From contig OZ253580.1 of assembly GCA_965263035.1 (NCBI GenBank), positions 5,696,001-5,760,000 on the forward strand: 64,000 bases of DNA. The letters run 5' to 3'. The notes under the pieces were generated by a model. It ran no database searches, was not told the DNA's origin, and worked only from the letters and a program-made list of their open reading frames with translations. Made by a program: the position numbers and the translations under genes. Of this stretch, positions 1 through 64,000 are shown piece by piece; the stretch's first letter is position 1; the number at the start of each line of letters is the position of its first letter. This DNA is from Acidobacteriota bacterium (GTDB lineage Bacteria > Acidobacteriota > UBA6911 > RPQK01 > JAJDTT01).

Positions 1-1
1 G

Positions 2-1210
2 ACCGGCACCGACGTGAAGCCGCTCGAGTGCATCCTCTTCCTGCGTAACGTCAACTCGGCGGGCTACTTCGAGCAGATGAAGGGGCGCGGGGTGCGCGTC
101 ATCGACCGCGACGACCTGCAAAGCGTGACCCCGGACGCGCAGGACAAGACGCACTTCGTGATCGTCGACGCGGTCGGCGTGTGCGAGCGGGACAAGACGG
201 TGTCGCCGCCGCTGGAGCGCAAGCCCTCGGTCAGCACGAGGAAGCTGCTCCAGATGGCGGCGATGGGGATGGTGCACCCGGACCTGGTGTCGAGCCTGGC
301 CTCGCGTTTGGCGCGGCTGGGCCGGCAGGTGGACGGGAACCAAGCGGCCCGGATCGCGCAGGAATCGGGCGGAGAGAGTCTCGCGGAGCTGACCGGGCGG
401 CTGCTGGAGAGCATCGACCCGCAGGCGACGCACGAGGCGGCGGTGGAGAAGTGCGGGCTTGCCGATGACGACGAGCCGACGCCGGAACAACTGGACACCG
501 TCGAGCGCGAGCGCATGACCGAGGCGCTCAAGCCCTTCACCCGGCCGGGGCTTCGACGGGCGATCGTCGAGATCACGCATAGCCTCTACCAGATCATCGA
601 CGAAGCCACCATCGACGTGCTGCTCGACTTCGGGCACAGCGAGGCGGCGGTCGCGAGTGCGCGCTCCAAGCTGGACGACTTCCGGAGATTCCTCGAAGAG
701 AACAAGGAAGAGATCGAGGCGCTCCGCATTCTGTACAGCCGGCCCTACCGCACGGGACTCCGCTACGGTCACGTCAGGGAGCTTCGCGACGCGCTCGGGA
801 GTCCGCCCGTGGCGCTGCACAGGCCGGAGGACGGGCTTTGGCGGCTCTACGAGGCGCTCGAGCCGGAGCGGGTGAAGGGGCGGGGCGGGAGTGCGCTGGT
901 GGACCTGGTGGCGATCGTCAAGCACGTGCTCCGGCCCGAGGAGCCGCTCGTGCCCGTGGCCGACCAGGTGGAGGCGCGCTACAGGGCGTGGCTGGAGGAG
1001 AAGGCGCACGGCGGGCAGGAGTTCACGGTCGATCAGCGGCGGTGGCTGGATGCGATCAAGGACCACATCGCGTCTAGCCTCGCGATCGAGCGGGAGGACT
1101 TCGAGGACGTGCCGTTCAACCGGTGGGGCGGTCTGGGTGCCGTGTGCAAGGCGTTCGGCGAGGACCTAGACGCGGTGCTGGCCGAGCTGAATAAGAGGCT
1201 GGCGGCGTGA
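2..1210 (+). CDS. hsdR: Type I restriction enzyme R subunit, C-terminal part (5' end outside window)
   Basis: Helicase motifs TGTDVKPLE and EQMKGRG, EcoEI-type C-terminus (PFNRWGGLG); stop overlaps the hsdS start. Confidence 0.9.
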   Translation, partial: TGTDVKPLECILFLRNVNSAGYFEQMKGRGVRVIDRDDLQSVTPDAQDKTHFVIVDAVGVCERDKTVSPPLERKPSVSTRKLLQMAAMGMVHPDLVSSLASRLARLGRQVDGNQAARIAQESGGESLAELTGRLLESIDPQATHEAAVEKCGLADDDEPTPEQLDTVERERMTEALKPFTRPGLRRAIVEITHSLYQIIDEATIDVLLDFGHSEAAVASARSKLDDFRRFLEENKEEIEALRILYSRPYRTGLRYGHVRELRDALGSPPVALHRPEDGLWRLYEALEPERVKGRGGSALVDLVAIVKHVLRPEEPLVPVADQVEARYRAWLEEKAHGGQEFTVDQRRWLDAIKDHIASSLAIEREDFEDVPFNRWGGLGAVCKAFGEDLDAVLAELNKRLAA

Positions 1211-2691
1211 GGGAGCTGCCGGAGGGGTGGGTGGAGGTGAGGTTGGGAGAGGTGTGGAGGCGAGGACGAAGATCGTCCGTTGTGCCCGCAAACGAGCCAC
1301 ATCGGGTTTTCGAATTGTACAGCGTACCATCCTTCCACATCGGGGTACCTGATCGCCCCTTCGGCTCCGAGATCGGCTCATCCAAGCAGCAGGTCACGCC
1401 CGGTTCAGTGCTTATGTGCCGGATTAATCCGCGGATCAATCGCGTCTGGATGGTCGGAGATGCCGGAAGGGATCCGCAGATCGCTTCAACCGAGTGGATC
1501 TCCCTTCCACGGGTGCCCGGCATTGCGCCGCATTTCGCCATGTATGCACTTCAGACGCCAGATGTGCGGCAACACTTGACATCGAACATCTCAGGCGTGG
1601 GTGGCTCTCTCATGCGGGTCCGCATGGATCCCCTGTGGCGCACCCGCATCCCCCTCGCCCCGCTCCCCGAGCAGCACCGCATCGTCGCGAAGATCGAGTC
1701 GCTGTTCGCGAAACTCGACGAGGGCGTGGCCGCGCTCCAGCGGGCGCAGGCCAACCTGGAGCGCTACCGCGCCTCCGTCCTCAAGGCAGCAGTCGATGGA
1801 AGGCTGACCGAACAGTGGCACAGGGAGAATCCGTCCGATGAAACCGGCGCAGAACTGCTTCGGCGCATTCTGGCCGAGCGCCGGAAACGCTGGGAAGAGG
1901 AACAGCTCGCCAATTTCGAGGCGAAGGGAAGGAAGCCGCCCCGGAACTGGAAGGCGAAGTACAAGGAGCCTGTGGAACCGGACACCAGAAATCTGCGGGA
2001 GCTACCCGACGGATGGTGTTGGGCCACGGTTGATCAACTCGGCCGGGTAATTGGGGGGCTGACAAAGAACCCGGCCAGGCGGAATCTGTCACTCCGATTG
2101 CCCTATCTGCGTGTCGCGAACGTCTACGCTGACGAGATGAGATTGGACGACATAAGGACGATTGGCGTTACGAAGGCGGAACTCGACCGGGTTTCGCTAC
2201 TGCCCGGAGACTTATTGATAGTGGAGGGAAATGGGAGTGCAGATCAGATAGGGCGGGTTGCCCTGTGGGATGGCACCATAAAACCCTGTGTCCACCAAAA
2301 CCACCTCATCAAGGTCCGTTTTGGTCGATACATCCGTCCACGTTGGCCCCTCATGTGGCTGCTTTCACCGGCTGGTCGCTCCACCGTGCTGCACAGGGCT
2401 AGTTCGACATCGGGTCTGCATACGCTCAGTCTCTCGAAGGTCAGGTCACTCCCAATCCCGCTGCCACCGCGCTTGGAACAGGCGGAAGCGGAACGAGCCG
2501 CCAGCACCTTGCGGGACGCCACCCAGATCGTAGAAGATGGGCTCGGAGCCGGAACCATCCGCGCTGACGCCCTCCGCCAATCCATCCTCAAGCGCGCCTT
2601 CGAGGGCCGCTTGGTCCCCCAGGACCCCGCCGACGAGCCTGCGTCTGTTCTATTCGACCGAATCCGCGCCCAGCGGCGTGTGCGGAGCTGA
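1207..2691 (+). CDS. hsdS: Type I restriction-modification specificity subunit
   Basis: LPEGW/LPDGW starts of two TRDs, PLAPLPEQHRIV and PLPPRLEQ conserved regions, LRQSILKRAFEGRL end. Confidence 0.93.
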   Translation: MRELPEGWVEVRLGEVWRRGRRSSVVPANEPHRVFELYSVPSFHIGVPDRPFGSEIGSSKQQVTPGSVLMCRINPRINRVWMVGDAGRDPQIASTEWISLPRVPGIAPHFAMYALQTPDVRQHLTSNISGVGGSLMRVRMDPLWRTRIPLAPLPEQHRIVAKIESLFAKLDEGVAALQRAQANLERYRASVLKAAVDGRLTEQWHRENPSDETGAELLRRILAERRKRWEEEQLANFEAKGRKPPRNWKAKYKEPVEPDTRNLRELPDGWCWATVDQLGRVIGGLTKNPARRNLSLRLPYLRVANVYADEMRLDDIRTIGVTKAELDRVSLLPGDLLIVEGNGSADQIGRVALWDGTIKPCVHQNHLIKVRFGRYIRPRWPLMWLLSPAGRSTVLHRASSTSGLHTLSLSKVRSLPIPLPPRLEQAEAERAASTLRDATQIVEDGLGAGTIRADALRQSILKRAFEGRLVPQDPADEPASVLFDRIRAQRRVRS

Positions 2692-2919
2692 CGAGGCGCT
2701 CTCGATCTTCTGACTCATGCACGAGTCCCGTTCAGCTATGGAATCGCTCGTGGATCGGCGCTACTATTGCTCCTCGGTCTACCCTCTGCTCTTCGTCGGC
2801 CGTGCCGTTTGCGTCTCCAAGTGGCTGTAGGACGCCCCGGAGGCGGGACACCGTACGGCCTTCCCGATTCCTTCCGCGGCGAGAGAAACAATGAACAGCC
2901 TGCACATCTCAGGTATCCG

Positions 2920-3174
2920 ATGAGTCGCCACGGGCGGCTGGTGCGGACCATTCTCCGCAGGCGGTCGGATGCCAACATTCGGCTCGACGCACTGCGCGCC
3001 CTGATGCGGTATCTTGGATTCGAGGAGCGTGTGCGCGGCAGCCACCACATCTTCGACAAGGAAGGCATCGTGGAACTCGTCAATCTGCAAGGCCGTGGCG
3101 GACAGGCCAAGCCCTATCAAGTGAGGCAGGTTCGACGGCTGATCCTCAAATACAAGCTGGGAGCCGATGGCTAA
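2920..3174 (+). CDS. hicA: HicA family mRNA interferase toxin
   Basis: GSHHIF and AKPYQVRQV motifs; ATG at 2920; stop overlaps the hicB start. Confidence 0.88.
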   Translation: MSRHGRLVRTILRRRSDANIRLDALRALMRYLGFEERVRGSHHIFDKEGIVELVNLQGRGGQAKPYQVRQVRRLILKYKLGADG

Positions 3175-3386
3175 TGTACAAGTACGAGATCATTCTGTAC
3201 TGGAGCAACGAAGATCAAGCTTTCGTCGCCGAGGCGCCCGAGTTGCCCGGGTGCATGGCGCATGGAGACGATCAAGAGTCCGCGCTGGGGAACATCAAGG
3301 AAGCGATGCGATTCTGGATCGATAGGGCACGGGAGTTGGGACGACCCGTGCCGCAACCCAAGGGCGAGCGCCTGACGTTGGCGTAA
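3174..3386 (+). CDS. hicB: HicB family antitoxin
   Basis: YEIILYWS..FVAEAPELPGCMAHG..ALGNIKEA..WI..ARELGRPVPQPKG. Confidence 0.9.
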   Translation: MYKYEIILYWSNEDQAFVAEAPELPGCMAHGDDQESALGNIKEAMRFWIDRARELGRPVPQPKGERLTLA

Positions 3387-3558
3387 CCAGTCGGCTACTC
3401 CTGCGGCCACTCCATGAGCCTCGCGTTCGTCGCAAGATTCGCCTTTCGCTGCTAGCTCCTCGAAAACGGCCGCCCGAAGTCTGACAAAATCGATTTGAGC
3501 CCCGGCGAGCGGCGGCCGCGCTCGCGAATGCGATCAAGCTTCATGGAAAGTAGAGGAA

Positions 3559-3719
3559 GTGAGCACGTTTGGAGAAAACCTGATCCAGTCCCTGAACGAA
3601 ACCTTGTCCCATGGGAAGGGCGAGGGTCCCGCCATCGTTCACGCCCCGATTTTTCCCGCGCGAGGTTTCGGATGCAGGCGAAGCTGACTCAAGCTCAAAT
3701 GGCGGCCCTCATGGGGTAA
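3559..3719 (+). pseudogene. Degraded XRE/HigA-like HTH antitoxin fragment
   Basis: GTG at 3559 after a GAGG SD reads STFGENLIQSLNE..HGKGEGPAIVHAP, shifts frame to MQAKLTQAQMAALMG, then stops before the recognition helix. Confidence 0.6.
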
Positions 3720-3767
3720 AGCAGGGTCGCAAGATCGAGCCACCGCCGCTCTCTCAGGAGAAGCGAC

Positions 3768-4565
3768 ATGAAGATCCTCGTAATCGCGGGTCCGAACGGA
3801 GCCGGCAAGACGACGTTTGCACGGCGCTACCTGAAGCGCGAAGGGGATCGGCGCCGTTTCGTGAACGGTGACGACATCGCCGCAAAGCTGCGTCCAGACG
3901 ACCCCGCCGCCGTTGCGCAGAAGGCGGGGAGGTTGGCGTTGCGCGAGATGGAGGCCCACGTCGCGCGCGGCGAAGATTTCGCAACCGAGACCACGCTCAG
4001 TGGCAGAGCCTACGCCAAGAGGATCAGGCGGTGTCGGGCCGCCGGATATCGGGTCGCCATCATCTACCTTCGGGTGCTGAGCGCCGATCACTCCGTTGCG
4101 CGTGTCGCCCAACGCGTTCGCGAAGGAGGGCACCACATTCCGGAGCCCGTGATCCGCCGGCGCTTCGAGCGGAGCTGGAGGAACTTCCGCGACCTTTACC
4201 GGAAGGTTGTGGACGACTGGCGGGTGTACGACAATTCCGGCGAGGTTCCGGTTCTGCTGGAGGAGTCCGAGGAATGGAATGCAGTCCGCGAGCCGGGCAC
4301 GAAGTGGCGGCCATCAGGCCCCAGGCAACGAACCACAGATTCCGGGAGGCAACAAATGACAGAGCAGCCGTGGAGATTTCCGGAAGGGGAACCATCGAAC
4401 GAGAGCATTCTCGCCGCCCTTGTCCTCGCACGGAAGGACGCCATGCGCAGGGTAGCGGAATACGAAGCCAAGGAAGCGGCGAAGGCAGCGGCGGAAGCGG
4501 GGGGCGGCGACGGTGAAGCGCAGCTGACTCAACCCGTCGCAGAAGGCGAGCCCGTTGGCGGTTGA
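3768..4565 (+). CDS. Zeta-toxin-like P-loop ATPase with fused C-terminal extension
   Basis: IAGPNGAGKTT, FVNGDDIA, FATETTLSG, RVAQRVREGGHHIPE, YDNSG. Confidence 0.85.
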   Translation: MKILVIAGPNGAGKTTFARRYLKREGDRRRFVNGDDIAAKLRPDDPAAVAQKAGRLALREMEAHVARGEDFATETTLSGRAYAKRIRRCRAAGYRVAIIYLRVLSADHSVARVAQRVREGGHHIPEPVIRRRFERSWRNFRDLYRKVVDDWRVYDNSGEVPVLLEESEEWNAVREPGTKWRPSGPRQRTTDSGRQQMTEQPWRFPEGEPSNESILAALVLARKDAMRRVAEYEAKEAAKAAAEAGGGDGEAQLTQPVAEGEPVGG

Positions 4566-6058
4566 CCACTCCCGCCAAGTCGTCAACAAGGCGTGGAGCT
4601 TCGCGCACCTGCTTCGCGACGACGGCCTTTCCTACATGGCCTACACGGAGCAGATCACGTTCCTGCTGTTCCTGAAGATGGCCCATCAGCGGACCCAACC
4701 GCCTTGGAATCGCCCCCCATCGTGCCTGCCGGATTCGACTGGCCGAGCCTGCTCGCCCGCGACGGCGAGGAGTTGGATGCCCACTACCGGCGCATCCTGA
4801 CGGAGCTTCCCAGACAGGGAGGGATGCTGGGGGAGATCTTCAAGAAGGCCCGTCAGGAGATCCAGAATCCGGCCACGCTGAAGCGCCTGATCGTCGACCT
4901 GATCGACCCCGAGGACTGGATGTCGATGCGCGCGGACGTGAAGGGGGACATCTACGAGGGCCTGCTGGCCAAGTCGACCCAGGAGTCGCCGAAGGGCGCG
5001 GGCCAGTACTTCACGCCCCGCGAACTGATCAAGGCCATCGTGGACTGCGTGCGGCCGGGTCCCGACGACACGGTCTGCGACCCCGCCTGCGGGACCGGCG
5101 GATTCCTCCTGGCCGCCCATGACTACGTGTCCGAGAGCACGGCAGCAGCTTGGATCCCGACCGGAAGTGCCATCTACGGCAGGACTTCGTGCGGGGTTGG
5201 GAGATCGTGCCCGCGACCGCCCGACTCTGCATCATGAACCTCTACCTGCACGGGATCGGCCCGGACGAGTCCCCGATCCGGTCGGGAGTCGACAGCCTGG
5301 CCAACGATCCCGGCGAGCGCTTCTCGATGGTGCTCACCAACCCCCCGTTCGGCAAGAAGAGCAGCGTCCGAATCGTGAACGAGGAGGGCAAACTGGAGGC
5401 GGAGTCCCACGCCTACGAGCGGCAGGACTTCTGGACCGGCACCAAGAACAAGCAACTGAACTTCCTCCAGCACGTGAAGACGCTGCTCAGGATGCACGGC
5501 GCCTGCGCCATTGTCGTGCCGGACAACGTCCTGTTCGAGGGTGGCGCAGGCGAGACCGTGAGGCGCAACCTGCTCCAAGCATTCGACGTGCACACCCTCC
5601 TCCGCCTCCCGACCGGGATCTTCTACGCCCAGGGCGTGAAGGCGAACGTCCTGTTCTTCGACGCCAGGCCCGCGCGCGAGAAGCCCTGGACGGAGCGGCT
5701 CTGGGTCTACGACCTACGCACGAACAGGCACTTCACGCTCAAGATGAAGCCGCTCCGGCGAGCGGATCTTGACGACTTCGTGGCCTGCTACCGGCCGGGC
5801 GAGCGCCACTTGAGAGAGCCGACGTGGAGCCCGGACAACGAGGGCGGCCGCTGGAGGGCGTTCGAGTACGACGAACTGGCCAAGCGGGACAAGCTGAACC
5901 TGGATCTCCTGTGGATCAGGGACAGGGCTCTGGAGGACAGTGAGAATCTCCCGGAGCCGGAAGTGCTGGCTGCCGAGATCGTGGAAGACCTACACGCCGC
6001 CTTGGAGGCGTTCCAAGGAATCGCCCAGGAACTGGAGTCGTCGGGAAATGCTGCATAG
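4555..6058 (+). pseudogene. hsdM: Type I R-M methyltransferase subunit with two single-base frameshifts (or sequencing errors)
   Basis: Three consecutive frames give LRDDGLSY..EQITFLLFLKM / GQYFTPR, DPACGTGGFL / NPPFG, LRLPTGIFY; shifts near 4713-4718 (C6) and near 5131. Confidence 0.88.
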
Positions 6059-6122
6059 CTGAGCCTCGCCAGTCGCCGATTCGGGGCCGGTGGCGAAGAG
6101 GGGGACAAGGATGTCCCCGCTC

Positions 6123-6752
6123 GTGCGCCCGACATGGGCTGTATCTAAGGGATGAAAGATCCCAAGGGAGGTGATGGGACCAACCCTAGCCGAACCGCAA
6201 GGCGTAGCCGCGAGGTGAAGCTGAAGGAAGCGGAAGGCAAACCCACGACCGCAGGAACACGAACCGGCAGTGAGGCCGGGTGCGGGCGGTGAGCTGGCGA
6301 GCAACAGCGAAACCCGAACCCCATCCAGACGCATCAGGTAGAGCCGGGCGGCCCGGGGGGAAAGATGCAGCACCTTACTCGGGGAGATCTCAAGGGTGAG
6401 AGCCTTTGAGAAGTCAGCAGAGGTCATAGTAGCGAAGAAGCCGGATAATGCCGGTGGAGCGAAGGACCGAAGGAGTCGGACTGGCCCTATGGTGGACTCG
6501 TCAGCGGGATCGCAACTACCTCCGAAAACGGGGCGGGGGGAGGCCCCTCGGACCCGGCATGGAAGGCCCACGGGTGGAGCCCGGCAAGCCGGAAGGGCGG
6601 AGATCAAGTCTCAGCGGCGGCGGAAACCGGAAAGAAAGGCCCTGTACGAGGCTCGAAAGAGCCTCGGGTGACTCCAACCGCCGGATACTGAAAACGGTAC
6701 GTCCGGTGGTGTGGGAGGGTGCGGGGGCGCAATCCCCTGCACTCGACCCGAT
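6123..6752 (+). mobile_element. Group II intron, class IIC, lacking a reverse transcriptase ORF
   Basis: 5' GTGCG at 6123; conserved CTTACTCGGGGAGATCT and GAAGTCAGCAGAGGTCATAGTA segments; short domain V ACCGCCGGATAC..GTACGTCCGGTGGT (6677-6710, CGC triad); domain VI hairpin ending CGAT at 6752; stem-loop directly upstream. Confidence 0.9.
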
Positions 6753-6821
6753 CCAGGACGCGGCCATGTTTTTCTTGGAAGTGAGGTTCCGATTGAAGAT
6801 GGAAGTCCTGCCCGTCCCGAA

Positions 6822-7778
6822 TCAGCGGCGCCCGTCCAGGCTCCCGTTCCAGGGTGGAACCACCACCGTCACGTCGCCGTAGCACTTGGATTGGCACGCC
6901 AGCCGGATGACGGGATGGGTCTCGTCGTGGGAAGAGGAGTCGAGGTACCCGAAGTAATTCAGGCGCCGGCGCTCGTGTTCGCTCAGCTCGACGACGTTCT
7001 CCCGGCCGCTCAGGATGCCGATCCAGCAGTACCCGCACGAGGCCACCCGGCATTCGACGGGGATCGGTCCGGCGATGCACCGGTGGTCCCGGGTCTGATA
7101 GTCCCGTTCATCCCCGGCGGAGGCGGAGGACAGGTCCTGTCCTTCGATGCAGGAGAACGTCGCGTCCCGCTTGGATTCGTCGAAGCGGACCGTGAACTTT
7201 CGGTTGACGGTCCGGAGAAAGCCGAAGAGCCCTTGACTGGTCTTGCGAGATCGGTGTTTGAGGATCTTCTCGGGCATGGGCCGCTTGGAACGCGGCGTTC
7301 CGGACCCGGAACCGCTCCGGAAGGGTTGCGCTCCCACCTGCTGGAACGCCATTAATGCCACCGCCGAGATCCCCAGCAGGAGGGATTTCCGCACCTTGAG
7401 GTGGGCCGCTACGCCGCCCGCCAACCTGCGGATCTCGCTCCCGAGGCTCTCCAGGTCCAGGTGGGAAGCCGATTCGCTCCGCTGGAGCAGAGCCTCCTTC
7501 ACCCGGTTCCAATAGATCGATCCGTACAGGAATTCGACGGACTCGTCCAACTGTTGCTCCAGCCGGTAGCGGCCGTCCAGGAGATACTCCCGTGCCGTCA
7601 CCGCCTCGTCGATGGATTCATGAAGGAGCCGGCGGAGTTTCAGAGGCCAGAAGCCGAACCAGATTCGGGTCCCCTCCCGGTCCACGGGATGAAGCGAGGG
7701 CTCCAGGTCCGCCAGCACTCTGTCCCATGCCGGTTCGTCGTGCCGGTTCAAGAAATCTCGGAAAGCATCCATGTCCAT
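6822..7778 (-). CDS. 2Fe-2S ferredoxin-domain protein with uncharacterised N-terminal domain
   Basis: C-terminal ECRVASCGYC...RLACQ cluster motif. Confidence 0.8.
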   Translation of the reverse strand: MDMDAFRDFLNRHDEPAWDRVLADLEPSLHPVDREGTRIWFGFWPLKLRRLLHESIDEAVTAREYLLDGRYRLEQQLDESVEFLYGSIYWNRVKEALLQRSESASHLDLESLGSEIRRLAGGVAAHLKVRKSLLLGISAVALMAFQQVGAQPFRSGSGSGTPRSKRPMPEKILKHRSRKTSQGLFGFLRTVNRKFTVRFDESKRDATFSCIEGQDLSSASAGDERDYQTRDHRCIAGPIPVECRVASCGYCWIGILSGRENVVELSEHERRRLNYFGYLDSSSHDETHPVIRLACQSKCYGDVTVVVPPWNGSLDGRR

Positions 7779-8058
7779 GACTCGCTGTGGGCTTATTTCT
7801 TCAGAACAAACGTCAGGTGGGCCAACGCCCCGGAATCGTTTCCGTCAGGCCGTCAGTGGTGAGGTTCGTGTCCAACCACGTCTATATCCAACTTCCATGA
7901 TTCATTTTGCGGGCGCCATGATATCGCAGTTCCGGCGTTGAAGTAGTCCCTCGACGTAATGAGGCCCGCCGCAAGGGACCACGGAACCGATTCGTGACGA
8001 CTTGGCCTGCACGCGGGTTTTCGGTAGAGTTCCGACTTCTCCTGGAGAAATTTACCCG

Positions 8059-9603
8059 ATGCTGCACTATTTGAGATGGCCCGATTTTCTGGTCATCTGC
8101 CTGAATCTGGGGGCCATGGTCGCCATCGGGATCTACACCTCCCGCCGAAGCAAGTCATCGGAGGCCTACTTCCTGGCCGGCCGCAACATGCCCGGTTGGG
8201 TGGTGGGGATCTCACTGATGTCCACCATCATCAGCTCCATGACCTTCCTGGCCATGCCCGGCTTCGCCTTCCAGCAGGACTGGCGTTACATCCCCGGCCA
8301 CATGACCTATCTCATCGCCAATCTGGCGGCGCTTTTCCTGTTCATGCCCTTCTTTCGAGCCGGCCGGTTCCCCTCGGCCTACGCCTATCTGGAACGCCGC
8401 TTCGGGACCTGGGCCCGGCTCTACGCCGGCGCCGGCTTCATCCTCTTCCAGGTGTTTCGGCTGGGCGTCATCCTCTACGCCGTCTCCCTGGCCATCGAGA
8501 CCCTCAGCGGTTTTCCGATGCCCCTCATCATCGTGGTCTTCGGCGTCCTGGTGGCTTTTTACACCACAGCCGGGGGACTTGAGGCGGTGATCTGGACCGA
8601 TGTGCTCCAAGGGGTGGCCCTGGTGGGAGGAGGGCTCCTGTGCGTGCCGGTGGTGGCCACGCTTCTCCCCGGAGGGTTGGAACAGATCCTGACCGAGGCG
8701 TACTCGGCCGGGAAGTTCTCCGTCGGAAGCACCCATTTTTCCTGGAACGAGAAGACGCTCTGGGTCACGACGCTGTTGTACTTCTTCCTCTTCCTCCAGA
8801 TCATGAGCACCGACCAGATGACGGTCCAACGTTACTCCGCCATGAAGACGGACCGGGAAGCCCGAAAAGGCGTCATCCTGGGCGCCTTCTCCGCGGTTTC
8901 GGTCTGGCTCTATTTCACCTTCGTGGGGACCGCCCTCTACGTCTTCTACAATCATTTCCCGACTCCGGAGTTGTCCGGTCTGGCGCCCGAGCAGGTCTTC
9001 CCCTTCTTCATCCTTACGCAGATGCCCGCCGGACTGGCCGGGTTGATCGTCTCGGGTCTTCTGGCGGCTGCCATGTCCACGCTCGACTCCAGCATCAACG
9101 CCTCCGCCGCCACCGTGACCACCGACTTTTACCGGCGGCTGTTCGCGCCGGACCGGGAGGAGGTGCACTACGTCAGGGTCGGACGCTGGCTCTCGGTGGC
9201 CTTCGGGGCGGTCATGATCGGGGCGGCGCTGACCATCTACCTCACCCGGACCGAGACCCTCATGGACCTCCAGAGCCTCCTCATGTCCATTCTCAGTGGA
9301 GGCCTGCTGGGGCTCTTCCTGCTGGGGTTCCTCACCCGGCGAGTGGACAGCCGATCGGCCGCCGCGGCCACCGTCTGCGTCGTGGCCGGCGTCTGCCTCT
9401 GGGTCTTCGTGGGCAGTGAGACGGGCGCGCGTCTGTGGCCGGCGGTGGCACGCGTCTTTCCGGACCGGTTCTGGATCATCGTGCTGGCCAATGTGGCCCT
9501 GCTGGGACTGGGATACCTGGTCAGTTGGCTTCCGAGGAAGGGTCCGGCCCGGGATCTGACGAACCTGACGATTTGGACGCAGAAACAGCGACCGCCGGGC
9601 TAG
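8059..9603 (+). CDS. Sodium:solute symporter family transporter
   Basis: YFLAGRNMP, YLERRFG, GGLEAVIWTD, AAAMSTLDSSIN; many TM helices. Confidence 0.93.
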   Translation: MLHYLRWPDFLVICLNLGAMVAIGIYTSRRSKSSEAYFLAGRNMPGWVVGISLMSTIISSMTFLAMPGFAFQQDWRYIPGHMTYLIANLAALFLFMPFFRAGRFPSAYAYLERRFGTWARLYAGAGFILFQVFRLGVILYAVSLAIETLSGFPMPLIIVVFGVLVAFYTTAGGLEAVIWTDVLQGVALVGGGLLCVPVVATLLPGGLEQILTEAYSAGKFSVGSTHFSWNEKTLWVTTLLYFFLFLQIMSTDQMTVQRYSAMKTDREARKGVILGAFSAVSVWLYFTFVGTALYVFYNHFPTPELSGLAPEQVFPFFILTQMPAGLAGLIVSGLLAAAMSTLDSSINASAATVTTDFYRRLFAPDREEVHYVRVGRWLSVAFGAVMIGAALTIYLTRTETLMDLQSLLMSILSGGLLGLFLLGFLTRRVDSRSAAAATVCVVAGVCLWVFVGSETGARLWPAVARVFPDRFWIIVLANVALLGLGYLVSWLPRKGPARDLTNLTIWTQKQRPPG

Positions 9604-10935
9604 GAGTCTGCGCCGCAGCAAATAGGGGTCCGATCCTCATGGGAGAATAGACGGCGGAGGTGCCGGATGCCAACGACGTTTCGCCCCTACCACCCGAAAC
9701 AGAAGCTGCTGTTGCCGCCGGACCTGCGGTACTGGTTGCCGGAGGGCCATCTTACCTGCCGCGTGAGCGATCTGGTGGACGGACTGGACCTGACGGCGTT
9801 TTACGCTCCCTACGAAGGGGACGGTCGGCGCAACGGACCGTATGAGCCGCGGATGATGGTGAAGCTCCTGATCTACGGGTACGCGACCGGCGTGTTTTCG
9901 TCTCGGGGGATCGCGAAGAAGCTGGAGGAGGACGTGGCGTTTCGGATGCTGGCGGCGGGGAACTTTCCGGCGCATCGGACGATCAGCGAGTTTCGTCGCC
10001 GGCACCTGGAGGACTTCCGGAAGCTGTTCGTGGAGGTGGTCGGGCTGGCGCGAGAGCTGGGGTTGGCGAAGTTAGGGACGTTGTCGATCGACGGCACGAA
10101 GGTGCGGGCGAATGCGAGCAAGCGCAAGGCGATGACCTACCGCCGGATGAATCGGGAACAAGGGTGTCTGGAGGCGGAGATCGGGGAGTGGCTGCGACGA
10201 GCGGACGAGATAGACGCGGAGGAAGACGCCCGCTACGGGAAGGATCGGCGTGGGGACGAGATTCCGGAAGAGTTGCGAACTCGGAAGGGTCGACTGGCGG
10301 CGATCCGGGCGGCCAAGGCGCGATTGGAGGCGGCCCAACGAGCGGCGGATCGGGCCCGGGACCGCAGACCGGGGCAAGATCGGAATCCGAAGAGAGGGCG
10401 ACCCTACAAGCGGGCTTATGGGGAACTGAATCCGAAGGCACAGAGCAACTTCACGGGCCCGGAGAGCGGGATCATGCACACCAGTCCAGAAGGGTTCCGG
10501 CAGTGCTACAACGCGCAGGTGACCGTAGACGGAGCGAATCAGGTGATCGTCTCGACGCAGGTGACGGCAAACGCCAGTGATCAAGGCCAGATGATCTCCC
10601 AGTTGGACGCGGTGAAGGCGAGGTACGGACAACAGCCGGAGACGGTGCTGGCGGACTCGGACTACGGCAACGAGCGGGACTTGGCGGAGTTGGAGGCACG
10701 GGGCATTGACGGGTATGTGGCGCTGGGCCGAGAGGGGAAGACCCCGACCAAGAGGGGAGATCCGGAGACGGCTCCGGCGACATGGCGGATGGCGCAGAAA
10801 CAGGCAACAGAGACGGGTCGGGCCACCTACGCTCGGCGCAAATGGATCTCGGAAGCGTCGCACGAGTGGATCAAAGAGGTGTTGGAATTTCGTCGGTTCA
10901 GCGTCCGGGGCCTCCGCAAGGTGAAGAGGGAGCTT
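9604..10935 (+). mobile_element. IS1182-family element, left end present, 3'-truncated
   Basis: CTAG (9600-9603) followed by terminal GAGTCTGCGCCGCAG; no matching right terminal repeat seen; end coordinate approximate. Confidence 0.8.
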
Positions 10936-10995
10936 GAAGAGTTGTTTCTCAGAGAAGGGGTTCGCTTCCCACCATTCTCGACAGATCAACTTTGA
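9667..10995 (+). CDS. IS1182-family DDE transposase, C-terminus replaced by unrelated sequence
   Basis: LLPPDLRYWLPEGHL, YEPRMMVKLLIYGY, IDGTKVRANAS, YNAQ, LADSDY, FRRFSVRGL; the usual final helix is missing. Confidence 0.85.
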   Translation: MPTTFRPYHPKQKLLLPPDLRYWLPEGHLTCRVSDLVDGLDLTAFYAPYEGDGRRNGPYEPRMMVKLLIYGYATGVFSSRGIAKKLEEDVAFRMLAAGNFPAHRTISEFRRRHLEDFRKLFVEVVGLARELGLAKLGTLSIDGTKVRANASKRKAMTYRRMNREQGCLEAEIGEWLRRADEIDAEEDARYGKDRRGDEIPEELRTRKGRLAAIRAAKARLEAAQRAADRARDRRPGQDRNPKRGRPYKRAYGELNPKAQSNFTGPESGIMHTSPEGFRQCYNAQVTVDGANQVIVSTQVTANASDQGQMISQLDAVKARYGQQPETVLADSDYGNERDLAELEARGIDGYVALGREGKTPTKRGDPETAPATWRMAQKQATETGRATYARRKWISEASHEWIKEVLEFRRFSVRGLRKVKRELEELFLREGVRFPPFSTDQL

Positions 10996-11090
10996 AGCGG
11001 CATAGTTGTTTATGAGATGCAAGCTTGTCTTGCTCTCTCTCCGAGGCCCGTGCTCCGGCACGGGCTTTCGTGTTTCCGGAGACCTCGTCG

Positions 11091-11834
11091 GTGACGTATT
11101 TCGCATACCTTGATGAATTCGGGCATATCGGCCCCTACGTCAGCAGGCGAGACCGAAGGTACAAGGACAGTCCAGTGTTTGGCCTGGCGGGCTTCGTCCT
11201 CGCTTCCGAAGTGGTGCGTGGGTTCGGAACCTGGTTCTTCCGGCGCAAGTGCGAGCTTCTCGAATTTGAGATCAACCGGTCGGGGAAACATCCGGCCCTA
11301 TGGGAAGAGAAGAGGGCGAGCCTCTACACTGTCAAGAACGTGACGCGGTACGCAGAACTCAGGAATTTCACCAACCGGCTGTTCAACAAGATCGAAGCGC
11401 TCGGCGGATTCGTCTTCTATGTCGGTCTCAAAAAGACTGCGCCGCCAAGGGCGGACAATTCGAACAGGCTCTACACACGGGTATTTCTTGAGGCAATCAA
11501 GCGGATTGATGGATTTTGCGAAGAGGATTGTAATCCGCCCGGGGATTTTGTCCTGATTCTCGATGAACACGATCAACGATCTGCCCTGATCACCGAGGCG
11601 GCACGGAGCATGTATGCGAGGACGGAACGCCGCCGGCGTCTTATCGAGCCGCCGTTCCATCTGGAAAGCCACCGGTATCAGACCCTCCAGGCAGCGGATT
11701 GGATTGCCGGATTGGTGGGACGCCTTGGGGCAATCTGGGCCGATCCGGCAGCGTATCCCGAGAACGAAGTGTTCCGCCGGTACTTCGAGCACCGGCTCAA
11801 TCACGTTAGCGGGCGGAGCGGAGTCCGAAGGTAG
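11091..11834 (+). CDS. DUF3800 domain-containing protein
   Basis: N-terminal YLDEFG, central ILDE, C-terminal S..YQTLQAADWIAG; GTG start at 11091. Confidence 0.82.
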   Translation: MTYFAYLDEFGHIGPYVSRRDRRYKDSPVFGLAGFVLASEVVRGFGTWFFRRKCELLEFEINRSGKHPALWEEKRASLYTVKNVTRYAELRNFTNRLFNKIEALGGFVFYVGLKKTAPPRADNSNRLYTRVFLEAIKRIDGFCEEDCNPPGDFVLILDEHDQRSALITEAARSMYARTERRRRLIEPPFHLESHRYQTLQAADWIAGLVGRLGAIWADPAAYPENEVFRRYFEHRLNHVSGRSGVRR

Positions 11835-12210
11835 CGCGTCGGGCGAACAAGACTGGGCACCCGCCCGCGAATCGCCATTCCCTCACCATAGCCTGACCTG
11901 CCCGTCCCTCTTCTCGGCCAGTTCCTGCCGCCGGGCGAGGCGGACCCCACGCCGACAACGGCAGCAGAGGGGATCGGCCAGGGTCGCGAGTCCCTGGCGG
12001 AGGACGTCGTCCAAGGGCCTATACCTCACCCTTCGTCCGCCCTCGCCAAGCCGACACAGGCCCTCTGAGCGCGTCTTTTTTCGCGGGATCGGCCCCATTC
12101 GGTCCGGGAGCATCGAAACTTCCCGAATCCTGGCGCTCCAGTGCCAGGCCCTGAAGCGTTACGGATCTCTTCGCCCCGGGTGAAGATCCCTTCTCCACGG
12201 GCCGCGAATT

Positions 12211-12238
12211 ATTGTCGGCAAAGTACGTTACCGTAAAC
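12211..12238. promoter_or_regulatory. Imperfect palindromic site immediately upstream of the recombinase (candidate binding or res site)
   Basis: ATTGTCGGCAA-AGTACG-TTACCGTAAAC, AT-rich, 4 bp before the ATG. Confidence 0.45.
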
Positions 12239-12242
12239 AATT

Positions 12243-13223
12243 ATGGCCGACTCGCTGCCCGACCTCGTCCCCCTCAACCCCGTCCGCGGGGAGATCGCCG
12301 CGAAAGCGTTCCCGCCGGTGCTGGAGCGCGCCGGCCGCGTCGCCTGCTTTGCGGCGGACGAGTTCTTCTCCGCCCGGATCTCCAACCCGGAGACGCGCCG
12401 GGCCTACGGCCGGGCCGTCGGGTGGTTCCTCAAGTTTTGCGAGCGTGAGGACGTGGAGCTCCACCGCGTCACGCCTGGCCTGGCCGGCCGGTTCCTGCGC
12501 GACCTGCCCGTCTCGGCCGCCACCAAGAACCAGGCCCTCGCGGCGCTCAGGCATTTTTTCGACGCCCTGGTCACCCGACACGCGGTCGTGTTGAACCCCT
12601 TTCACTCGGTCCGGGGGATCCAGCACCAGGTGATCGACGGCAAGACCCCGGAGATCAGCCTGTCGCAGGCGCGCCGGCTCTTTGCCGCCATCGAACTCGA
12701 CTCCCCCATGGGGCTCCGGGACCGGGCCATGCTCGGCACCCTGATCACCACCGGCTGCCGCATCGGGGCGCTTTGCCGGCTGCGGATCGGGGACCTGAGC
12801 CACCACGAGGAGGGCCAGCTCTTTCGGTTCCGCGAGAAAAACGGCAAGGAACGCGAAATCCCCGTGCGATCTGACCTGGAAGAGTGGATCGAGGCGTACA
12901 TGGGCGCGGCCGGGATCGCCGAAGACCCGCCCAGCGCGCCGCTGTGGCGCGGCGCGCTCCGAGGCGGATCCCTCACCCGCCGGCAGGTCAACCAAGCCGC
13001 CGTCCGGGCCATGCTCAAGCGCCGCCTCGCCTCGGCCGGTCTCCCCGACAACCTGACGCCGCACTCGTTTCGTGTCATGGTCGTCACCGCCCTGCTCTCC
13101 CAGAACGTCCCCGTCGAGGAGGTCCAGCACCTGGTCGGGCACTCCCACCCCTCCACCACCCAGCTCTACGACCGCCGGCGCCGGCGCGTCACCCGCAGCA
13201 TCGTCGAGCGGATCCCCTTCTAG
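12243..13223 (+). CDS. Tyrosine recombinase/integrase (XerC-like resolvase type)
   Basis: RDRAML..TGCRIG (R), EKNGK (K), HSFR, LVGHS..TTQLY: complete R-K-H-x-x-R-H-Y set. Confidence 0.92.
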   Translation: MADSLPDLVPLNPVRGEIAAKAFPPVLERAGRVACFAADEFFSARISNPETRRAYGRAVGWFLKFCEREDVELHRVTPGLAGRFLRDLPVSAATKNQALAALRHFFDALVTRHAVVLNPFHSVRGIQHQVIDGKTPEISLSQARRLFAAIELDSPMGLRDRAMLGTLITTGCRIGALCRLRIGDLSHHEEGQLFRFREKNGKEREIPVRSDLEEWIEAYMGAAGIAEDPPSAPLWRGALRGGSLTRRQVNQAAVRAMLKRRLASAGLPDNLTPHSFRVMVVTALLSQNVPVEEVQHLVGHSHPSTTQLYDRRRRRVTRSIVERIPF

Positions 13224-13309
13224 ACGGCCGCATACCCGTGCGAAGCCACTCCCGGTCCGTGGGCGGTCTTCCAGCTGTCCGGTTCCCGGGACCATGCCGC
13301 TGGGGGGCG

Positions 13310-13337
13310 AGGTTCGTTAGTTTCAGTTAGCGGATCT
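13310..13337 (+). other. Putative tyrosine-recombinase core site 1 (11-6-11)
   Basis: AGGTTCGTTAG-TTTCAG-TTAGCGGATCT; direct repeat of 15528-15555. Confidence 0.55.
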
Positions 13338-13903
13338 TATGGTCACCTTCCTTCCGAATTTTTGTGCTTGAGGCCCTAGAGTTCCAGGAGCTTTGTAGAC
13401 CACGATTGCGTCGCTCTTGGTGACGGCGCCAGTAACAATGCCCAACGCAGTCCCTATACCAATTGCAACTGCGGGGACAAACAATATAAGTCTCTGCGCT
13501 TCTCCTAGGTCTTTGTTGCCGGCTCTATTGGCAGGGGTCATCATCATGCCTGCAATCCCCAGCCCAGCTCCCGCTGCGGCTCCGATGATCGCTCCTTTCC
13601 GGGCACCGTTTGCCGCGCCACCCTTCTTCTGAGTTGCAATCGTCTGGATGTCCGCCTTCGGAATCACCGCCCGAGCGGATTGGGTCTCGACGTCCACGTC
13701 TGATGCGGACAGGCTTTCGAAGTTTCCTTCGACCTGATCTCCGTTCTTGAGTTTCACCGTGATGGGTGTTCCCAAGTCCAGAGCAGAGACCTTCTCCCAG
13801 CGGCCGGGGATCACCTCCGCATGGGCTGGCATGGAGATCAATCCCGTCAGAATCAAAGAGACGATTTGGATCCGGCATGATTTCATGGTTGGGGATCTCA
13901 TCA
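13323..13903 (-). CDS. Secreted/membrane protein with small beta-domain and glycine-zipper hairpin (copy A)
   Basis: AGGAGG SD, signal peptide ending AHA, ITVKLKNGDQVEG, GAIIGAAAGAGLG; near-duplicate of 14833-15363. Confidence 0.7.
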
Positions 13904-14107
13904 TGGCACCTCCTTCTGCCTGGATCTCCTGCCCCCCATGGGACCGTCCCCACAGAGGGCAGGAGGGACGCATCAGGAAATGTGATTTTCTCGCCCGGTT
14001 GGGCTCACCGAGGCCAGGAATGGCCACAGCAGGGGAGAAAAGGTCGCTCTGCCGCACGGGCATTTTCTGGGAATCGGGGTGGATACCCCACGGAGAAATT
14101 CCGGAAA

Positions 14108-14689
14108 TCAGTCGACGACTGTGACGATTGTCGTCTGGCGATCCAATTGTTTGCCCAGAAAATAGCCGAGAACGCCCCCACCCACAGGCGCACACACCAT
14201 GCCAACCATCCGACCCACAGCTGCGGAGCGGCTCAATTCCCCCCATCCTCGGACACCGATGGCAATCGGAAATGACAACCCAGATCCGGTTCCCAGAAGC
14301 AGCCCCAGTCCCCGCGATTTACCTTCTATTCTCTCCACACGGATTTCTTTGACTGACGCTTTGGGGACTATGGCGTCCCCACCCCCAGGGAAGCGCGTTC
14401 TATCGGTAGCCATTGTGATGCGATCGAGATGAATGCCACTGTCCTGAACGGCAATCACATCGCCCCGGACGGCACCCCCCTCCGAGAGCAACACCGTTAA
14501 CTGTTTCTCTCCGCTCACAAAATCCCGAAGCTCCTCCATGGTCATCTCGCGGCGAATCTCCGTGGCGGCATTCAGCGCCTCGGGAACACAGACCTGAGCG
14601 ATCAAGACTTGCGCCAGCAGCAACAGGATTATCCCCGCCGCTGTGGTCTTCCTCAGCCATCTGTTGCTCTTGCGGGTGAGAGTTACCAA
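14108..14689 (-). CDS. Secreted/membrane protein with glycine-rich C-terminal helices, similar architecture to its neighbours
   Basis: AAGGAGG SD, signal peptide, LTVLLSEGGAVRG, GGGVLGYFLGKQLD. Confidence 0.7.
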   Translation of the reverse strand: MVTLTRKSNRWLRKTTAAGIILLLLAQVLIAQVCVPEALNAATEIRREMTMEELRDFVSGEKQLTVLLSEGGAVRGDVIAVQDSGIHLDRITMATDRTRFPGGGDAIVPKASVKEIRVERIEGKSRGLGLLLGTGSGLSFPIAIGVRGWGELSRSAAVGRMVGMVCAPVGGGVLGYFLGKQLDRQTTIVTVVD

Positions 14690-14832
14690 TGGTGTCCACC
14701 TCCTTGAAGTGACTCGGAAATCTGTCGATGGACGCTCGCGGTCACCTTCGAATCATCACTCTCCTGCCCCCGTGGATCGTCCCCACAACGGCCCTTTTCG
14801 TCTCCCCCTTGCGAATCTCTGTGCTTGGGACT

Positions 14833-15363
14833 CTAGGGAGTTCCGGGAGCTTTGTAGACTACGATTGCATCGCTCTTGGTGGCGGCACCGACGACAATAC
14901 CCAACGCAGTCCCGATTCCAGTTGCAACTGCGGGGACAAACAATAGAAAGAGTCCCTGCGCTTCTCCTAGGTCTTCGTTGCCGTCTCTATTGGCAAGGGT
15001 CATCATCATGCCTGCAGCCCCAACCCCAGCTCCCGCTGCGGCTCCGATGATCGCTCCTTTCCGGGCGCCGTTTGCCGTGCCACCCTTCTTCTGAGTTGCA
15101 ATCGTCTGGATGTCCGCCTTCGGAATCACCGCCCGAGCGGATTGGGTCTCGACGTCCACGTCCGATGCGGACAGGCCTTCGAAGTTTCCTTCGGCCTGAT
15201 CTCCGTTCTTGAGTTTCACCGTGATGGGTGTTCCCAACTCCAGAGCAGACACTTTTTCCCAGCGGCCGGGGATCACCTCCCCATGGGCTGGCATTGAGAT
15301 CAATCCCGCCAGAATCAACGAGACGATTTGGATCCGGACTGAATTCATGGTTTGGAATCTCAT
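14833..15363 (-). CDS. Secreted/membrane glycine-zipper protein (copy B)
   Basis: Highly similar to copy A in DNA and protein, including about 110 bp upstream. Confidence 0.7.
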   Translation of the reverse strand: MRFQTMNSVRIQIVSLILAGLISMPAHGEVIPGRWEKVSALELGTPITVKLKNGDQAEGNFEGLSASDVDVETQSARAVIPKADIQTIATQKKGGTANGARKGAIIGAAAGAGVGAAGMMMTLANRDGNEDLGEAQGLFLLFVPAVATGIGTALGIVVGAATKSDAIVVYKAPGTP

Positions 15364-15527
15364 CACGGCACCTCCTTCTGCCTGGATCTCCTGCCCCCCA
15401 TGGGACCGTCCCCACAGAGGGCAGGAGGGACGCATCAGGAAATGTGAATTTTTCTCCGGCGGGGGCTCACCGGGACCAGAATTGGTGGCGCTAGCGGGAA
15501 AATTGAATCACGCATGGCAGAGGCGCA

Positions 15528-15555
15528 AGGTCCGTTAATTTCAGTTAACGGACAT
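15528..15555 (+). other. Putative tyrosine-recombinase core site 2 (11-6-11)
   Basis: AGGTCCGTTAA-TTTCAG-TTAACGGACAT; arms 10/11 complementary; same spacer as site 1. Confidence 0.6.
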
Positions 15556-15625
15556 TCTCGTCACCGCGAATCGGAGGAGGGAGTTTCCAGGGGATCCATT
15601 CGGCAGGCCATTCTCGGCCAAGCCA

Positions 15626-16079
15626 GCTCAGGGCCGACCGAGTGCGTCACCACTCGGCCGGCTTGCCTCCGAAGACCAGCGCAGCTGAGGCCAGGCTCTT
15701 GCTCCGGCACGACACCAGTAGATGTGATTTTTTCGCCGGAAGGGGCTCACCCGTCTGGGCGCCGCGACGGCGGTGCTGGTCCTGTCTGCGCCGGGGAACG
15801 AACTTGGGCAAGGTCCTCTCGTGGAGAGTGACAGAGAAGGGAGCCGATCGGGGTTCAAGCGACGGGTCATTTCATCTTCAATGGGGCTGGGCATCTGGAG
15901 ACAGGCCTCCGGAAGCGTGTCGGAACAATGGAACTTGATCCGGGTGGCGGCAGGGTGAGCCGGAGGGCCTGAGTCGTCCGCTTGACAAGCGGATTGTTGT
16001 CGGCGTGAGTCGCTTGGAGTATCCTGGGTGTTCCTTAGGCGAGCCTGCCGAATGGTGACGCACTCGACAGGCCCTGAGC
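15626..16079. repeat. Pair of 43-bp inverted repeats (15626-15668 and 16037-16079)
   Basis: 37/43 identity between GCTCAGGGCC..GAGTGCGTCACC..GCCT and the reverse complement of the second copy. Confidence 0.75.
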
Positions 16080-16295
16080 CAACTCGTCCTATGCCGGAGG
16101 AAGAGCCCGCCTGGTAGATATTTTACTCCAACAGGCCCCCTGGCTTCAGTCCGGCATAGGACCGGCTCGATCGCTTGTTCCGATGATCCGGCCCCGACTC
16201 GAGGAGCGAACCACCTTTGCGGCCGATCGGAAGCGCGTCAGCGCCCTCCGTTGGCAAAAATCCCAAACCCGAGAACGCGCAGGAGGAACCCATAC

Positions 16296-16556
16296 ATGCG
16301 AAGACAAGTCACGGCGACGCGCAAGGACACGGACGGGGACATCACGGCGCTCTGCAACCGTTTCGCCGTGTGGTCGCCCCGGTCGAAGGCAAACGCCATC
16401 AGCGACATCGAGTCTGGGCTCCACGAGTACTACGTCTCTTGGGCGGGCGGCATCGTGACGAACATCCGCGTCGTCCACGGCCGTTACGGCAAGCACCTCC
16501 GCACTGACAGAGATAGCATGACCCGGAACAACTTGGATGATCTTCCCGGTTGCTAG
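16296..16556 (+). CDS. DUF3892 domain-containing small protein
   Basis: AGGAGG SD; KDTDGDITAL, AISDIE, HLRTDRD...NNLDDLP. Confidence 0.75.
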   Translation: MRRQVTATRKDTDGDITALCNRFAVWSPRSKANAISDIESGLHEYYVSWAGGIVTNIRVVHGRYGKHLRTDRDSMTRNNLDDLPGC

Positions 16557-17776
16557 TACCTATTAACACTTAAAGTATCGGGTACAGGCTCTTCAGCTTG
16601 ATCCGTGCATCCTCCGTCTTGAATTGCCAGTTGATCTCGGTTTGCCGTTGATTCCGATCGCCGACCCAAGCCTCGATCTCGCGTTGCATCTGGGCCAAGC
16701 TTGGAATGCGGCGGTCGAGGCATTGTCCGCACAGCGTGCTCAGTTCGATTTCCGCAATGTTGAGCCAGCTCCCGTGCTTCGGCGTGTAATGGATTTCGAG
16801 TCGTTCCGCCAGTTGGCGAGCGTGTCGGGGCTCGTAGGTCGCGTACAGCGATTCGATTCCGTGCGTGTTCAGGTTGTCCATGACCAGGACCACCCGCTCG
16901 GCCTCCGGATATCGCCTCTCCAGCATGCCCTCAATCCAGCGGGCCCAATCCTGGCGCGTACGCCGCTCGCCCGCCTCCACATGGCTGCGGCCGGTCAGCG
17001 GCTCCACCTCCAGGAAGATCTGCGCGACCCCGTTGCGCACGTACTCGTGCTCGATCCGCTCCGGCTGGCCCGGCTCCACGGGCAGCGGCTCCCGCACTTC
17101 GCCGATCAACTGCTTGTGGGTCTCATCCATGCAGACCACCGGCCGACGGGGATGGTAGGCACGGGCATAGACTTCCAAAACGTCCTCCATGCAGGCTACA
17201 AATGCGGCGCTGCCCCGCGGCGGGATCCGCCAATACTTCTTCCGATGAGGCTGCAGTTGGTTTTTTTTAGCGTCCGCTGCACCGTCATCACCGACACCCG
17301 CTCGACCCAGCCCAGTTCCACTACTTTCTCCGCCAGCAGGCGCAGGGTCCAGCGCTTCCGCCCCGGCGGGGCCTGGGAACAGGCCAAGGCGACCAAGCGA
17401 GCCTCGAACACACCGTCGAAGATGACTTCCCGCGGCGGCCGCACCCGCCGCTTGCGCTCCAAGGCGAACTCCAGACCCTGCTCCACAAACCGCCGTTTCA
17501 AGCGCTCGACCGTGCGGGTTGAGACGCCCAGCGCCTCGGCCACCCGGGCCACGGTCCATCCCGGCCCCTCCGACCCGCGGTCGCACAACAATAGAGCCCG
17601 TGCGTACAGGAACCGCTTGCCGGTGGTCTTGGTCGCGGCCCGGGTCAATGCCTTCAATTCCGAGCGCTCTTCCACAGTGAGCGTGACACGATAGCGTGGT
17701 GCCATGAGAACCCCTCCTTCCGAGTTCTCCAGCCTCCTACTATAGTATACGACCAATTACATGTTATGGGGTACTA
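16554..17776 (-). mobile_element. IS630-family insertion sequence, apparently complete
   Basis: Imperfect TIRs TAGTACCTATTAACA / TGTTATGGGGTACTA; CTAG (TA target) at both ends. Confidence 0.9.
16570..17705 (-). CDS. IS630 transposase in two ORFs joined by a probable programmed -1 frameshift
   Basis: OrfA HTH (RWTLRLLA) 17196-17705; A8 slippery run at 17261-17268; OrfB VCMDE, DNLNTH, TPKHGSWLNIAEIE. Confidence 0.88.
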
Positions 17777-18035
17777 GTGTCTTGAATTCCGGCTCCACCT
17801 AGACGTTGTCCTGCTCGCCGGAGGAAGGCCGACAGCCTATCCGAACCATTTGCCATCATCCTCGGCTTCGACGATGGCCCATGCCGCCTCATTGCCCCGT
17901 CGTGCGGCTCGCACAATCGCCATGCTCTCCCGCAACGTTCGGTCAGAAGGATTAGGATTGCATTCGATAGGTTGCCACATTAGCACTCCCCGTTCATACA
18001 TCGCCTCGGGGTTGTCGGTCTCCTGGAAAAGAAGT

Positions 18036-18064
18036 GGGAGAAGGGGACAGTTACCTTTTCTCTT
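18036..18064 (+). repeat. Short palindromic repeat, copy 1
   Basis: GGGAGAAGGGGACAGTTACCTTTTCTCTT; 27/29 identical to 19886-19914. Confidence 0.7.
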
Positions 18065-18133
18065 GGCATAAGAGGGTCTGATCCGCGCCTCCCAGGAGTG
18101 GTTTCCCGACAGCGAAACCCCAGTATCCTCACT

Positions 18134-18390
18134 TCAGAGTTTCGCTGTCCTCCAGCTGTTCTCGATAGATCGTCGCCGAACCGGTGACACCGACAACGTC
18201 GAGAAGATGCGGTTTCCAGCGTCCATCTCCAGGGCGACTCCCGTGAGCCTTCCCTCTCCTGCGGAGGGGCCAGCCACGGCCCCGGTGAAGTTGGAGTCTC
18301 CGTCCCGGTACACTTCTGGTTGGTGAACCAGGCTGTTTGGCCTGGGGAGGCCCGCGGGAGGTTCTTCTTCTCCAGCACCGTGCCGGAACG
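18134..18390 (-). pseudogene. Frameshifted C-terminal remnant of a secreted-protein domain
   Basis: PGQTAWF, then in another frame NFTGAV..GEGRLTGVALEMDAGNRIFSTLSVSPV; no start codon; boundaries approximate. Confidence 0.4.
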
Positions 18391-18499
18391 GATGGCGCGA
18401 CCAGGCCGAAACGGAAGCGACTCAGGAGGAAAGCAAGTGACGACGAAGCCACGTAACTCAATCCTCGGGCAGGCAGCACACACGCCGGTCGGCAGGCCC

Positions 18500-19864
18500 A
18501 TGGGCTACGACGAGGCACTCTTCTCGCTGGCGCACGAGTACGCCGCAGAGTACATGAAAGCCGTCAGTGGTCGGCGGGTCGCGCCCGCGCCGGAAGACGT
18601 CGAGGCGCTTCGGAACTTCGACGAGCCGATCCCGGACGAACCGGCCAAGCCGCTCGAAACACTGCGCAAGCTGCACCGTTTCGGCTCTCCGGGAACGATG
18701 GCCCAGACGGCCGGACGCTACTTCGGGTTCGTGAACGGGGGCGTGCTGCCGGAGGCTCTGGCTTCGCGCTGGCTCATCGACTCGTGGGATCAGAACACCG
18801 CTCTGGAGGTGATGTCTCCGGTCGGCTCCCGGCTGGAGCATGTGTCCCAGAAGTGGCTCGTGGACTTGCTCGGTCTGCCGCGGCAGACCGTGGCCGGGTT
18901 CACCAACGGCACTTCGGCCGCATTGCTTTGCTGCCTGACGGCCGCGCGCCATGCGCTGCTTGAGAGGCAGGGCTGGGACGTATCGGCGCAAGGCCTCCAT
19001 GGGGCTCCCAGGATTCGGGTCCTGGGGAATCGGCACAGCCACGCGGCCGTCCTTCGAGCGTTGCAGGTTCTCGGCCTGGGGACGAACCATTTCGAACCTC
19101 TTCAGACGGATGATCAGGGCAGAATCCTCCTGTCGGCCCTTCCGGAGCTCGACGAGAGCACCCTCCTGCTCACACAGGCTGGGGATGTGAACTCGGGTTC
19201 GTTCGATCCCTTCCGTGAAATTGGCGAACGGGCGCACGAGGCCAACGCGTGGATGCATGTCGACGGCGCATTCGGCCTTTGGGCCTCAGCATCCCGCAGC
19301 ACCTGTCACCTGACGGATGGCGTGGAACTCGCCAACTCCTGGTCCGTCGATGCCCACAAGACGCTGAACGGACCGTACGAATGCGGTATCGCCCTTTGCC
19401 GCGAACGGGACGCCCTGGTCAAGGCTCTGCAGACGGACGGCTCCTATATCCCCTGGGGGGAGAAACGCGACGGGATGGCCTTTACGCTCGACATGTCGCG
19501 TCGCGCCCGCGGCGCGGAGTTGTGGGCAACCCTGCACACTCTGGGCCGCTCGGGCGTCGAGGCCCTCGTCGACCACTTGTGCGGCATGGCGCGTCGCCTG
19601 AGCCGGGCCCTTCGGGAGCTGGGATTCGTCGTGCCCAATGATGTGGTCTTCAACCAGGTCTTGGTAAAGACGAGCGATGGCTCCAACATCGGTGCAATCA
19701 TTGCTGAACTCCAACGGTCCGGAGAGTGCTGGTGCGGAGGCTCCCGCTGGCTTGGCGAGCCCGTCATCCGGGTGAGCATCTGCTCGCACTCCACCACCGA
19801 AGCCGACATCGACCGCACGGCCGCCGCGTTCGACGCCGCGCGTCGCCGGGTCGCCGGGTCGTGA
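18500..19864 (+). CDS. PLP-dependent group II (aromatic-L-amino-acid-type) decarboxylase
   Basis: RYFGFVNGG, WMHVDGAFG, SWSVDAHKTLN (PLP lysine), SRRARG. Confidence 0.9.
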   Translation: MGYDEALFSLAHEYAAEYMKAVSGRRVAPAPEDVEALRNFDEPIPDEPAKPLETLRKLHRFGSPGTMAQTAGRYFGFVNGGVLPEALASRWLIDSWDQNTALEVMSPVGSRLEHVSQKWLVDLLGLPRQTVAGFTNGTSAALLCCLTAARHALLERQGWDVSAQGLHGAPRIRVLGNRHSHAAVLRALQVLGLGTNHFEPLQTDDQGRILLSALPELDESTLLLTQAGDVNSGSFDPFREIGERAHEANAWMHVDGAFGLWASASRSTCHLTDGVELANSWSVDAHKTLNGPYECGIALCRERDALVKALQTDGSYIPWGEKRDGMAFTLDMSRRARGAELWATLHTLGRSGVEALVDHLCGMARRLSRALRELGFVVPNDVVFNQVLVKTSDGSNIGAIIAELQRSGECWCGGSRWLGEPVIRVSICSHSTTEADIDRTAAAFDAARRRVAGS

Positions 19865-19885
19865 TGGACGCTACCGGTTTATCGC

Positions 19886-19914
19886 GGGAGAAGGGGACAG
19901 TCACCTTCTCTCTT
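19886..19914 (+). repeat. Short palindromic repeat, copy 2
   Basis: GGGAGAAGGGGACAGTCACCTTCTCTCTT. Confidence 0.7.
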
Positions 19915-20006
19915 CTCCTTCACTTGGCCCCACGGATAGTGTCGTCGTAAGGGTGTTGTGACTATCCGCGGCGCGGCCGCAGGCCGTCGCGTCTTGACAT
20001 CGACGG

Positions 20007-20565
20007 TCAGAAGGCGTCCGGCTGGCAATCGTAGTCGGAAGAAGCGGGCGCCAGAGGCGGGGCGGGGGAAGGCAGGCCCAGGCACTCAAGGACTTTTACT
20101 GTGGCCGTGGACGGACAAATTGCTGCAACGATTCTCACCCTGCCGCCGCAATGTTCACACTGAAGAACGTCCACCAGAAAGACGCGCTTCATCAACTCCG
20201 CCCAGGAGTCTGCGCGGTAGAAATGATCGTAGCGAGAAAGTGGGGAATCGAGGCCGGATTTTCTCGATTTGGAGGTGCATAGTTGTTCTATTCGCCGAGA
20301 AATCGGGGAAATATGGACCGATTCTACCGCTTTCGCAGTAGATCAATTTCTGCGGCGCAGGCTCCTAGGTATAGTTGCGATCGCGCACAGAAAACTCCGC
20401 GCAGGGCTCAGCCTCGACAGTCGGCACGGCGGATTGCTGGGCGGCAGGCTGCGGTTTCACTTCGGTCTCCCTGCCCTTGTCATTCTCGGTTGGAACGATC
20501 AGGGATCGCCACGCTACGGCAGGGCCAAGTACTCCGTGACACCTCGTCAGGTGAGCGCGTGGCGC
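20007..20565 (-). pseudogene. IS91-family (HUH) transposase C-terminal remnant interrupted by a MITE
   Basis: PRAHLTRCHGVLGP..WRSLIVP..RNYT | WAELMKRVFLVDVLQCEHCGGRVRIVAAI..LGLPSPAPP, continuous once the MITE is removed. Confidence 0.8.
20206..20364 (+). mobile_element. MITE family A, copy 1 (159 bp)
   Basis: TIRs GAGTCTGCGCGGTAGAAAT / ATTTCTGCGGCGCAGGCTC; flanks CCAG and CTAG. Confidence 0.9.
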
Positions 20566-20678
20566 TTCTGATTTTCCTCTGCGGCGACCGTTTTTTCTAT
20601 TGATGGCGAAAAATGACGCCATTTTTACTATCAATAGACAATACTTCCCAATTCCACCTCGCCATGAGTTCCCCTGCG

Positions 20679-21797
20679 CTACGACGATGACCGGGAATCG
20701 AGCCGGTGAATCGTCGCCGCTTCCATGCCCTCCCAGTCGATCTCCACGCCCAGGCCGGGCCCCGAAGGCGCGACGACATGTCCGTCCGGCCCGGTCCGGA
20801 TCACGTCGTGCATGCCGTATTCGTAGGGTTCCCAAGGCACCGCTTGCTCGAAGTACGTGCTCAGCCCGGTCCCCAGCATCAGGTGGAGGTTGGCGGCGGA
20901 GACCAGCGTGTTGCCCCAGGACATGATCTCGCACCGCATGCCCGCGGCTTCCACCGCGGACAGATACTTCCGGCCCCCCGTGAACCCGCCGGCGACCGTG
21001 ACATCGGTCCGCGCCGCCGACCAACATCGGGTCGCCAATGCGTGCTGGAACGCCGTCAGGTCCTGAATCCAATTCCCGGAGGGAATGATCGGAACCTCAA
21101 CGCTCCTGGTCAGCTCGCGGTAACCCGGCAGGTCGTAGTCCAGCAGCGGAGCCTCGAACCAGGTGAACCCCAGGTCATGCAGCTCCGCTCCGACCCGCCG
21201 GGCACTCCGCAGGTCGTAGTTGTTTTCCACATCCAGCATGAAGGCCACGTCGCCGCCGAATTCCTTGCTCGCCGCGCGGGCCAGCTCGAGGTCTTTTTCC
21301 GGCAGACACCAACAGTGGAACTTCACCGCTCGAAAGCCGAGTTCGATCATTTCTTCGACAAAGCGGAGATACGCCGGAACATCGTCCAGCAGCGGCGTGC
21401 TGGCATACGACGGGATTCGATCCATCGCGCCGCCCAAGAGTTGATGGATGGGAAGTCCGGCCGCCTTGCCCCTCAGATCCCACAACGCGATGTCGATGAC
21501 AGACAGGGCTTGCGGCGGAAGGGGAAAAACCCGCGGCCACAGACTCTGCCAGATCTCCTCCCGCGCCGCCGCATCCCGGCCCACCAGCCCCGGAATCAGG
21601 TGCCGCAGCGTCTCGCAGGTGTAGCGATCGTAATCGTAGGAGGTGTAATTCGAGACGCCGCCGACGCCCTCGTGGCCGTCCTTCGTCGTGATCCGCACGA
21701 TGGTATTGGTCATGTACTGTTCACCCAGGTCGTGCGACCACGTAAAGCGCTGAACCTTCGGCGCCACCACCATGACTTCGACCCGTTCTATCTGCAT
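20679..21797 (-). CDS. Mandelate racemase/muconate lactonizing enzyme family enolase
   Basis: IDIALWDLRGKAAGLPIHQLLGG, KFH, MLD, WFEAP, PGLGVEID. Confidence 0.9.
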   Translation of the reverse strand: MQIERVEVMVVAPKVQRFTWSHDLGEQYMTNTIVRITTKDGHEGVGGVSNYTSYDYDRYTCETLRHLIPGLVGRDAAAREEIWQSLWPRVFPLPPQALSVIDIALWDLRGKAAGLPIHQLLGGAMDRIPSYASTPLLDDVPAYLRFVEEMIELGFRAVKFHCWCLPEKDLELARAASKEFGGDVAFMLDVENNYDLRSARRVGAELHDLGFTWFEAPLLDYDLPGYRELTRSVEVPIIPSGNWIQDLTAFQHALATRCWSAARTDVTVAGGFTGGRKYLSAVEAAGMRCEIMSWGNTLVSAANLHLMLGTGLSTYFEQAVPWEPYEYGMHDVIRTGPDGHVVAPSGPGLGVEIDWEGMEAATIHRLDSRSSS

Positions 21798-21926
21798 GAG
21801 AACCGTCCTCCTGAGGCGATGAGGTTCTGTCCTTGCCGGCCCTTTCTCCTGCGGAAGGAGTTGAGGTTCCCGAGCCCGAAGTTCTCAGCAGGGGCGCGAG
21901 GACTCTTGGGATGGGCTCTTGGCCCA

Positions 21927-22718
21927 TCAGTGTCCGGCGATGATGTCCTGGAGCTGCTTGCCTTTGTCTTTCCAGAAGGAGTAGAGGATCCCCAGGTCGC
22001 CGCCGAGGATGAAATGGCGCACGCCCATATCCAGGTAGGGGCGGGCGTCCCCGGGGGAATGGATTCCCACCTTCGGGTGCACCCCCATCTTCAGGGAGGT
22101 TCGGATCACCCGGTTCCGGGCCGCGGTGATCTCGGGGTCGTCCCACTGGCCCGGCTTGCCGATGTTCAGGGAAAAATCGGCGGCCCCGAACTGGACCATG
22201 TCGATGCCTTCCACGTCCAGAATCGCCTCCAGGTTGTCCACCGCCGATTTCTTCTCGATCATGAGAGCTACGACCGAGTTCTCCAGAATACTCACATAGG
22301 CGTCCGGACCGTCCAGGAAGTACCGGGACACCCGCCGGTCGCCATAGCCCTGATGCCCCACTGATCCCGGGGTCTCGGGTTTCATGGCGGCGACGCATTG
22401 CCGGGCTTCCTCCGGCGTGCGGACGTCGGCGAAGAGGACGTTCTGAATGCCCGCTCCGATGGCCCGGGCCGCCATGAAGGTCCTGGGTTCCTGGTCGATC
22501 TTGATCATGGCGGACAGATGGGGAAACAACTCGGTGACGCGGGCGAAGTGATCCATCCAATGCAGGTCGTAGGGAACGTATTCGGCCTCGAATTCCACGT
22601 AGTCGAAGGTGCCGGCGTGTCCCAGCATTTCCACCACGTCGGGCGAGGAGGTGTAGATGTTGGTGGACACCGTGGTCTCACCGGCGTCGAGCTTCTGGCG
22701 CAGTCGGTTGGGTTTCAT
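21927..22718 (-). CDS. HpcH/HpaI aldolase family protein
   Basis: FDYVEFEAEY, ALMIEKKSAVDNLEAIL..GIDMVQFGAADFS. Confidence 0.85.
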   Translation of the reverse strand: MKPNRLRQKLDAGETTVSTNIYTSSPDVVEMLGHAGTFDYVEFEAEYVPYDLHWMDHFARVTELFPHLSAMIKIDQEPRTFMAARAIGAGIQNVLFADVRTPEEARQCVAAMKPETPGSVGHQGYGDRRVSRYFLDGPDAYVSILENSVVALMIEKKSAVDNLEAILDVEGIDMVQFGAADFSLNIGKPGQWDDPEITAARNRVIRTSLKMGVHPKVGIHSPGDARPYLDMGVRHFILGGDLGILYSFWKDKGKQLQDIIAGH

Positions 22719-22805
22719 TCAGACTCCTTTTCTGGGGGGCAAGGATGACAGAAGAATCTGTCATTATGATATCCGCACTCCAACAGACTGGGATAGAAGC
22801 AGACC

Positions 22806-23858
22806 ATGCCTTCCGCACCCTTGCGAGGCCGCGGCGCCGCCGAGAATCCGGCCAATCGTTTCGAGCCGATTCACTACGTTCCCGACCCGGAAGACGAAGA
22901 GACCCACCCGGATACCCGTCTCTACCGGGACAGCAGCCGGACCATCCTGGCTCGGAACCAGAGTCCGGACGTTGGTTTCGAATTCAGCGTGAACCCCTAC
23001 CGGGGGTGCGAGCACGGTTGCAGCTACTGTTATGCCCGCCCCTACCACGAGTATCTGGGGCTCTCGGCCGGACTGGACTTCGAGACCCGGATCCTGGTCA
23101 AGGAGGACGCTCCCCAGTTGCTGCGGCAGGAACTCCTGTCCCGCAAATGGGAACCGCAGACCATCGCCATCAGCGGGGTCACCGACGCCTATCAGCCTGC
23201 GGAACGCCGGTTGGGCATCACCCGCGCCTGTCTCGAGGTCCTGGTGGAGTTCGGCAATCCGGCGGCCGTCGTCACCAAGAACTACCTGGTGACCCGGGAT
23301 GCCGACCTGCTCTCGGAACTGGCGGAAAAGGACGCGGCCTCGGTGAATCTCTCCATCACCACGCTCGATCCCAAGCTTCAGAGGGCGATGGAGCCCCGGG
23401 CCTCCACGCCGTCGGCCCGGCTGGCGGCCGTTCGAGAACTGTCCCAGCAGGGAATTCCGGTCCGGGTAATGGTGGGTCCCGTCATCCCCGGTCTCACGGA
23501 GCATGAGATCCCTTCCATCTTGGAGGCCGCCTCCGAGGCGGGAGCCACCGCGGCCTCCTACATCCTGTTGCGGCTCCCCCACGGCGTAAAGGAACTCTTC
23601 GAGGCCTGGTTGGAACGCTGCTACCCGGAGAGAAAGCAACGGGTCCTGAACCGGGTCCGGGAAACACGGGGCGGAAGTCTCTACTCCTCCGAGTTTCACG
23701 AGCGCATGAAGGGCACCGGCGTCTACGCCCGCCAGATCGGCGAGCTCTTTCAGGTCAGTTGCCGCCGCCTGGGGCTGAACCGTAAGTCCATGGCCCTTTC
23801 CACCGCTGCCTTTCGCCGCCCTGGAGAGCACCGCCAACTGGACCTGTTTCCCGGTTAG
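22806..23858 (+). CDS. Radical SAM protein, PA0069 / spore photoproduct lyase-like family
   Basis: NPYRGCEHGCSYCYARP, TDAYQPAE, MEPRAS, QLDLF tail. Confidence 0.92.
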   Translation: MPSAPLRGRGAAENPANRFEPIHYVPDPEDEETHPDTRLYRDSSRTILARNQSPDVGFEFSVNPYRGCEHGCSYCYARPYHEYLGLSAGLDFETRILVKEDAPQLLRQELLSRKWEPQTIAISGVTDAYQPAERRLGITRACLEVLVEFGNPAAVVTKNYLVTRDADLLSELAEKDAASVNLSITTLDPKLQRAMEPRASTPSARLAAVRELSQQGIPVRVMVGPVIPGLTEHEIPSILEAASEAGATAASYILLRLPHGVKELFEAWLERCYPERKQRVLNRVRETRGGSLYSSEFHERMKGTGVYARQIGELFQVSCRRLGLNRKSMALSTAAFRRPGEHRQLDLFPG

Positions 23859-23924
23859 AACAAACCGACGTTGTGCCGTTCGGTTGAGAAATCCGCACAA
23901 TACAGAGGAGTGATCCTCACTTGG

Positions 23925-24359
23925 TCACGGCATCATCACGGCGATGCCTGGAAGATGGAAGCGCTCGAAATCGGAAACGTTGTAGGTAAGTATCCGGTTT
24001 GCGGATGCCTTCTGTGCACACCGCGCATGCAGTGCATCGTAGATCACACCGCTTGCGAGCCCCAGTTTGGCGACCTGCCGGAGTACGCTCTGGTAATCCT
24101 CGACGGTGAGCTCAATCACCGCCAGGCGCTCCACGAGGCTATCCTGGACCAAAGCTCGTGCCTCGTCAGGCAGGACTCGCGTCGGCAACGGCAGGGCGGT
24201 CAGCGTCGCATAACACTCAGCCAAGGCATGGGTCGAGCAGAACCCTTGGTGTTTCCCGCTGGTATACCGGTGAAGCGCGCCGAATGCGGCTTCGTGATTC
24301 CCAAGCTGATCGACCACTGCAGTGACCAGTACCGAGGTATCGAACAACGTGCGCATCAA
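23925..24359 (-). CDS. vapC: PIN-domain toxin (VapC-like)
   Basis: FDTSVL, ALAE, IYDALH, TYNVSDF. Confidence 0.85.
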   Translation of the reverse strand: MMRTLFDTSVLVTAVVDQLGNHEAAFGALHRYTSGKHQGFCSTHALAECYATLTALPLPTRVLPDEARALVQDSLVERLAVIELTVEDYQSVLRQVAKLGLASGVIYDALHARCAQKASANRILTYNVSDFERFHLPGIAVMMP

Positions 24360-24625
24360 TCGGATACCCTTGGTGGGGTGCGGCGACTGCGTGCGTCTCG
24401 TTCAGCACGGATGAACTCCGTGATGTCCAGGGTCGTTCGAGCGGTACCATGATGCACCAGGATTCCTTTCTTGCGAATCAGCGACGGTGCGGCGCCGATC
24501 TTGTGCAGCCTCAGGCCGTTCGCGGTGCCTTCGATCTCTAACTCCGTCCCGGCCACCAGATTGAAGCGATCACGCAACAACTTCGGCACGACCACTCTCC
24601 CGGCCCGGTCAATGGTAATAATCAT
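24356..24625 (-). CDS. vapB: AbrB/MazE-family antitoxin (VapB-like)
   Basis: ITIDRAGRVVVPK.LR; 4-bp overlap with the PIN gene. Confidence 0.85.
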   Translation of the reverse strand: MIITIDRAGRVVVPKLLRDRFNLVAGTELEIEGTANGLRLHKIGAAPSLIRKKGILVHHGTARTTLDITEFIRAERDARSRRTPPRVSD

Positions 24626-24685
24626 GGCATCATGGTATTAAGAATGGCACTTAGCGTCAAGACGTCATGACAAGGAGGAGGAGAG

Positions 24686-24710
24686 TGGGGGACAAGAATG
24701 TCCCCCCTCC
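24686..24710 (-). repeat. Single GGAG-foot REP
   Basis: TGGGGGACAAGAATGTCCCCCCTCC, identical to 27798-27822. Confidence 0.8.
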
Positions 24711-24773
24711 TGGTCGCTCATAGTAGACTGGGCGTCGCCAATACGGACAGATTCAAGATAAGGGAGTATCAGC

Positions 24774-25829
24774 ATGAACAGGAAGCACACCCTCCTCACC
24801 GCGTTGATCGGGCTCTTCGCGGCGGCGATCACTGTCGCTGCCGTCTTGCAGCCTCCGGCCCCCGCCAAGAAGTGGCAGGCGGGGAAGGGCTGGGGTTGGG
24901 TCTGGGGCAAGGACGACGAAGTGGGGGCGCTCAACGAGATGACCGATGCCTCGCGCCTCGCCGCCCTGAAGATGGTCCGGAAGGGAAGGGTCTTCGATCT
25001 GGGACTGAGCTACGACCGGACGTCCTACAAGTGGCCCGGCCACAGTCCGGGCGAGATCATCATGTTCCGGTCTCCCGACGGCGTGAAGAGCCAGAAGGAC
25101 ATCCCGGGGGTGATCCAGGACAATCCCTCCTTGACCGCCTGGCACAGTTGCGCCCTTTTCATCAACGACAACGTGGCGACCCAGATCGACGGGCTGGGGC
25201 ATGCCACCCAGGGGAAGGACAACCATTGGTACAACGGCTTCAAGGAGTCGGATGCGGCAGGCGACTGGGGTATCCGGAAATGCGACGCCACCACCATTCC
25301 CCCCATCGTAGCCCGCGGGGTCATGATCGACGTCGCCGCCTACAGGGGTGTGAAGGTGCTGCCCTCCAACTATGAGATCACCCCGGCGGATCTTCAGGGC
25401 GCGCTCAAGAAGCAGGGAACCACGCTCCGGTTCGGAGACGTGGTCCTGGTCCGGACCGGGACGACCCAATTCTGGGGGACGGCCGGATCGGATCACGAGA
25501 CCATCGACCGGCATGACTCTGCCGGCATCAACCTGGATTCCGCCCGCTGGCTGGTGGAGCAGAAAGGAGCCATCATGGTCGGCGGGGACACCAGCGGGGT
25601 GGAATACAAGCCTACGGCGGCGGACAACAAGGCCTATCGTGAGAAATACGGCTCCTTCATGCCGGTCCACAATTACCTGCTGATCGAGCAGGGAGTCCAC
25701 ATCGCGGAGTTTCATGCCCTGGAGGAGCTCTCTCACAACGGCGTCTACGAATTCGCCTACATCTGCACCGTGAACAAGATCCGAGGCACCGTAGCGGGGT
25801 TTGTCCTGCGTCCCATCGCCGTCACCTGA
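24774..25829 (+). CDS. Secreted cyclase/kynurenine-formamidase family metal hydrolase
   Basis: Signal peptide, WGKDDEVGALN, TQIDGLGH, GDVVLVRTG, PVHNYLL. Confidence 0.88.
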   Translation: MNRKHTLLTALIGLFAAAITVAAVLQPPAPAKKWQAGKGWGWVWGKDDEVGALNEMTDASRLAALKMVRKGRVFDLGLSYDRTSYKWPGHSPGEIIMFRSPDGVKSQKDIPGVIQDNPSLTAWHSCALFINDNVATQIDGLGHATQGKDNHWYNGFKESDAAGDWGIRKCDATTIPPIVARGVMIDVAAYRGVKVLPSNYEITPADLQGALKKQGTTLRFGDVVLVRTGTTQFWGTAGSDHETIDRHDSAGINLDSARWLVEQKGAIMVGGDTSGVEYKPTAADNKAYREKYGSFMPVHNYLLIEQGVHIAEFHALEELSHNGVYEFAYICTVNKIRGTVAGFVLRPIAVT

Positions 25830-25855
25830 GACCCATCGCGACTAAGGAGAAAGAA

Positions 25856-27433
25856 ATGCGACACCAAGGAACAACGTTGATCTTCGGATTAGCTCTGATG
25901 CTGGCGGCCGGATCGGCCGCGTCGGGTGCGGGTTCGGGCTCGGGTCTTGCCGAAATCGGCTCCCGGACTCAGCTCTTCGTGGATGACTACATGATTCAGC
26001 ATCTGTCCAACGCCAAGCAGGTGCTCAATCCGGCCCAGAAGCACCCGAACAATCCCCTTATCTCCGCCGACCGTCCCTGGGAAGGACACTATCTCGGTCT
26101 CAGCCGCGTCTTCTACGACGAGGAAGAGGGCGTGTTCAAGATGTGGTACCGGAGCAACAACGGCTTCAAGGTCAAGAAAGGCGCCGACATCACCGATTAC
26201 AAGTGGACCGAGAAGGGCGTGGTCCGCGAGAAGGTCCATTCGGCGGAGAGCTACAGCTTCGAAGGCAACGCGAACGGCGACGATTGGTTGACCTGTGTCG
26301 CCACCTCACGGGACGGTGTGATCTGGGAAAAGCCCAGTCTCGGAAAGGTGGAATTCAACGGCTCGACCCGCAACAACATCCTGCCCGAGGAGAGCCGGGT
26401 CCCCACCTTCCGCGACCCCAATGCCACCGACCCGGCCAAACGGTACGTCTCCTTGGGGACCCGGCGCGGGCCCGCTGGGAAACCGGGTTTCATGCTCGAC
26501 CTGTACCACTCGCCCGACGGGTTCAACTGGACGCCCTACGAGAACAACCCGGTTTTGGACACGTCGCCGGAGCCGGGACGGTGGGGACCCACCGTGTTCA
26601 TGGGATGGGATCCTATCCGGAAGGTGTACGCCGCCCACATCGAGAGTTGCCTCCACCGCGCGTGTCCGCTGGGGAAACGGATCATCGGCCGGGCCGAGAG
26701 TCCCGACCTGATCAATTGGGGCCGGGACCAGTTGATCGTCCTGCCCGACGAGGAGGATTCGCCCGACACCGAGTTCTACGCCATGGCTCCCTTCGACTAC
26801 GACGGGGTCTACCTGGCATTCATCCTCATCTTCCGGACCACCAACACCTGGCACTATCCCGAACTGGCCATGAGCCGGGACGGACTCCACTACGAGCGCA
26901 ACTACCGGGAGCCCTTCATCCGGCTGGGAGACTTCGGGGACTTCGACGAATCGACCGTCTACGTCTTCCAGGCTCCCATCGTCCACGGGGACAAGGTCCT
27001 GGTCTACTACTACGGTGGGAACTGGCGCGGCGCCGAAGCGTTGCATGAGAAGGGAGACAAGGGCATCTTCGCCATCGGTCTGGCCACTGTCCGCCGGGAC
27101 GGCTTCGTCTCGGTGGATGCGGGCAAGCTCCGGCCCGGACGACTGGTGACCCGGCCCTTCAGCTTCCAGGGGGACGGCCTCCACGTGACCATGGAGGCGG
27201 CCAAGCACAACTGGGGATCGGGCGTTCCAGAGCTCCGGGTGGAGATCCTGGACTCCAACCAGCGGCCGATTCCGGGCTTCACTCTGGAGGACTCCGACCC
27301 GATCCGAACCAGCGGCCGGCACCGCATGACGTGGCAGGGAAGAAAAGACGTGGGTGGACTGGAGGGTACGGCCGTACAGCTGAGGTTCCACTTCAAGAAC
27401 GCCAAGCTCTTCTCGTTCCAGTTCCAGCCCTAG
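25856..27433 (+). CDS. Secreted beta-propeller glycoside-hydrolase-like protein
   Basis: Signal peptide, QLFVDD, repeated SxDGxxW Asp-boxes, IGLATVRRDGFVS. Confidence 0.75.
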   Translation: MRHQGTTLIFGLALMLAAGSAASGAGSGSGLAEIGSRTQLFVDDYMIQHLSNAKQVLNPAQKHPNNPLISADRPWEGHYLGLSRVFYDEEEGVFKMWYRSNNGFKVKKGADITDYKWTEKGVVREKVHSAESYSFEGNANGDDWLTCVATSRDGVIWEKPSLGKVEFNGSTRNNILPEESRVPTFRDPNATDPAKRYVSLGTRRGPAGKPGFMLDLYHSPDGFNWTPYENNPVLDTSPEPGRWGPTVFMGWDPIRKVYAAHIESCLHRACPLGKRIIGRAESPDLINWGRDQLIVLPDEEDSPDTEFYAMAPFDYDGVYLAFILIFRTTNTWHYPELAMSRDGLHYERNYREPFIRLGDFGDFDESTVYVFQAPIVHGDKVLVYYYGGNWRGAEALHEKGDKGIFAIGLATVRRDGFVSVDAGKLRPGRLVTRPFSFQGDGLHVTMEAAKHNWGSGVPELRVEILDSNQRPIPGFTLEDSDPIRTSGRHRMTWQGRKDVGGLEGTAVQLRFHFKNAKLFSFQFQP

Positions 27434-27542
27434 GAGGCTGTCCGAGAACTCGAAAAATCATAGTTTTTGAAAACTTAACCCTTTATAAATCAATAGTTTA
27501 CAAACAATACTTTTTGAAAATAGTCTATTCTCGGACAGCCTC
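27434..27542. mobile_element. MITE family B (109 bp, AT-rich)
   Basis: Perfect 15-bp TIRs GAGGCTGTCCGAGAA / TTCTCGGACAGCCTC; CTAG on both sides. Confidence 0.88.
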
Positions 27543-27546
27543 CTAG

Positions 27547-27704
27547 GAGTCTGCGCCGTAGAAATGATCGTAGCGAGAAAGTGGGGAATCGAGGCCAGAT
27601 TTTCTCGATTTGGAGGTGCATAGTCGTTCTATTCGCCGAGAAATCGAGGAAATATGGACCGATTCACCGCTTTCGCAGTAGATTGATTTCTACGGCGCAG
27701 GCTC
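27547..27704 (+). mobile_element. MITE family A, copy 2 (158 bp)
   Basis: 19-bp TIRs with one mismatch; CTAG on both sides. Confidence 0.9.
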
Positions 27705-27707
27705 CTA

Positions 27708-27822
27708 GGAGCGGCGACTTTCTAGTCGCCGACAGGGGGGCAGGGGGGACGGAGTCCCCACTCCGCGTAGCGTCTTCCAAGTTGGCGAAACGAAGAATGG
27801 GGGACAAGAATGTCCCCCCTCC
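27708..27822. repeat. REP doublet (REPIN-like)
   Basis: GGAGCGGCGACTTTCTAGTCGCC ... GGGGGACAAGAATGTCCCCCCTCC; internal hairpin shared with 49954-50085. Confidence 0.8.
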
Positions 27823-27828
27823 TGACCC

Positions 27829-30800
27829 ATGGCAAAGGACGCAAAGGCCGGTCTCAAGTTCCTGCTGATCGCCCAGTTCTTCGGGGCCTTCAACGACAAC
27901 GCCTGGAAACTGATCGTCACCTTCCTGGCGATCAAGGCGTCGACGGCGCACCTGACGCCGGGAGGTCCCGAGTACCAGTCGGCGGCCCAACTCCAGACCG
28001 CCGTCGCCTTCTGCGTTCTGACCATTCCCCTCATGGTCTGCTCGCTCCCGGCTGGCCTCCTGGCCGACCGGGTCAGCAAGCGGACCGTCATCGTTGCCAT
28101 GAAGCTGGCGGAAGTCCTGCTCATGGGCTGCGCGGCACTCGCCCTCTACGCAGCCCCCGGCACGACACTGGCTCCGCTGGTGATTCTCGGGTTCATGGGC
28201 CTGCAGAGCGCTCTCTTCAGCCCTGCCAAGTACGGGATCCTCCCAGAGATGCTGCCCCACGAGCGGCTCACCGCCGGGAACGCCCACCTGGAAACCTGGA
28301 CCTTTCTGGCCATCATCCTGGGAACGGCCTCCGGCGGCCTGCTGCTGGATCTATCGGGTGAAACAGCCTGGCTCGCGGCAGCGGTCCTGGTTCCGGCGGC
28401 GGTGGTGGGGCTCCTCATCTCCTTACGGCTTCCGAGGGTACCGGCGGCCCGTTCGGAAGGAGATCTGGGAGAGACCCTCCGCGCCGCTTGGCGGGCCATT
28501 CGGGGAGAGCGCGTTCTGGGGCTCGCCGTGGCCGGGTCGGTCGTCTACTGGACCATCGCGAGTCTTCTGGGACAGGACATCCTGGTCTACGTCAAATCTG
28601 TCTTGGGCCTCTCCGACACTCATGCGGGAATCCCTCTCGCTCTGTTCGGGCTCGGAGTGGGCGGGGGCAGCTTGATCACCGCTCGGCTCTCCCGGGGCAA
28701 GGTCGAATACGGCGTGATCCCGCTGGGCGCCATCCTGATGGCGGGGAGCTGCCTGCTGTTGGCTCTGGTCGTGCCCGGATTCTACGGACTGCTGGTCTTT
28801 TCAGCCGCCCTGGGCGTGGCCAGCGGCATGATCATCGTGCCGCTGAACTCCCTGCTCCAATGGCGGGCTCCGGACCAGCATCGGGGAGCCGTCATCGCGC
28901 TGGCCAACGTCTGGATTTTTGGAGGCATAACGGCGGGATCGCTGGGAGCGGCAGGCCTTGCCGCTCTGGGGCTCTCCCCGGTCTCCATCCTGGTGGTGGC
29001 GGCACTGGCACTCTCGGCGGGAATGTTCTGGGCGGTCTCCCTGCTTCCCGACGTCCTGCTGCGTCTGCTGCTGGTCCTGGCCACGCATTCGCTGTATCGG
29101 CTCCGGGTCGTGGGCCAGGAACACATCCCGGCGAAGGGAGGAGCACTCCTGGTCCCCAACCACGTCTCCTTCATCGATTTCGTCCTGCTTCTCGCCGTAA
29201 TCGACCGGCCGATCCGATTTATCGTTCACCGGGAATACTATGACCGATTCTATTTCAAGCCCTTTATGAAGTCATTGGGGTGTATTCCCATCTCCTCCTC
29301 CGAGGGTCCGCGAGAGATTCTGAGAGCGCTGAGGGACGCCGGAAAACGCCTGGACCAGGGTGAACTGGTCTGTATCTTTCCCGAGGGTCAGATCACCCGA
29401 ACCGGAACCCTGCTGCCCTTCAACCGGGGCCTGGAGCGGATCGTGAGGAACCGGCAGGCGCCCATCATCCCCGTCTACCTGGACCGGCTCTGGGGGAGCA
29501 TCTTCAGTTACGAGCGAAACCGGTTCGTTTTCAAGATCCCGCGGGAGACCCCCTATCAGGTCACGCTGGCCTTCGGTGCGCCTTTGCCGCCGGGAACCGA
29601 CGTGAGAACGATTCGCCAAGCCGTCCAGGAGCTGTCCTGTGCCGCGTGGACCCGTCGTCAGGAGGGCGTTCGTCCTTTGCACCGGGCCTTCGTCCACAAG
29701 GCCAGGATCCGCCCTCTGGCGCTCGCCTATGCCGACGAGAGCCGGCCCCGTCTGGTCCGCATCAAAGCCCTGGCCGGAGCCGTGGCCCTGGCCCGGGCGC
29801 TCAAATCGGAATGGGCCGGGCAGGAACGGGTGGGGATCCTGCTGCCGCCCACCGTCGCCGCGGCCCTGGTGAATCTGGCCGCGGCCCTGGCCTGCCGGGT
29901 GACCGTCAACCTGAACTACACCGCGGGCGTCCACGGGATGGAGTCGGCCGCGGAACAAGCGGGTCTCAAGACCGTCGTCACGAGCCGCACCTTTCTACAG
30001 AAGGCGGATCTGACTCCTCCCGGAAATGTCCGGCTCGTCTATCTGGAGGACTCGGCCGGAGGACTCGGCCGGAGGACTCGGCCCCGGTCTTCGCGTTACC
30101 AGCCTGCTGGCCGCCCTGCTTCTCCCCTGCCGCTGGCTGGAGAAGCTGTGCGGAGCCACCCGAGTCCCCGGCCCCCAGGACCTCATGACCATCATCTTCA
30201 GCAGCGGCAGCACGGGAGATCCCAAGGGAGTGATGCTGACCCAGTTCAACCTGGATTCTAACATTACCGCCATCGAACAGGTGTTCCGGACGCAACCGAC
30301 GGACCGCGTCCTGGGCATCCTGCCCTTCTTCCATTCCTTCGGCTACATGGTCTTCTGGTTCGCGGCCAAGAAGGGCCTGGCTCTGCCCCTGCATCCCAAT
30401 CCGCTGGACGGTCCGGCCGTGGGCCGGCTGGTGGAGCGGTACCGGGTGAGCATCATGCTGGCCACTCCGACCTTCCTTCGGCTCTACATGCGTTTGTGCT
30501 CTCCAGGCCAGCTCGGATCGGTGCGGCTGTTGTTGGCCGGGGCGGAGAAGCTGCCGGAAAAGCTGGCCGTGGCCTTCCAGGAGCAATTCGGCTTGCGGCC
30601 GCTGGAGGGTTACGGCACCACCGAATGCGCGCCGGTGATCTCCGTGGGCGTCCCCGACTACCGGGCTCCCGGATTCTTCCAGCCCGGCTCGCGGCCGGGT
30701 CACGTGGGCCAGCCGCTGCCGGGAGTGGCGGTGCGGGTGGTGGACCCGGACAGCTTCGAACCCTTGCCGGCAGGGACCCCCGGCATGCTGCTGGTCAAGG

Positions 30801-31285
30801 GGCCCAACGTGATGCGGGGCTATCTGGGCCGCGACGATCTGACCCGGAAGGCGCTCCGGAACGGCTGGTACGTCACCGGCGACATCGGCCTGGTGAGCGA
30901 GGACGGCTTCGTGAAGATCACCGATCGGCTCTCCCGCTTCTCCAAGATCGGTGGCGAGATGGTTCCCCACGGCCGAGTGGAGGAGCTATTGCATCAGGCG
31001 GCCGAATCGGAGGACCAGGTCTTTGCCGTCACCGGAATCCCGGACGAGAAGAAGGGGGAGGCGCTGGCCGTGGTGCACACTCTGGACGATTCCCGGATCG
31101 GACCCGTGCGGGCACGTCTCGCCGACTTGGGGCTCCCCAATCTCCAGATCCCGCGCCGGGACCGCTTCGTCAGGACCGAACAGCTCCCCCTTCTGGGGTC
31201 CGGAAAACTGGATTTGAGAGCCGTGAGACGCCTCGCCCGCCGAGTGCTGGAGCAGAGTTCCAGGAGCCTGCGCCGCAGAAATTGA
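27829..31285 (+). pseudogene. aas: Aas-like MFS + acyltransferase + acyl-ACP synthetase fusion, frameshifted at a 13-bp tandem repeat
   Basis: FFGAFNDN, FSPAKYG, NHVSFID, FPEG, then in the next frame FSSGSTGDPKG, EGYGTTE, YVTGD, SRFSKIGGEMV. Confidence 0.88.
30045..30083 (+). repeat. Tandem repeat (GGAGGACTCGGCC)x3
   Basis: Three exact 13-bp units at 30045, 30058 and 30071. Confidence 0.95.
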
Positions 31286-31422
31286 TCTACTGCGAAAGCG
31301 GTAGAATCGGTCCATATTTCCTCGATTTCTCGGCGAATAGAACAACTATGCACCTCCAAATCGAGAAAATCTGGCCTCGATTCCCCACTTTCTCGCTACG
31401 ATCATTTCTACCGCGCAGACTC
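31264..31422 (-). mobile_element. MITE family A, copy 3 (159 bp, inverted)
   Basis: Reverse complement of copies 1 and 2; flanks CCAG and CTAG. Confidence 0.9.
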
Positions 31423-32736
31423 CTAGCCGATGAAGACGTACTTGGCGATGAAGACGACCGCCAGGACGTCGACCAGAAGATGGACTTCGTGGCCCTTCCC
31501 ACTCAGCCGCTTGATGATGGGATAGGAGATGAAACCCAGCGCCAACCCGTCTGCGATGCTGAAGGTCAGCGGGATGGCGATCAGCGTGAGGAAGGCCGGC
31601 ACGGCCTCCGAGACGTCGCTCCAGCGGATCCGCGCGGCGGCGCCCATCATCAGCACGCCCGTCACCACCAGCGCCGGGGCGGCGGCGAACGTGGGCACGG
31701 ACTGAACCAACGGGGTCAGGAACAACGCGGCGGCGAACAATCCACTGACCACCACACTGGAGAAACCGGTCCGGGCTCCTGAGGAGATGCCGGCGGCGCT
31801 CTCGATATAGGTGGTCACGGTCGAAGTGCCGATGATGCTGCCGCAGACGGTCCCCACCGAATCGGAAAGCAGCGCGCGGTTGGCCCGGGGCAGGCGTCCC
31901 CGCTCGTCCAGAAAACCGGACCTTTCCGACAATCCCAACAGCGTCCCCATGGTGTCGAAGAGATCCACGAAGAGCAGGGCGAGGATCAGTTCGATGAAGG
32001 CCGCGTTCAGCGTCTGGGGGAGGTGACGGACGGCTTCGCCGAAGAGATTAACGGGCCAGACCGGCATGCTCGCCAACCCCGTCGGCCACGGCGTCACCCC
32101 GAAGATCATGGCCAGCAGCGTCACTCCCATCATGCCCAGCAGAATCGCGCCCCGGATTCCGCGCGCCATCATCACGCCGATCCCCAGGAGCCCCACAAGG
32201 GCCAATCCGACGGACCAGGAACGAACGTCGCCCAGGCTGACCAGGGTGGCCGGATCGTCGACGATGAGGCCGGCGTTCTTCAGACCGATGAACGCAATGA
32301 ACAGACCGATTCCCGCCGCAACGGCTCGCTTCAGCGGGTCCGGAACCGCGTTGATGATCGCTTCACGGACCCGCAATACGGTCAATAGCAGAAACAGCAG
32401 CCCGGAAGCCAGGACCACGCCCAGGGCCAGTTTCCAGTCCACGCCCATGCCCAGGACGATGGTGTAGGCGAAGAATGCGTTGAGGCCCATTCCGGGCGCC
32501 AGGGCAAAGGGATAGTTGGCCAGCAGGCCCATCAGGAGCGTGGCGATGGCGGCGGACGCACAAGTGGCGAACAACAGCTCGCCCAACATTTCCTTGCCCA
32601 GGGCGTCGGACAGGATGGCGGGATTCACGACCACGATGTAGGCCATGGTCATGAAGGTGGTCGCACCGCCGGTGACCTCGATCCGCCAGTTCGTGTTGGC
32701 CTGTTCGAACTTGAAGAATTCGGCGATCTTTTTCAT
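31423..32736 (-). CDS. NCS2/AzgA-family purine permease
   Basis: TFMTMAYIVVVNP, LAPGMGLNAFF, DLFDTMGT, TTYIESAAG. Confidence 0.93.
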   Translation of the reverse strand: MKKIAEFFKFEQANTNWRIEVTGGATTFMTMAYIVVVNPAILSDALGKEMLGELLFATCASAAIATLLMGLLANYPFALAPGMGLNAFFAYTIVLGMGVDWKLALGVVLASGLLFLLLTVLRVREAIINAVPDPLKRAVAAGIGLFIAFIGLKNAGLIVDDPATLVSLGDVRSWSVGLALVGLLGIGVMMARGIRGAILLGMMGVTLLAMIFGVTPWPTGLASMPVWPVNLFGEAVRHLPQTLNAAFIELILALLFVDLFDTMGTLLGLSERSGFLDERGRLPRANRALLSDSVGTVCGSIIGTSTVTTYIESAAGISSGARTGFSSVVVSGLFAAALFLTPLVQSVPTFAAAPALVVTGVLMMGAAARIRWSDVSEAVPAFLTLIAIPLTFSIADGLALGFISYPIIKRLSGKGHEVHLLVDVLAVVFIAKYVFIG

Positions 32737-32795
32737 TGAAGTTCTGTCTCATAGATTACTGGGTATATATCTATGAAATAAGAGATAGAAGAAGA

Positions 32796-32818
32796 GGGGG
32801 ACTAAAAGTCCCCCCTCC
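32796..32818 (-). repeat. Single GGAG-foot REP
   Basis: GGGGGACTAAAAGTCCCCCCTCC. Confidence 0.75.
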
Positions 32819-32834
32819 CATCCCCCCCCAATGG

Positions 32835-35663
32835 CTAGTGATAACTGATGGAGACCGACTCCAGAACCGGGGAGTTCGCCGAACCTGGACTGAGGAGGCT
32901 GGCCTTGTACTGGATCCAACGGGTCCCCTCGCCAGGGTCCGGAAGCTGGGAACCGGACTGCTGATAGTAGCTCCCTGGGCCCTCCGGTCCGGTCCAGGCG
33001 GCCGACTCCAGACCCTCCCGGGTGGCGGCCCAACGCACCTGAAATTCCAGGCCGGTCCGGAACGGGGTCTCCCCCTCCCAGGTGATGGTTCCGAAGCGCT
33101 CCACGGAACCGGCGTCGAAGGGCGGAGAAACGTAGTCGTAACGATGGCCCCGATCATAGGCATGACCCGGATCGGAGGCAAGATGGTGGGGTCCCAGGAC
33201 CGGCAGGGAAGTCCGGCGCTCGGTGGAGAACCCCTCCTCACCGCCCCAGTAGAGGAAGGCGTCGTTCCTGTGGTTCCCCTGCTTGGAGTGGCAGGCGAAC
33301 AGGATGTCCACGTGGCCGTCCAGGTCGAAGTCGTTGGCGATGACTCCCGAAGCGGAGTTGCTGGGAATCTCCATCTTACGGGAGGAGTCGAAGCCGGAGG
33401 GGCCGTTCCAATAGATTCGAGAGGGGTGGCTGCGGGTATAGCCGGCATGGTAGCTGCTCAGGACCAGATCCAGGAACCCATTCCCGTTCAGGTCGGCCAC
33501 GGCGGCGGCGGAGTTTCCTACCGAAGGCAGGATGGTCCGGTTCGATTCGGCGTAGCCTTGGGAACCGCCCCAGTAGATGTAGGTGTCCCCCTCCGCGGAG
33601 CCGCCGAAGGATCGGGATTTGCCCGGCGCCGGGTCCCGATCGTAGAGGTTGCTGGCGATCACTTCCAGAAAGCCGTTCCCGTCCAGATCGGCCACCTCGA
33701 CACCGACCGAAACCCGGGAAGGCAAATCCGTCTTGCGTTCGTTGTCGAATCCCAGCGGACTGTTCCAGTAGACCACCACCTTATTGAGGGTCCCGCTGAA
33801 GATCACATCGATCCAACCATCACGATTCAGGTCGCCGATGGTGTGCTCCCGGATGCTGCCGATCCGGAAGATGAAGCGGTTGTCGTTCGAGAATCCCTCC
33901 GGCCCGCCCCAGAAGAGGCTGGTGGCCTCGGTTCCCGGGCGCCATTGGGTGAAGGAGGCGTCCAGGTAACCGTCCCGGTTGAAGTCGGCGAGCCGGGAAG
34001 AAAAGCTGATCTCGGTTTCGAGGACTGTCCGATTGGACGCGGAGTACCCGGAAACCGACCCCCAGTAGATGGCCGGACTCGGACTCTTCCTGTAGATGGA
34101 GGGGAACAGGAGATCCACATGGCCGTCGCGGTTGATGTCCGCGCTGGAGCAGTATCCGTTGCCTGTGGGCAACAATTGTCGGCGAGCCGGCTCGAACCGT
34201 CCCTTGGGGCCGCCCCAGTAGATGTAGGCCGGGATGCCGTGAGTGGTGTCGGCGGCATGGACGAAGACGAGGTCCTTGCTGCCGTCTCCGTCCAGGTCTC
34301 CCGCCTGGACCCCAGTGGCCTCGAATGTGGGCAACTCGGTCCGCCACTCGGCCGAGTAACCCTCCGGTCCGCCCCAATAGACGTATGCCCGGGGATTCCT
34401 GTGTGTCGGCGAACCTTGCTGCGAGAAGACCACCTCGGGGTAGCCGTCCTCGTTCAGATCCTCCACCAGGCAGCGGGTGGGCCCCAGCGTGGGAATCGAT
34501 GTCCGCCGATGGGAGCGATAGCCATCTGGGGCTCCCCAGTAGATGAAGGATGCCAGTCCGGACTTGTTGGCGAAGACCAGGTCAGGGTGTCCGTCCCGGT
34601 TCAAATCTCCCGCCGCCACGTCCGAGGCCCCGACAGTGGGCAGCAAGGTCCTGGAATCGACTGAATATCCCTTGGACGACCCCCAATAGATAAATGACGG
34701 AACGCTCACCGTGTCCACGATGTTGTACATGCCCATCTCGCGGGTCTTGAGCCGGTAGGCATTGGCCAGGACGACCTCCGGGAAACCGTCCCCGTTCAGA
34801 TCCGCGACCTCGACCGCCGAGGACCGGTCACCGGGCAGATGGACCGCAGCGCGGCGGGTGTAGTCTCCGTCCGCCGTGCCCCAGTAGAGGAGGGCGCCCC
34901 CCTCTGCGTCCGTGTTCCCCTCGTTGGCGAAGACCAGGTCCAGGTGCCCGTCCCGGTCCAGATCGGCGACCTTCACGTCCCGGCCGTTCACTGTCCTGAG
35001 CACTTGCCGCCGTTCGGCGGAGTAGCCATCCGGCGACCCCCAATAGACGAAGGATTCATTGTGCGGATCCACCGTCACGTGGTAGTCCAATCCGCTGTTG
35101 GCGAAGACGATATCCGGGTGTCCGTCCCGGTTCAGATCCTCGACCGCCACCGTCCGGGCGCCCCGGGTGGGAAGGCCGCTGCGGCCGGAGACCTGAGGCC
35201 CCCCCTTGGCACCCTGGTAGATGAAAGATTCCAGGTCGGTGCGGGTTCCGTTGAAGTTGTTGGCCACGATCAACTCGGCGTTGCCGTCTCCGTCCAGATC
35301 GGCGATGGCGCCGTCATGTCCCCCGTTGGTGGGCAACCGGCTCTGGCGACGGGGCGAGTATCCCTCGCCTCCCCCCCAATAGATGAACAGGTCCGCCCGC
35401 TCGTGGGGATCGTGGTCATTGGGGAAAATGATGTCGACACGTCCGTCCTGATTCAGATCCAACAGCTTGATGAGGACTACCTGGCCTTGAGCGGTGACGT
35501 AGGTGTTGACGCCTCCGTCGCTGAAGCTCCCGTCGGCGAAGTCGAGGAAGGAGGATGACGTCCAGACTTTTTCCCCGGCCGCGAGAGGCGCAGCGCCCCA
35601 GATCAAGGCCAGCACGGCCAACACCCGAACCGTTGTCGGTTGAATCGATTTCCCAAGGATCAT
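32835..35663 (-). CDS. Secreted FG-GAP/VCBS repeat protein
   Basis: Signal peptide; many DLNxDGxxDLVFAN..IYWG repeats. Confidence 0.88.
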   Translation of the reverse strand: MILGKSIQPTTVRVLAVLALIWGAAPLAAGEKVWTSSSFLDFADGSFSDGGVNTYVTAQGQVVLIKLLDLNQDGRVDIIFPNDHDPHERADLFIYWGGGEGYSPRRQSRLPTNGGHDGAIADLDGDGNAELIVANNFNGTRTDLESFIYQGAKGGPQVSGRSGLPTRGARTVAVEDLNRDGHPDIVFANSGLDYHVTVDPHNESFVYWGSPDGYSAERRQVLRTVNGRDVKVADLDRDGHLDLVFANEGNTDAEGGALLYWGTADGDYTRRAAVHLPGDRSSAVEVADLNGDGFPEVVLANAYRLKTREMGMYNIVDTVSVPSFIYWGSSKGYSVDSRTLLPTVGASDVAAGDLNRDGHPDLVFANKSGLASFIYWGAPDGYRSHRRTSIPTLGPTRCLVEDLNEDGYPEVVFSQQGSPTHRNPRAYVYWGGPEGYSAEWRTELPTFEATGVQAGDLDGDGSKDLVFVHAADTTHGIPAYIYWGGPKGRFEPARRQLLPTGNGYCSSADINRDGHVDLLFPSIYRKSPSPAIYWGSVSGYSASNRTVLETEISFSSRLADFNRDGYLDASFTQWRPGTEATSLFWGGPEGFSNDNRFIFRIGSIREHTIGDLNRDGWIDVIFSGTLNKVVVYWNSPLGFDNERKTDLPSRVSVGVEVADLDGNGFLEVIASNLYDRDPAPGKSRSFGGSAEGDTYIYWGGSQGYAESNRTILPSVGNSAAAVADLNGNGFLDLVLSSYHAGYTRSHPSRIYWNGPSGFDSSRKMEIPSNSASGVIANDFDLDGHVDILFACHSKQGNHRNDAFLYWGGEEGFSTERRTSLPVLGPHHLASDPGHAYDRGHRYDYVSPPFDAGSVERFGTITWEGETPFRTGLEFQVRWAATREGLESAAWTGPEGPGSYYQQSGSQLPDPGEGTRWIQYKASLLSPGSANSPVLESVSISYH

Positions 35664-35709
35664 GGTGGTTATTCCTTTCTGTTCGGAACCGGAATCTTGT
35701 GGGGCCTAG

Positions 35710-35869
35710 GAGTCTGCGCGGTAGAAATGATCGTAGCGAGAAAGTGGGGAATCGAGGCCAGATTTTCTCGATGTTGGAGGTGCATAGTTGTTCTATTCGC
35801 CGAGAAATCGGGGAAATATGGACCGATTCTACCGCTTTCGCAGTAGATCAATTTCTGCGGCGCAGGCTC
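35710..35869 (+). mobile_element. MITE family A, copy 4 (160 bp)
   Basis: Same TIRs and body; flanks CTAG and TTAG. Confidence 0.9.
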
Positions 35870-35945
35870 TTAGTCTACACCGGAGAGGAAAGAGAAAAGC
35901 TCCCCCACCGGCCCGGTCCGGCGGACGCCCGGTAGAAAAAGGGTA

Positions 35946-36015
35946 GGAGCGCCGGTTTCCAACCGCCGAACTCCGGTGGAGTATGGAGGAATGGGCGACT
36001 GGAAGTCGCCCCTCC
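35946..36015. repeat. REP doublet (REPIN-like)
   Basis: GGAGCGCCGGTTTCCAACCGCC ... GGGCGACTGGAAGTCGCCCCTCC. Confidence 0.78.
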
Positions 36016-36072
36016 TTGTTTCTTAGAAGAGGAAATGAGGAAAGAGTGAAGAGGAGATGATCTGGTGCGTGG

Positions 36073-36399
36073 TCACTTGGGGGGAAGGGATTCGGCATAG
36101 CTTGCAGCCCTGTCGACCCACGTCTCCAGATCGTTGGCGGAGTCGATTCCGGCCGGCTCCAACAGGGCCCACCCCTTCATTACCCGGCCGGTGATGTCCG
36201 CCGGCTTCGTGTGCGGCTCCGCCAGGGTTTTATCGTGATCCTTCTTGTCCAGCCGAACGATGAGCGAGCCCTTCCAGGTTCCGACGCACATATTGCCGTG
36301 GATCATGAAACAGACGCCGCCGAACATTCGTCTTTGGGAGACGTCCTCACGTTCCGAGAGAACCTTACGGACGCGATCCGCCAGCATGCCGTTGTCCAT
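36073..36399 (-). CDS. TfoX/Sxy N-terminal domain protein
   Basis: RRMFGGVCFMIHGNMCVG, TGRVMKGW, SLPPK. Confidence 0.88.
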   Translation of the reverse strand: MDNGMLADRVRKVLSEREDVSQRRMFGGVCFMIHGNMCVGTWKGSLIVRLDKKDHDKTLAEPHTKPADITGRVMKGWALLEPAGIDSANDLETWVDRAASYAESLPPK

Positions 36400-36443
36400 T
36401 TCCGCACCTGCCCGTTCTTTTTACCCGATTCGATGGGCGATTA

Positions 36444-36537
36444 GGAGGGGGGACTTTTAGTCCCCCATTCTTCATTCGCCCGTTCGCTTCTTGTCTAACC
36501 GTTGTTCTGGAGTTCGGCGATTGGAAATCGCCGCTCC
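36444..36537. repeat. REP doublet (REPIN-like)
   Basis: GGAGGGGGGACTTTTAGTCCCCC ... GGCGATTGGAAATCGCCGCTCC. Confidence 0.8.
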
Positions 36538-37146
36538 TTGCGAATCGGGAATCGGAAGCCCGCCCCAAACGCGCAAGACCTGGCCCGACATCGTTCCCTC
36601 GATCGCCTGGACATACACTTCAGCGCACTCCGCCGCTGTCACCTGTCCCCGTGCTTCTCTCCCAGCCGGAACCACGGGGCCCGGACTGACAACGTTGATT
36701 CGAATGCCGCGAGGCCACAGCCGGGCCGTTTGTTCTACAAGGGTTTCGAGTGCCGCATTGAACGGTCCCGTGGCGAAACCGAGCTGGTTCGAATAGTGGC
36801 TCAGGAATCCGCTGGTCAACGTAAACGAGCCGCCGTCTCGAATCGTCGATTGCCCCAACGACACCAGCCGAATCTGGGATAGGAACTTCCTCTCGAATCC
36901 GTAGCGATAGTCGTCATCGACCAATTCTTCGAACAGGCGAAACCGACTGTCGCCGCCCACGGCCGAAACGAGGGCATCGTAGGTCCCGACGGTTGAGAAC
37001 ATGCTTCCTACCGACTCTACGTCGGTGTAGTCACACTGCACGTCACAATCTGCCAAACCGACTCGAATCACTTCATGATTGGCGGATACGGCCCTGTCGA
37101 CCCCACGACCGATCTTGCCGGATGCTCCGACGATGATCACTTTCAT
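36472..37146 (-). CDS. Short-chain dehydrogenase; 3' end runs into the REP doublet
   Basis: IVGASGKIG, GGSFTLTSG, RGIRINVVSPG. Confidence 0.82.
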   Translation of the reverse strand: MKVIIVGASGKIGRGVDRAVSANHEVIRVGLADCDVQCDYTDVESVGSMFSTVGTYDALVSAVGGDSRFRLFEELVDDDYRYGFERKFLSQIRLVSLGQSTIRDGGSFTLTSGFLSHYSNQLGFATGPFNAALETLVEQTARLWPRGIRINVVSPGPVVPAGREARGQVTAAECAEVYVQAIEGTMSGQVLRVWGGLPIPDSQGAAISNRRTPEQRLDKKRTGE

Positions 37147-37263
37147 CTTTATTTCCTTCTTGAGTTGGCAGGGTCTTGAGCGGAAAAAGCCGGGTTGCGC
37201 ATGACTGGAAGTCCGGGCCGCAGAAGATTGTTGGAACGGTTCAGATGGCTACAGTTCTCCTGA

Positions 37264-37968
37264 TCAGACGGATCGGGTGATTCCTCCATCGACCCGAAGG
37301 TTTTGTCCCGTGATGTAGCCACCGCCGTCGGAGGCCAGAAAGGCGATGACGTCGGCAATCTCTTCCGTCGTGCCGTAGCGCTGCATCGGGATGCGGTCGC
37401 GAAACTCCCGCTTTTCGGGAAAACTGTTGATGAACCCGGGTAGAACGTTGTTCATACGAATGTTGTCTGCGGCGTACTTGTCCGAGAACAGTTTTGCGAA
37501 GGCCGCCAGTCCCGCCCGGAACACGCCGGAGGTCGGAAAAGCAGGTTCGGGCTCGAACGCGGCGAAGGTGGAAATGTTGATGATGACCCCACACTTCTGC
37601 CGCTGCATGATGGGCGTGACCAGGCGTGCCGGACGAACCGCGCTGAGGAAGTAGACCTCCATGCCTCGGTGCCAGTCGTCATCGGAAAGTTCGAGGATCG
37701 GCGCCCTCGGGCCGTGCCCCGCGCTGTTCACGAGCACGTCGACCCGGCCCCATTTTTCCATGGTGAGATCCACGAGGCGTTTCAGGTCGTCGTTGGACTG
37801 ATTGGACCCCGTTACACCGATGCCGCCGAGCTCAGTTGCCAGGGCTTCGCCTTTGCCGGAGGAAGACAGGATGGAGACGCCAAATCCGTCCGCGGCGAAC
37901 CTCCGCGCCGCGGCAGCTCCCATGCCACTTCCGCCAGCGGTGACGATCACTACTTTTTTCTCTGTCAT
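37264..37968 (-). CDS. SDR family oxidoreductase
   Basis: TAGGSGMG, LVNSAG, NNVLPG, YITGQNLRVDGG. Confidence 0.9.
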   Translation of the reverse strand: MTEKKVVIVTAGGSGMGAAAARRFAADGFGVSILSSSGKGEALATELGGIGVTGSNQSNDDLKRLVDLTMEKWGRVDVLVNSAGHGPRAPILELSDDDWHRGMEVYFLSAVRPARLVTPIMQRQKCGVIINISTFAAFEPEPAFPTSGVFRAGLAAFAKLFSDKYAADNIRMNNVLPGFINSFPEKREFRDRIPMQRYGTTEEIADVIAFLASDGGGYITGQNLRVDGGITRSV

Positions 37969-38215
37969 GTGTTTCTCCAAATAGAACGGTGAACGGGCGG
38001 TCGAACTCGATGCCCGCCAACAACGCGGGCACCTACCCCTTTCGTCATCCGGCCGGTGACGTCCACCTGCTGGGCGAGTTCAGTACCTGTGAGACATTCA
38101 GATAGCGAACGGAAGGCTGGCAGGACGATATCGGGGCTCGCGCACGGACCGCTCTTCGGCTGGTCGCCCTGGAATGCTGCAACTGCGAGAGGGAGCGTGC
38201 GGTCGCAGCAGGTGT

Positions 38216-38734
38216 TTAGCCTCCTTTGGCGAGGCGGTGGGTCCCGAAATTGAAGAAGTGGGCCGTTTGCCGTTGCCACCAAGTCACGACAACCTGCTCT
38301 TTCTCATCGGCATAGCCCATCGCCCTTAGCAGGTCATTGTGGCAGAGCACGTCGAGCACTTGCATGACGGGAGGTTCCAAGGCCTCCAGATCCAGTCGTT
38401 CCTGGGTGACGGCCTTGACCGTCTCCTCGGAGGCATCGGCACAGAGCCGCTTTTCGAGCAGTGTGAAGTCCCTGACGAACTGAGCATGTTGGGCTGCCTT
38501 GACGCCAAAGGCGAAGACGAGCTTGAGGCTGGAAACGAGCGCGACCCCTAGTCCCAATCCGAGAGTCCACGACGGACGGTCCTGGACTGCCAGCGCTACC
38601 GTTCCCGAGCCGAGCGCCAGGAGCAGGAAATCGGTCCATCGATTCACGCCTTCGAAGAACGCTTGTCGTCTGGAATGGTAGCGGATCGAACGGCGGACAC
38701 CAAAAAGAAGATCGTGGTACTTCCGGCTGGTCAT
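38216..38734 (-). CDS. Two-TM SLATT-like membrane protein
   Basis: RSIRYHSRR..FF, two adjacent TM helices, KAAQH, EPP..LDVLCHNDL; start may instead be 38752. Confidence 0.6.
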   Translation of the reverse strand: MTSRKYHDLLFGVRRSIRYHSRRQAFFEGVNRWTDFLLLALGSGTVALAVQDRPSWTLGLGLGVALVSSLKLVFAFGVKAAQHAQFVRDFTLLEKRLCADASEETVKAVTQERLDLEALEPPVMQVLDVLCHNDLLRAMGYADEKEQVVVTWWQRQTAHFFNFGTHRLAKGG

Positions 38735-38738
38735 CTCT

Positions 38739-38954
38739 TCACTGTTCCTCATGCTGGCGTTGGGATCGGGGTCCGCTCTTTCCCGAACCCTTGCCACTTC
38801 CAGGTTTCTCCGATGACGGTGGAGACACGGTGTCGCGGACAGCAATAGACTGAGACCGGTTCAAGCCGGTTCCCGTCCGCTTCTTGGAGGTGGCTGACCT
38901 CCTGTTTGGTTGCTGGGAAGATCTCCCCGCCGAGGTTGTCTTCTTGGTGCCCAT
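38739..38954 (-). CDS. Small basic, Ser/Gly/Pro-rich hypothetical protein
   Basis: 71-aa ORF ending 4 bp before the SLATT-like gene. Confidence 0.35.
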   Translation of the reverse strand: MGTKKTTSAGRSSQQPNRRSATSKKRTGTGLNRSQSIAVRDTVSPPSSEKPGSGKGSGKSGPRSQRQHEEQ

Positions 38955-39234
38955 AAGGCTGCATTGATCTTCATTATGTTCGCGGAGGCCAGGACAAATC
39001 CACCCCGTCTCACCCGGCACCCGAACCTGTGCTTGAGTACTCCATATCGACTAAACGATCGTGCGCCCATTTAGACGAGGTTCCATCAGGATTGCGGGTT
39101 CGCCACGGACCGTTTTTGGGCTGCTCGCTCCGGAAGGGCGTTTTCGCGGTTTCTTTGTCCACTCGACACTCCTCGTCTTGCGCATTGACTTTCGGGTCTG
39201 GAAAAATGAACCGCCCAGACGGAAGGTGGCTTTC

Positions 39235-40071
39235 ATGGTCGAGTCTCTATTGCAGCGCTTGGATGAAGACGGATGGCTCCTGCTGGAGGACGCGATTCCG
39301 GCGGACCGCGTGGACGGCGTTCGGCGGAACGTTTTGGACGCCCGGGAACGCTCGCTGGAGACCGAGGAAGCCAAGCTCGTGGCCGGGGACGCCCGGGTCA
39401 CCACCCGAGGCGGGGCCGTGGTGGGACTCATCAACCTGGACCAGTCCATCGCCCCCTATCTGGCGGACCCGAGGGTCCTGGCCATCATCGAGCGGCTCTG
39501 GGGAGACTACACCCGGATCGTCTCCCTCGGCGGGCTGATCAGCGATCCGGGTCATCGCGACCGGGTTTGGCACGCGGACTGGCCCTTCAACCAGACCAAC
39601 GCCGCCCATATCCCCGCACCCTATCCCGACTCGGTCCAGGTCCTGACCGGGATCTTCATGCTCACGCCCTTTACGGCCGAGACGGGAGGCACCTTCGTGG
39701 TGCCGGGAAGCCATCGCTCTCCCGACAACCCCACCGGAGACAACGGCATCGACCGCGGGGCGCCCCATCCCACGGAGGTTCAGGTGACCGGGAAGGCGGG
39801 AAGCCTGCTCCTGTTCGACAGCCGCACCTGGCACTCCGCGGCTCCCGTCCTCAGCCGGGAGGCTCGGGTGGCTGCCGTGGTCCGATACGCCCCCTGGTGG
39901 ATCAACCTGAATCCGGTGCTGCTCGGCACCGACGACCATTCCCGAATCGTGGCCGAGACCAACGGCAAGCCCTACCTGGTGCCGCTGGTCAAACGGGAAG
40001 TTTTCGAGTCCCTGCCTGAAACGGTCCAGCCGCTGTTCCGGCATTGGGTGGACCGCGGAGCGCAACGATAG
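39235..40071 (+). CDS. Phytanoyl-CoA dioxygenase (PhyH) family Fe/2OG oxygenase
   Basis: WHADWP, GGTFVVPGSH, GSLLLFDSRTWH. Confidence 0.9.
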   Translation: MVESLLQRLDEDGWLLLEDAIPADRVDGVRRNVLDARERSLETEEAKLVAGDARVTTRGGAVVGLINLDQSIAPYLADPRVLAIIERLWGDYTRIVSLGGLISDPGHRDRVWHADWPFNQTNAAHIPAPYPDSVQVLTGIFMLTPFTAETGGTFVVPGSHRSPDNPTGDNGIDRGAPHPTEVQVTGKAGSLLLFDSRTWHSAAPVLSREARVAAVVRYAPWWINLNPVLLGTDDHSRIVAETNGKPYLVPLVKREVFESLPETVQPLFRHWVDRGAQR

Positions 40072-40099
40072 GGCGACCGGCCGGGGAGATTCCCGCGAC

Positions 40100-41740
40100 C
40101 TACCAGAAAACGTAGAAAACGAGGGCCAGGGAAACGGCCGTCACCACGCTGGCCCAGAGCAAGGGGCGGGCCCACAACGGCACGGCCCGGCCGTCCGCCT
40201 CGAAGGGCGACTCCACCAGATCGGGCACGCCCTGTCGGGACCGGTCCAGCCAGCCGCCGACCTTTCGATGGGGCAGGGCAGACGCCGGGTCCCGGCCCAG
40301 GACCAGGGAGGTCAGGATCATGGCGCCTGAGGTGGCGATGATGCTCCAGACGTAGGCGGCGAACTTGTCGGTGAACCAGACCGGAAAGAGATCCAGGCCG
40401 GACCCCACCAGCGCCAGGACACCGTAGCCGGAACCGACCGCCAGGCCGATGATCCCGCTCCGCCGGTGGGCTCGCGTGAAGACCCCCATCAGGTAGACGG
40501 TCATCAGGGGAATGACGAACACGCTGGTGACGCGAATGAAGAAACCGGCGATGTTCTCGAAGCGGAGAATGAAGGGAATGTAGGCGAAGGAGGCGGCCAC
40601 GACGAAAGGGGTCACCCAGCGGCTGACGCGGAAATAGTGGCTGTCTTCCCGGTCCCGGACGAAGAGGCGGGCGTAGATGTCCCGGGTGAAGAGGGCGGCC
40701 AGTGCCGAGCCGATCCCTTCATAGGTCGTGATCGCAGCCGCAATCACTCCGGCCACCACGATTCCCTTCAGCCCCGGTCCCAGGAATTCGTTCACGAGGA
40801 GCGGGTAGATCTGATCGGGCCTTTGCAGGGTCTCGGGCCAGACGGCCCGGCCCAGGATCCCCAGGGTCCCGTTGAAATACATCAGGACTATGGTCATCCC
40901 CGAGGCCAGGAGAACGGACATCTTCACGTCCCATAGCGACCGGGCGCCGAACAGCTTCATGGTCTCGCTGTGATTCACGATGGGGTACGCGGCTCCGATG
41001 ATGAGCCACGCCGCGGTCACCACCAGAGGGTCGGGGCTACCTGGCCGCGAGACGCCGATATGCAGCAGATAGCCGGGCAGGTCGGCTCCCCCCTTGAGGG
41101 TCAGCTTCTCCATGGCGCCCGACCAGCCGCCGGCGGCGTCCCAGAGCACGGTCCACAAGACCAGGACACCCGTGACCATGGCCACCGTCAGGAGCGCGTC
41201 GACCCAGGCGATGGTCTTGAGTCCTCCCCGGGCCGAGTAGAGGGTGGCCATGGCCGCAAACGCCGCCACGGCGATCCAGGCCCAGAACTCGTCGAGACCC
41301 ATGACCAGCGTGAGAGTAAGCTGGAGGGAGATGGCGATTCCCGCCAGGATGTTGGTCCGGTACTGAAACTGCACCAGGGCGCTGACCACCCGGGCCGCCG
41401 GTCCGAATCGATACTCCAGGTACTCGGCGTTGGTGAACAACCCGGCGCGGTACATGGGAGGCAATACGAAGAAGGCCGCGATGGTGTATCCCGTCACCAC
41501 TCCCAGCCACCAGGTCGTGAGGACGGAGATGCCCTCGACGTAGGTCATCCCGTTGACCCCCACGATGTCCCCGCTGTCGACGGAGGTGGCGAAAAGCGAG
41601 ATGGCCACGATCCAGAAGGGGAGACTGCGGCCGCCCAGAAACCAGTCCAGGTTCGTCTTGGTGTCGCGGGAACGCACCAGGCCGTAGCCGAAGACCAAGA
41701 GGTTGAGGCCCAGGACGATGACCCAGTCTATGGTGGACAT
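40100..41740 (-). CDS. Sodium:solute symporter family transporter
   Basis: WFLGGRSLP, EYLEYRFG, GGLKTIAWVD, GLKGIVVAGVIAA. Confidence 0.9.
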   Translation of the reverse strand: MSTIDWVIVLGLNLLVFGYGLVRSRDTKTNLDWFLGGRSLPFWIVAISLFATSVDSGDIVGVNGMTYVEGISVLTTWWLGVVTGYTIAAFFVLPPMYRAGLFTNAEYLEYRFGPAARVVSALVQFQYRTNILAGIAISLQLTLTLVMGLDEFWAWIAVAAFAAMATLYSARGGLKTIAWVDALLTVAMVTGVLVLWTVLWDAAGGWSGAMEKLTLKGGADLPGYLLHIGVSRPGSPDPLVVTAAWLIIGAAYPIVNHSETMKLFGARSLWDVKMSVLLASGMTIVLMYFNGTLGILGRAVWPETLQRPDQIYPLLVNEFLGPGLKGIVVAGVIAAAITTYEGIGSALAALFTRDIYARLFVRDREDSHYFRVSRWVTPFVVAASFAYIPFILRFENIAGFFIRVTSVFVIPLMTVYLMGVFTRAHRRSGIIGLAVGSGYGVLALVGSGLDLFPVWFTDKFAAYVWSIIATSGAMILTSLVLGRDPASALPHRKVGGWLDRSRQGVPDLVESPFEADGRAVPLWARPLLWASVVTAVSLALVFYVFW

Positions 41741-41779
41741 CTCGATTCAGCGCCTACTCACTGCGGGCGTCCGCCGGTT

Positions 41780-42892
41780 TCAGAGTGCCGGCCGGCTGCG
41801 CTCCGCGTACCCGGTCAATTCCACGTATCCCTGTCCCAGCCGGACGCCCCTCGAGGTTTCGACTCTCACCGGGCCCTCCCAGTAGGCGAGCCCAGGCAGA
41901 AGCCGGCTCACGTTCTCGGAATCGGGAACTTCCGGCGTCACCACCATCTCCAGGCTTTCACCCGGGACCCGCACCCGCCACCCGGCGGGATAGCGGGCGC
42001 CGGTGTGGGGGCTGGTCCAGGCGGCGCTGGAGCGGACCGACCACTCGTCAGCTTCCAGATATCGGGTTCTTCCATCTTCTGAAATCAGCGTCCCGTGGGC
42101 GAAATCCACCTGGTTGTCCAGATCCCTCAGGACGTAGAGCATCAGATCGCGGCCGTCCGCCAATTGTAGACTGAACCAGTCCCATCCCACCTGACGGGCT
42201 CCCAACTGTTGGGAGCCGAACTCCTTGTCCATCCAGGAGACGCCCTCCACCTCCAGTTCATCGCTGCCGACGGATACGCGGCCGCGGGTCGCCATCCGGG
42301 TGAAGCTATAGTACTGGCTCGCGGCGCCATCGGCTCCCCCCTTGATGCTGTAGCCGTTGGGACCCTGAAAAATCGGGCCCATGGTCCCGTGGGTCGTGAG
42401 ACGGAAGGAGAAGTCCTGGCTCTCGTCCGAGGCGGCGAGGTCAAAGCCCTCGCCGTTCCAGTGCAGACTCCAGCGGCCGGAACTGCCGGCGGGAGCCCGG
42501 CTCCAGGCGATGAGAGACCCCGAACCGTCCCCGAATTCTCCCAGCAGCGGCATGGCTCGATAGAGAATTTCGGAGAAGAGATGCCGCTTGCCCTTCAGAT
42601 CGGTCACGGCCGCGTGCCCCATGATGACGTCCCGGGCTGTCCAAGTGGAGTCCAACGGCGGCGGCGAGGGCTGCAGCCCGACCCGGAAGAAGGTGAACTG
42701 GTAGCCGAACCGGCGCGGGACCTCCTCCCGAGTCTCCAGGTGTCCTGTGAAATACCACCATTCGGTGCGGTAGCCGGTTCTGGCCCAGTGATCCTGGGGG
42801 AAGGACCAGGCGTAGTCGGGGCGGGCCGGCTTCCAATCGAGGGCCTCTCCCAGCAACAGCAGCAGGACCAAGGCTCCGGTGTAGAACGGCAT
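41780..42892 (-). CDS. AttH/CrtC-like lipocalin-fold secreted protein
   Basis: FPQDH..EWWYFTGHL, WMDKEF, GWDWFSLQL, YWEG, GYVELTGY. Confidence 0.88.
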   Translation of the reverse strand: MPFYTGALVLLLLLGEALDWKPARPDYAWSFPQDHWARTGYRTEWWYFTGHLETREEVPRRFGYQFTFFRVGLQPSPPPLDSTWTARDVIMGHAAVTDLKGKRHLFSEILYRAMPLLGEFGDGSGSLIAWSRAPAGSSGRWSLHWNGEGFDLAASDESQDFSFRLTTHGTMGPIFQGPNGYSIKGGADGAASQYYSFTRMATRGRVSVGSDELEVEGVSWMDKEFGSQQLGARQVGWDWFSLQLADGRDLMLYVLRDLDNQVDFAHGTLISEDGRTRYLEADEWSVRSSAAWTSPHTGARYPAGWRVRVPGESLEMVVTPEVPDSENVSRLLPGLAYWEGPVRVETSRGVRLGQGYVELTGYAERSRPAL

Positions 42893-42897
42893 TTCGG

Positions 42898-45420
42898 CTA
42901 AAGATCCTCTCGGCTGAGCTGAGTCGCGGGGGTTCGGCTGGCCGCCAGCGCCGGATACAGGCTCGCCAGCACCGCCGCCGCCAGGATGGTCGCCGCTTGG
43001 GCCAGGACGGTTCCCCAGGGCCAGTGGACCTGGATGGTCCACCCGAAGTAGGCGCGATTGATGACGAAGACCAGAATGGCCGCCAGGATGACTCCACCAC
43101 CGAGACCGAGGGCGAGACCGGTGACTCCCATCCCCAGCCCCTTGCCCACGAAGATTCGAAAGAGCTGAGACCGCCGGGCGCCGAGGGACCGGTAGAGGGC
43201 GAGCTCGGCCGACTCTTCCCGGGCCAGCACCAACAACGTCAAGATGATGCCCGCGACGGCGATCAGCAGGCTCGTCCCCTGCAGAAGACGGGTGACGGCA
43301 AAGGTCTGATCGAAGATCTCCATCACCTCCTGGCGCAGCTTCCGGTTGCTTCGAAACAGAAGAGAGTCTCCTGCGTGTTCTGCCTTGAGACGGTCAATGG
43401 TTTGGCCGGTGTCGGCGCCGGGCCTCAGATAGAGAGCTGCACTGTGGACGGGCCCCGGACCGAAGAGTTTCTCCATAGTCTCCAGGCCGACCACTGCCAG
43501 CCCCGTTCCGGGCTGATAGTCGTAGTAGATGCCGGCAATGGGAACCTGCGCGTCGCCGGTTGGCGTGACCAGAGGGAGACGCTCCCCCGGCTCCAGACCG
43601 CGCCGCCGGGCCAGAGTTTCCCCCACCAGTGCCGCGCCCTCTTCCCGGAACTGCCGGTAGACGGCGTCCGGATCCCCTCCCGTAAGAGGAAATCGAGCCT
43701 CTCCCCCGGGAAGGCCGGTCTCCACCCCGGCCAGAAAGATGCGCTCGCTCCCGGACTGGACCGTCAGCCTCCGGTAGCGGTCGAAGGCCACGACGTCCTC
43801 TGAGCGGACCAATTCGGAAACCAGCGCCGGGCTCAGGGCAGTCTCGTCGCCTCTCCCCCTCCAGGACTCGGTCTTGACGTAGATATCGGCCTGGACCGAG
43901 GTCTGAAGCCAGACTTCCAGCGTCTTCCGGAAGCTGCTGGTCTTGAGGGTCACACCGACCATCATGCTGACCGCGATGGCGAGCGAGGAGGCCGTGAAGA
44001 CGGTGGTGGTCCAGCGCCCCGCCAGGGATCGGAACCCGTACCCCACGCCGAGCCCGGACAGGGGCAGCAGCGACGCCGCCCGGACCAGGAGGGGGGTGAA
44101 CAGCGGGATGGCCACCAACAGAGCGATCCCGAGAACGAATCCGGCCGGTCGCCAGTCCGCGGCGAATTGGTACCAGACCGCCGCCAGTGCCAGAATCCCG
44201 GTCCCCGCCAGCGCCAGGGGAATCGCCGACGTGCGCACCTTTTGCTGCAGGAGACGGGAGGAGAGCAGCGACCTGGGAGGGGAGAGGCAGAGGTCCAGGG
44301 CAGGGAGCAGGGTCCCGGCCAGCGCGGCGCCCATGCCGGCCGCGGCGCCCGCCAGGTAGACCCACGGGGGAACTTGGAGAGTGGTGATCTCGTTCAGGAG
44401 ATAGACCTGCGTCAGGGTGGCGCTGACGGCGTCCACGTTGGCTCTGGCGGCCCAGTAGCCCAACCCGGTTCCCAGGACCACTCCCAGCGCTCCCACCAGG
44501 GCCGCCTCGAAGGCGATGAGTCCCAACATCTGCGCCCGCGTCGCGCCCACGGACCGGAGCACTCCGAATTCGCGCCTCCGTCGCACCAGCAGTGCTTGGG
44601 AGCTGGTGTAGACGACGAAGCTGCCGACGAAGAGGCTGATCAGGCTCAGAGCCGTCAGGTTCAGGCGGAATGCGCTCAGGAGGCCGGCCGCCTCGTCCTC
44701 TCTCTGCGTCGGAGTCAGCACTTCCACCGAAGGACCCAGGCGCCTTTCCAGAAGCGTCTTGAGACCCGCGCGATCTTCAGCCTCCGCCTCGACATGGATC
44801 TCGTGCAACTCGCCCGGCCGGCCCAGCAGGCCCTGGACCTGGGAGATGTCCATGACCGCCAGCTTGGCTCCGGCCAGGGTCGTGACTCGAGCGAAGTCCA
44901 CCAGGGCGCCGATGACCAGGCGGGCCTCCCGCGGGCCGCAGGAAACCTGGATCGACTCTCCCACCGACCAGCCCTGGGCCCGGGCCAGTTCGGGAGTCAC
45001 GGCCATCCAACCGGGTTGGGTCAATGCCTCGGACGCCTTCTCCCGGCCCAGCAGCTTCAGACTGTCCCGCGAAGCCGGAGCAAGGAGATCGATGCCCATC
45101 ACCTCCAGGAGCAAGGAATCCGATCCCTTGACCGCCACATCCAGCCGGTAGACGGGCCAGGCTCCCCGGACGCCCCGGGTGCCGAGCACTTCGGGAAAGA
45201 GGCTCTCCCGCAGGGTCTGGTTCATGCCCCGAACGGTGAGGTCCGCTTCCGACCCCACGGCCCGAAGGGCTCCCCGGAACGCGGCCACGGCGCTCAGGTT
45301 GATGATCTGGACCGAGAGGACCGAGGCGACGCCCAGGGCGACGCCGAAGACCGTCAAGGCATAGAGCGACCGGCCCGACCGGAGGCGCGTCTTGAACGTC
45401 TGCAGCAGGTAGCGCCTCAT
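42898..45420 (-). CDS. ABC transporter permease, FtsX/MacB-like double repeat
   Basis: GVALGVASV, RRREFGVLRSVGA, ELALYRSLGA, INRAYFGWTI. Confidence 0.9.
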   Translation of the reverse strand: MRRYLLQTFKTRLRSGRSLYALTVFGVALGVASVLSVQIINLSAVAAFRGALRAVGSEADLTVRGMNQTLRESLFPEVLGTRGVRGAWPVYRLDVAVKGSDSLLLEVMGIDLLAPASRDSLKLLGREKASEALTQPGWMAVTPELARAQGWSVGESIQVSCGPREARLVIGALVDFARVTTLAGAKLAVMDISQVQGLLGRPGELHEIHVEAEAEDRAGLKTLLERRLGPSVEVLTPTQREDEAAGLLSAFRLNLTALSLISLFVGSFVVYTSSQALLVRRRREFGVLRSVGATRAQMLGLIAFEAALVGALGVVLGTGLGYWAARANVDAVSATLTQVYLLNEITTLQVPPWVYLAGAAAGMGAALAGTLLPALDLCLSPPRSLLSSRLLQQKVRTSAIPLALAGTGILALAAVWYQFAADWRPAGFVLGIALLVAIPLFTPLLVRAASLLPLSGLGVGYGFRSLAGRWTTTVFTASSLAIAVSMMVGVTLKTSSFRKTLEVWLQTSVQADIYVKTESWRGRGDETALSPALVSELVRSEDVVAFDRYRRLTVQSGSERIFLAGVETGLPGGEARFPLTGGDPDAVYRQFREEGAALVGETLARRRGLEPGERLPLVTPTGDAQVPIAGIYYDYQPGTGLAVVGLETMEKLFGPGPVHSAALYLRPGADTGQTIDRLKAEHAGDSLLFRSNRKLRQEVMEIFDQTFAVTRLLQGTSLLIAVAGIILTLLVLAREESAELALYRSLGARRSQLFRIFVGKGLGMGVTGLALGLGGGVILAAILVFVINRAYFGWTIQVHWPWGTVLAQAATILAAAVLASLYPALAASRTPATQLSREDL

Positions 45421-46097
45421 GCGGCGTCCAGGACTCCGCTGTGGATCCGCCAAACATCGTCGGCCAGCCCCGCCAGCTCCCGGCTGTGGGTGACGTAGAC
45501 CAGAGTGGCGCTCTCCTGGGCCACCAGCTCCAGCATCAGCTCCAGGACGAGCCACGAGTTCTCGTCGTCCAGGTTCCCCGTGGGCTCATCCGCCAGGATC
45601 AGCTGCGGACGTTGCAGGAGAGCCCGGCAGATGGCGACCCGCTGCATCTCTCCGCCGCTCAGGTTGCTGACCGGATCCGCGGCGCGATCGGCCAGGCCGA
45701 CCCGTTCCAACAGCCGCAGGACCCGGGGTTCGAAGTCACGTTGTTTCCCGCCGGCCACCAATGCCGGGAGTCCCACGTTCTCTTTGACCGAAAGGTGGGG
45801 CAGGAGATGGAAGAACTGGAAGACGAGTCCGATCTCGTTTCTTCTCAGCAGCGTCCGTTCCCGGTCCGAGAAGCGGGACAGGTCGTTTCCCAGAATCTCG
45901 ACCCGGCCGTGGGTCGGAAGGTCGATTCCGGCAGCCAGATGAAGGAGGGTGGACTTGCCGCTGCCGCTTCGGCCCACGATGGCGACGCGGCGACCCGGCG
46001 CCACCTGAAAGGAGACGTCGTGAAGGGCCGTCAGCCCCCCTCCGGCCGATTCCTCATAGGTCTTCGAGACGTGTGAAAACTCCAGGATGGGATTCAT
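45417..46097 (-). CDS. ABC transporter ATP-binding protein (LolD-like)
   Basis: GRSGSGKST, LSGGEMQRVA, LADEPTGNLD. Confidence 0.93.
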   Translation of the reverse strand: MNPILEFSHVSKTYEESAGGGLTALHDVSFQVAPGRRVAIVGRSGSGKSTLLHLAAGIDLPTHGRVEILGNDLSRFSDRERTLLRRNEIGLVFQFFHLLPHLSVKENVGLPALVAGGKQRDFEPRVLRLLERVGLADRAADPVSNLSGGEMQRVAICRALLQRPQLILADEPTGNLDDENSWLVLELMLELVAQESATLVYVTHSRELAGLADDVWRIHSGVLDAA

Positions 46098-46336
46098 CTC
46101 AATAGAACAGGTTAGGGGGAACGGCGGAATGAATTCAACAGATTCCGGAGGATTTGCTTGCACCCGAAGGTTTACGGGAAGAGTTGTCCGGTGGGGACAG
46201 GCGGTGGGGCCGGGGTCTCGAACAAACTATATTTCGATATAATTATTAGCGTATTTATGGACGATTTCCGGCCCAATTCAGAAGTTGAATTTCATTATCA
46301 TATAATTACGTCATGAACGTGAAAGTCATTATCAAT

Positions 46337-46355
46337 GATATTGATAATCAATATC
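46337..46355. promoter_or_regulatory. Fur box
   Basis: GATATTGATAATCAATATC: 9-1-9 palindrome, 17/19 match to GATAATGATAATCATTATC, upstream of ferritin. Confidence 0.8.
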
Positions 46356-46429
46356 TTCGGAAGTGAAATCCAATATCATTGAAATTGATTTTCTATTTCA
46401 TTAAGTCGTTTAAATACTATGATTTACAT

Positions 46430-46459
46430 TTGACATTCCAGACAATATATATGTATATT
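46430..46459 (+). promoter_or_regulatory. Sigma70-type promoter of ferritin
   Basis: TTGACA-18 bp-TATATT. Confidence 0.6.
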
Positions 46460-46524
46460 TATCCTCGGACAGTCAAAACGCCGGGCCCGGAATGGAAACG
46501 GCTACGAACACGGAGGAGTCAAAT

Positions 46525-47010
46525 ATGAACGGGAAAATAAATCAAGCCTTGAATAATCAGATTCACATGGAGTTTGAATCCTCCTACCTCTACCTGGCCC
46601 TGTCGGCCTACTACGACTCGAACGACCTGCCCGGATTCGCGCACTGGATGAGAGCGCAGAGCCGGGAGGAGTACGGGCACGCCATGAGGTTGTTCGACTA
46701 CCTCCTGACTCGTGGCGCGAAGGTCGATCTGGATGCCCTCGCCAAACCCGCCGATGGGTTCACCTCCCCGGTGAGGGCCTTCGATCGAGTCCTCAAGCAT
46801 GAAACACGCGTCACCCAGTCCATCCACAAACTCTATATGCTCGCCCTGGACGAGGGCGATCTGGCCACCGGAGTGGAGCTCCAGTGGTTCATCCAGGAGC
46901 AGGTCGAGGAAGAAAAATCGGCCTCCGAGGTCGCGGCTCGACTGCGCTGGGGCGGAGGCGAGCCCATGGGCTTGCTGATGGTGGACCGCGAACTGGCCAA
47001 ACGGAATTAA
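46525..47010 (+). CDS. ftnA: Non-heme ferritin
   Basis: GGAGG SD; EFESSYLY, EEYGHA, HE, LQWFIQEQVEEE ferroxidase residues. Confidence 0.92.
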   Translation: MNGKINQALNNQIHMEFESSYLYLALSAYYDSNDLPGFAHWMRAQSREEYGHAMRLFDYLLTRGAKVDLDALAKPADGFTSPVRAFDRVLKHETRVTQSIHKLYMLALDEGDLATGVELQWFIQEQVEEEKSASEVAARLRWGGGEPMGLLMVDRELAKRN

Positions 47011-47051
47011 CCCGGAATTTACCCGCAGGCGGTGATCCCTCCTGCAACGAC

Positions 47052-47084
47052 TCCCAAGGGACCTCGAACCGGGGTTCCTTGGGA
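47052..47084 (+). terminator. Stem-loop after ferritin
   Basis: TCCCAAGGGACCTCG..CGGGGTTCCTTGGGA; no clear U-tract. Confidence 0.4.
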
Positions 47085-47133
47085 CGGCGATTCTTGACAC
47101 TTTCGGCGCGCGCTTGGTAGCTTCGGGCGCCTC

Positions 47134-48768
47134 ATGAGTACCTACCAGATCGGCGATTATCGGCAGACCTACGCCAGTTTCCGCCTCACCCGCCCCGAAC
47201 GCTACAACTGGGCCTTCGACGTGTTCGACCGCTGGGCCGGCGATCCGGGCAAGTTGGCCATGCGTTGGGTCAGCGATGCCGGAAATGTCCGGAAGGTGAC
47301 GTTTCGCGAATTCTCCCGGACCTCGAACCGGTTCGCCAACGCACTGTCCGGACTGGCGGTGGAACCGGGAGAGCGGGTCTTCGTCATGCTCCCCCGGGTC
47401 GTCGAATGGTGGGAGGTCCTCCTGGGGGGAATCCGGGCCCGGGTCGTCAGCGTGCCGGGCACCACGTTGCTGAGGCACAAGGACATCGTCTACCGGATCA
47501 ACGCCTCGGGTGCTTCGGTGGCCGTGACCGATGCCGCCAACGCAGACAGGATCGAGGCTGTGCGCCCGGAGTGCCCGCGGTTGCGGCACGTCATCGTCGT
47601 GGGCGGGAGCCCCGGTTGCCTCGGCTATGAGGACCTGCTGGCGAAGAGTTCCCCCAGTATGGATCATCCCCGGAATCTCTCCACCGATCCCCTCATGATC
47701 TACTTCACCTCGGGAACCACCGGACCGCCCAAGATGGTCGTGAACGACCATGCCAGCTATCCGAAAGCTCACGTCATCACCGGCAAGTTCTGGCTGGACA
47801 ACCGGCCCACCGACCTTCACTGGACGCTGTCGGACACGGGATGGGCCCAGGCCGCCTGGACCTGCCTGTTCGCGCCCTGGAACATGGGGGCGGCGATCTT
47901 CATCTGGGACCACCGGGGCCGCTTCGATGCGGAGCGGACCCTGCGGATGCTCCACGAGCATCCGATAACGACCTTCTTCGCGCCTCCCACCGCCTACCGG
48001 ATGCTGGTTCAGCAGGATCTGACCCGTTGGCCGGCTCGAGCCCTGCGGCACTGTCTGGGAGCCGGGGAGGCGGTCAACCCCGAGGTGATCGCCACCTGGA
48101 AGGGGGCGATGGGTCATCACATCTGGGAAGGCTACGGTCAGACCGAGACCGTTCTCTGCGTGGCCACCTTTCCGGGTATGGAATATCGGCCCGGGTCCAT
48201 GGGAGTCGCCTCACCCGGGTTCCGGATGGGAGTGGTGGACGACTCGGGGAATGAAGTCGCTCCCGGAGAGGAGGGAGAGATCGCCATCCGGGTGCGCCCC
48301 GACCGGCCTCTGGGCCTGTTCTGCGGGTACTACCGGAACCCGGAGGCGACCGCAAGCTGTTTCGTAGGCGATTGGTACACCACCGGAGACCGCGCCACCC
48401 GGGACGAGGACGGCTACTTCTACTTCGTCAGCCGCACCGACGACGTCATCAACACCTCCGCCTATCGGGTCGGGCCCTTCGAGGTGGAGTCGGCGTTGCT
48501 GGAGCATCCGGCGGTGGCGGAGGTGGCCGTGGTGGGGAGTCCCGACCAACTGCGGGGAGAGATCATCAAGGCTTTCGTCGTCCTCGGTCAGTCCGCCCGG
48601 CCCTCGGAGGACCTGATCCGGGAATTGCAGGCCCACGTCCGCAACGTCACCGCTCCCTACAAATACCCTCGTGAAATGGAGTTCATCGACGAACTGCCCA
48701 AGACCATCAGCGGAAAGATTCGCCGCAACGAGCTCCGAAGGTGGGAGCTGGAGAAGAAGGCCCGCTGA
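47134..48768 (+). CDS. Medium-chain acyl-CoA synthetase
   Basis: YFTSGTTGPPK, EGYGQTET, YTTGD, PKTISGKI. Confidence 0.92.
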   Translation: MSTYQIGDYRQTYASFRLTRPERYNWAFDVFDRWAGDPGKLAMRWVSDAGNVRKVTFREFSRTSNRFANALSGLAVEPGERVFVMLPRVVEWWEVLLGGIRARVVSVPGTTLLRHKDIVYRINASGASVAVTDAANADRIEAVRPECPRLRHVIVVGGSPGCLGYEDLLAKSSPSMDHPRNLSTDPLMIYFTSGTTGPPKMVVNDHASYPKAHVITGKFWLDNRPTDLHWTLSDTGWAQAAWTCLFAPWNMGAAIFIWDHRGRFDAERTLRMLHEHPITTFFAPPTAYRMLVQQDLTRWPARALRHCLGAGEAVNPEVIATWKGAMGHHIWEGYGQTETVLCVATFPGMEYRPGSMGVASPGFRMGVVDDSGNEVAPGEEGEIAIRVRPDRPLGLFCGYYRNPEATASCFVGDWYTTGDRATRDEDGYFYFVSRTDDVINTSAYRVGPFEVESALLEHPAVAEVAVVGSPDQLRGEIIKAFVVLGQSARPSEDLIRELQAHVRNVTAPYKYPREMEFIDELPKTISGKIRRNELRRWELEKKAR

Positions 48769-48799
48769 CTCTCGCCTCATCCCCGAAAGCCGACCGTTC

Positions 48800-49939
48800 A
48801 TGCCCTTTTCCGAAGACCACGAGCTCTTTCGCGAGTCTCTGAGACGCTTCGTGCAGGAGGAGATCCTGCCTCACGTGGAGGAGTGGGAAGAGAAGGAGGA
48901 GACGCCCCGTTCGCTGTTCGAGCGCATGGGGGAACTGGGTTTCCTCGGCGCCGAGTATCCGCCCGAATACGGCGGCGGCGGCGCCGACTTCTGGATGTCG
49001 GTGGTCCTGGCCGAAGAGCTGGCGCGCTGCCGCTCCGGCGGCGTGGCCTTCGGCGTCATCGTGCATACGGACATGTCCTCCCCCTGGCTGGTCCACTTCG
49101 GAACCGAGGCCCAGAAACGGCGCTATCTGCACGACATCATTCTGGGCCACAAGATCTGTGCCCTGGCCATCACCGAACCGGACACCGGATCGGACATGGC
49201 GGCCCTCTCGACGCGTGCGGTCCGGGACGGCAACGACTGGATTCTGACCGGGGCCAAGACCTTCATCACCAACGGCGTGAACGGAGATCTCTACTTCGTG
49301 GCCGCCCGTACCCGGGAGGACGGCCCCCGTCGCGAGCGCCTCTCCCAGTTCCTGGTGGAGCGTGGCAGCCCCGGCTTCAGCGTGGGACGGAAGCTCAAGA
49401 AGACCGGGATGTTGGCTTCGGACACGGCCGAGCTAGTCTTCGACGAAGTGCGGGTTCCCGGCGAGAACCTCCTGGGAGTGGAAGGACAGGGGTTCGCGCA
49501 ACTGGTGTCGGGCCTGCAACGGGAACGGCTCGCGGCGGCGGTGTTGTGCGTTTCCGCCGCCCAGCAGGCACTGGAGGACTGCGTCGAGTACCTGAACCAG
49601 CGCCATGCCTTCGGCCGGCCCCTCGCCCGGTTTCAGGCCCTGGCCCACCGGCTGGCCGACATGGCCACGGAGGCGGAAGCGGCCAGGCACCTCACCTACC
49701 ACGCCGCCTCCCTCTTCGCGTCGGGGCAGGAGTGCACCCGGGTGGTGTCGATGGCCAAGCTCTACGCCACCGAGATGGCCAATCGCGTCGCCTACCACGC
49801 CGTGCAGATGCACGGCGGGTACGGGTACATGCGAGAGTATGCCGTGGAGCGTTTCGCCCGGGACTATCGACTCTGGCCCATCGCGTCGGGCACGTCCGAG
49901 ATCATGCGGGAGATCATCTCCCGTGACTTGTTGCGGTAA
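48800..49939 (+). CDS. Acyl-CoA dehydrogenase
   Basis: AITEPDTGSD, GAKTFITNG, QMHGGYGY. Confidence 0.93.
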   Translation: MPFSEDHELFRESLRRFVQEEILPHVEEWEEKEETPRSLFERMGELGFLGAEYPPEYGGGGADFWMSVVLAEELARCRSGGVAFGVIVHTDMSSPWLVHFGTEAQKRRYLHDIILGHKICALAITEPDTGSDMAALSTRAVRDGNDWILTGAKTFITNGVNGDLYFVAARTREDGPRRERLSQFLVERGSPGFSVGRKLKKTGMLASDTAELVFDEVRVPGENLLGVEGQGFAQLVSGLQRERLAAAVLCVSAAQQALEDCVEYLNQRHAFGRPLARFQALAHRLADMATEAEAARHLTYHAASLFASGQECTRVVSMAKLYATEMANRVAYHAVQMHGGYGYMREYAVERFARDYRLWPIASGTSEIMREIISRDLLR

Positions 49940-49953
49940 GGGAGCGGCGGCTT

Positions 49954-50085
49954 GGAGCGGCGACATCCTTGTCGCCGACCAGGGGGGTAGGGGGGACGGA
50001 GTCCCCACTTTACGCTTCTCTACGTTTCTCACCCGCGGATTCGCGTGGCAAAAGGGAAGAGGAGGCGATTAGAAATCGCCCCTCC
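49954..50085. repeat. REP doublet (REPIN-like)
   Basis: GGAGCGGCGACATCCTTGTCGCC ... GGCGATTAGAAATCGCCCCTCC between convergent genes. Confidence 0.8.
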
Positions 50086-50089
50086 AATC

Positions 50090-50854
50090 CTACTTCCGGC
50101 GCCGGCCCACGAACTCCTGGACCTTCCGCCGGCTCTCCCGGCTCTCGAAGCAAGCCAGAAAATCGGCCGAGGCCACGCCCTCCCAGTGAGCGCTCCTGAG
50201 TTCCGACATCCGGTGAAGCAGCGCCTTGGTCCGCGCCAAGCCCTCCGGCGGAAACGAGGCGAGCCGCCGCGCCAGCGCTTCTCCCCGGCCCAGGAGCTCC
50301 GAGTCCGGCACGACTTCATTGACCAGACCCATTTGAAGCGCACGAGTCGCGTCGATCTTCTCGCAGGTCAGAAGCAGCCAGCGAGCAGCGGCTCCCCCCA
50401 GCAGATCGACCGTCCTCCCCAACGACCAAGGTGGAGTCCATCCCAGTTCCACTTCGGGAAGGCCGAACACGGCGTTCCCAGCCGCAATCCGGAAGTCGTG
50501 GTAGAGGGTGACCTGAAGACCGCCCCCCAGGGCATAGCCGTGGACCAGCGCCAACGTCGGCTGGGGCAGGGAATCGAGCAGACCGAAGGCCTCCCCATAC
50601 CCCCGTTCCAGGGAGGTGGCCTCGGCGGCTGAGAGTGGCGCCAGCTCGCGCAGATCGCTGCCGGAACAGAAGGCCCGTCCCGCGCCCCGGGTCACCACCA
50701 CCCGGACCGAGTCGTCGTCGCGGATCCGGTTCAGGAATTGCACGTAACGCCGGACCATCTCCTGGTCCAGTGCGTTGAGCACTTGGGGCCGGTTGAGAGT
50801 GAGCCAGGCCACTCCGTCCCGAATGGTGAGTTGAACTGAATCAGTTGCCGGCAC
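50090..50854 (-). CDS. Enoyl-CoA hydratase/isomerase family protein
   Basis: LNRPQVLNAL, AFCSGSDL, GYALGGG, FGLPEVELG. Confidence 0.88.
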   Translation of the reverse strand: MPATDSVQLTIRDGVAWLTLNRPQVLNALDQEMVRRYVQFLNRIRDDDSVRVVVTRGAGRAFCSGSDLRELAPLSAAEATSLERGYGEAFGLLDSLPQPTLALVHGYALGGGLQVTLYHDFRIAAGNAVFGLPEVELGWTPPWSLGRTVDLLGGAAARWLLLTCEKIDATRALQMGLVNEVVPDSELLGRGEALARRLASFPPEGLARTKALLHRMSELRSAHWEGVASADFLACFESRESRRKVQEFVGRRRK

Positions 50855-51254
50855 CTGACTTCTCGCCGGCTCGGGCCAGAAACCGCGCCATGGATCCGAG
50901 AATGAAACGCTCGTGGGTGCCGCGGGCGATCAGGTCCCGTTCGTCATGCGCCTGGAACTGGAATCCGAGCCGCTTGCCCTCCAGTTCCACCAGCTCGACC
51001 CGAATCGTCACCTTCATGCCCACCGGCGTCGGAGCCAGATGCTGCATGTTCACCCGGGTTCCCACCGTGCCCTGGCCCTCGGCCAGGGTCGGCGCGGCGC
51101 AGCGGATGGCGCACGCTTCGATGAGCGCCACCAGTGCCGGCGTGGCCAGCACCTGGACACCGGGATTTCCGAAACGGTCTGCGGTCAGATCGTCGCTGAC
51201 CGTGTGCTCCGTCGTCAGGGTACGGCCCACTTTGAGAACGTCGGTCATTTCCAC
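50841..51254 (-). CDS. FlK-like hotdog-fold thioesterase
   Basis: VLATPALVALIE, TVGT..HLAPTPVG, GTHER. Confidence 0.88.
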   Translation of the reverse strand: MEMTDVLKVGRTLTTEHTVSDDLTADRFGNPGVQVLATPALVALIEACAIRCAAPTLAEGQGTVGTRVNMQHLAPTPVGMKVTIRVELVELEGKRLGFQFQAHDERDLIARGTHERFILGSMARFLARAGEKSGAGN

Positions 51255-51279
51255 CTTCTTTCTCGTACCGCTTCGAAAG

Positions 51280-52323
51280 TCAGTCCGGGGACCCGGTCAA
51301 CTCCTGACGGACGATTCGGGTTCCGGCCACCATGTTGCGCAGCTTATTGACCGTGATCCATCGGGGAAGCTGGAAGAAACCGCAGTCGGGTACGATCCAG
51401 AGCTTCTCGGGCGGAATATATTGCAGTGCGGCGCGAATTCGGTCCGCCACGTCTGCGGGCTTCTCCCGGTAAAAGGACTTGATGTCGATGACCCCGACGC
51501 CGATGTCCCGTTCCTGGGACAGCTCACGGCAGATCTCCAGCTCGTGCATCTCCCGGTTTGCGAACTCCAGAACGAACTCGTCGCACTTGGCCTCCAGCAG
51601 GTAGGAAATCATGGGCCCGTACTCCCGCTTGCCGCGGGGGCGCGACCCCAGGTTGCCGAAGCAGATATGAAAGGCGATCCTGGCATCGACCCCTTCCACG
51701 CACCGATTGTACAGGTCCAGGTACTCCTTCAACTCCCCGGGGATGATGGCGAAGGAGGGCTCGTCCAACTGAATGTAATCGGCTCCCGCCTTGACCAGGT
51801 CCTTGAGTTCCTGGTTCACGACCTCGGCGAATTCCCAGAACAGCTCCATGCGGTCCCGGTAGAACTCCCGCACCGACGAGTCCCTGAGGTGAATGGTGAC
51901 GGTCAAGGGACCCGGACAGGTGGCCTTGACCGGTTTGTCGGTCTGGGTCTTCAGGTACTTGAACTCCTCGACCACGCCGAGTCCACGGGGGACGGTCACC
52001 TTTTCCCGCAGCCGGTACCGGGGCACCGAGTCGTAGGCGTACAAACCTACCTTGCGAAGCGGCTCTTCCCGTTCGATGCCTTCCATCTTCTCGTAGAAGC
52101 TCTGGACGAAGTGCCAGCGCCGCATTTCCCCGTCGGAGATGACGTCCACGCCGGCCCGTTCCATATCCCGGATGGCGATGCTCACGGCGTCATCGTAGAG
52201 TTCCCGTTTGTCGGTCTTGCCGTATTTTCCCGCCTCGATGGCCTCCAACGCGGTATAGAACCAGCTCGGAATGGCATGGCTGCCGATGACCGACGTGGGA
52301 AGCAGCGGAAGATTTTCCTTCAT
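51280..52323 (-). CDS. Single-domain cobalamin-independent methionine synthase-like Zn enzyme
   Basis: SDGEMRR, IQLDEP, HICFGN, PDCGF. Confidence 0.88.
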   Translation of the reverse strand: MKENLPLLPTSVIGSHAIPSWFYTALEAIEAGKYGKTDKRELYDDAVSIAIRDMERAGVDVISDGEMRRWHFVQSFYEKMEGIEREEPLRKVGLYAYDSVPRYRLREKVTVPRGLGVVEEFKYLKTQTDKPVKATCPGPLTVTIHLRDSSVREFYRDRMELFWEFAEVVNQELKDLVKAGADYIQLDEPSFAIIPGELKEYLDLYNRCVEGVDARIAFHICFGNLGSRPRGKREYGPMISYLLEAKCDEFVLEFANREMHELEICRELSQERDIGVGVIDIKSFYREKPADVADRIRAALQYIPPEKLWIVPDCGFFQLPRWITVNKLRNMVAGTRIVRQELTGSPD

Positions 52324-52411
52324 ATTTCCTTTATCTCCTCAGAGAAGCGCCAAATCGTAACACAGGCTCTTCGGGCACCCAAACGTCCGCCCCGGCCTCT
52401 TCTTTCACTCC

Positions 52412-53644
52412 TCACTTCGCCGCGTATTCTTCCGGGTGGGCGAACAGGTCCCGCAGTTCTTTCAGGAAGAGGCCGGCCGGGTATCCGTCGACGGCCCGGT
52501 GATCGAAGACCAGGCAGAGGTAGGCCGTGGGAACGACCTCCAGCCGGCTCTCCACAACCAACGGCCTGGGCTGGATCCGGCCGATTCCCAGAATCGCCAC
52601 CTGGGGTGGATTGATGATGGGGGTGAACAGGTCGACGTGGGCGCCGCCCAGGTTGGTGATGGTGAAGGTCCCGTCGCTGACGTCGGCCAGATCCAGAGTT
52701 CCGTTCCGAGCCTTGCCGGCCAAGGACCGGCCTTCCTGGGCCAGTTGCTCCAGGTTCTTTTGGCCGGCATCTTTCAGAACCGGCACCACCAATCCCTGGT
52801 CCAGGTGGACGGCCAGGCCGATGTTGATCCCATCGTGGACTCGAACCTGGTTGTCCACCAGCGTGGCATTGAGGAGGGGATGCCGCTCCAACGCCACGGC
52901 CACCGCCTTCGTCACCAGGTCGTTGAGGGAGATCCGTATTCCGTAGCTGGACTCCCAGCGGGAGAGATTGGACTTACGGAATTCCACCGTCCGGCTCATG
53001 TCCACGTGCATCACTTCCGTCACCCGGGGGATCTCGCGCCAACTCTGGGAAAGCCTCTTGGCGACGCGGCCGCGGGTGCCGGTCAGGGGTATCGTCCGGC
53101 TCACTCCAGGACCGGACACGGGTTGCTGGGCGGCCTGGGGCGGGGAAGCGGCGGCGGCAGCCGCACGCAGAATATCGTCCTTGGTGATCCGCCCTCCGGG
53201 GCCGGAACCGGCCACGGTGGCCGGTTCCACGCCGTGCCGGGCGGCCAGCTTTCGTGCCACGGGAGAGATTCGTAATCGGCCGGACTTGGCGGGCCGTTTG
53301 CGCCGCGGTGAGGGACGGGTCGCGGCTCCTGGTGTCTTCTCCCGAGCCGCCGGTTCTCCCTCCGGAGCCAACAGGCGAGCCGTCTCCGCCGGATCGGGGC
53401 TCTCACCGGGAGCCAACAGGATCGCCAGCAGGGAGCCGATGGGCCGCTCCTGGCCGGCGGGAACGACGATCTTGTGGAGCGTTCCGTCCATGGGCGCCTC
53501 CACTTCGGTGGTCACCTTGTCGGTCTCCACCATCAGCAAGGGGTCCCCCTTGGCCAGGCTGTCGCCCTCCTGTTGCAACCACTCCACGATCGTCCCCGAT
53601 TCCATGGTGTGACCCAGGCTGGGCATTCCAAATTTGACCGCCAT
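52412..53644 (-). CDS. Dihydrolipoamide acyltransferase E2 (AcoC/PdhC-like)
   Basis: Lipoyl motif ETDKV, binding domain GSGPGGRITKDD, catalytic DHRAVDG. Confidence 0.92.
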   Translation of the reverse strand: MAVKFGMPSLGHTMESGTIVEWLQQEGDSLAKGDPLLMVETDKVTTEVEAPMDGTLHKIVVPAGQERPIGSLLAILLAPGESPDPAETARLLAPEGEPAAREKTPGAATRPSPRRKRPAKSGRLRISPVARKLAARHGVEPATVAGSGPGGRITKDDILRAAAAAASPPQAAQQPVSGPGVSRTIPLTGTRGRVAKRLSQSWREIPRVTEVMHVDMSRTVEFRKSNLSRWESSYGIRISLNDLVTKAVAVALERHPLLNATLVDNQVRVHDGINIGLAVHLDQGLVVPVLKDAGQKNLEQLAQEGRSLAGKARNGTLDLADVSDGTFTITNLGGAHVDLFTPIINPPQVAILGIGRIQPRPLVVESRLEVVPTAYLCLVFDHRAVDGYPAGLFLKELRDLFAHPEEYAAK

Positions 53645-53656
53645 GGGGATCGTCCT

Positions 53657-54628
53657 CTATCCGACCAGGTCTCGGGCCGTGGTGACCAGTTTCTCGACGC
53701 TGGGCACCGCCAGCTTCTCCAACACGGGGCTGAAGGGCATGGGCACGTCGGCGCCGGCGACCCGCCGGACGGGAGCGTCCAGATAATCGAAGCATTCTTC
53801 CGCGATCCGAGAGGCCAACTCCGCGCCCGAACCTGCCCGGCGAACCTCTTCGTCGGTGACGATGGCCCGATTGGTCTTCTCCACCGAGGAGAAAATCGTG
53901 TCGGCGTCCAGCGGGACGAGGGTCCGGGGATCGATCACCTCCAGCTCGATGTCTTCCGCACTCAGGATCCGCGCTGCTTCCAGCGCCTTCCCCACCATGG
54001 GGCCGGATGCCACCACCGTAATGTCACTCCCTTGGCGTTTGACATCAGCCTGTCCAAAGGGAATCACGTATTCCGTGTCCGGAACCTCCCCCTTGACCGA
54101 GTAGAGGCGTTTGTACTCGATGAACATGACCGGGTCCCGGCCCCGCAAGGCCGACTTCATGAGTCCCTTGGCGTCGCGGGGGGTGGAAGGAACCGCGACC
54201 TGCAGTCCGGGCACATGCATGAACCAGGCTTCCAAGCTCTGGGAATGCTGGGCGGCGATCAACCTTGCCGAACCCGAGGGGAGCCGCAAGACCACCGGGA
54301 CGTCGGTCTGCCCCCCGAACATGTAGCGGACCTTGGCCATCTGATTGACCACTTCATCCATGGCGCAGGTGATGAAGTCGACATACATGATCTCCGCCAC
54401 CGGACGCAGTCCGCACAAGGCGGCGCCGACGGCGGTGCCGACGATGGCGGCCTCGGAGATGGGGGTCTGCCGGATGCGGTCCGGGTACTTCTCGGCGATG
54501 CCCCGGGTGACGGCATAGGGTCCTCCGTGGGCGATCACATCTTCTCCCAGGACGAAAATGCTCGAATCCCGGGCCATCTCCTCGTGCAGGGCTTCTCGAA
54601 TCGCCTGATTCATGGGTATCGAGGGCAT
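53657..54628 (-). CDS. TPP-dependent dehydrogenase E1 beta (AcoB-like)
   Basis: LGEDV, TPISE, AQHSQSLE, EVIDPRTL. Confidence 0.92.
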   Translation of the reverse strand: MPSIPMNQAIREALHEEMARDSSIFVLGEDVIAHGGPYAVTRGIAEKYPDRIRQTPISEAAIVGTAVGAALCGLRPVAEIMYVDFITCAMDEVVNQMAKVRYMFGGQTDVPVVLRLPSGSARLIAAQHSQSLEAWFMHVPGLQVAVPSTPRDAKGLMKSALRGRDPVMFIEYKRLYSVKGEVPDTEYVIPFGQADVKRQGSDITVVASGPMVGKALEAARILSAEDIELEVIDPRTLVPLDADTIFSSVEKTNRAIVTDEEVRRAGSGAELASRIAEECFDYLDAPVRRVAGADVPMPFSPVLEKLAVPSVEKLVTTARDLVG

Positions 54629-54661
54629 GACGGTCTGGTCCTCCTTCTGGACGGATTTTTC

Positions 54662-55645
54662 TCACGCAACCGGGGTGGAGAAAACGTCGCGGGTCAACTC
54701 CTCCGGGCCGGGGTAGGGACTCTCGTCCGCGAAACGCACCGCTTCCGCGACCTCCTCCTCCACCGATTTCCGGATCGACTCGGCTTCCTCAGCCGTCAGA
54801 ATCCCCTTATGGAAGAGATGGGCCCCAAGGCTCTGGATGGGATCGTGCTGGCCGGACCAATCCGAAATCTCCTTCTTGGTTCGATACTGTTGAGGGTCGC
54901 CGAAGTTGTGACCGTGGAAGCGGTACGTCTTGCACTCCAGCAGAGTGGGCCCCTCGCCTCGGCGGGCCCGTTCGACGGCTTCGCCGGCCGCCTCGTATAC
55001 GGCCAGGACGTCCATGCCGTTCACCTGAGCACCGGGAATACCATAAGCGGAGGACATGGAGGCCACGTCCGTCACCAGTGTGATCTCCTCCTGGGGAGTC
55101 CACTGGGCGTACTGGTTGTTCTCGCAGACGTAGACCACGGGAAGGCGCCAGACGGCTCCCAGATTGATGTTCTCGTGAAAGGGTCCGCGATTGACGGCGC
55201 CGTCTCCGAAAAAACAGACGGCGACCTGCCCGCTCTCCCGCATCTGCGCGGCCAGGCCGGCTCCCGTGGCCAGACCGAACCCGCCCGCCACGATACCGTT
55301 GGCTCCCAGCATCCCCACGGCGAAATCCGCGATATGCATGGAGCCTCCCTTTCCCTTGCAGTAGCCGGTGACGCGCCCGAACAGCTCCGCCATCATGCGC
55401 CGGACGTCGGCGCCCTTGGAGATGCAGTGGCCGTGGCCCCGGTGGGTGGAGGTGATGTAATCGGCGTCGGTGAGATGGGCGCAGATCCCGACTCCCACCG
55501 CCTCCTGTCCGATGTAGGTGTGCAGCGCCCCCAGCACCTTGCCCTGGCCGGACTGGTACTCCGCCTGCTCTTCGAAGAGCCGGATGCGCCACATGGCGGC
55601 GTACATGTCCAGCAGTTGTTCCGTTGTCGGCCCTTCGATTCCCAT
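54662..55645 (-). CDS. TPP-dependent dehydrogenase E1 alpha (AcoA-like)
   Basis: THRGHGH, GKGGSMHIAD, GDGA..ENN TPP motif. Confidence 0.92.
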   Translation of the reverse strand: MGIEGPTTEQLLDMYAAMWRIRLFEEQAEYQSGQGKVLGALHTYIGQEAVGVGICAHLTDADYITSTHRGHGHCISKGADVRRMMAELFGRVTGYCKGKGGSMHIADFAVGMLGANGIVAGGFGLATGAGLAAQMRESGQVAVCFFGDGAVNRGPFHENINLGAVWRLPVVYVCENNQYAQWTPQEEITLVTDVASMSSAYGIPGAQVNGMDVLAVYEAAGEAVERARRGEGPTLLECKTYRFHGHNFGDPQQYRTKKEISDWSGQHDPIQSLGAHLFHKGILTAEEAESIRKSVEEEVAEAVRFADESPYPGPEELTRDVFSTPVA

Positions 55646-55685
55646 GGTGACGGTCTCTCCTTCGTTCCTCACTTCATGACTCCGT

Positions 55686-56489
55686 TCAACGAGCCAACCA
55701 ACCCCCATCCACGAACAGGCTGTGCCCCGTGACCATGGAGGATGCGGAGCTTGCGAGATAAAGCACGGCACCGGCCATGTCTCCGGTTTGGGCGACCCGC
55801 CGCAGGGGAGTGTACTCCTCGATGGCCGTCCGCATCTCGGGAATGTGCAGAATGGACGCGGCCAGCGGCGTGTCGGTGAAGGTGGGAGCGATCTCGTTCA
55901 CCCGGACTCCATGGCGGCCCCATTCCGCCGCCAGCGCCCGAGTCAGGTTCACCACCGCCCCCTTGGAGGCATGATAGGCCGAGTTGGGATAGAGCCCGCC
56001 GCCGCTGTGGCCCAGGATGGACGAGATGTTGACGATGCTTCCGCCTCCCTGGGCCGCCATCCGGCGACCCGCTTCCCGGCAACACAGGAAGGTGGAGGTC
56101 AGGTTCCTGGTGAGCACTTCGTTCCAGTCCGCCAGGCTCATCTCCATGGCCGGGACGTGTTTCCCGCCTCCCACGCTGTTGACCAGTACGTCCAGACGCC
56201 CGTACTCCTCCAGGACCTGCCCGAACCCGGCGGCGACCACCGGCTCCAGGGTCACGTCCCATTCCCGGACCGCGGTTTGCCCCCCTTCGGCGGCAATCTC
56301 GGCCCTGACCCGCTCAGCCGCCTCCCGGTCGCGGTCGGCCACCACGACCGCGGCTCCGGCCTGGGACAGGACATGGGAGGCCGTGCGCCCGATGCTGCCG
56401 CCGCCGCCGGTGACCACTGCCACCTGGCCGTCCAGGCGAAACAAGCCCTCGATCGCCGGGACGGAGGCTGGCGGCCGGTCGGAGATCAT
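55686..56489 (-). CDS. SDR family oxidoreductase
   Basis: TGGGGSIG, YHASK, VTGHSLFVDGG. Confidence 0.9.
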   Translation of the reverse strand: MISDRPPASVPAIEGLFRLDGQVAVVTGGGGSIGRTASHVLSQAGAAVVVADRDREAAERVRAEIAAEGGQTAVREWDVTLEPVVAAGFGQVLEEYGRLDVLVNSVGGGKHVPAMEMSLADWNEVLTRNLTSTFLCCREAGRRMAAQGGGSIVNISSILGHSGGGLYPNSAYHASKGAVVNLTRALAAEWGRHGVRVNEIAPTFTDTPLAASILHIPEMRTAIEEYTPLRRVAQTGDMAGAVLYLASSASSMVTGHSLFVDGGWLAR

Positions 56490-58195
56490 GGCACAGGCTC
56501 ACCCGGAACCAGTCTCAGTTGGGCTTTGAGGAGGGTCAAGTCCTGTCCGGGAGAGGACTCGCTGAGACCGGCCTCCACCAGATTCTCCCCTTGCCGCAAC
56601 GCGCCGGCTGCCAGCACGTAAGCGACTCGTGACGATTCCGTCTCCGCCTCCGGTTGCAGCAACCGTCCGCCCGCCTGGGCCTGCCCATTGAGGCTCAGGA
56701 CCAGCTGGTCCAACTGGGGCAGGTCGCCTTCCAGCTCCAACGTGAGTTCGGCGCTTTCCAGGCGGCCTTCCTTCTCCAGGCGCGGGACGTCGTCGCCGAT
56801 GACGATGGAGACCCGCGCTTGACCTCCCGGCTCCAGGGAGGCCGGCAGGTCGCCCTGGCTGGAGATGAATGCATAGGGGAACCAGACTTTTTCGGCGGCC
56901 GAGTAGATCTTTTCCGTGCCTTCCAGAGCTTTGGGGTCGTCGATGCCGTCCAGACAGGCATAGACGCGTTTCCGGAGCGCCCGCCACTGCGCTTCGTCGC
57001 GAATCTGCTCCCAGGGAGCAGTCAGATTCCAGAAATAGATTCCGTCGGCGCCGGCAGCGTACCACTTGGTGGCCAAGGCCCGGGTCATCTCTATTCCCCG
57101 GCCGTCCATCAGTTGGCCGGGATTGTTGATGCAGGGGTAGAGCGGCACGTCGTAGGCATGGGCGGCTTTAGCCATCTTCGCCACGGGCAGGGAGAAATGG
57201 GCGTAGCCCCCGCCCAGGAACAGCATGTCCACCAGACCTTCGCGCATCCAGGCCTCCAGATCGAGGCCGATGCCCAGGGAAAGTTCCAGATCATCCGGAG
57301 TCCGAACTGCCAGCAGGAGAGGCCGTCCGCGCTCCTGCCCGATCTCGCCCATGCGCTGCCGAACCCTCCGGATGAAGGCAGTCATGAGGGAGACCTGCTC
57401 GGGGGTGACGGCCTCTCCTTCGAAAATGCTCTTGAAGAGGACGGGATGCCGGATGAAGTCCAGTTCGACGCCATCCAGGTCGTATCGGAGGCAGACCTCC
57501 TCGATGATCTCGAACTTGCGGTCGCGGACCACCTGGTGGGTGAAGTCCAGTGCCGTGGAGTAGAGGTTGGCCACCGGGGAACCGGGAAAGGCGGGTTCGG
57601 CGATGGCCGTCTGCAGTCCGCGAGTACTCACCAGGAATTCTCGATGGTCGAGTTTCCAGCGGGAGAGGTGGCCCTCGACGAAGCTGTCGTGAACGTCGTT
57701 CATGCGCAACGAGGCGAAGGCCTCCATTCCATGCTCGTGCGCGAAGTCGGTGACGATCTTCAGGGGACAGGTGCCGGCTTCGACCAGAGTCTTGAGATTG
57801 GACGCGTAGGGATTCATGTAGTCGGGACGGTCCGATTGCTGGGCATCGCCGTAGATGGGTTGGATGCGGCTGTCGTAGGAGGGGGCGTCTCCAGCCAGGA
57901 TCGACCAGCTGATCGTGGTCACGGGGGTTCCCGGAAGGGCTTCGAGCCTGGGCGCCAGGAAGCCTTCGACGGTGGAGGCTCCGGGGTGCATGAGAACCGC
58001 CGAGTCCCCGTTGAAGATCACCCGCTGCTTGCGGGTCTCGATCTGGGCCGACTCTCCCTCTTGACCCGGGTCGACAACGCAGGCGGCGAGGAAGCAGACC
58101 AGCAACAGGGGAAAGATCATGGCTCTTCCGGCGGCCCGGGCACAGACTCGGTCGGGACCACACCATTCTGGACCGGAGGGATTCTTCCTGATCAT
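56486..58195 (-). CDS. Lipoprotein with TIM-barrel glycoside-hydrolase-like domain
   Basis: Lipobox FLAAC, IFNGD, SLRMNDVH, DGVELDFIRHP, GADGIYFWN. Confidence 0.7.
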   Translation of the reverse strand: MIRKNPSGPEWCGPDRVCARAAGRAMIFPLLLVCFLAACVVDPGQEGESAQIETRKQRVIFNGDSAVLMHPGASTVEGFLAPRLEALPGTPVTTISWSILAGDAPSYDSRIQPIYGDAQQSDRPDYMNPYASNLKTLVEAGTCPLKIVTDFAHEHGMEAFASLRMNDVHDSFVEGHLSRWKLDHREFLVSTRGLQTAIAEPAFPGSPVANLYSTALDFTHQVVRDRKFEIIEEVCLRYDLDGVELDFIRHPVLFKSIFEGEAVTPEQVSLMTAFIRRVRQRMGEIGQERGRPLLLAVRTPDDLELSLGIGLDLEAWMREGLVDMLFLGGGYAHFSLPVAKMAKAAHAYDVPLYPCINNPGQLMDGRGIEMTRALATKWYAAGADGIYFWNLTAPWEQIRDEAQWRALRKRVYACLDGIDDPKALEGTEKIYSAAEKVWFPYAFISSQGDLPASLEPGGQARVSIVIGDDVPRLEKEGRLESAELTLELEGDLPQLDQLVLSLNGQAQAGGRLLQPEAETESSRVAYVLAAGALRQGENLVEAGLSESSPGQDLTLLKAQLRLVPGEPVP

Positions 58196-58298
58196 CGAGT
58201 TTTCGCCATCGTGTTGGCCTCCAAGGTTGTTCGAGTACGGGCGCCGGCGGCGCCGTGGGAGGATCATAACCCACCGGCAGGAAAGGGGGAAATCAGGA

Positions 58299-58371
58299 GG
58301 AGCGGCGGTTTCCTAGCCGCCGAACTCCCATGGGAGTGCCGGGGAATGGGCGACAGGGATGCCGCCCCTCC
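58299..58371. repeat. REP doublet (REPIN-like)
   Basis: GGAGCGGCGGTTTCCTAGCCGCC ... GGGCGACAGGGATGCCGCCCCTCC. Confidence 0.78.
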
Positions 58372-58389
58372 TCGCCGTGGGAAAACTTG

Positions 58390-59514
58390 TCAGTAACCCA
58401 CCTTGCAGATGACGTAATCGCCGTAGCCGGTGATGATCCGCGTGTAGCCGGAGAGTTCCAGGTCCAGGGCCGGGTCACCCGTATCCACCAGGAGCGGGCG
58501 GGCCCTCAGAGAGACGAGCTTCTCCTTGGTTGCGATGATCATAAGATTCTCCCGGCCCACCTTCCGGATGATCTCCGGACTGATCTGCTGATTCCCCCGG
58601 CCCAGGATATGCCCCTGACCTCCGATGGCCGTCACCACGACCTTGGCCCTGTGTCCGTCGATCAGATCCAGGAGTTGACGCGCCGTGACGTCGTTGGCGA
58701 GCAGCTTCTTGTTCCGGACCACATCCACCCCCAGCAGCGTGTTTTGCAGACCCAGCTCCTGGAGGATGCCCCGCGTCGTGGTTCCCGGTCCCACGGCGAA
58801 GATACAGTCCGGGTCCTCCATGGCTCTCAGGACCTCGGCGCAGATTCCCTGGAGGGCTTCCGCCTCGTGGACGACTCCTCCCGCCTTCACGTTCTGGACG
58901 AACCGGTTCTCTTCCGGGACCCGCAGGTACCCATAGAGCTTGGCCCGGACCACTCCGGCCCGGAAGGCCTCCTCATCGATGTCCATGACCTCGGCGGAGC
59001 GCATTCGCAGAAGGCGGCGCTGCAGCCAGAGGACCACCAACTCGCCTGCACTGCGTGGTGTTACGGCGTAGACGGCCGAGTGGATCTTGACGCCCGCCGG
59101 AACGCCCAGAACCGGCACCTCCTCGCCGACGGCGTGGTAGAGGTCGCGTGCGGTTCCGTCGCCTCCGGCGAAGAGGATCAGGTCGGCTCCGGCCCCCGCC
59201 ATCTCCCGGGCCGCCCGCCGGGTGTCTTCGGGAGTCGTATGCCCACCATCGGTGCGTCCGATGACGGATGCCGGGAGACCCGCCAGGGCGCAGGAATATT
59301 CTCCCATCTGGTCGGAGTAGGTGAGGACTTGGGCCTTGTCTTGGAACTCGGAGACGACCTTCAGCGCCTGGGCCATCCGGCCCGGAGCTTCGGGCCTGGC
59401 CCCCAGCTCACGGGCACGGCGCAGGATCTCGACCCCGTCGCTCCCCTTCAGTCCCACCCGGCCGCCCATGCCGGCGACGGGATTGACGATGACGCCGAGA
59501 GTGCGCCGAGGCAT
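58390..59514 (-). CDS. ATP-NAD kinase / AcoX family protein
   Basis: VNPVAGMGGRVGLKGSDG, GGDGTARD, GVKIHS, GRGNQQ. Confidence 0.88.
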   Translation of the reverse strand: MPRRTLGVIVNPVAGMGGRVGLKGSDGVEILRRARELGARPEAPGRMAQALKVVSEFQDKAQVLTYSDQMGEYSCALAGLPASVIGRTDGGHTTPEDTRRAAREMAGAGADLILFAGGDGTARDLYHAVGEEVPVLGVPAGVKIHSAVYAVTPRSAGELVVLWLQRRLLRMRSAEVMDIDEEAFRAGVVRAKLYGYLRVPEENRFVQNVKAGGVVHEAEALQGICAEVLRAMEDPDCIFAVGPGTTTRGILQELGLQNTLLGVDVVRNKKLLANDVTARQLLDLIDGHRAKVVVTAIGGQGHILGRGNQQISPEIIRKVGRENLMIIATKEKLVSLRARPLLVDTGDPALDLELSGYTRIITGYGDYVICKVGY

Positions 59515-61088
59515 TACCCGGAACTTTTGGCCGCTTGTTTCTTCACGTACTGGCGCCAGGTCACTGCGATCCGCTCGGGCTCGTCGATGCTCGGCGCCGG
59601 CACCCTGTGAATGGCCGAATTATGCGGCGCGCTCTTGACCAGTTCCGGATTCTCGTAGGCTTCCTTGGAAATCTGGCGCAAAACGGCCACGTACTCGTCG
59701 ATGTCGTCCTTGGAATAGGATTCGCACGGCTCCAGGGTGAAGGGCTCGGGGACGATCCAGGGGTGATGGCTGGGCCAGTAGTGCTGGATCCCGTAGTCGG
59801 CGATTCTCCGGTTGATGTCGTCCGTCCCCACACCCGTATCCCGATTCAGCTTGTCCCAGCTGTAGCGCACCTGCTCCAGGCGCCGTTTTCCTTCCGAATA
59901 CCAGATGACGACTCCCGGCACCTCACTCAGCTTCTTCAACATGTAGTTGTTGTTGAGCACGGAGCACTCGGCCACTTCCCGCAACCCGTCGGCGCCGAGC
60001 TGCATGACCCAGGCGTAGGCCTTGACGACGCCCTGGGCGTTGCCCAGAAAGGAACGGACCCGGCCGATGCTCTGCGGATCGCCCTGGTAGTCCAAGGAGT
60101 AGCGTTCGCCGTCGAACTCGACCCGGGGCAGGGGAAGATACGGCTTCAACTCGTCGATCACCCCGACGGCGCCGATAGCGGGTCCCATGCAGGCGTGGGG
60201 CATGGAGAAGGTCTTGTGGATGTTGAAGTGACAGAGATCGAACCCGGCCTCTTTCGCACGAGTCACCCCCAGCAACCCGTTGGCGTTGGCCTGATCGTAG
60301 GCGCAGAGCGCGCCCACGCCGTGGGCGATGTCGACGAATTCCCTGATCTGGGGGTTGTAGAGACCCGTGTCCTCCGGGTTGGTGATGAAGATGCCCGCGG
60401 TCCGTTCGGAGACGGCCGCCTTCATGGCGTCCACGTGCGGGTAGCCGGTCTCGGCCGGCATCAGGGTGACCACCTTGTAGCCGGCGGTGGCGCCGGTGGC
60501 CGCGTCGCAGGGGTGGGAGAACATGGTGGTGATCACCTCGTCCCGCTGGTGATCGCCCCGGGAGGCATGGTAGGCGCGGACCATGGAGGCGTTGGTGAAG
60601 ACCCCCTGGGCGCCGCCTCCCGGTTGAAAACTGAACCGGTCCAGGCCCGAGATCTCCTTCAGGAACTGCTCGAACTGGTAGTAGACGTGGAGGATTCCCT
60701 GGATCGTGCTCACGTCCTGCAGGGGATGGATCTCGGCCATGCCCGGGTTTCGGGTGGCCACGTGCTCCTGAATCTTGGGGCTGTACTTCATGGTACAGGT
60801 CCCCTGGCTGATATCGATGTTGACGTCGGTGCCCAGGGTCTCCTGGGAGAGGCGCAGGTAGTGGCGGTTCACCCGCATCTGGTTGATTTCCGGCAGGGCC
60901 GGCGGGCTTTTCCGTCTCAGGTTCTCCGGAATCCGGGAGCAGCCGTCTCCCACCGCCTCCTGGATGCCGGGTTCCGCCTGGGGAACCAGGATGCCCCGTT
61001 CTCCGGGGACGTTCATTTCGCAGATGATCTCCTCGTCCCATCGAGCCTGGTGGTATTTCCTGAGCAACGTCTCACGGTCTCTGCCCAT
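59514..61088 (-). CDS. gcvPB: Glycine decarboxylase P-protein subunit 2, divergent paralog
   Basis: GTCTMKYSP, FSFQPGGG, HFNIHKTF (PLP lysine), LNNNY. Confidence 0.85.
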   Translation of the reverse strand: MGRDRETLLRKYHQARWDEEIICEMNVPGERGILVPQAEPGIQEAVGDGCSRIPENLRRKSPPALPEINQMRVNRHYLRLSQETLGTDVNIDISQGTCTMKYSPKIQEHVATRNPGMAEIHPLQDVSTIQGILHVYYQFEQFLKEISGLDRFSFQPGGGAQGVFTNASMVRAYHASRGDHQRDEVITTMFSHPCDAATGATAGYKVVTLMPAETGYPHVDAMKAAVSERTAGIFITNPEDTGLYNPQIREFVDIAHGVGALCAYDQANANGLLGVTRAKEAGFDLCHFNIHKTFSMPHACMGPAIGAVGVIDELKPYLPLPRVEFDGERYSLDYQGDPQSIGRVRSFLGNAQGVVKAYAWVMQLGADGLREVAECSVLNNNYMLKKLSEVPGVVIWYSEGKRRLEQVRYSWDKLNRDTGVGTDDINRRIADYGIQHYWPSHHPWIVPEPFTLEPCESYSKDDIDEYVAVLRQISKEAYENPELVKSAPHNSAIHRVPAPSIDEPERIAVTWRQYVKKQAAKSSG

Positions 61089-61139
61089 GGTGCCGATCTC
61101 CTTTCCGGGTCCGGTTGTCTCCGGTCTCCAGGTCCTGTC

Positions 61140-62543
61140 TCAGCTGCAACACTCGCCCAGGGCCTGGACCAGCTTGTGGATGTCGTCCTGGGTGCTTCTC
61201 TCGGTCACGCAATAGAGGGCGCTCTGGCCCAACTCGGGAAACTCTCCGGAGAGATCCTTGCCTCCGAAGATCTTGCGGTCCAGGAGCGCGGTGTTGATCT
61301 CACCGACGCTCTTGCCGGCCCCGTCGAAGTTCACTACGAATTCCTTGAAGAAGGGGGTGTCCGAATTGACCTGAACGCCCGGTATCCGGGAAATCTCCTG
61401 GGCGGCGTACTGGGACTTCTGGAGGATGGTCCGGCCGATCTCCTCCATCCCCTTGGGACCCATCAGCGCCAGATAGACACCGGCGGTGATGGCCCAGAGT
61501 CCGGTGGTGGTCCCCGTGTACTCCTTGCCCTGTTCCCGGGAGCCGTAGGAGGTCCGATCGAAGAGCACTTCACCGAAGCCCCACTCCCCCTCGCGGACGG
61601 TCTCGGTGAGGCCGAACATGAGGTCCTTGAACTCGGCCACGTATCGCATGTCGCCATGAGTGGCGATGAAGCCCCCCTGTCCCCCGCCGCATTGGATGTG
61701 CATGCCCAGAGGCTGGAAGTCGCCACAGGCAAAGGTCCCGCCGAAATGGGCCGGAGGCGCCAGTACTCCCAGGGAGATGGGGTCGGTATAGACGACGAAC
61801 TCGGCCCCGGCGTTGCGGGCGATCTCCCCGATCTCCTCGGCCTGGGTCTCGATGAAACCCAGGTAGCTCGGGTTCTCGATGAGCACCGCCGCCGTGCTCG
61901 TGGAAATGCTGGACCGCAGTTGTTCCAGGTCCAGAAGGCCTGTGTCGGGATCGAAATCGACGGTCCGGATGGAAATCTGGGGCTCACCGATGCCACCCAG
62001 GTAATTGCGGACCACCGCCATCAGATCCGGATTCGCGGAACGGGGAACCAGGACCTCGTTCCTGCCGGTGGTCCGGGAGGCCATCCGCAGGGACGTGGCC
62101 GCGGCCGCGGGACCATCGTAGAGGGGGCAGCTGAGAACGTCCATGTCCAGCAGCTCTCCCATGAGGCTGGCGTACTCGAAAAGGGCCTGCCATTTGCCAT
62201 GGTCGGCATAGGGCTCGCCCACGTACGCCGTGACGAACTCGCCGCGGCTGCTGATCTCGTCGCAAACGGCCGGTACGTGGTGCTGGGCACAGCCGGCGCC
62301 GAGGAAATTCAGATGGTCGTCGCAGTTCCGATTCCGGTCCAGGATCTCCTCCAGGTGCCGCTTCAGGGAGTACTCGTCCAGAATCGGCTCCGGGAGGTTC
62401 ATTCTCCGCTTCAGGATCAGTTCGTCGGGAATCTCCTCATAGAGATCCATGATGTCCCGCGCGCCCACCTCCTTGAGCATCTGGGCCTTGATTTCGGGGA
62501 CCGAGTTGGGGATGTAGGGGTAGACGATCTGCTTTCGACTCAC
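61140..62543 (-). CDS. gcvPA: Glycine decarboxylase P-protein subunit 1, divergent paralog
   Basis: PYIP, FLGAG..HHVP, EFVTAY, QALFEY, LYDG, YCVTE. Confidence 0.85.
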   Translation of the reverse strand: MSRKQIVYPYIPNSVPEIKAQMLKEVGARDIMDLYEEIPDELILKRRMNLPEPILDEYSLKRHLEEILDRNRNCDDHLNFLGAGCAQHHVPAVCDEISSRGEFVTAYVGEPYADHGKWQALFEYASLMGELLDMDVLSCPLYDGPAAAATSLRMASRTTGRNEVLVPRSANPDLMAVVRNYLGGIGEPQISIRTVDFDPDTGLLDLEQLRSSISTSTAAVLIENPSYLGFIETQAEEIGEIARNAGAEFVVYTDPISLGVLAPPAHFGGTFACGDFQPLGMHIQCGGGQGGFIATHGDMRYVAEFKDLMFGLTETVREGEWGFGEVLFDRTSYGSREQGKEYTGTTTGLWAITAGVYLALMGPKGMEEIGRTILQKSQYAAQEISRIPGVQVNSDTPFFKEFVVNFDGAGKSVGEINTALLDRKIFGGKDLSGEFPELGQSALYCVTERSTQDDIHKLVQALGECCS

Positions 62544-62643
62544 GTTGCTCCTCCGTCTGCTCGACCGGGCGCCTTGGGGCAAGATTTCCCGGCACTGATC
62601 GCGCTCAGTCTACTACGACCAAGGCCGGAAAATACAAGAAGCG

Positions 62644-62721
62644 GGAGCGGCGATTTCCAGTCGCCGAACTCCGGAGCAAAATACCGCAAGAAGGGAATGG
62701 GCGATTGGAAATCGCCCCTCC
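62644..62721. repeat. REP doublet (REPIN-like)
   Basis: GGAGCGGCGATTTCCAGTCGCC ... GGGCGATTGGAAATCGCCCCTCC. Confidence 0.8.
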
Positions 62722-62794
62722 AAGGCAGCGGCTACGTTCGGGTTTCGCCTCGGTCCGCTTTGATGCAATCCGGACGGTTTCGTACACTGAGAGC

Positions 62795-63394
62795 ATGCGC
62801 AAGGAGGCCTCCCCGGATCATCCCGTTCACGAACTCATCTCGACGCGCTGGAGTCCGTACGCGTTCTCCAGGCGACCGATACCGCGCGAACAGCTGCTTT
62901 CCATCTTTGAGGCGGCGCGGTGGGCAGCCTCTTCGTTCAACGAACAGCCATGGCGCTACATCGTTGCGAATCGTGATCGAAGGGACGATTTCGAGAAAGT
63001 GCTGAGTTGCTTGCTCGAGGGAAACCAAGCTTGGGCACGAGAAGCGCCGACGCTCGCACTGGGATGCATCAGGATCACCTTCTCCCGCAACGACAAGCCC
63101 AACCGCGTCGCTCCTCACGATCTGGGACTTGCGTCTGCGAGCCTCACATTCGAGGCAACGAGCCGGGGAGTCTTCGTGCATCAGATGGCCGGGATCCTGC
63201 CCGACAAGGCAAGGGAAGTCTTTGCCGTCCCGGACGAATTCGAGGTCGTGACGGCGCTCGCGTTGGGCTATCGGGCCGACCTGGGCGCTCGAGCCCGGGA
63301 ACTACAGGCACGAGACGAGAATCCGCGCACACGGCGGCCGCTGGATGAGTTCGTGTTCGGCACCGAGTGGGGCGAGCCAGGGCTCGGGTCGTAG
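62795..63394 (+). CDS. Nitroreductase family protein
   Basis: RWSPYAF, AASSFNEQPWRY, HQMAG. Confidence 0.92.
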   Translation: MRKEASPDHPVHELISTRWSPYAFSRRPIPREQLLSIFEAARWAASSFNEQPWRYIVANRDRRDDFEKVLSCLLEGNQAWAREAPTLALGCIRITFSRNDKPNRVAPHDLGLASASLTFEATSRGVFVHQMAGILPDKAREVFAVPDEFEVVTALALGYRADLGARARELQARDENPRTRRPLDEFVFGTEWGEPGLGS

Positions 63395-63447
63395 CGCCAA
63401 GGTTGACAATCGAAGAAGGCAGGCCGACGTCTTGCCGGCTACGGTCG

Positions 63448-64000
63448 CTACTCCTGGATCCGGTAGAGGTGCGTCGTCGTGCGCAGGAAGAGGGCTCCGT
63501 CGGCGACCGCCGGCGAGGCCATGAAACCGTCGTCCAGCTTGTTTCGAGCCAGAATTTCCAGAGTATCGCCCGGTTGAATGATGGTGGCGAGGCCGTCTTC
63601 ATTGAAGAAGTGAATCCGGCCGCCGGCGAAGAGGGCCGAGGAGGAGTGGAGACCTCCGATTCGTTCCTTCCAGATCTCCTTTCCAGTCTTGAAGTCGATG
63701 CAGGTCGCGATCCCGTCGTTGCTCACCATGTAGACCCGCCCCTCGACCAGAACCGGTGAAGAGCGCTTGGGAGCGCCTCGGGCATGCTTCCAGGCGACAT
63801 GGGATCCGGTGACGTCGCCCCGGCCCCCGAGGCGGACCGCCCAGATTTGGGCCGTACCGCCGATGTGCCCCGTGCCGATCCCGACTTGCCCGTCCGAATA
63901 GAGGGTCCGGGGGGCCGAGGAGTGTCCCTCGTGGCGAATCTGCCAGATCTCCCGTCCGGTGCGGGGATCGTATCCGTAGGCCCCCTTGGCGCCGGGGCTG
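63448..64000 (-). CDS. PQQ-binding-like beta-propeller protein, C-terminal part (5' end outside window)
   Basis: CIDFKTGKEIWKERIGG, ASPAVADGALFLRT; frame is open to the window edge. Confidence 0.8.
   Translation of the reverse strand, partial: SPGAKGAYGYDPRTGREIWQIRHEGHSSAPRTLYSDGQVGIGTGHIGGTAQIWAVRLGGRGDVTGSHVAWKHARGAPKRSSPVLVEGRVYMVSNDGIATCIDFKTGKEIWKERIGGLHSSSALFAGGRIHFFNEDGLATIIQPGDTLEILARNKLDDGFMASPAVADGALFLRTTTHLYRIQE

What the first reader, a model, noticed from the sequence alone, without database searches (positions are those of the whole stretch)
6098..6756. Group IIC intron inserted into the GGAG foot of a REP element
Seen: the 5' exon ends GGGGACAAGGATGTCCCCGCTC and the 3' exon begins CCAG. 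Removing the intron rebuilds a REP (compare GGGGACAAGAATGTCCCCCCTCCTG at 24688 and 27800), with the break inside the conserved CTCC. Known: IIC introns recognise DNA stem-loops such as intrinsic terminators and integron attC sites. Inference: this lineage uses the host's abundant REP hairpins as a large set of harmless target sites, a REP-homing analogue of IIC-attC introns. I cannot confirm novelty without a literature search.
Basis: partly seen in the sequence, partly recalled or inferred. Interest (0 to 1): 0.8.

Follow-up and report, generated by a model that had tools for sequence, protein, structure and literature searches.

The report
Mini group IIC intron homing to REPs
A 630-base self-splicing retroelement without its own gene sits inside the conserved foot of a short repeated hairpin (REP), and its two dozen sister copies in the same genome sit at the same spot of other REPs, so this intron family appears to use the host's repeat hairpins as its landing sites.

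Summary
Window 6123-6752 is a 630-nt ORF-less group II intron with class C features (Rfam D1-D4 and D5-D6 matches). It lies directly after a REP hairpin plus GCTC and is followed by C.

The genome holds 24 copies: 19 intact ORF-less, 2 with an RT/maturase gene closest to solved IIC enzymes, and 3 broken by IS elements. All 24 follow a hairpin plus GCTC. Of these, 23 hairpins belong to a repeat family with at least 283 copies whose foot SCTCC (S = G or C) is 75-96% conserved. One is a look-alike hairpin inside a dehydrogenase gene.

- **Empty sites:** two congeners carry the intact REP at the orthologous locus with the exact predicted exon junction.
- **Covariation:** the EBS1 loop reads GAGC where the foot is GCTC (6 of 6) and GAGG where it is CCTC (5 of 5).
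- **Strand bias:** 20 of 24 copies lie on the lagging-strand template, against 47% of empty sites.
- **Other phyla:** related introns in Acidobacteriota genomes also follow recurrent hairpins.

The mechanism is standard IIC stem-loop homing. The REP target, the foot-matched EBS1 and the burst of ORF-less copies make it a new variant of a known kind. Splicing and mobility were not tested.

The parts
6101..6118 (+). REP hairpin (stem GGGGACA/TGTCCCC, loop AGGA), type D of the genome's REP family. It is the DNA stem-loop directly upstream of the insertion point.
   Evidence: As single-stranded DNA it folds at -13.4 kcal/mol with z -4.7. There are 33 exact-pattern copies of this hairpin type in the genome.
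6119..6122 (+). IBS1 (GCTC): the first four bases of the REP foot SCTCC and the last four bases of the 5' exon.
   Evidence: The 5' exon ends in GCTC in 24 of 24 copies. The first base covaries with EBS1 across genomes.
6123..6752 (+). ORF-less group IIC intron, 630 nt, GTGCG...CCCGAT.
   Evidence: Rfam hits. There are 19 intact copies at 97-100% identity in the genome. Empty-site alleles define both ends to the base.
6204..6371 (+). Part of domain I (Rfam RF02001, group-II-D1D4-3).
   Evidence: 85.5 bits against a cut-off of 32; full model 1-170 matched.
6299..6302 (+). EBS1 (GAGC) in the terminal loop GCGAGCAA; it pairs with IBS1 GCUC.
   Evidence: The loop is assigned from the RF02001 structure line. 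GAGC goes with GCTC sites in 6 of 6 and GAGG with CCTC sites in 5 of 5. The four bases are invariant in 19 of 19 intact copies.
6374..6467 (+). Central ribozyme segment (Rfam RF01998, group-II-D1D4-1).
   Evidence: 47.2 bits against a cut-off of 35.
6489..6671 (+). Remnant of the IEP reading frame in domain IV. It keeps the start codon, about 55 N-terminal codons and the original stop; about 1.2 kb of RT/maturase coding sequence is deleted.
   Evidence: Alignment to the ORF-containing copy: 1-528 matches 1-531 and 540-630 matches 1758-1848; the IEP ATG is at intron position 367. The frame also appears (ends at 6671).
6676..6752 (+). Domains V and VI (Rfam RF00029). Domain V shows CGC where the model has AGC. 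Domain VI carries a bulged A, and the 3' end reads GAU.
   Evidence: 38.9 bits (cut-off 40), E 5.2e-6, full model 1-77, ending at 6752.
6753..6756 (+). First bases of the 3' exon (CCAG). C6753 is the fifth base of the REP foot and the presumed IBS3.
   Evidence: The 3' exon starts with C in 23 of 24 copies and T in 1. In unoccupied REPs the fifth foot base is C at 78-96%.
5150..6058 (+). Upstream gene on the same strand (N-6 DNA methylase domain). Its stop codon lies 42 nt before the REP hairpin and 64 nt before the intron.
   Evidence: PF02384, E 2.5e-35.
6822..7778 (-). Convergent downstream gene with no Pfam family. Its stop codon lies 69 nt after the intron.
24688..24712 (+). Unoccupied REP of the same hairpin type with foot CCTCC (GGGGACAAGAATGTCCCCCCTCCTG).
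27800..27824 (+). Unoccupied REP, the same sequence as at 24688.

Best explanation
Window 6123-6752 is a non-autonomous (ORF-deleted) group IIC intron that has retrohomed into a REP element.

The family recognises its targets as other IIC introns do. The RNP reads a DNA stem-loop by shape. Four bases after the stem (IBS1, GCTC) pair with EBS1 (GAGC, 6299-6302), and the next base (C) pairs with EBS3. In this genus that motif coincides with the conserved foot SCTCC of the host's REP family, so the REPs supply most of the landing sites.

The 22 ORF-less copies keep the whole ribozyme and the start of domain IV. They are presumably spliced and mobilised in trans by the RT/maturase encoded in the two full-length copies. 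Insertion most likely happens by reverse splicing into the REP hairpin when it is extruded on the single-stranded lagging-strand template, with a nascent strand priming cDNA synthesis.

- **Shown here:** site structure, REP membership, empty sites, EBS1-IBS1 covariation, strand bias, and near-identical copies.
- **Inferred:** splicing activity, trans-mobilisation, the fork mechanism, and the EBS3 position.
For: 1. **Site rule.** All 24 of 24 copies follow a GC-rich hairpin plus GCTC, and 23 of 24 are followed by C. The genome has 69,646 GCTC tetramers.
2. **REP membership.** The hairpins divide into 19 type A (17 exact-pattern plus 2 variants), 2 type C, 1 type D, 1 type-B-like and 1 non-REP. 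The four types have 283 exact-pattern copies. Only 50 of these lie inside crude gene calls that cover 84% of the genome, and 90 neighbour pairs lie within 200 nt of each other. The foot is conserved in unoccupied copies.
3. **Empty sites.** G002 and G003 have the same REP and the exact exon junction without the intron. G006 and G007 have a REP variant without CTC. G001, G004, G005 and G008 have no REP at this locus.
4. **Covariation.** EBS1 is GAGC at GCTC sites in 6 of 6 (G000 x3, G004 x2, G031) and GAGG at CCTC sites in 5 of 5 (G001, G003 x3, G008).
   - In G000, 0 of 53 CCTC-footed exact-pattern REPs are occupied, against 20 of 153 GCTC-footed ones (Fisher p 0.0025).
   - In G003 all 6 of 6 examined sites are CCTC, although 62 type A REPs there carry GCTC and only 29 carry CCTC.
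5. **Class.** The IEP has RVT_1 and GIIM domains and matches TIGR04416 at 362.7 bits. Its best solved relatives are GsI-IIC RT (E 3.7e-134) and a IIC maturase, 7uim (E 2.7e-102).
6. **Recent activity.** Five ORF-less copies are identical and 19 are 97-100% alike.
7. **Strand bias.** dnaA and the GC-skew minimum coincide at 2.87 Mb. Of the copies, 20 of 24 lie with the target strand as lagging-strand template, or 18 of 22 without the two copies in the flat-skew terminus zone. For empty GCTC hairpins the figure is 192 of 411 (Fisher p 5e-4).
8. **Published mechanism.** IIC RNPs recognise a DNA stem by shape plus base pairs with the single-stranded bases downstream (PMC10190682, passages). IIC introns lack EBS2 and use EBS1 and EBS3 (PMC8643678, passages). 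Class C introns prefer the lagging-strand template (PMC8919778, section 10).
Against: - Splicing, trans-mobilisation and current activity therefore remain inferred.
- RF00029 falls 1.1 bits below its gathering score.
- Recognition is not REP-specific in the strict sense. One copy uses a non-REP hairpin in a coding region. In G003 one of 6 sites is a non-REP palindrome.
- Hairpin types are used unevenly: type A 17 of 92 GCTC-footed copies, type B 0 of 38 (p 0.003). I cannot explain this.
- The 'REP' label rests on copy number, palindromy and extragenic location. The two RAYT-like genes score 73.9 and 75.6 bits, below the NCBIfam cut-off of 80, and only the truncated one is flanked by REP doublets.
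- Gene context comes from a crude home-made gene caller.
- Kin genomes are not independent, so the covariation may reflect only one or two switching events.
Confidence: 0.85

Rival explanations
1. This is ordinary terminator homing. The hairpins are simply U-less ('I-shaped') intrinsic terminators of a GC-rich genome, the intron behaves like any class C intron, and the resemblance to REPs is incidental.
For: - IIC introns are typically found after terminator hairpins (PMC4424553 passages; PMC8643678).
- At the window site the hairpin lies 42 nt after the stop codon of a same-strand methylase gene.
- For 11 of 24 copies the nearest upstream gene is on the same strand.
- More distant relatives (IEP below about 50% identity) do sit after hairpin + T-run terminators.
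Against: - For 13 of 24 copies the nearest upstream gene is on the opposite strand (crude gene calls).
- The hairpins are a few sequence families with at least 283 exact-pattern copies and a conserved 5-nt foot. They often occur in doublets or arrays. Independently evolved terminators would not share sequence in this way.
- None has a T-run directly after the stem.
- Orientation follows replication (20 of 24) more than transcription.
- REPs could also act as terminators, so the two readings are not fully exclusive.
Confidence: 0.08
2. The hairpin and intron spread as one unit. The REP is part of the mobile element, or the intron is a passenger of REP/RAYT transposition or of recombination between REPs, not a retroelement choosing REPs.
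For: - Hairpin and intron are always adjacent.
- RAYT-like genes exist in the genome.
- Mosaic haplotypes among copies suggest some recombination.
Against: - The same REP occurs without the intron at the orthologous locus in G002 and G003.
- The same intron follows four different hairpin types and one unrelated coding hairpin.
- G002 has type A REPs (19 + 8) but no intron match.
- EBS1 covaries with the foot, which makes sense only if RNA-DNA pairing selects the site.
Confidence: 0.03
3. The copies are fossils. The family once spread into REPs, but today it is immobile and perhaps non-splicing, and is kept only because intergenic insertions cost nothing.
For: - Only 2 of 24 copies encode the IEP.
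- Three copies are broken by IS elements.
- One copy has a mutated 5' end, GTACG.
- No expression data are available.
Against: - Five copies are identical and 10 differ by 0-2 bases.
- The IEP frames are open with YADD intact.
- EBS1 is intact in 19 of 19 copies.
- The insertion at the window locus is absent from the nearest congeners, so it is young.
Confidence: 0.04

Closest known systems
Bacterial class C (IIC) group II introns that insert after intrinsic terminators (e.g. B.h.I1, GsI-IIC, O.i.I1; names recalled; Robart et al. 2007 not held in the library)
   Same: - Small ribozyme and an En-less RT/maturase. The best solved relative is GsI-IIC RT.
- Insertion a few bases after a DNA stem-loop, with a short EBS1-IBS1 pairing plus EBS3-IBS3 (PMC8643678).
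- Preference for the lagging-strand template (PMC8919778; here).
   Different: - The stem-loops are members of a dispersed repeat family with a conserved foot, not gene-specific U-tailed terminators.
- IBS1 is GCTC or CCTC, not part of a T-run.
- 22 of 24 copies lack the ORF, whereas ORF-less introns are described as rare in bacteria (PMC4424553).
IIC-attC introns (e.g. S.ma.I2) that insert at integron attC sites
   Same: This is a IIC sublineage specialised on a class of repeated, structured, single-strand-folding DNA sites that belong to another genetic system (PMC4424553 passages).
   Different: - The targets are 17-20-nt REP hairpins scattered over the chromosome, not attC sites in cassette arrays.
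- No relation to the attC lineage was tested. No IEP tree was built and no integron search was run.
IS elements that target REPs (ISPpu9, ISPpu10, ISPa11, IS1397, IS481 in SBW25), and the P. putida KT2440 group II intron
   Same: - REPs serve as insertion sites for other mobile elements (PMC1525189; PMC11708052).
- The PMC1525189 table lists 'Group II intron 2/9, 22.2%' as REP-associated in KT2440. This is the only earlier intron-REP link my searches found.
   Different: - Here 23 of 24 copies are in REPs, not 2 of 9.
- The position within the REP is fixed to the base.
- The pairing that selects the foot is identified and covaries.
ORF-less IIB introns of Thermosynechococcus elongatus, mobilised in trans
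   Same: Many ORF-less copies coexist with a few ORF-containing relatives whose RT can act in trans (PMC8643678 discussion; PMC4424553).
   Different: - Different class: IIC rather than IIB.
- Different target logic: stem-loop plus 4-5 nt, instead of long EBS1/EBS2 homing sites.

Membership tests
Group II intron (ribozyme) | Conserved domain architecture: a GUGYG 5' end, domains I-IV, catalytic domain V, and domain VI with a bulged A and an AY 3' end. | tested here: met
   GTGCG at 6123. RF02001 scores 85.5 bits and RF01998 47.2 bits, both above their cut-offs. RF00029 scores 38.9 bits, 1.1 below its cut-off, with the full model matched and ending in GAU at 6752.
Class C (IIC) group II intron | The IEP belongs to the class C RT/maturase lineage. 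| tested here: met
   The top solved-structure matches are GsI-IIC RT 6ar1 (E 3.7e-134) and the IIC maturase 7uim (E 2.7e-102), far ahead of LtrA (E 4.6e-35). It matches TIGR04416 at 362.7 bits. No phylogeny was built.
Class C (IIC) group II intron | The IEP lacks the DNA endonuclease (HNH) domain. | tested here: met
   Pfam finds only RVT_1 (121-329) and GIIM (342-416) in the 466-aa protein at E <= 0.01.
Class C (IIC) group II intron | Insertion a few bases downstream of a DNA stem-loop, with a short IBS1 and a single-base IBS3. | tested here: met
   All 24 of 24 copies follow a hairpin + GCTC, and 23 of 24 are followed by C. EBS1 and IBS1 covary in 11 of 11.
Class C (IIC) group II intron | No EBS2-IBS2 pairing. 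| not tested
   The feature is stated in PMC8643678. I did not model domain I in enough detail to show that EBS2 is absent.
Class C (IIC) group II intron | Domain V catalytic triad CGC instead of AGC (recalled from memory, not from a call). | tested here: met
   In the RF00029 alignment the model's GAGCCG aligns to ACCGCCG, so CGC sits where the model has AGC.
REP (repetitive extragenic palindromic) element | A short palindrome in high copy number, located outside genes. | tested here: met
   The four hairpin types have 283 exact-pattern copies, and 233 of them lie outside crude gene calls that cover 84% of the genome. There are 888 perfect-stem hairpins followed by SCTC. The foot is conserved.
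REP (repetitive extragenic palindromic) element | Association with a REP-associated tyrosine transposase (RAYT) flanked by REPs. | tested here: inconclusive
   Two RAYT-like genes score 73.9 and 75.6 bits on NF047646, below its cut-off of 80. The truncated one is flanked on both sides by a type D + type C REP doublet, in direct rather than inverted orientation. The full-length one shows no such flank.
IIC-attC introns | Insertion at attC recombination sites of integron cassettes. | tested here: not met
   The 24 sites are REP hairpins, plus one coding hairpin, scattered between ordinary genes across the chromosome. No integron integrase search was run.

The most novel reading that the evidence does not exclude
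A multi-phylum clade of IIC introns may be specialised parasites of REP/REPIN populations.

- EBS1 tracks the conserved REP foot, which may be the motif the RAYT transposase reads.
- The clade throws off MITE-like ORF-less 'mini-introns' that amplify in trans.
- By splitting hairpin from foot, insertion could disable the invaded REP. That would make one selfish element preying on another.

Support beyond this genus comes from four Bryobacterales (Acidobacteriota) genomes. There, related introns (IEP 59-65% identical) follow recurrent hairpin families. In one of these genomes the target hairpin occurs 51 times (reversed-pattern control 0), partly as inverted pairs about 60 nt apart.
Probability: 0.35. 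Interest if true: 0.75.

Novelty: new variant of a known kind. Interest (0 to 1): 0.6.

Why it matters
Reviews list three target strategies for bacterial group II introns: long homing sites, terminator motifs and attC sites (PMC4424553). This family adds a fourth source of structured targets, the host's own REP repeats. The evidence is unusually complete for a purely genomic case: base-exact empty sites, a covarying RNA-DNA pair, and a replication-strand bias.

It also shows a bacterial IIC intron behaving like a MITE. In this genome 22 ORF-less copies depend on 2 autonomous ones, whereas ORF-less bacterial introns are described as rare.

It links two repeat systems, REP/RAYT elements and retroelements, that have been studied apart.

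In practice, a 630-nt ribozyme with a separable RT and a 4-5-nt, easily switched target code is a compact system for studying IIC targeting. It also matters for genome annotation, because ORF-less copies are missed by RT-based intron searches.

Tried and rejected
- **Expression and splicing.** No RNA evidence was obtained.
- **Literature.** Seven searches were run.
  - They used combinations of group II / IIC intron with REP, repetitive extragenic palindromic, REPIN, RAYT, ORF-less, palindromic, non-autonomous and DNA hairpin.
  - The only intron-REP link found was the table row in PMC1525189.
  - The 2026 preprint 10.64898/2026.09.22.753630 and PMC11708052 mention both topics but do not connect them.
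  - Robart 2007 (PMC1871835), Dai & Zimmerly 2002 (PMC101233) and Simon 2008 (PMC2525955) are not held. They may contain remarks on class C introns after palindromic repeats that I could not see.
  - Supplements are closed. The additional files of PMC1525189 and the supplementary tables of PMC8919778 may bear on novelty.
- **Segmental duplication.** Rejected, because the flanks beyond the hairpin are unrelated.
- **RAYT link.** The result was only partial.
- **Terminator reading.** Judged only with a crude GC3-based gene caller. The 11-of-24 versus 13-of-24 split should be rechecked with proper annotation.
- **Not attempted.**
  - The EBS3 position.
  - A full secondary-structure model.
  - An IEP phylogeny.
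  - Identification of the organism.
  - EBS1 at the five extra congener sites, or in the two G008 copies cut off by contig ends.
Full report
**1. The observation**

- A perfect 7-bp hairpin, GGGGACA-AGGA-TGTCCCC, lies at 6101-6118.
- GCTC follows at 6119-6122.
- A 630-nt element then runs from GTGCG (6123) to CCCGAT (6752), and CCAG follows.
- The two comparison REPs at 24688 and 27800 read GGGGACAAGAATGTCCCCCCTCCTG.
- The hairpin motif with up to 3 mismatches occurs 4 times in the window against 0.23 expected.

Rfam confirms a group II intron.
- RF02001 scores 85.5 bits and RF01998 scores 47.2 bits, both above their gathering scores.
- The domain V-VI model RF00029 scores 38.9 bits (cut-off 40), matches full length and ends exactly at 6752.
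- There is no RT gene. Domain IV holds only a 60-codon remnant (6489-6671).

**2. The family in this genome**

The window is G000:C1:5696001-5760000, in a single 6.198-Mb contig with 62% G+C. BLAST gives 30 matches, which resolve as follows.

| Kind of copy | Number | Notes |
|---|---|---|
| Intact ORF-less | 19 | 97-100% identical |
| ORF-containing | 2 | 1848 nt; 90-91% identical in the RNA parts |
| Interrupted by later insertions | 3 | Two by an IS3-family element; one by about 4.7 kb carrying a large serine recombinase and an integrase-core (rve) transposase |
| Fragment | 1 | 51 nt |

The encoded protein (466 aa from the internal ATG) has these properties.
- It has RVT_1 and GIIM domains and no nuclease domain.
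- It matches TIGR04416 at 362.7 bits.
- Its closest solved relatives are GsI-IIC RT (E 3.7e-134) and a IIC maturase solved with its DNA stem-loop target (7uim, E 2.7e-102).

The ORF-less form is a clean internal deletion of about 1.2 kb. It keeps the first 55 or so codons and the stop codon of the IEP frame. Five ORF-less copies are identical. Ten differ by 0-2 bases, and some copies are mosaics of two haplotypes.

**3. The sites**

In all 24 of 24 copies the 5' exon ends with a GC-rich hairpin followed by GCTC. In 23 of 24 the 3' exon begins with C, and in one with T. The hairpins divide as follows.

| Hairpin type | Occupied copies |
|---|---|
| A: GGCGRCAAGAAAGYCGCC | 19 (17 exact, 2 variants) |
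| C: GGGGGTTNNAAACCCCC | 2 |
| D: the window's type | 1 |
| B-like | 1 |
| Unrelated: GGCCATC-AGGTC-GATGGCC | 1 |

- The unrelated hairpin lies antisense inside a zinc-dependent alcohol dehydrogenase family gene, which the intron splits at about codon 318 of 365.
- None of the 24 has a T-run directly after the stem.

**4. The hairpins are a REP family**

- The four types have 170, 55, 25 and 33 exact-pattern copies.
- Of these 283, 233 lie outside crude gene calls that cover 84% of the genome, and 90 neighbour pairs are within 200 nt of each other.
- In unoccupied copies the five bases after the hairpin are S-C-T-C-C, with C-T-C-C at 75-96% in every type. The foot is therefore part of the repeat, and the intron sits between its fourth and fifth base.
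- Congeners carry the same families, in places as arrays with a 28-nt period.
- G002 has type A REPs but no intron match.
- Two RAYT-like genes score just under the NCBIfam cut-off (73.9 and 75.6 bits against 80). The truncated one is flanked on both sides by a type D + type C REP doublet. I count this as suggestive only.

**5. Empty sites**

A search with window 5000-7900 in eight congeners found the orthologous locus. The state of the site varies.
- **G002 and G003:** ...GGGGACAAGGATGTCCCCGCTC|CCAGGACGCGG..., the exact exon junction with an intact REP and no intron.
- **G006 and G007:** a REP variant lacking CTC.
- **G001, G004, G005 and G008:** no REP at this locus.

So the REP came first and the intron entered it in the lineage of G000. 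The alternative is that the intron was lost to the base elsewhere.

**6. How the site is read**

The RF02001 structure line places GCGAGCAA in a terminal loop of domain I. Its GAGC (6299-6302) is complementary to GCUC.

In an alignment of 11 copies from 6 genomes this loop reads GAGC wherever the exon ends in GCTC: 6 of 6 (G000 x3, G004 x2, G031). It reads GAGG wherever the exon ends in CCTC: 5 of 5 (G001, G003 x3, G008). Kin are not independent, so this may reflect few events.

Occupancy agrees with the pairing.
- In G000, 20 of 153 GCTC-footed exact-pattern REPs are occupied, against 0 of 53 CCTC-footed ones (p 0.0025).
- In G003 all six examined sites are CCTC, although GCTC-footed type A REPs are twice as common there (62 against 29).
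- GAGC is unchanged in 19 of 19 intact copies.

This matches the published IIC logic. The RNP recognises the DNA stem by shape and forms Watson-Crick pairs with the single-stranded bases after it (PMC10190682, abstract and passages). IIC introns have EBS1 and EBS3 but no EBS2 (PMC8643678, passages).

One unexplained point: type A REPs are used far more than type B (17 of 92 against 0 of 38, p 0.003).

**7. Orientation**

The GC-skew minimum (2,873,574) and dnaA (2,872,067-2,872,549; 240 bits) coincide.
- With that origin, 20 of 24 copies have their sense strand on the lagging-strand template.
- Setting aside the two copies in the flat-skew zone at 5.5-6.2 Mb, which include the window copy, the count is 18 of 22.
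- For empty hairpin+GCTC sites the count is 192 of 411 (Fisher p 5e-4).

This agrees with the reported class C preference (PMC8919778, section 10). It suggests insertion into hairpins extruded on single-stranded DNA at the fork.

By contrast, the nearest upstream gene is on the intron's strand in only 11 of 24 cases (crude gene calls). This does not fit a pure terminator reading.

**8. Beyond the genus**

In a scan of genome contigs with the IEP, the closest relatives came from MAGs labelled Acidobacteriota, Bryobacterales, Verrucomicrobiota and others, at 50-68% identity.
- Wherever the 5' end could be placed, these relatives follow GC-rich hairpins with short tails such as GCTC, CCTA, GCTA or GCCA and no T-run.
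- Relatives below about 50% identity (Alicyclobacillus, Burkholderia and others) follow hairpin + T-run terminators.
- In four Bryobacterales genomes several copies share near-identical upstream hairpins.
- In one of them the hairpin GCACGGC-N3-4-GCCGTGC+GCC occurs 51 times (reversed-pattern control 0). Some occurrences form inverted pairs about 60 nt apart, and several are occupied.

REP-like targeting may therefore be a property of a whole IIC subclade. I did not census repeats in those genomes properly.

**9. Comparison and novelty**

In class and mechanism this is a IIC intron. What differs is the target population (a REP family with a conserved foot matched by EBS1), the switch of EBS1 between the two foot variants, and the dominance of ORF-less copies.
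- Reviews name three target strategies, and REPs are not among them. They also call ORF-less bacterial introns rare (PMC4424553, passages).
- REPs are known targets of IS elements (PMC1525189; PMC11708052).
- The only intron-REP link my seven searches found is a table row, 'Group II intron 2/9', for P. putida KT2440.
- Three key older papers and all supplements could not be read, so an earlier remark may exist.

I rate it a new variant of a known kind.

**10. Limits**
- Trans-mobilisation, the fork mechanism and EBS3 are inferred.
- Gene context is crude.
- The organism was not identified.

**Verdict:** observation confirmed, interpretation supported, confidence 0.85, interest 0.6.

Noticed in passing
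G000:C1:436206-436835 (minus strand); locus L003 549-1499 and 2133-2273: The one intron copy not in a REP sits antisense inside a zinc-dependent alcohol dehydrogenase family gene (ADH_N + ADH_zinc_N). It splits the gene at about codon 318 of 365. Because it is antisense it cannot be spliced from that mRNA, so the gene is probably inactivated.
   Followed up: yes
G000:C1:3067627-3070027 (+), 3923178-3925592 (-), 5180457-5185638 (+); loci L188, L189: Three intron copies are themselves interrupted. Two carry an IS3-family element of about 1.78 kb (HTH_Tnp_1 + rve). The third carries about 4.7 kb with a large serine recombinase (Resolvase + Recombinase + Zn ribbon) and an integrase-core (rve) transposase.
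   Followed up: partly
L142 1121-1344 (minus strand), about G000:C1:2482544-2482767: A second, different group II intron (RF02005 group-II-D1D4-6, 166.5 bits) begins right after the stop codon of the full-length RAYT-like gene.
   Followed up: partly
L141 1057-1101 and 1795-1839 (G000:C1 about 3477691-3478473): A truncated RAYT-like gene (NF047646, 75.6 bits, cut-off 80) is flanked on both sides by the same doublet. The doublet is a reversed type D hairpin followed by a type C hairpin with a GCTCC foot. The two doublets are in direct orientation.
   Followed up: partly
G003:C1:1491539-1491756 and 113433-113538 (from the listing): Type A REPs form head-to-tail arrays with a 28-nt period in a congener. 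In G000, several intron 3' exons start with another REP copy.
   Followed up: no
G001:C1:4991714-4992361: The congener G001 shows a single ORF-less copy (91% identity, CCTC site, EBS1 GAGG) and no ORF-containing match in the DNA search. It may be an orphan mini-intron without a resident RT.
   Followed up: no
window 3768-4565 (+) and 5150-6058 (+): An ORF with Zeta_toxin / AAA_33 domains (a bacterial toxin-antitoxin type kinase) lies upstream of the N-6 DNA methylase gene that precedes the REP. This may be a defence or addiction island.
   Followed up: no
G000:C1:56917-56967 (minus strand): A 51-nt fragment of the intron 5' end (94% identity) follows a degenerate hairpin ending in CCTC. It may be a relic of an older insertion by a CCTC-specific relative.
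   Followed up: partly
G043:C1, e.g. 143950/144010, 541874/541934, 598878/598938, 4025524/4025583: In a Bryobacterales genome the hairpin used by a related IIC intron occurs 51 times. Several occurrences are inverted pairs about 60 nt apart, an arrangement like REPINs.
   Followed up: partly
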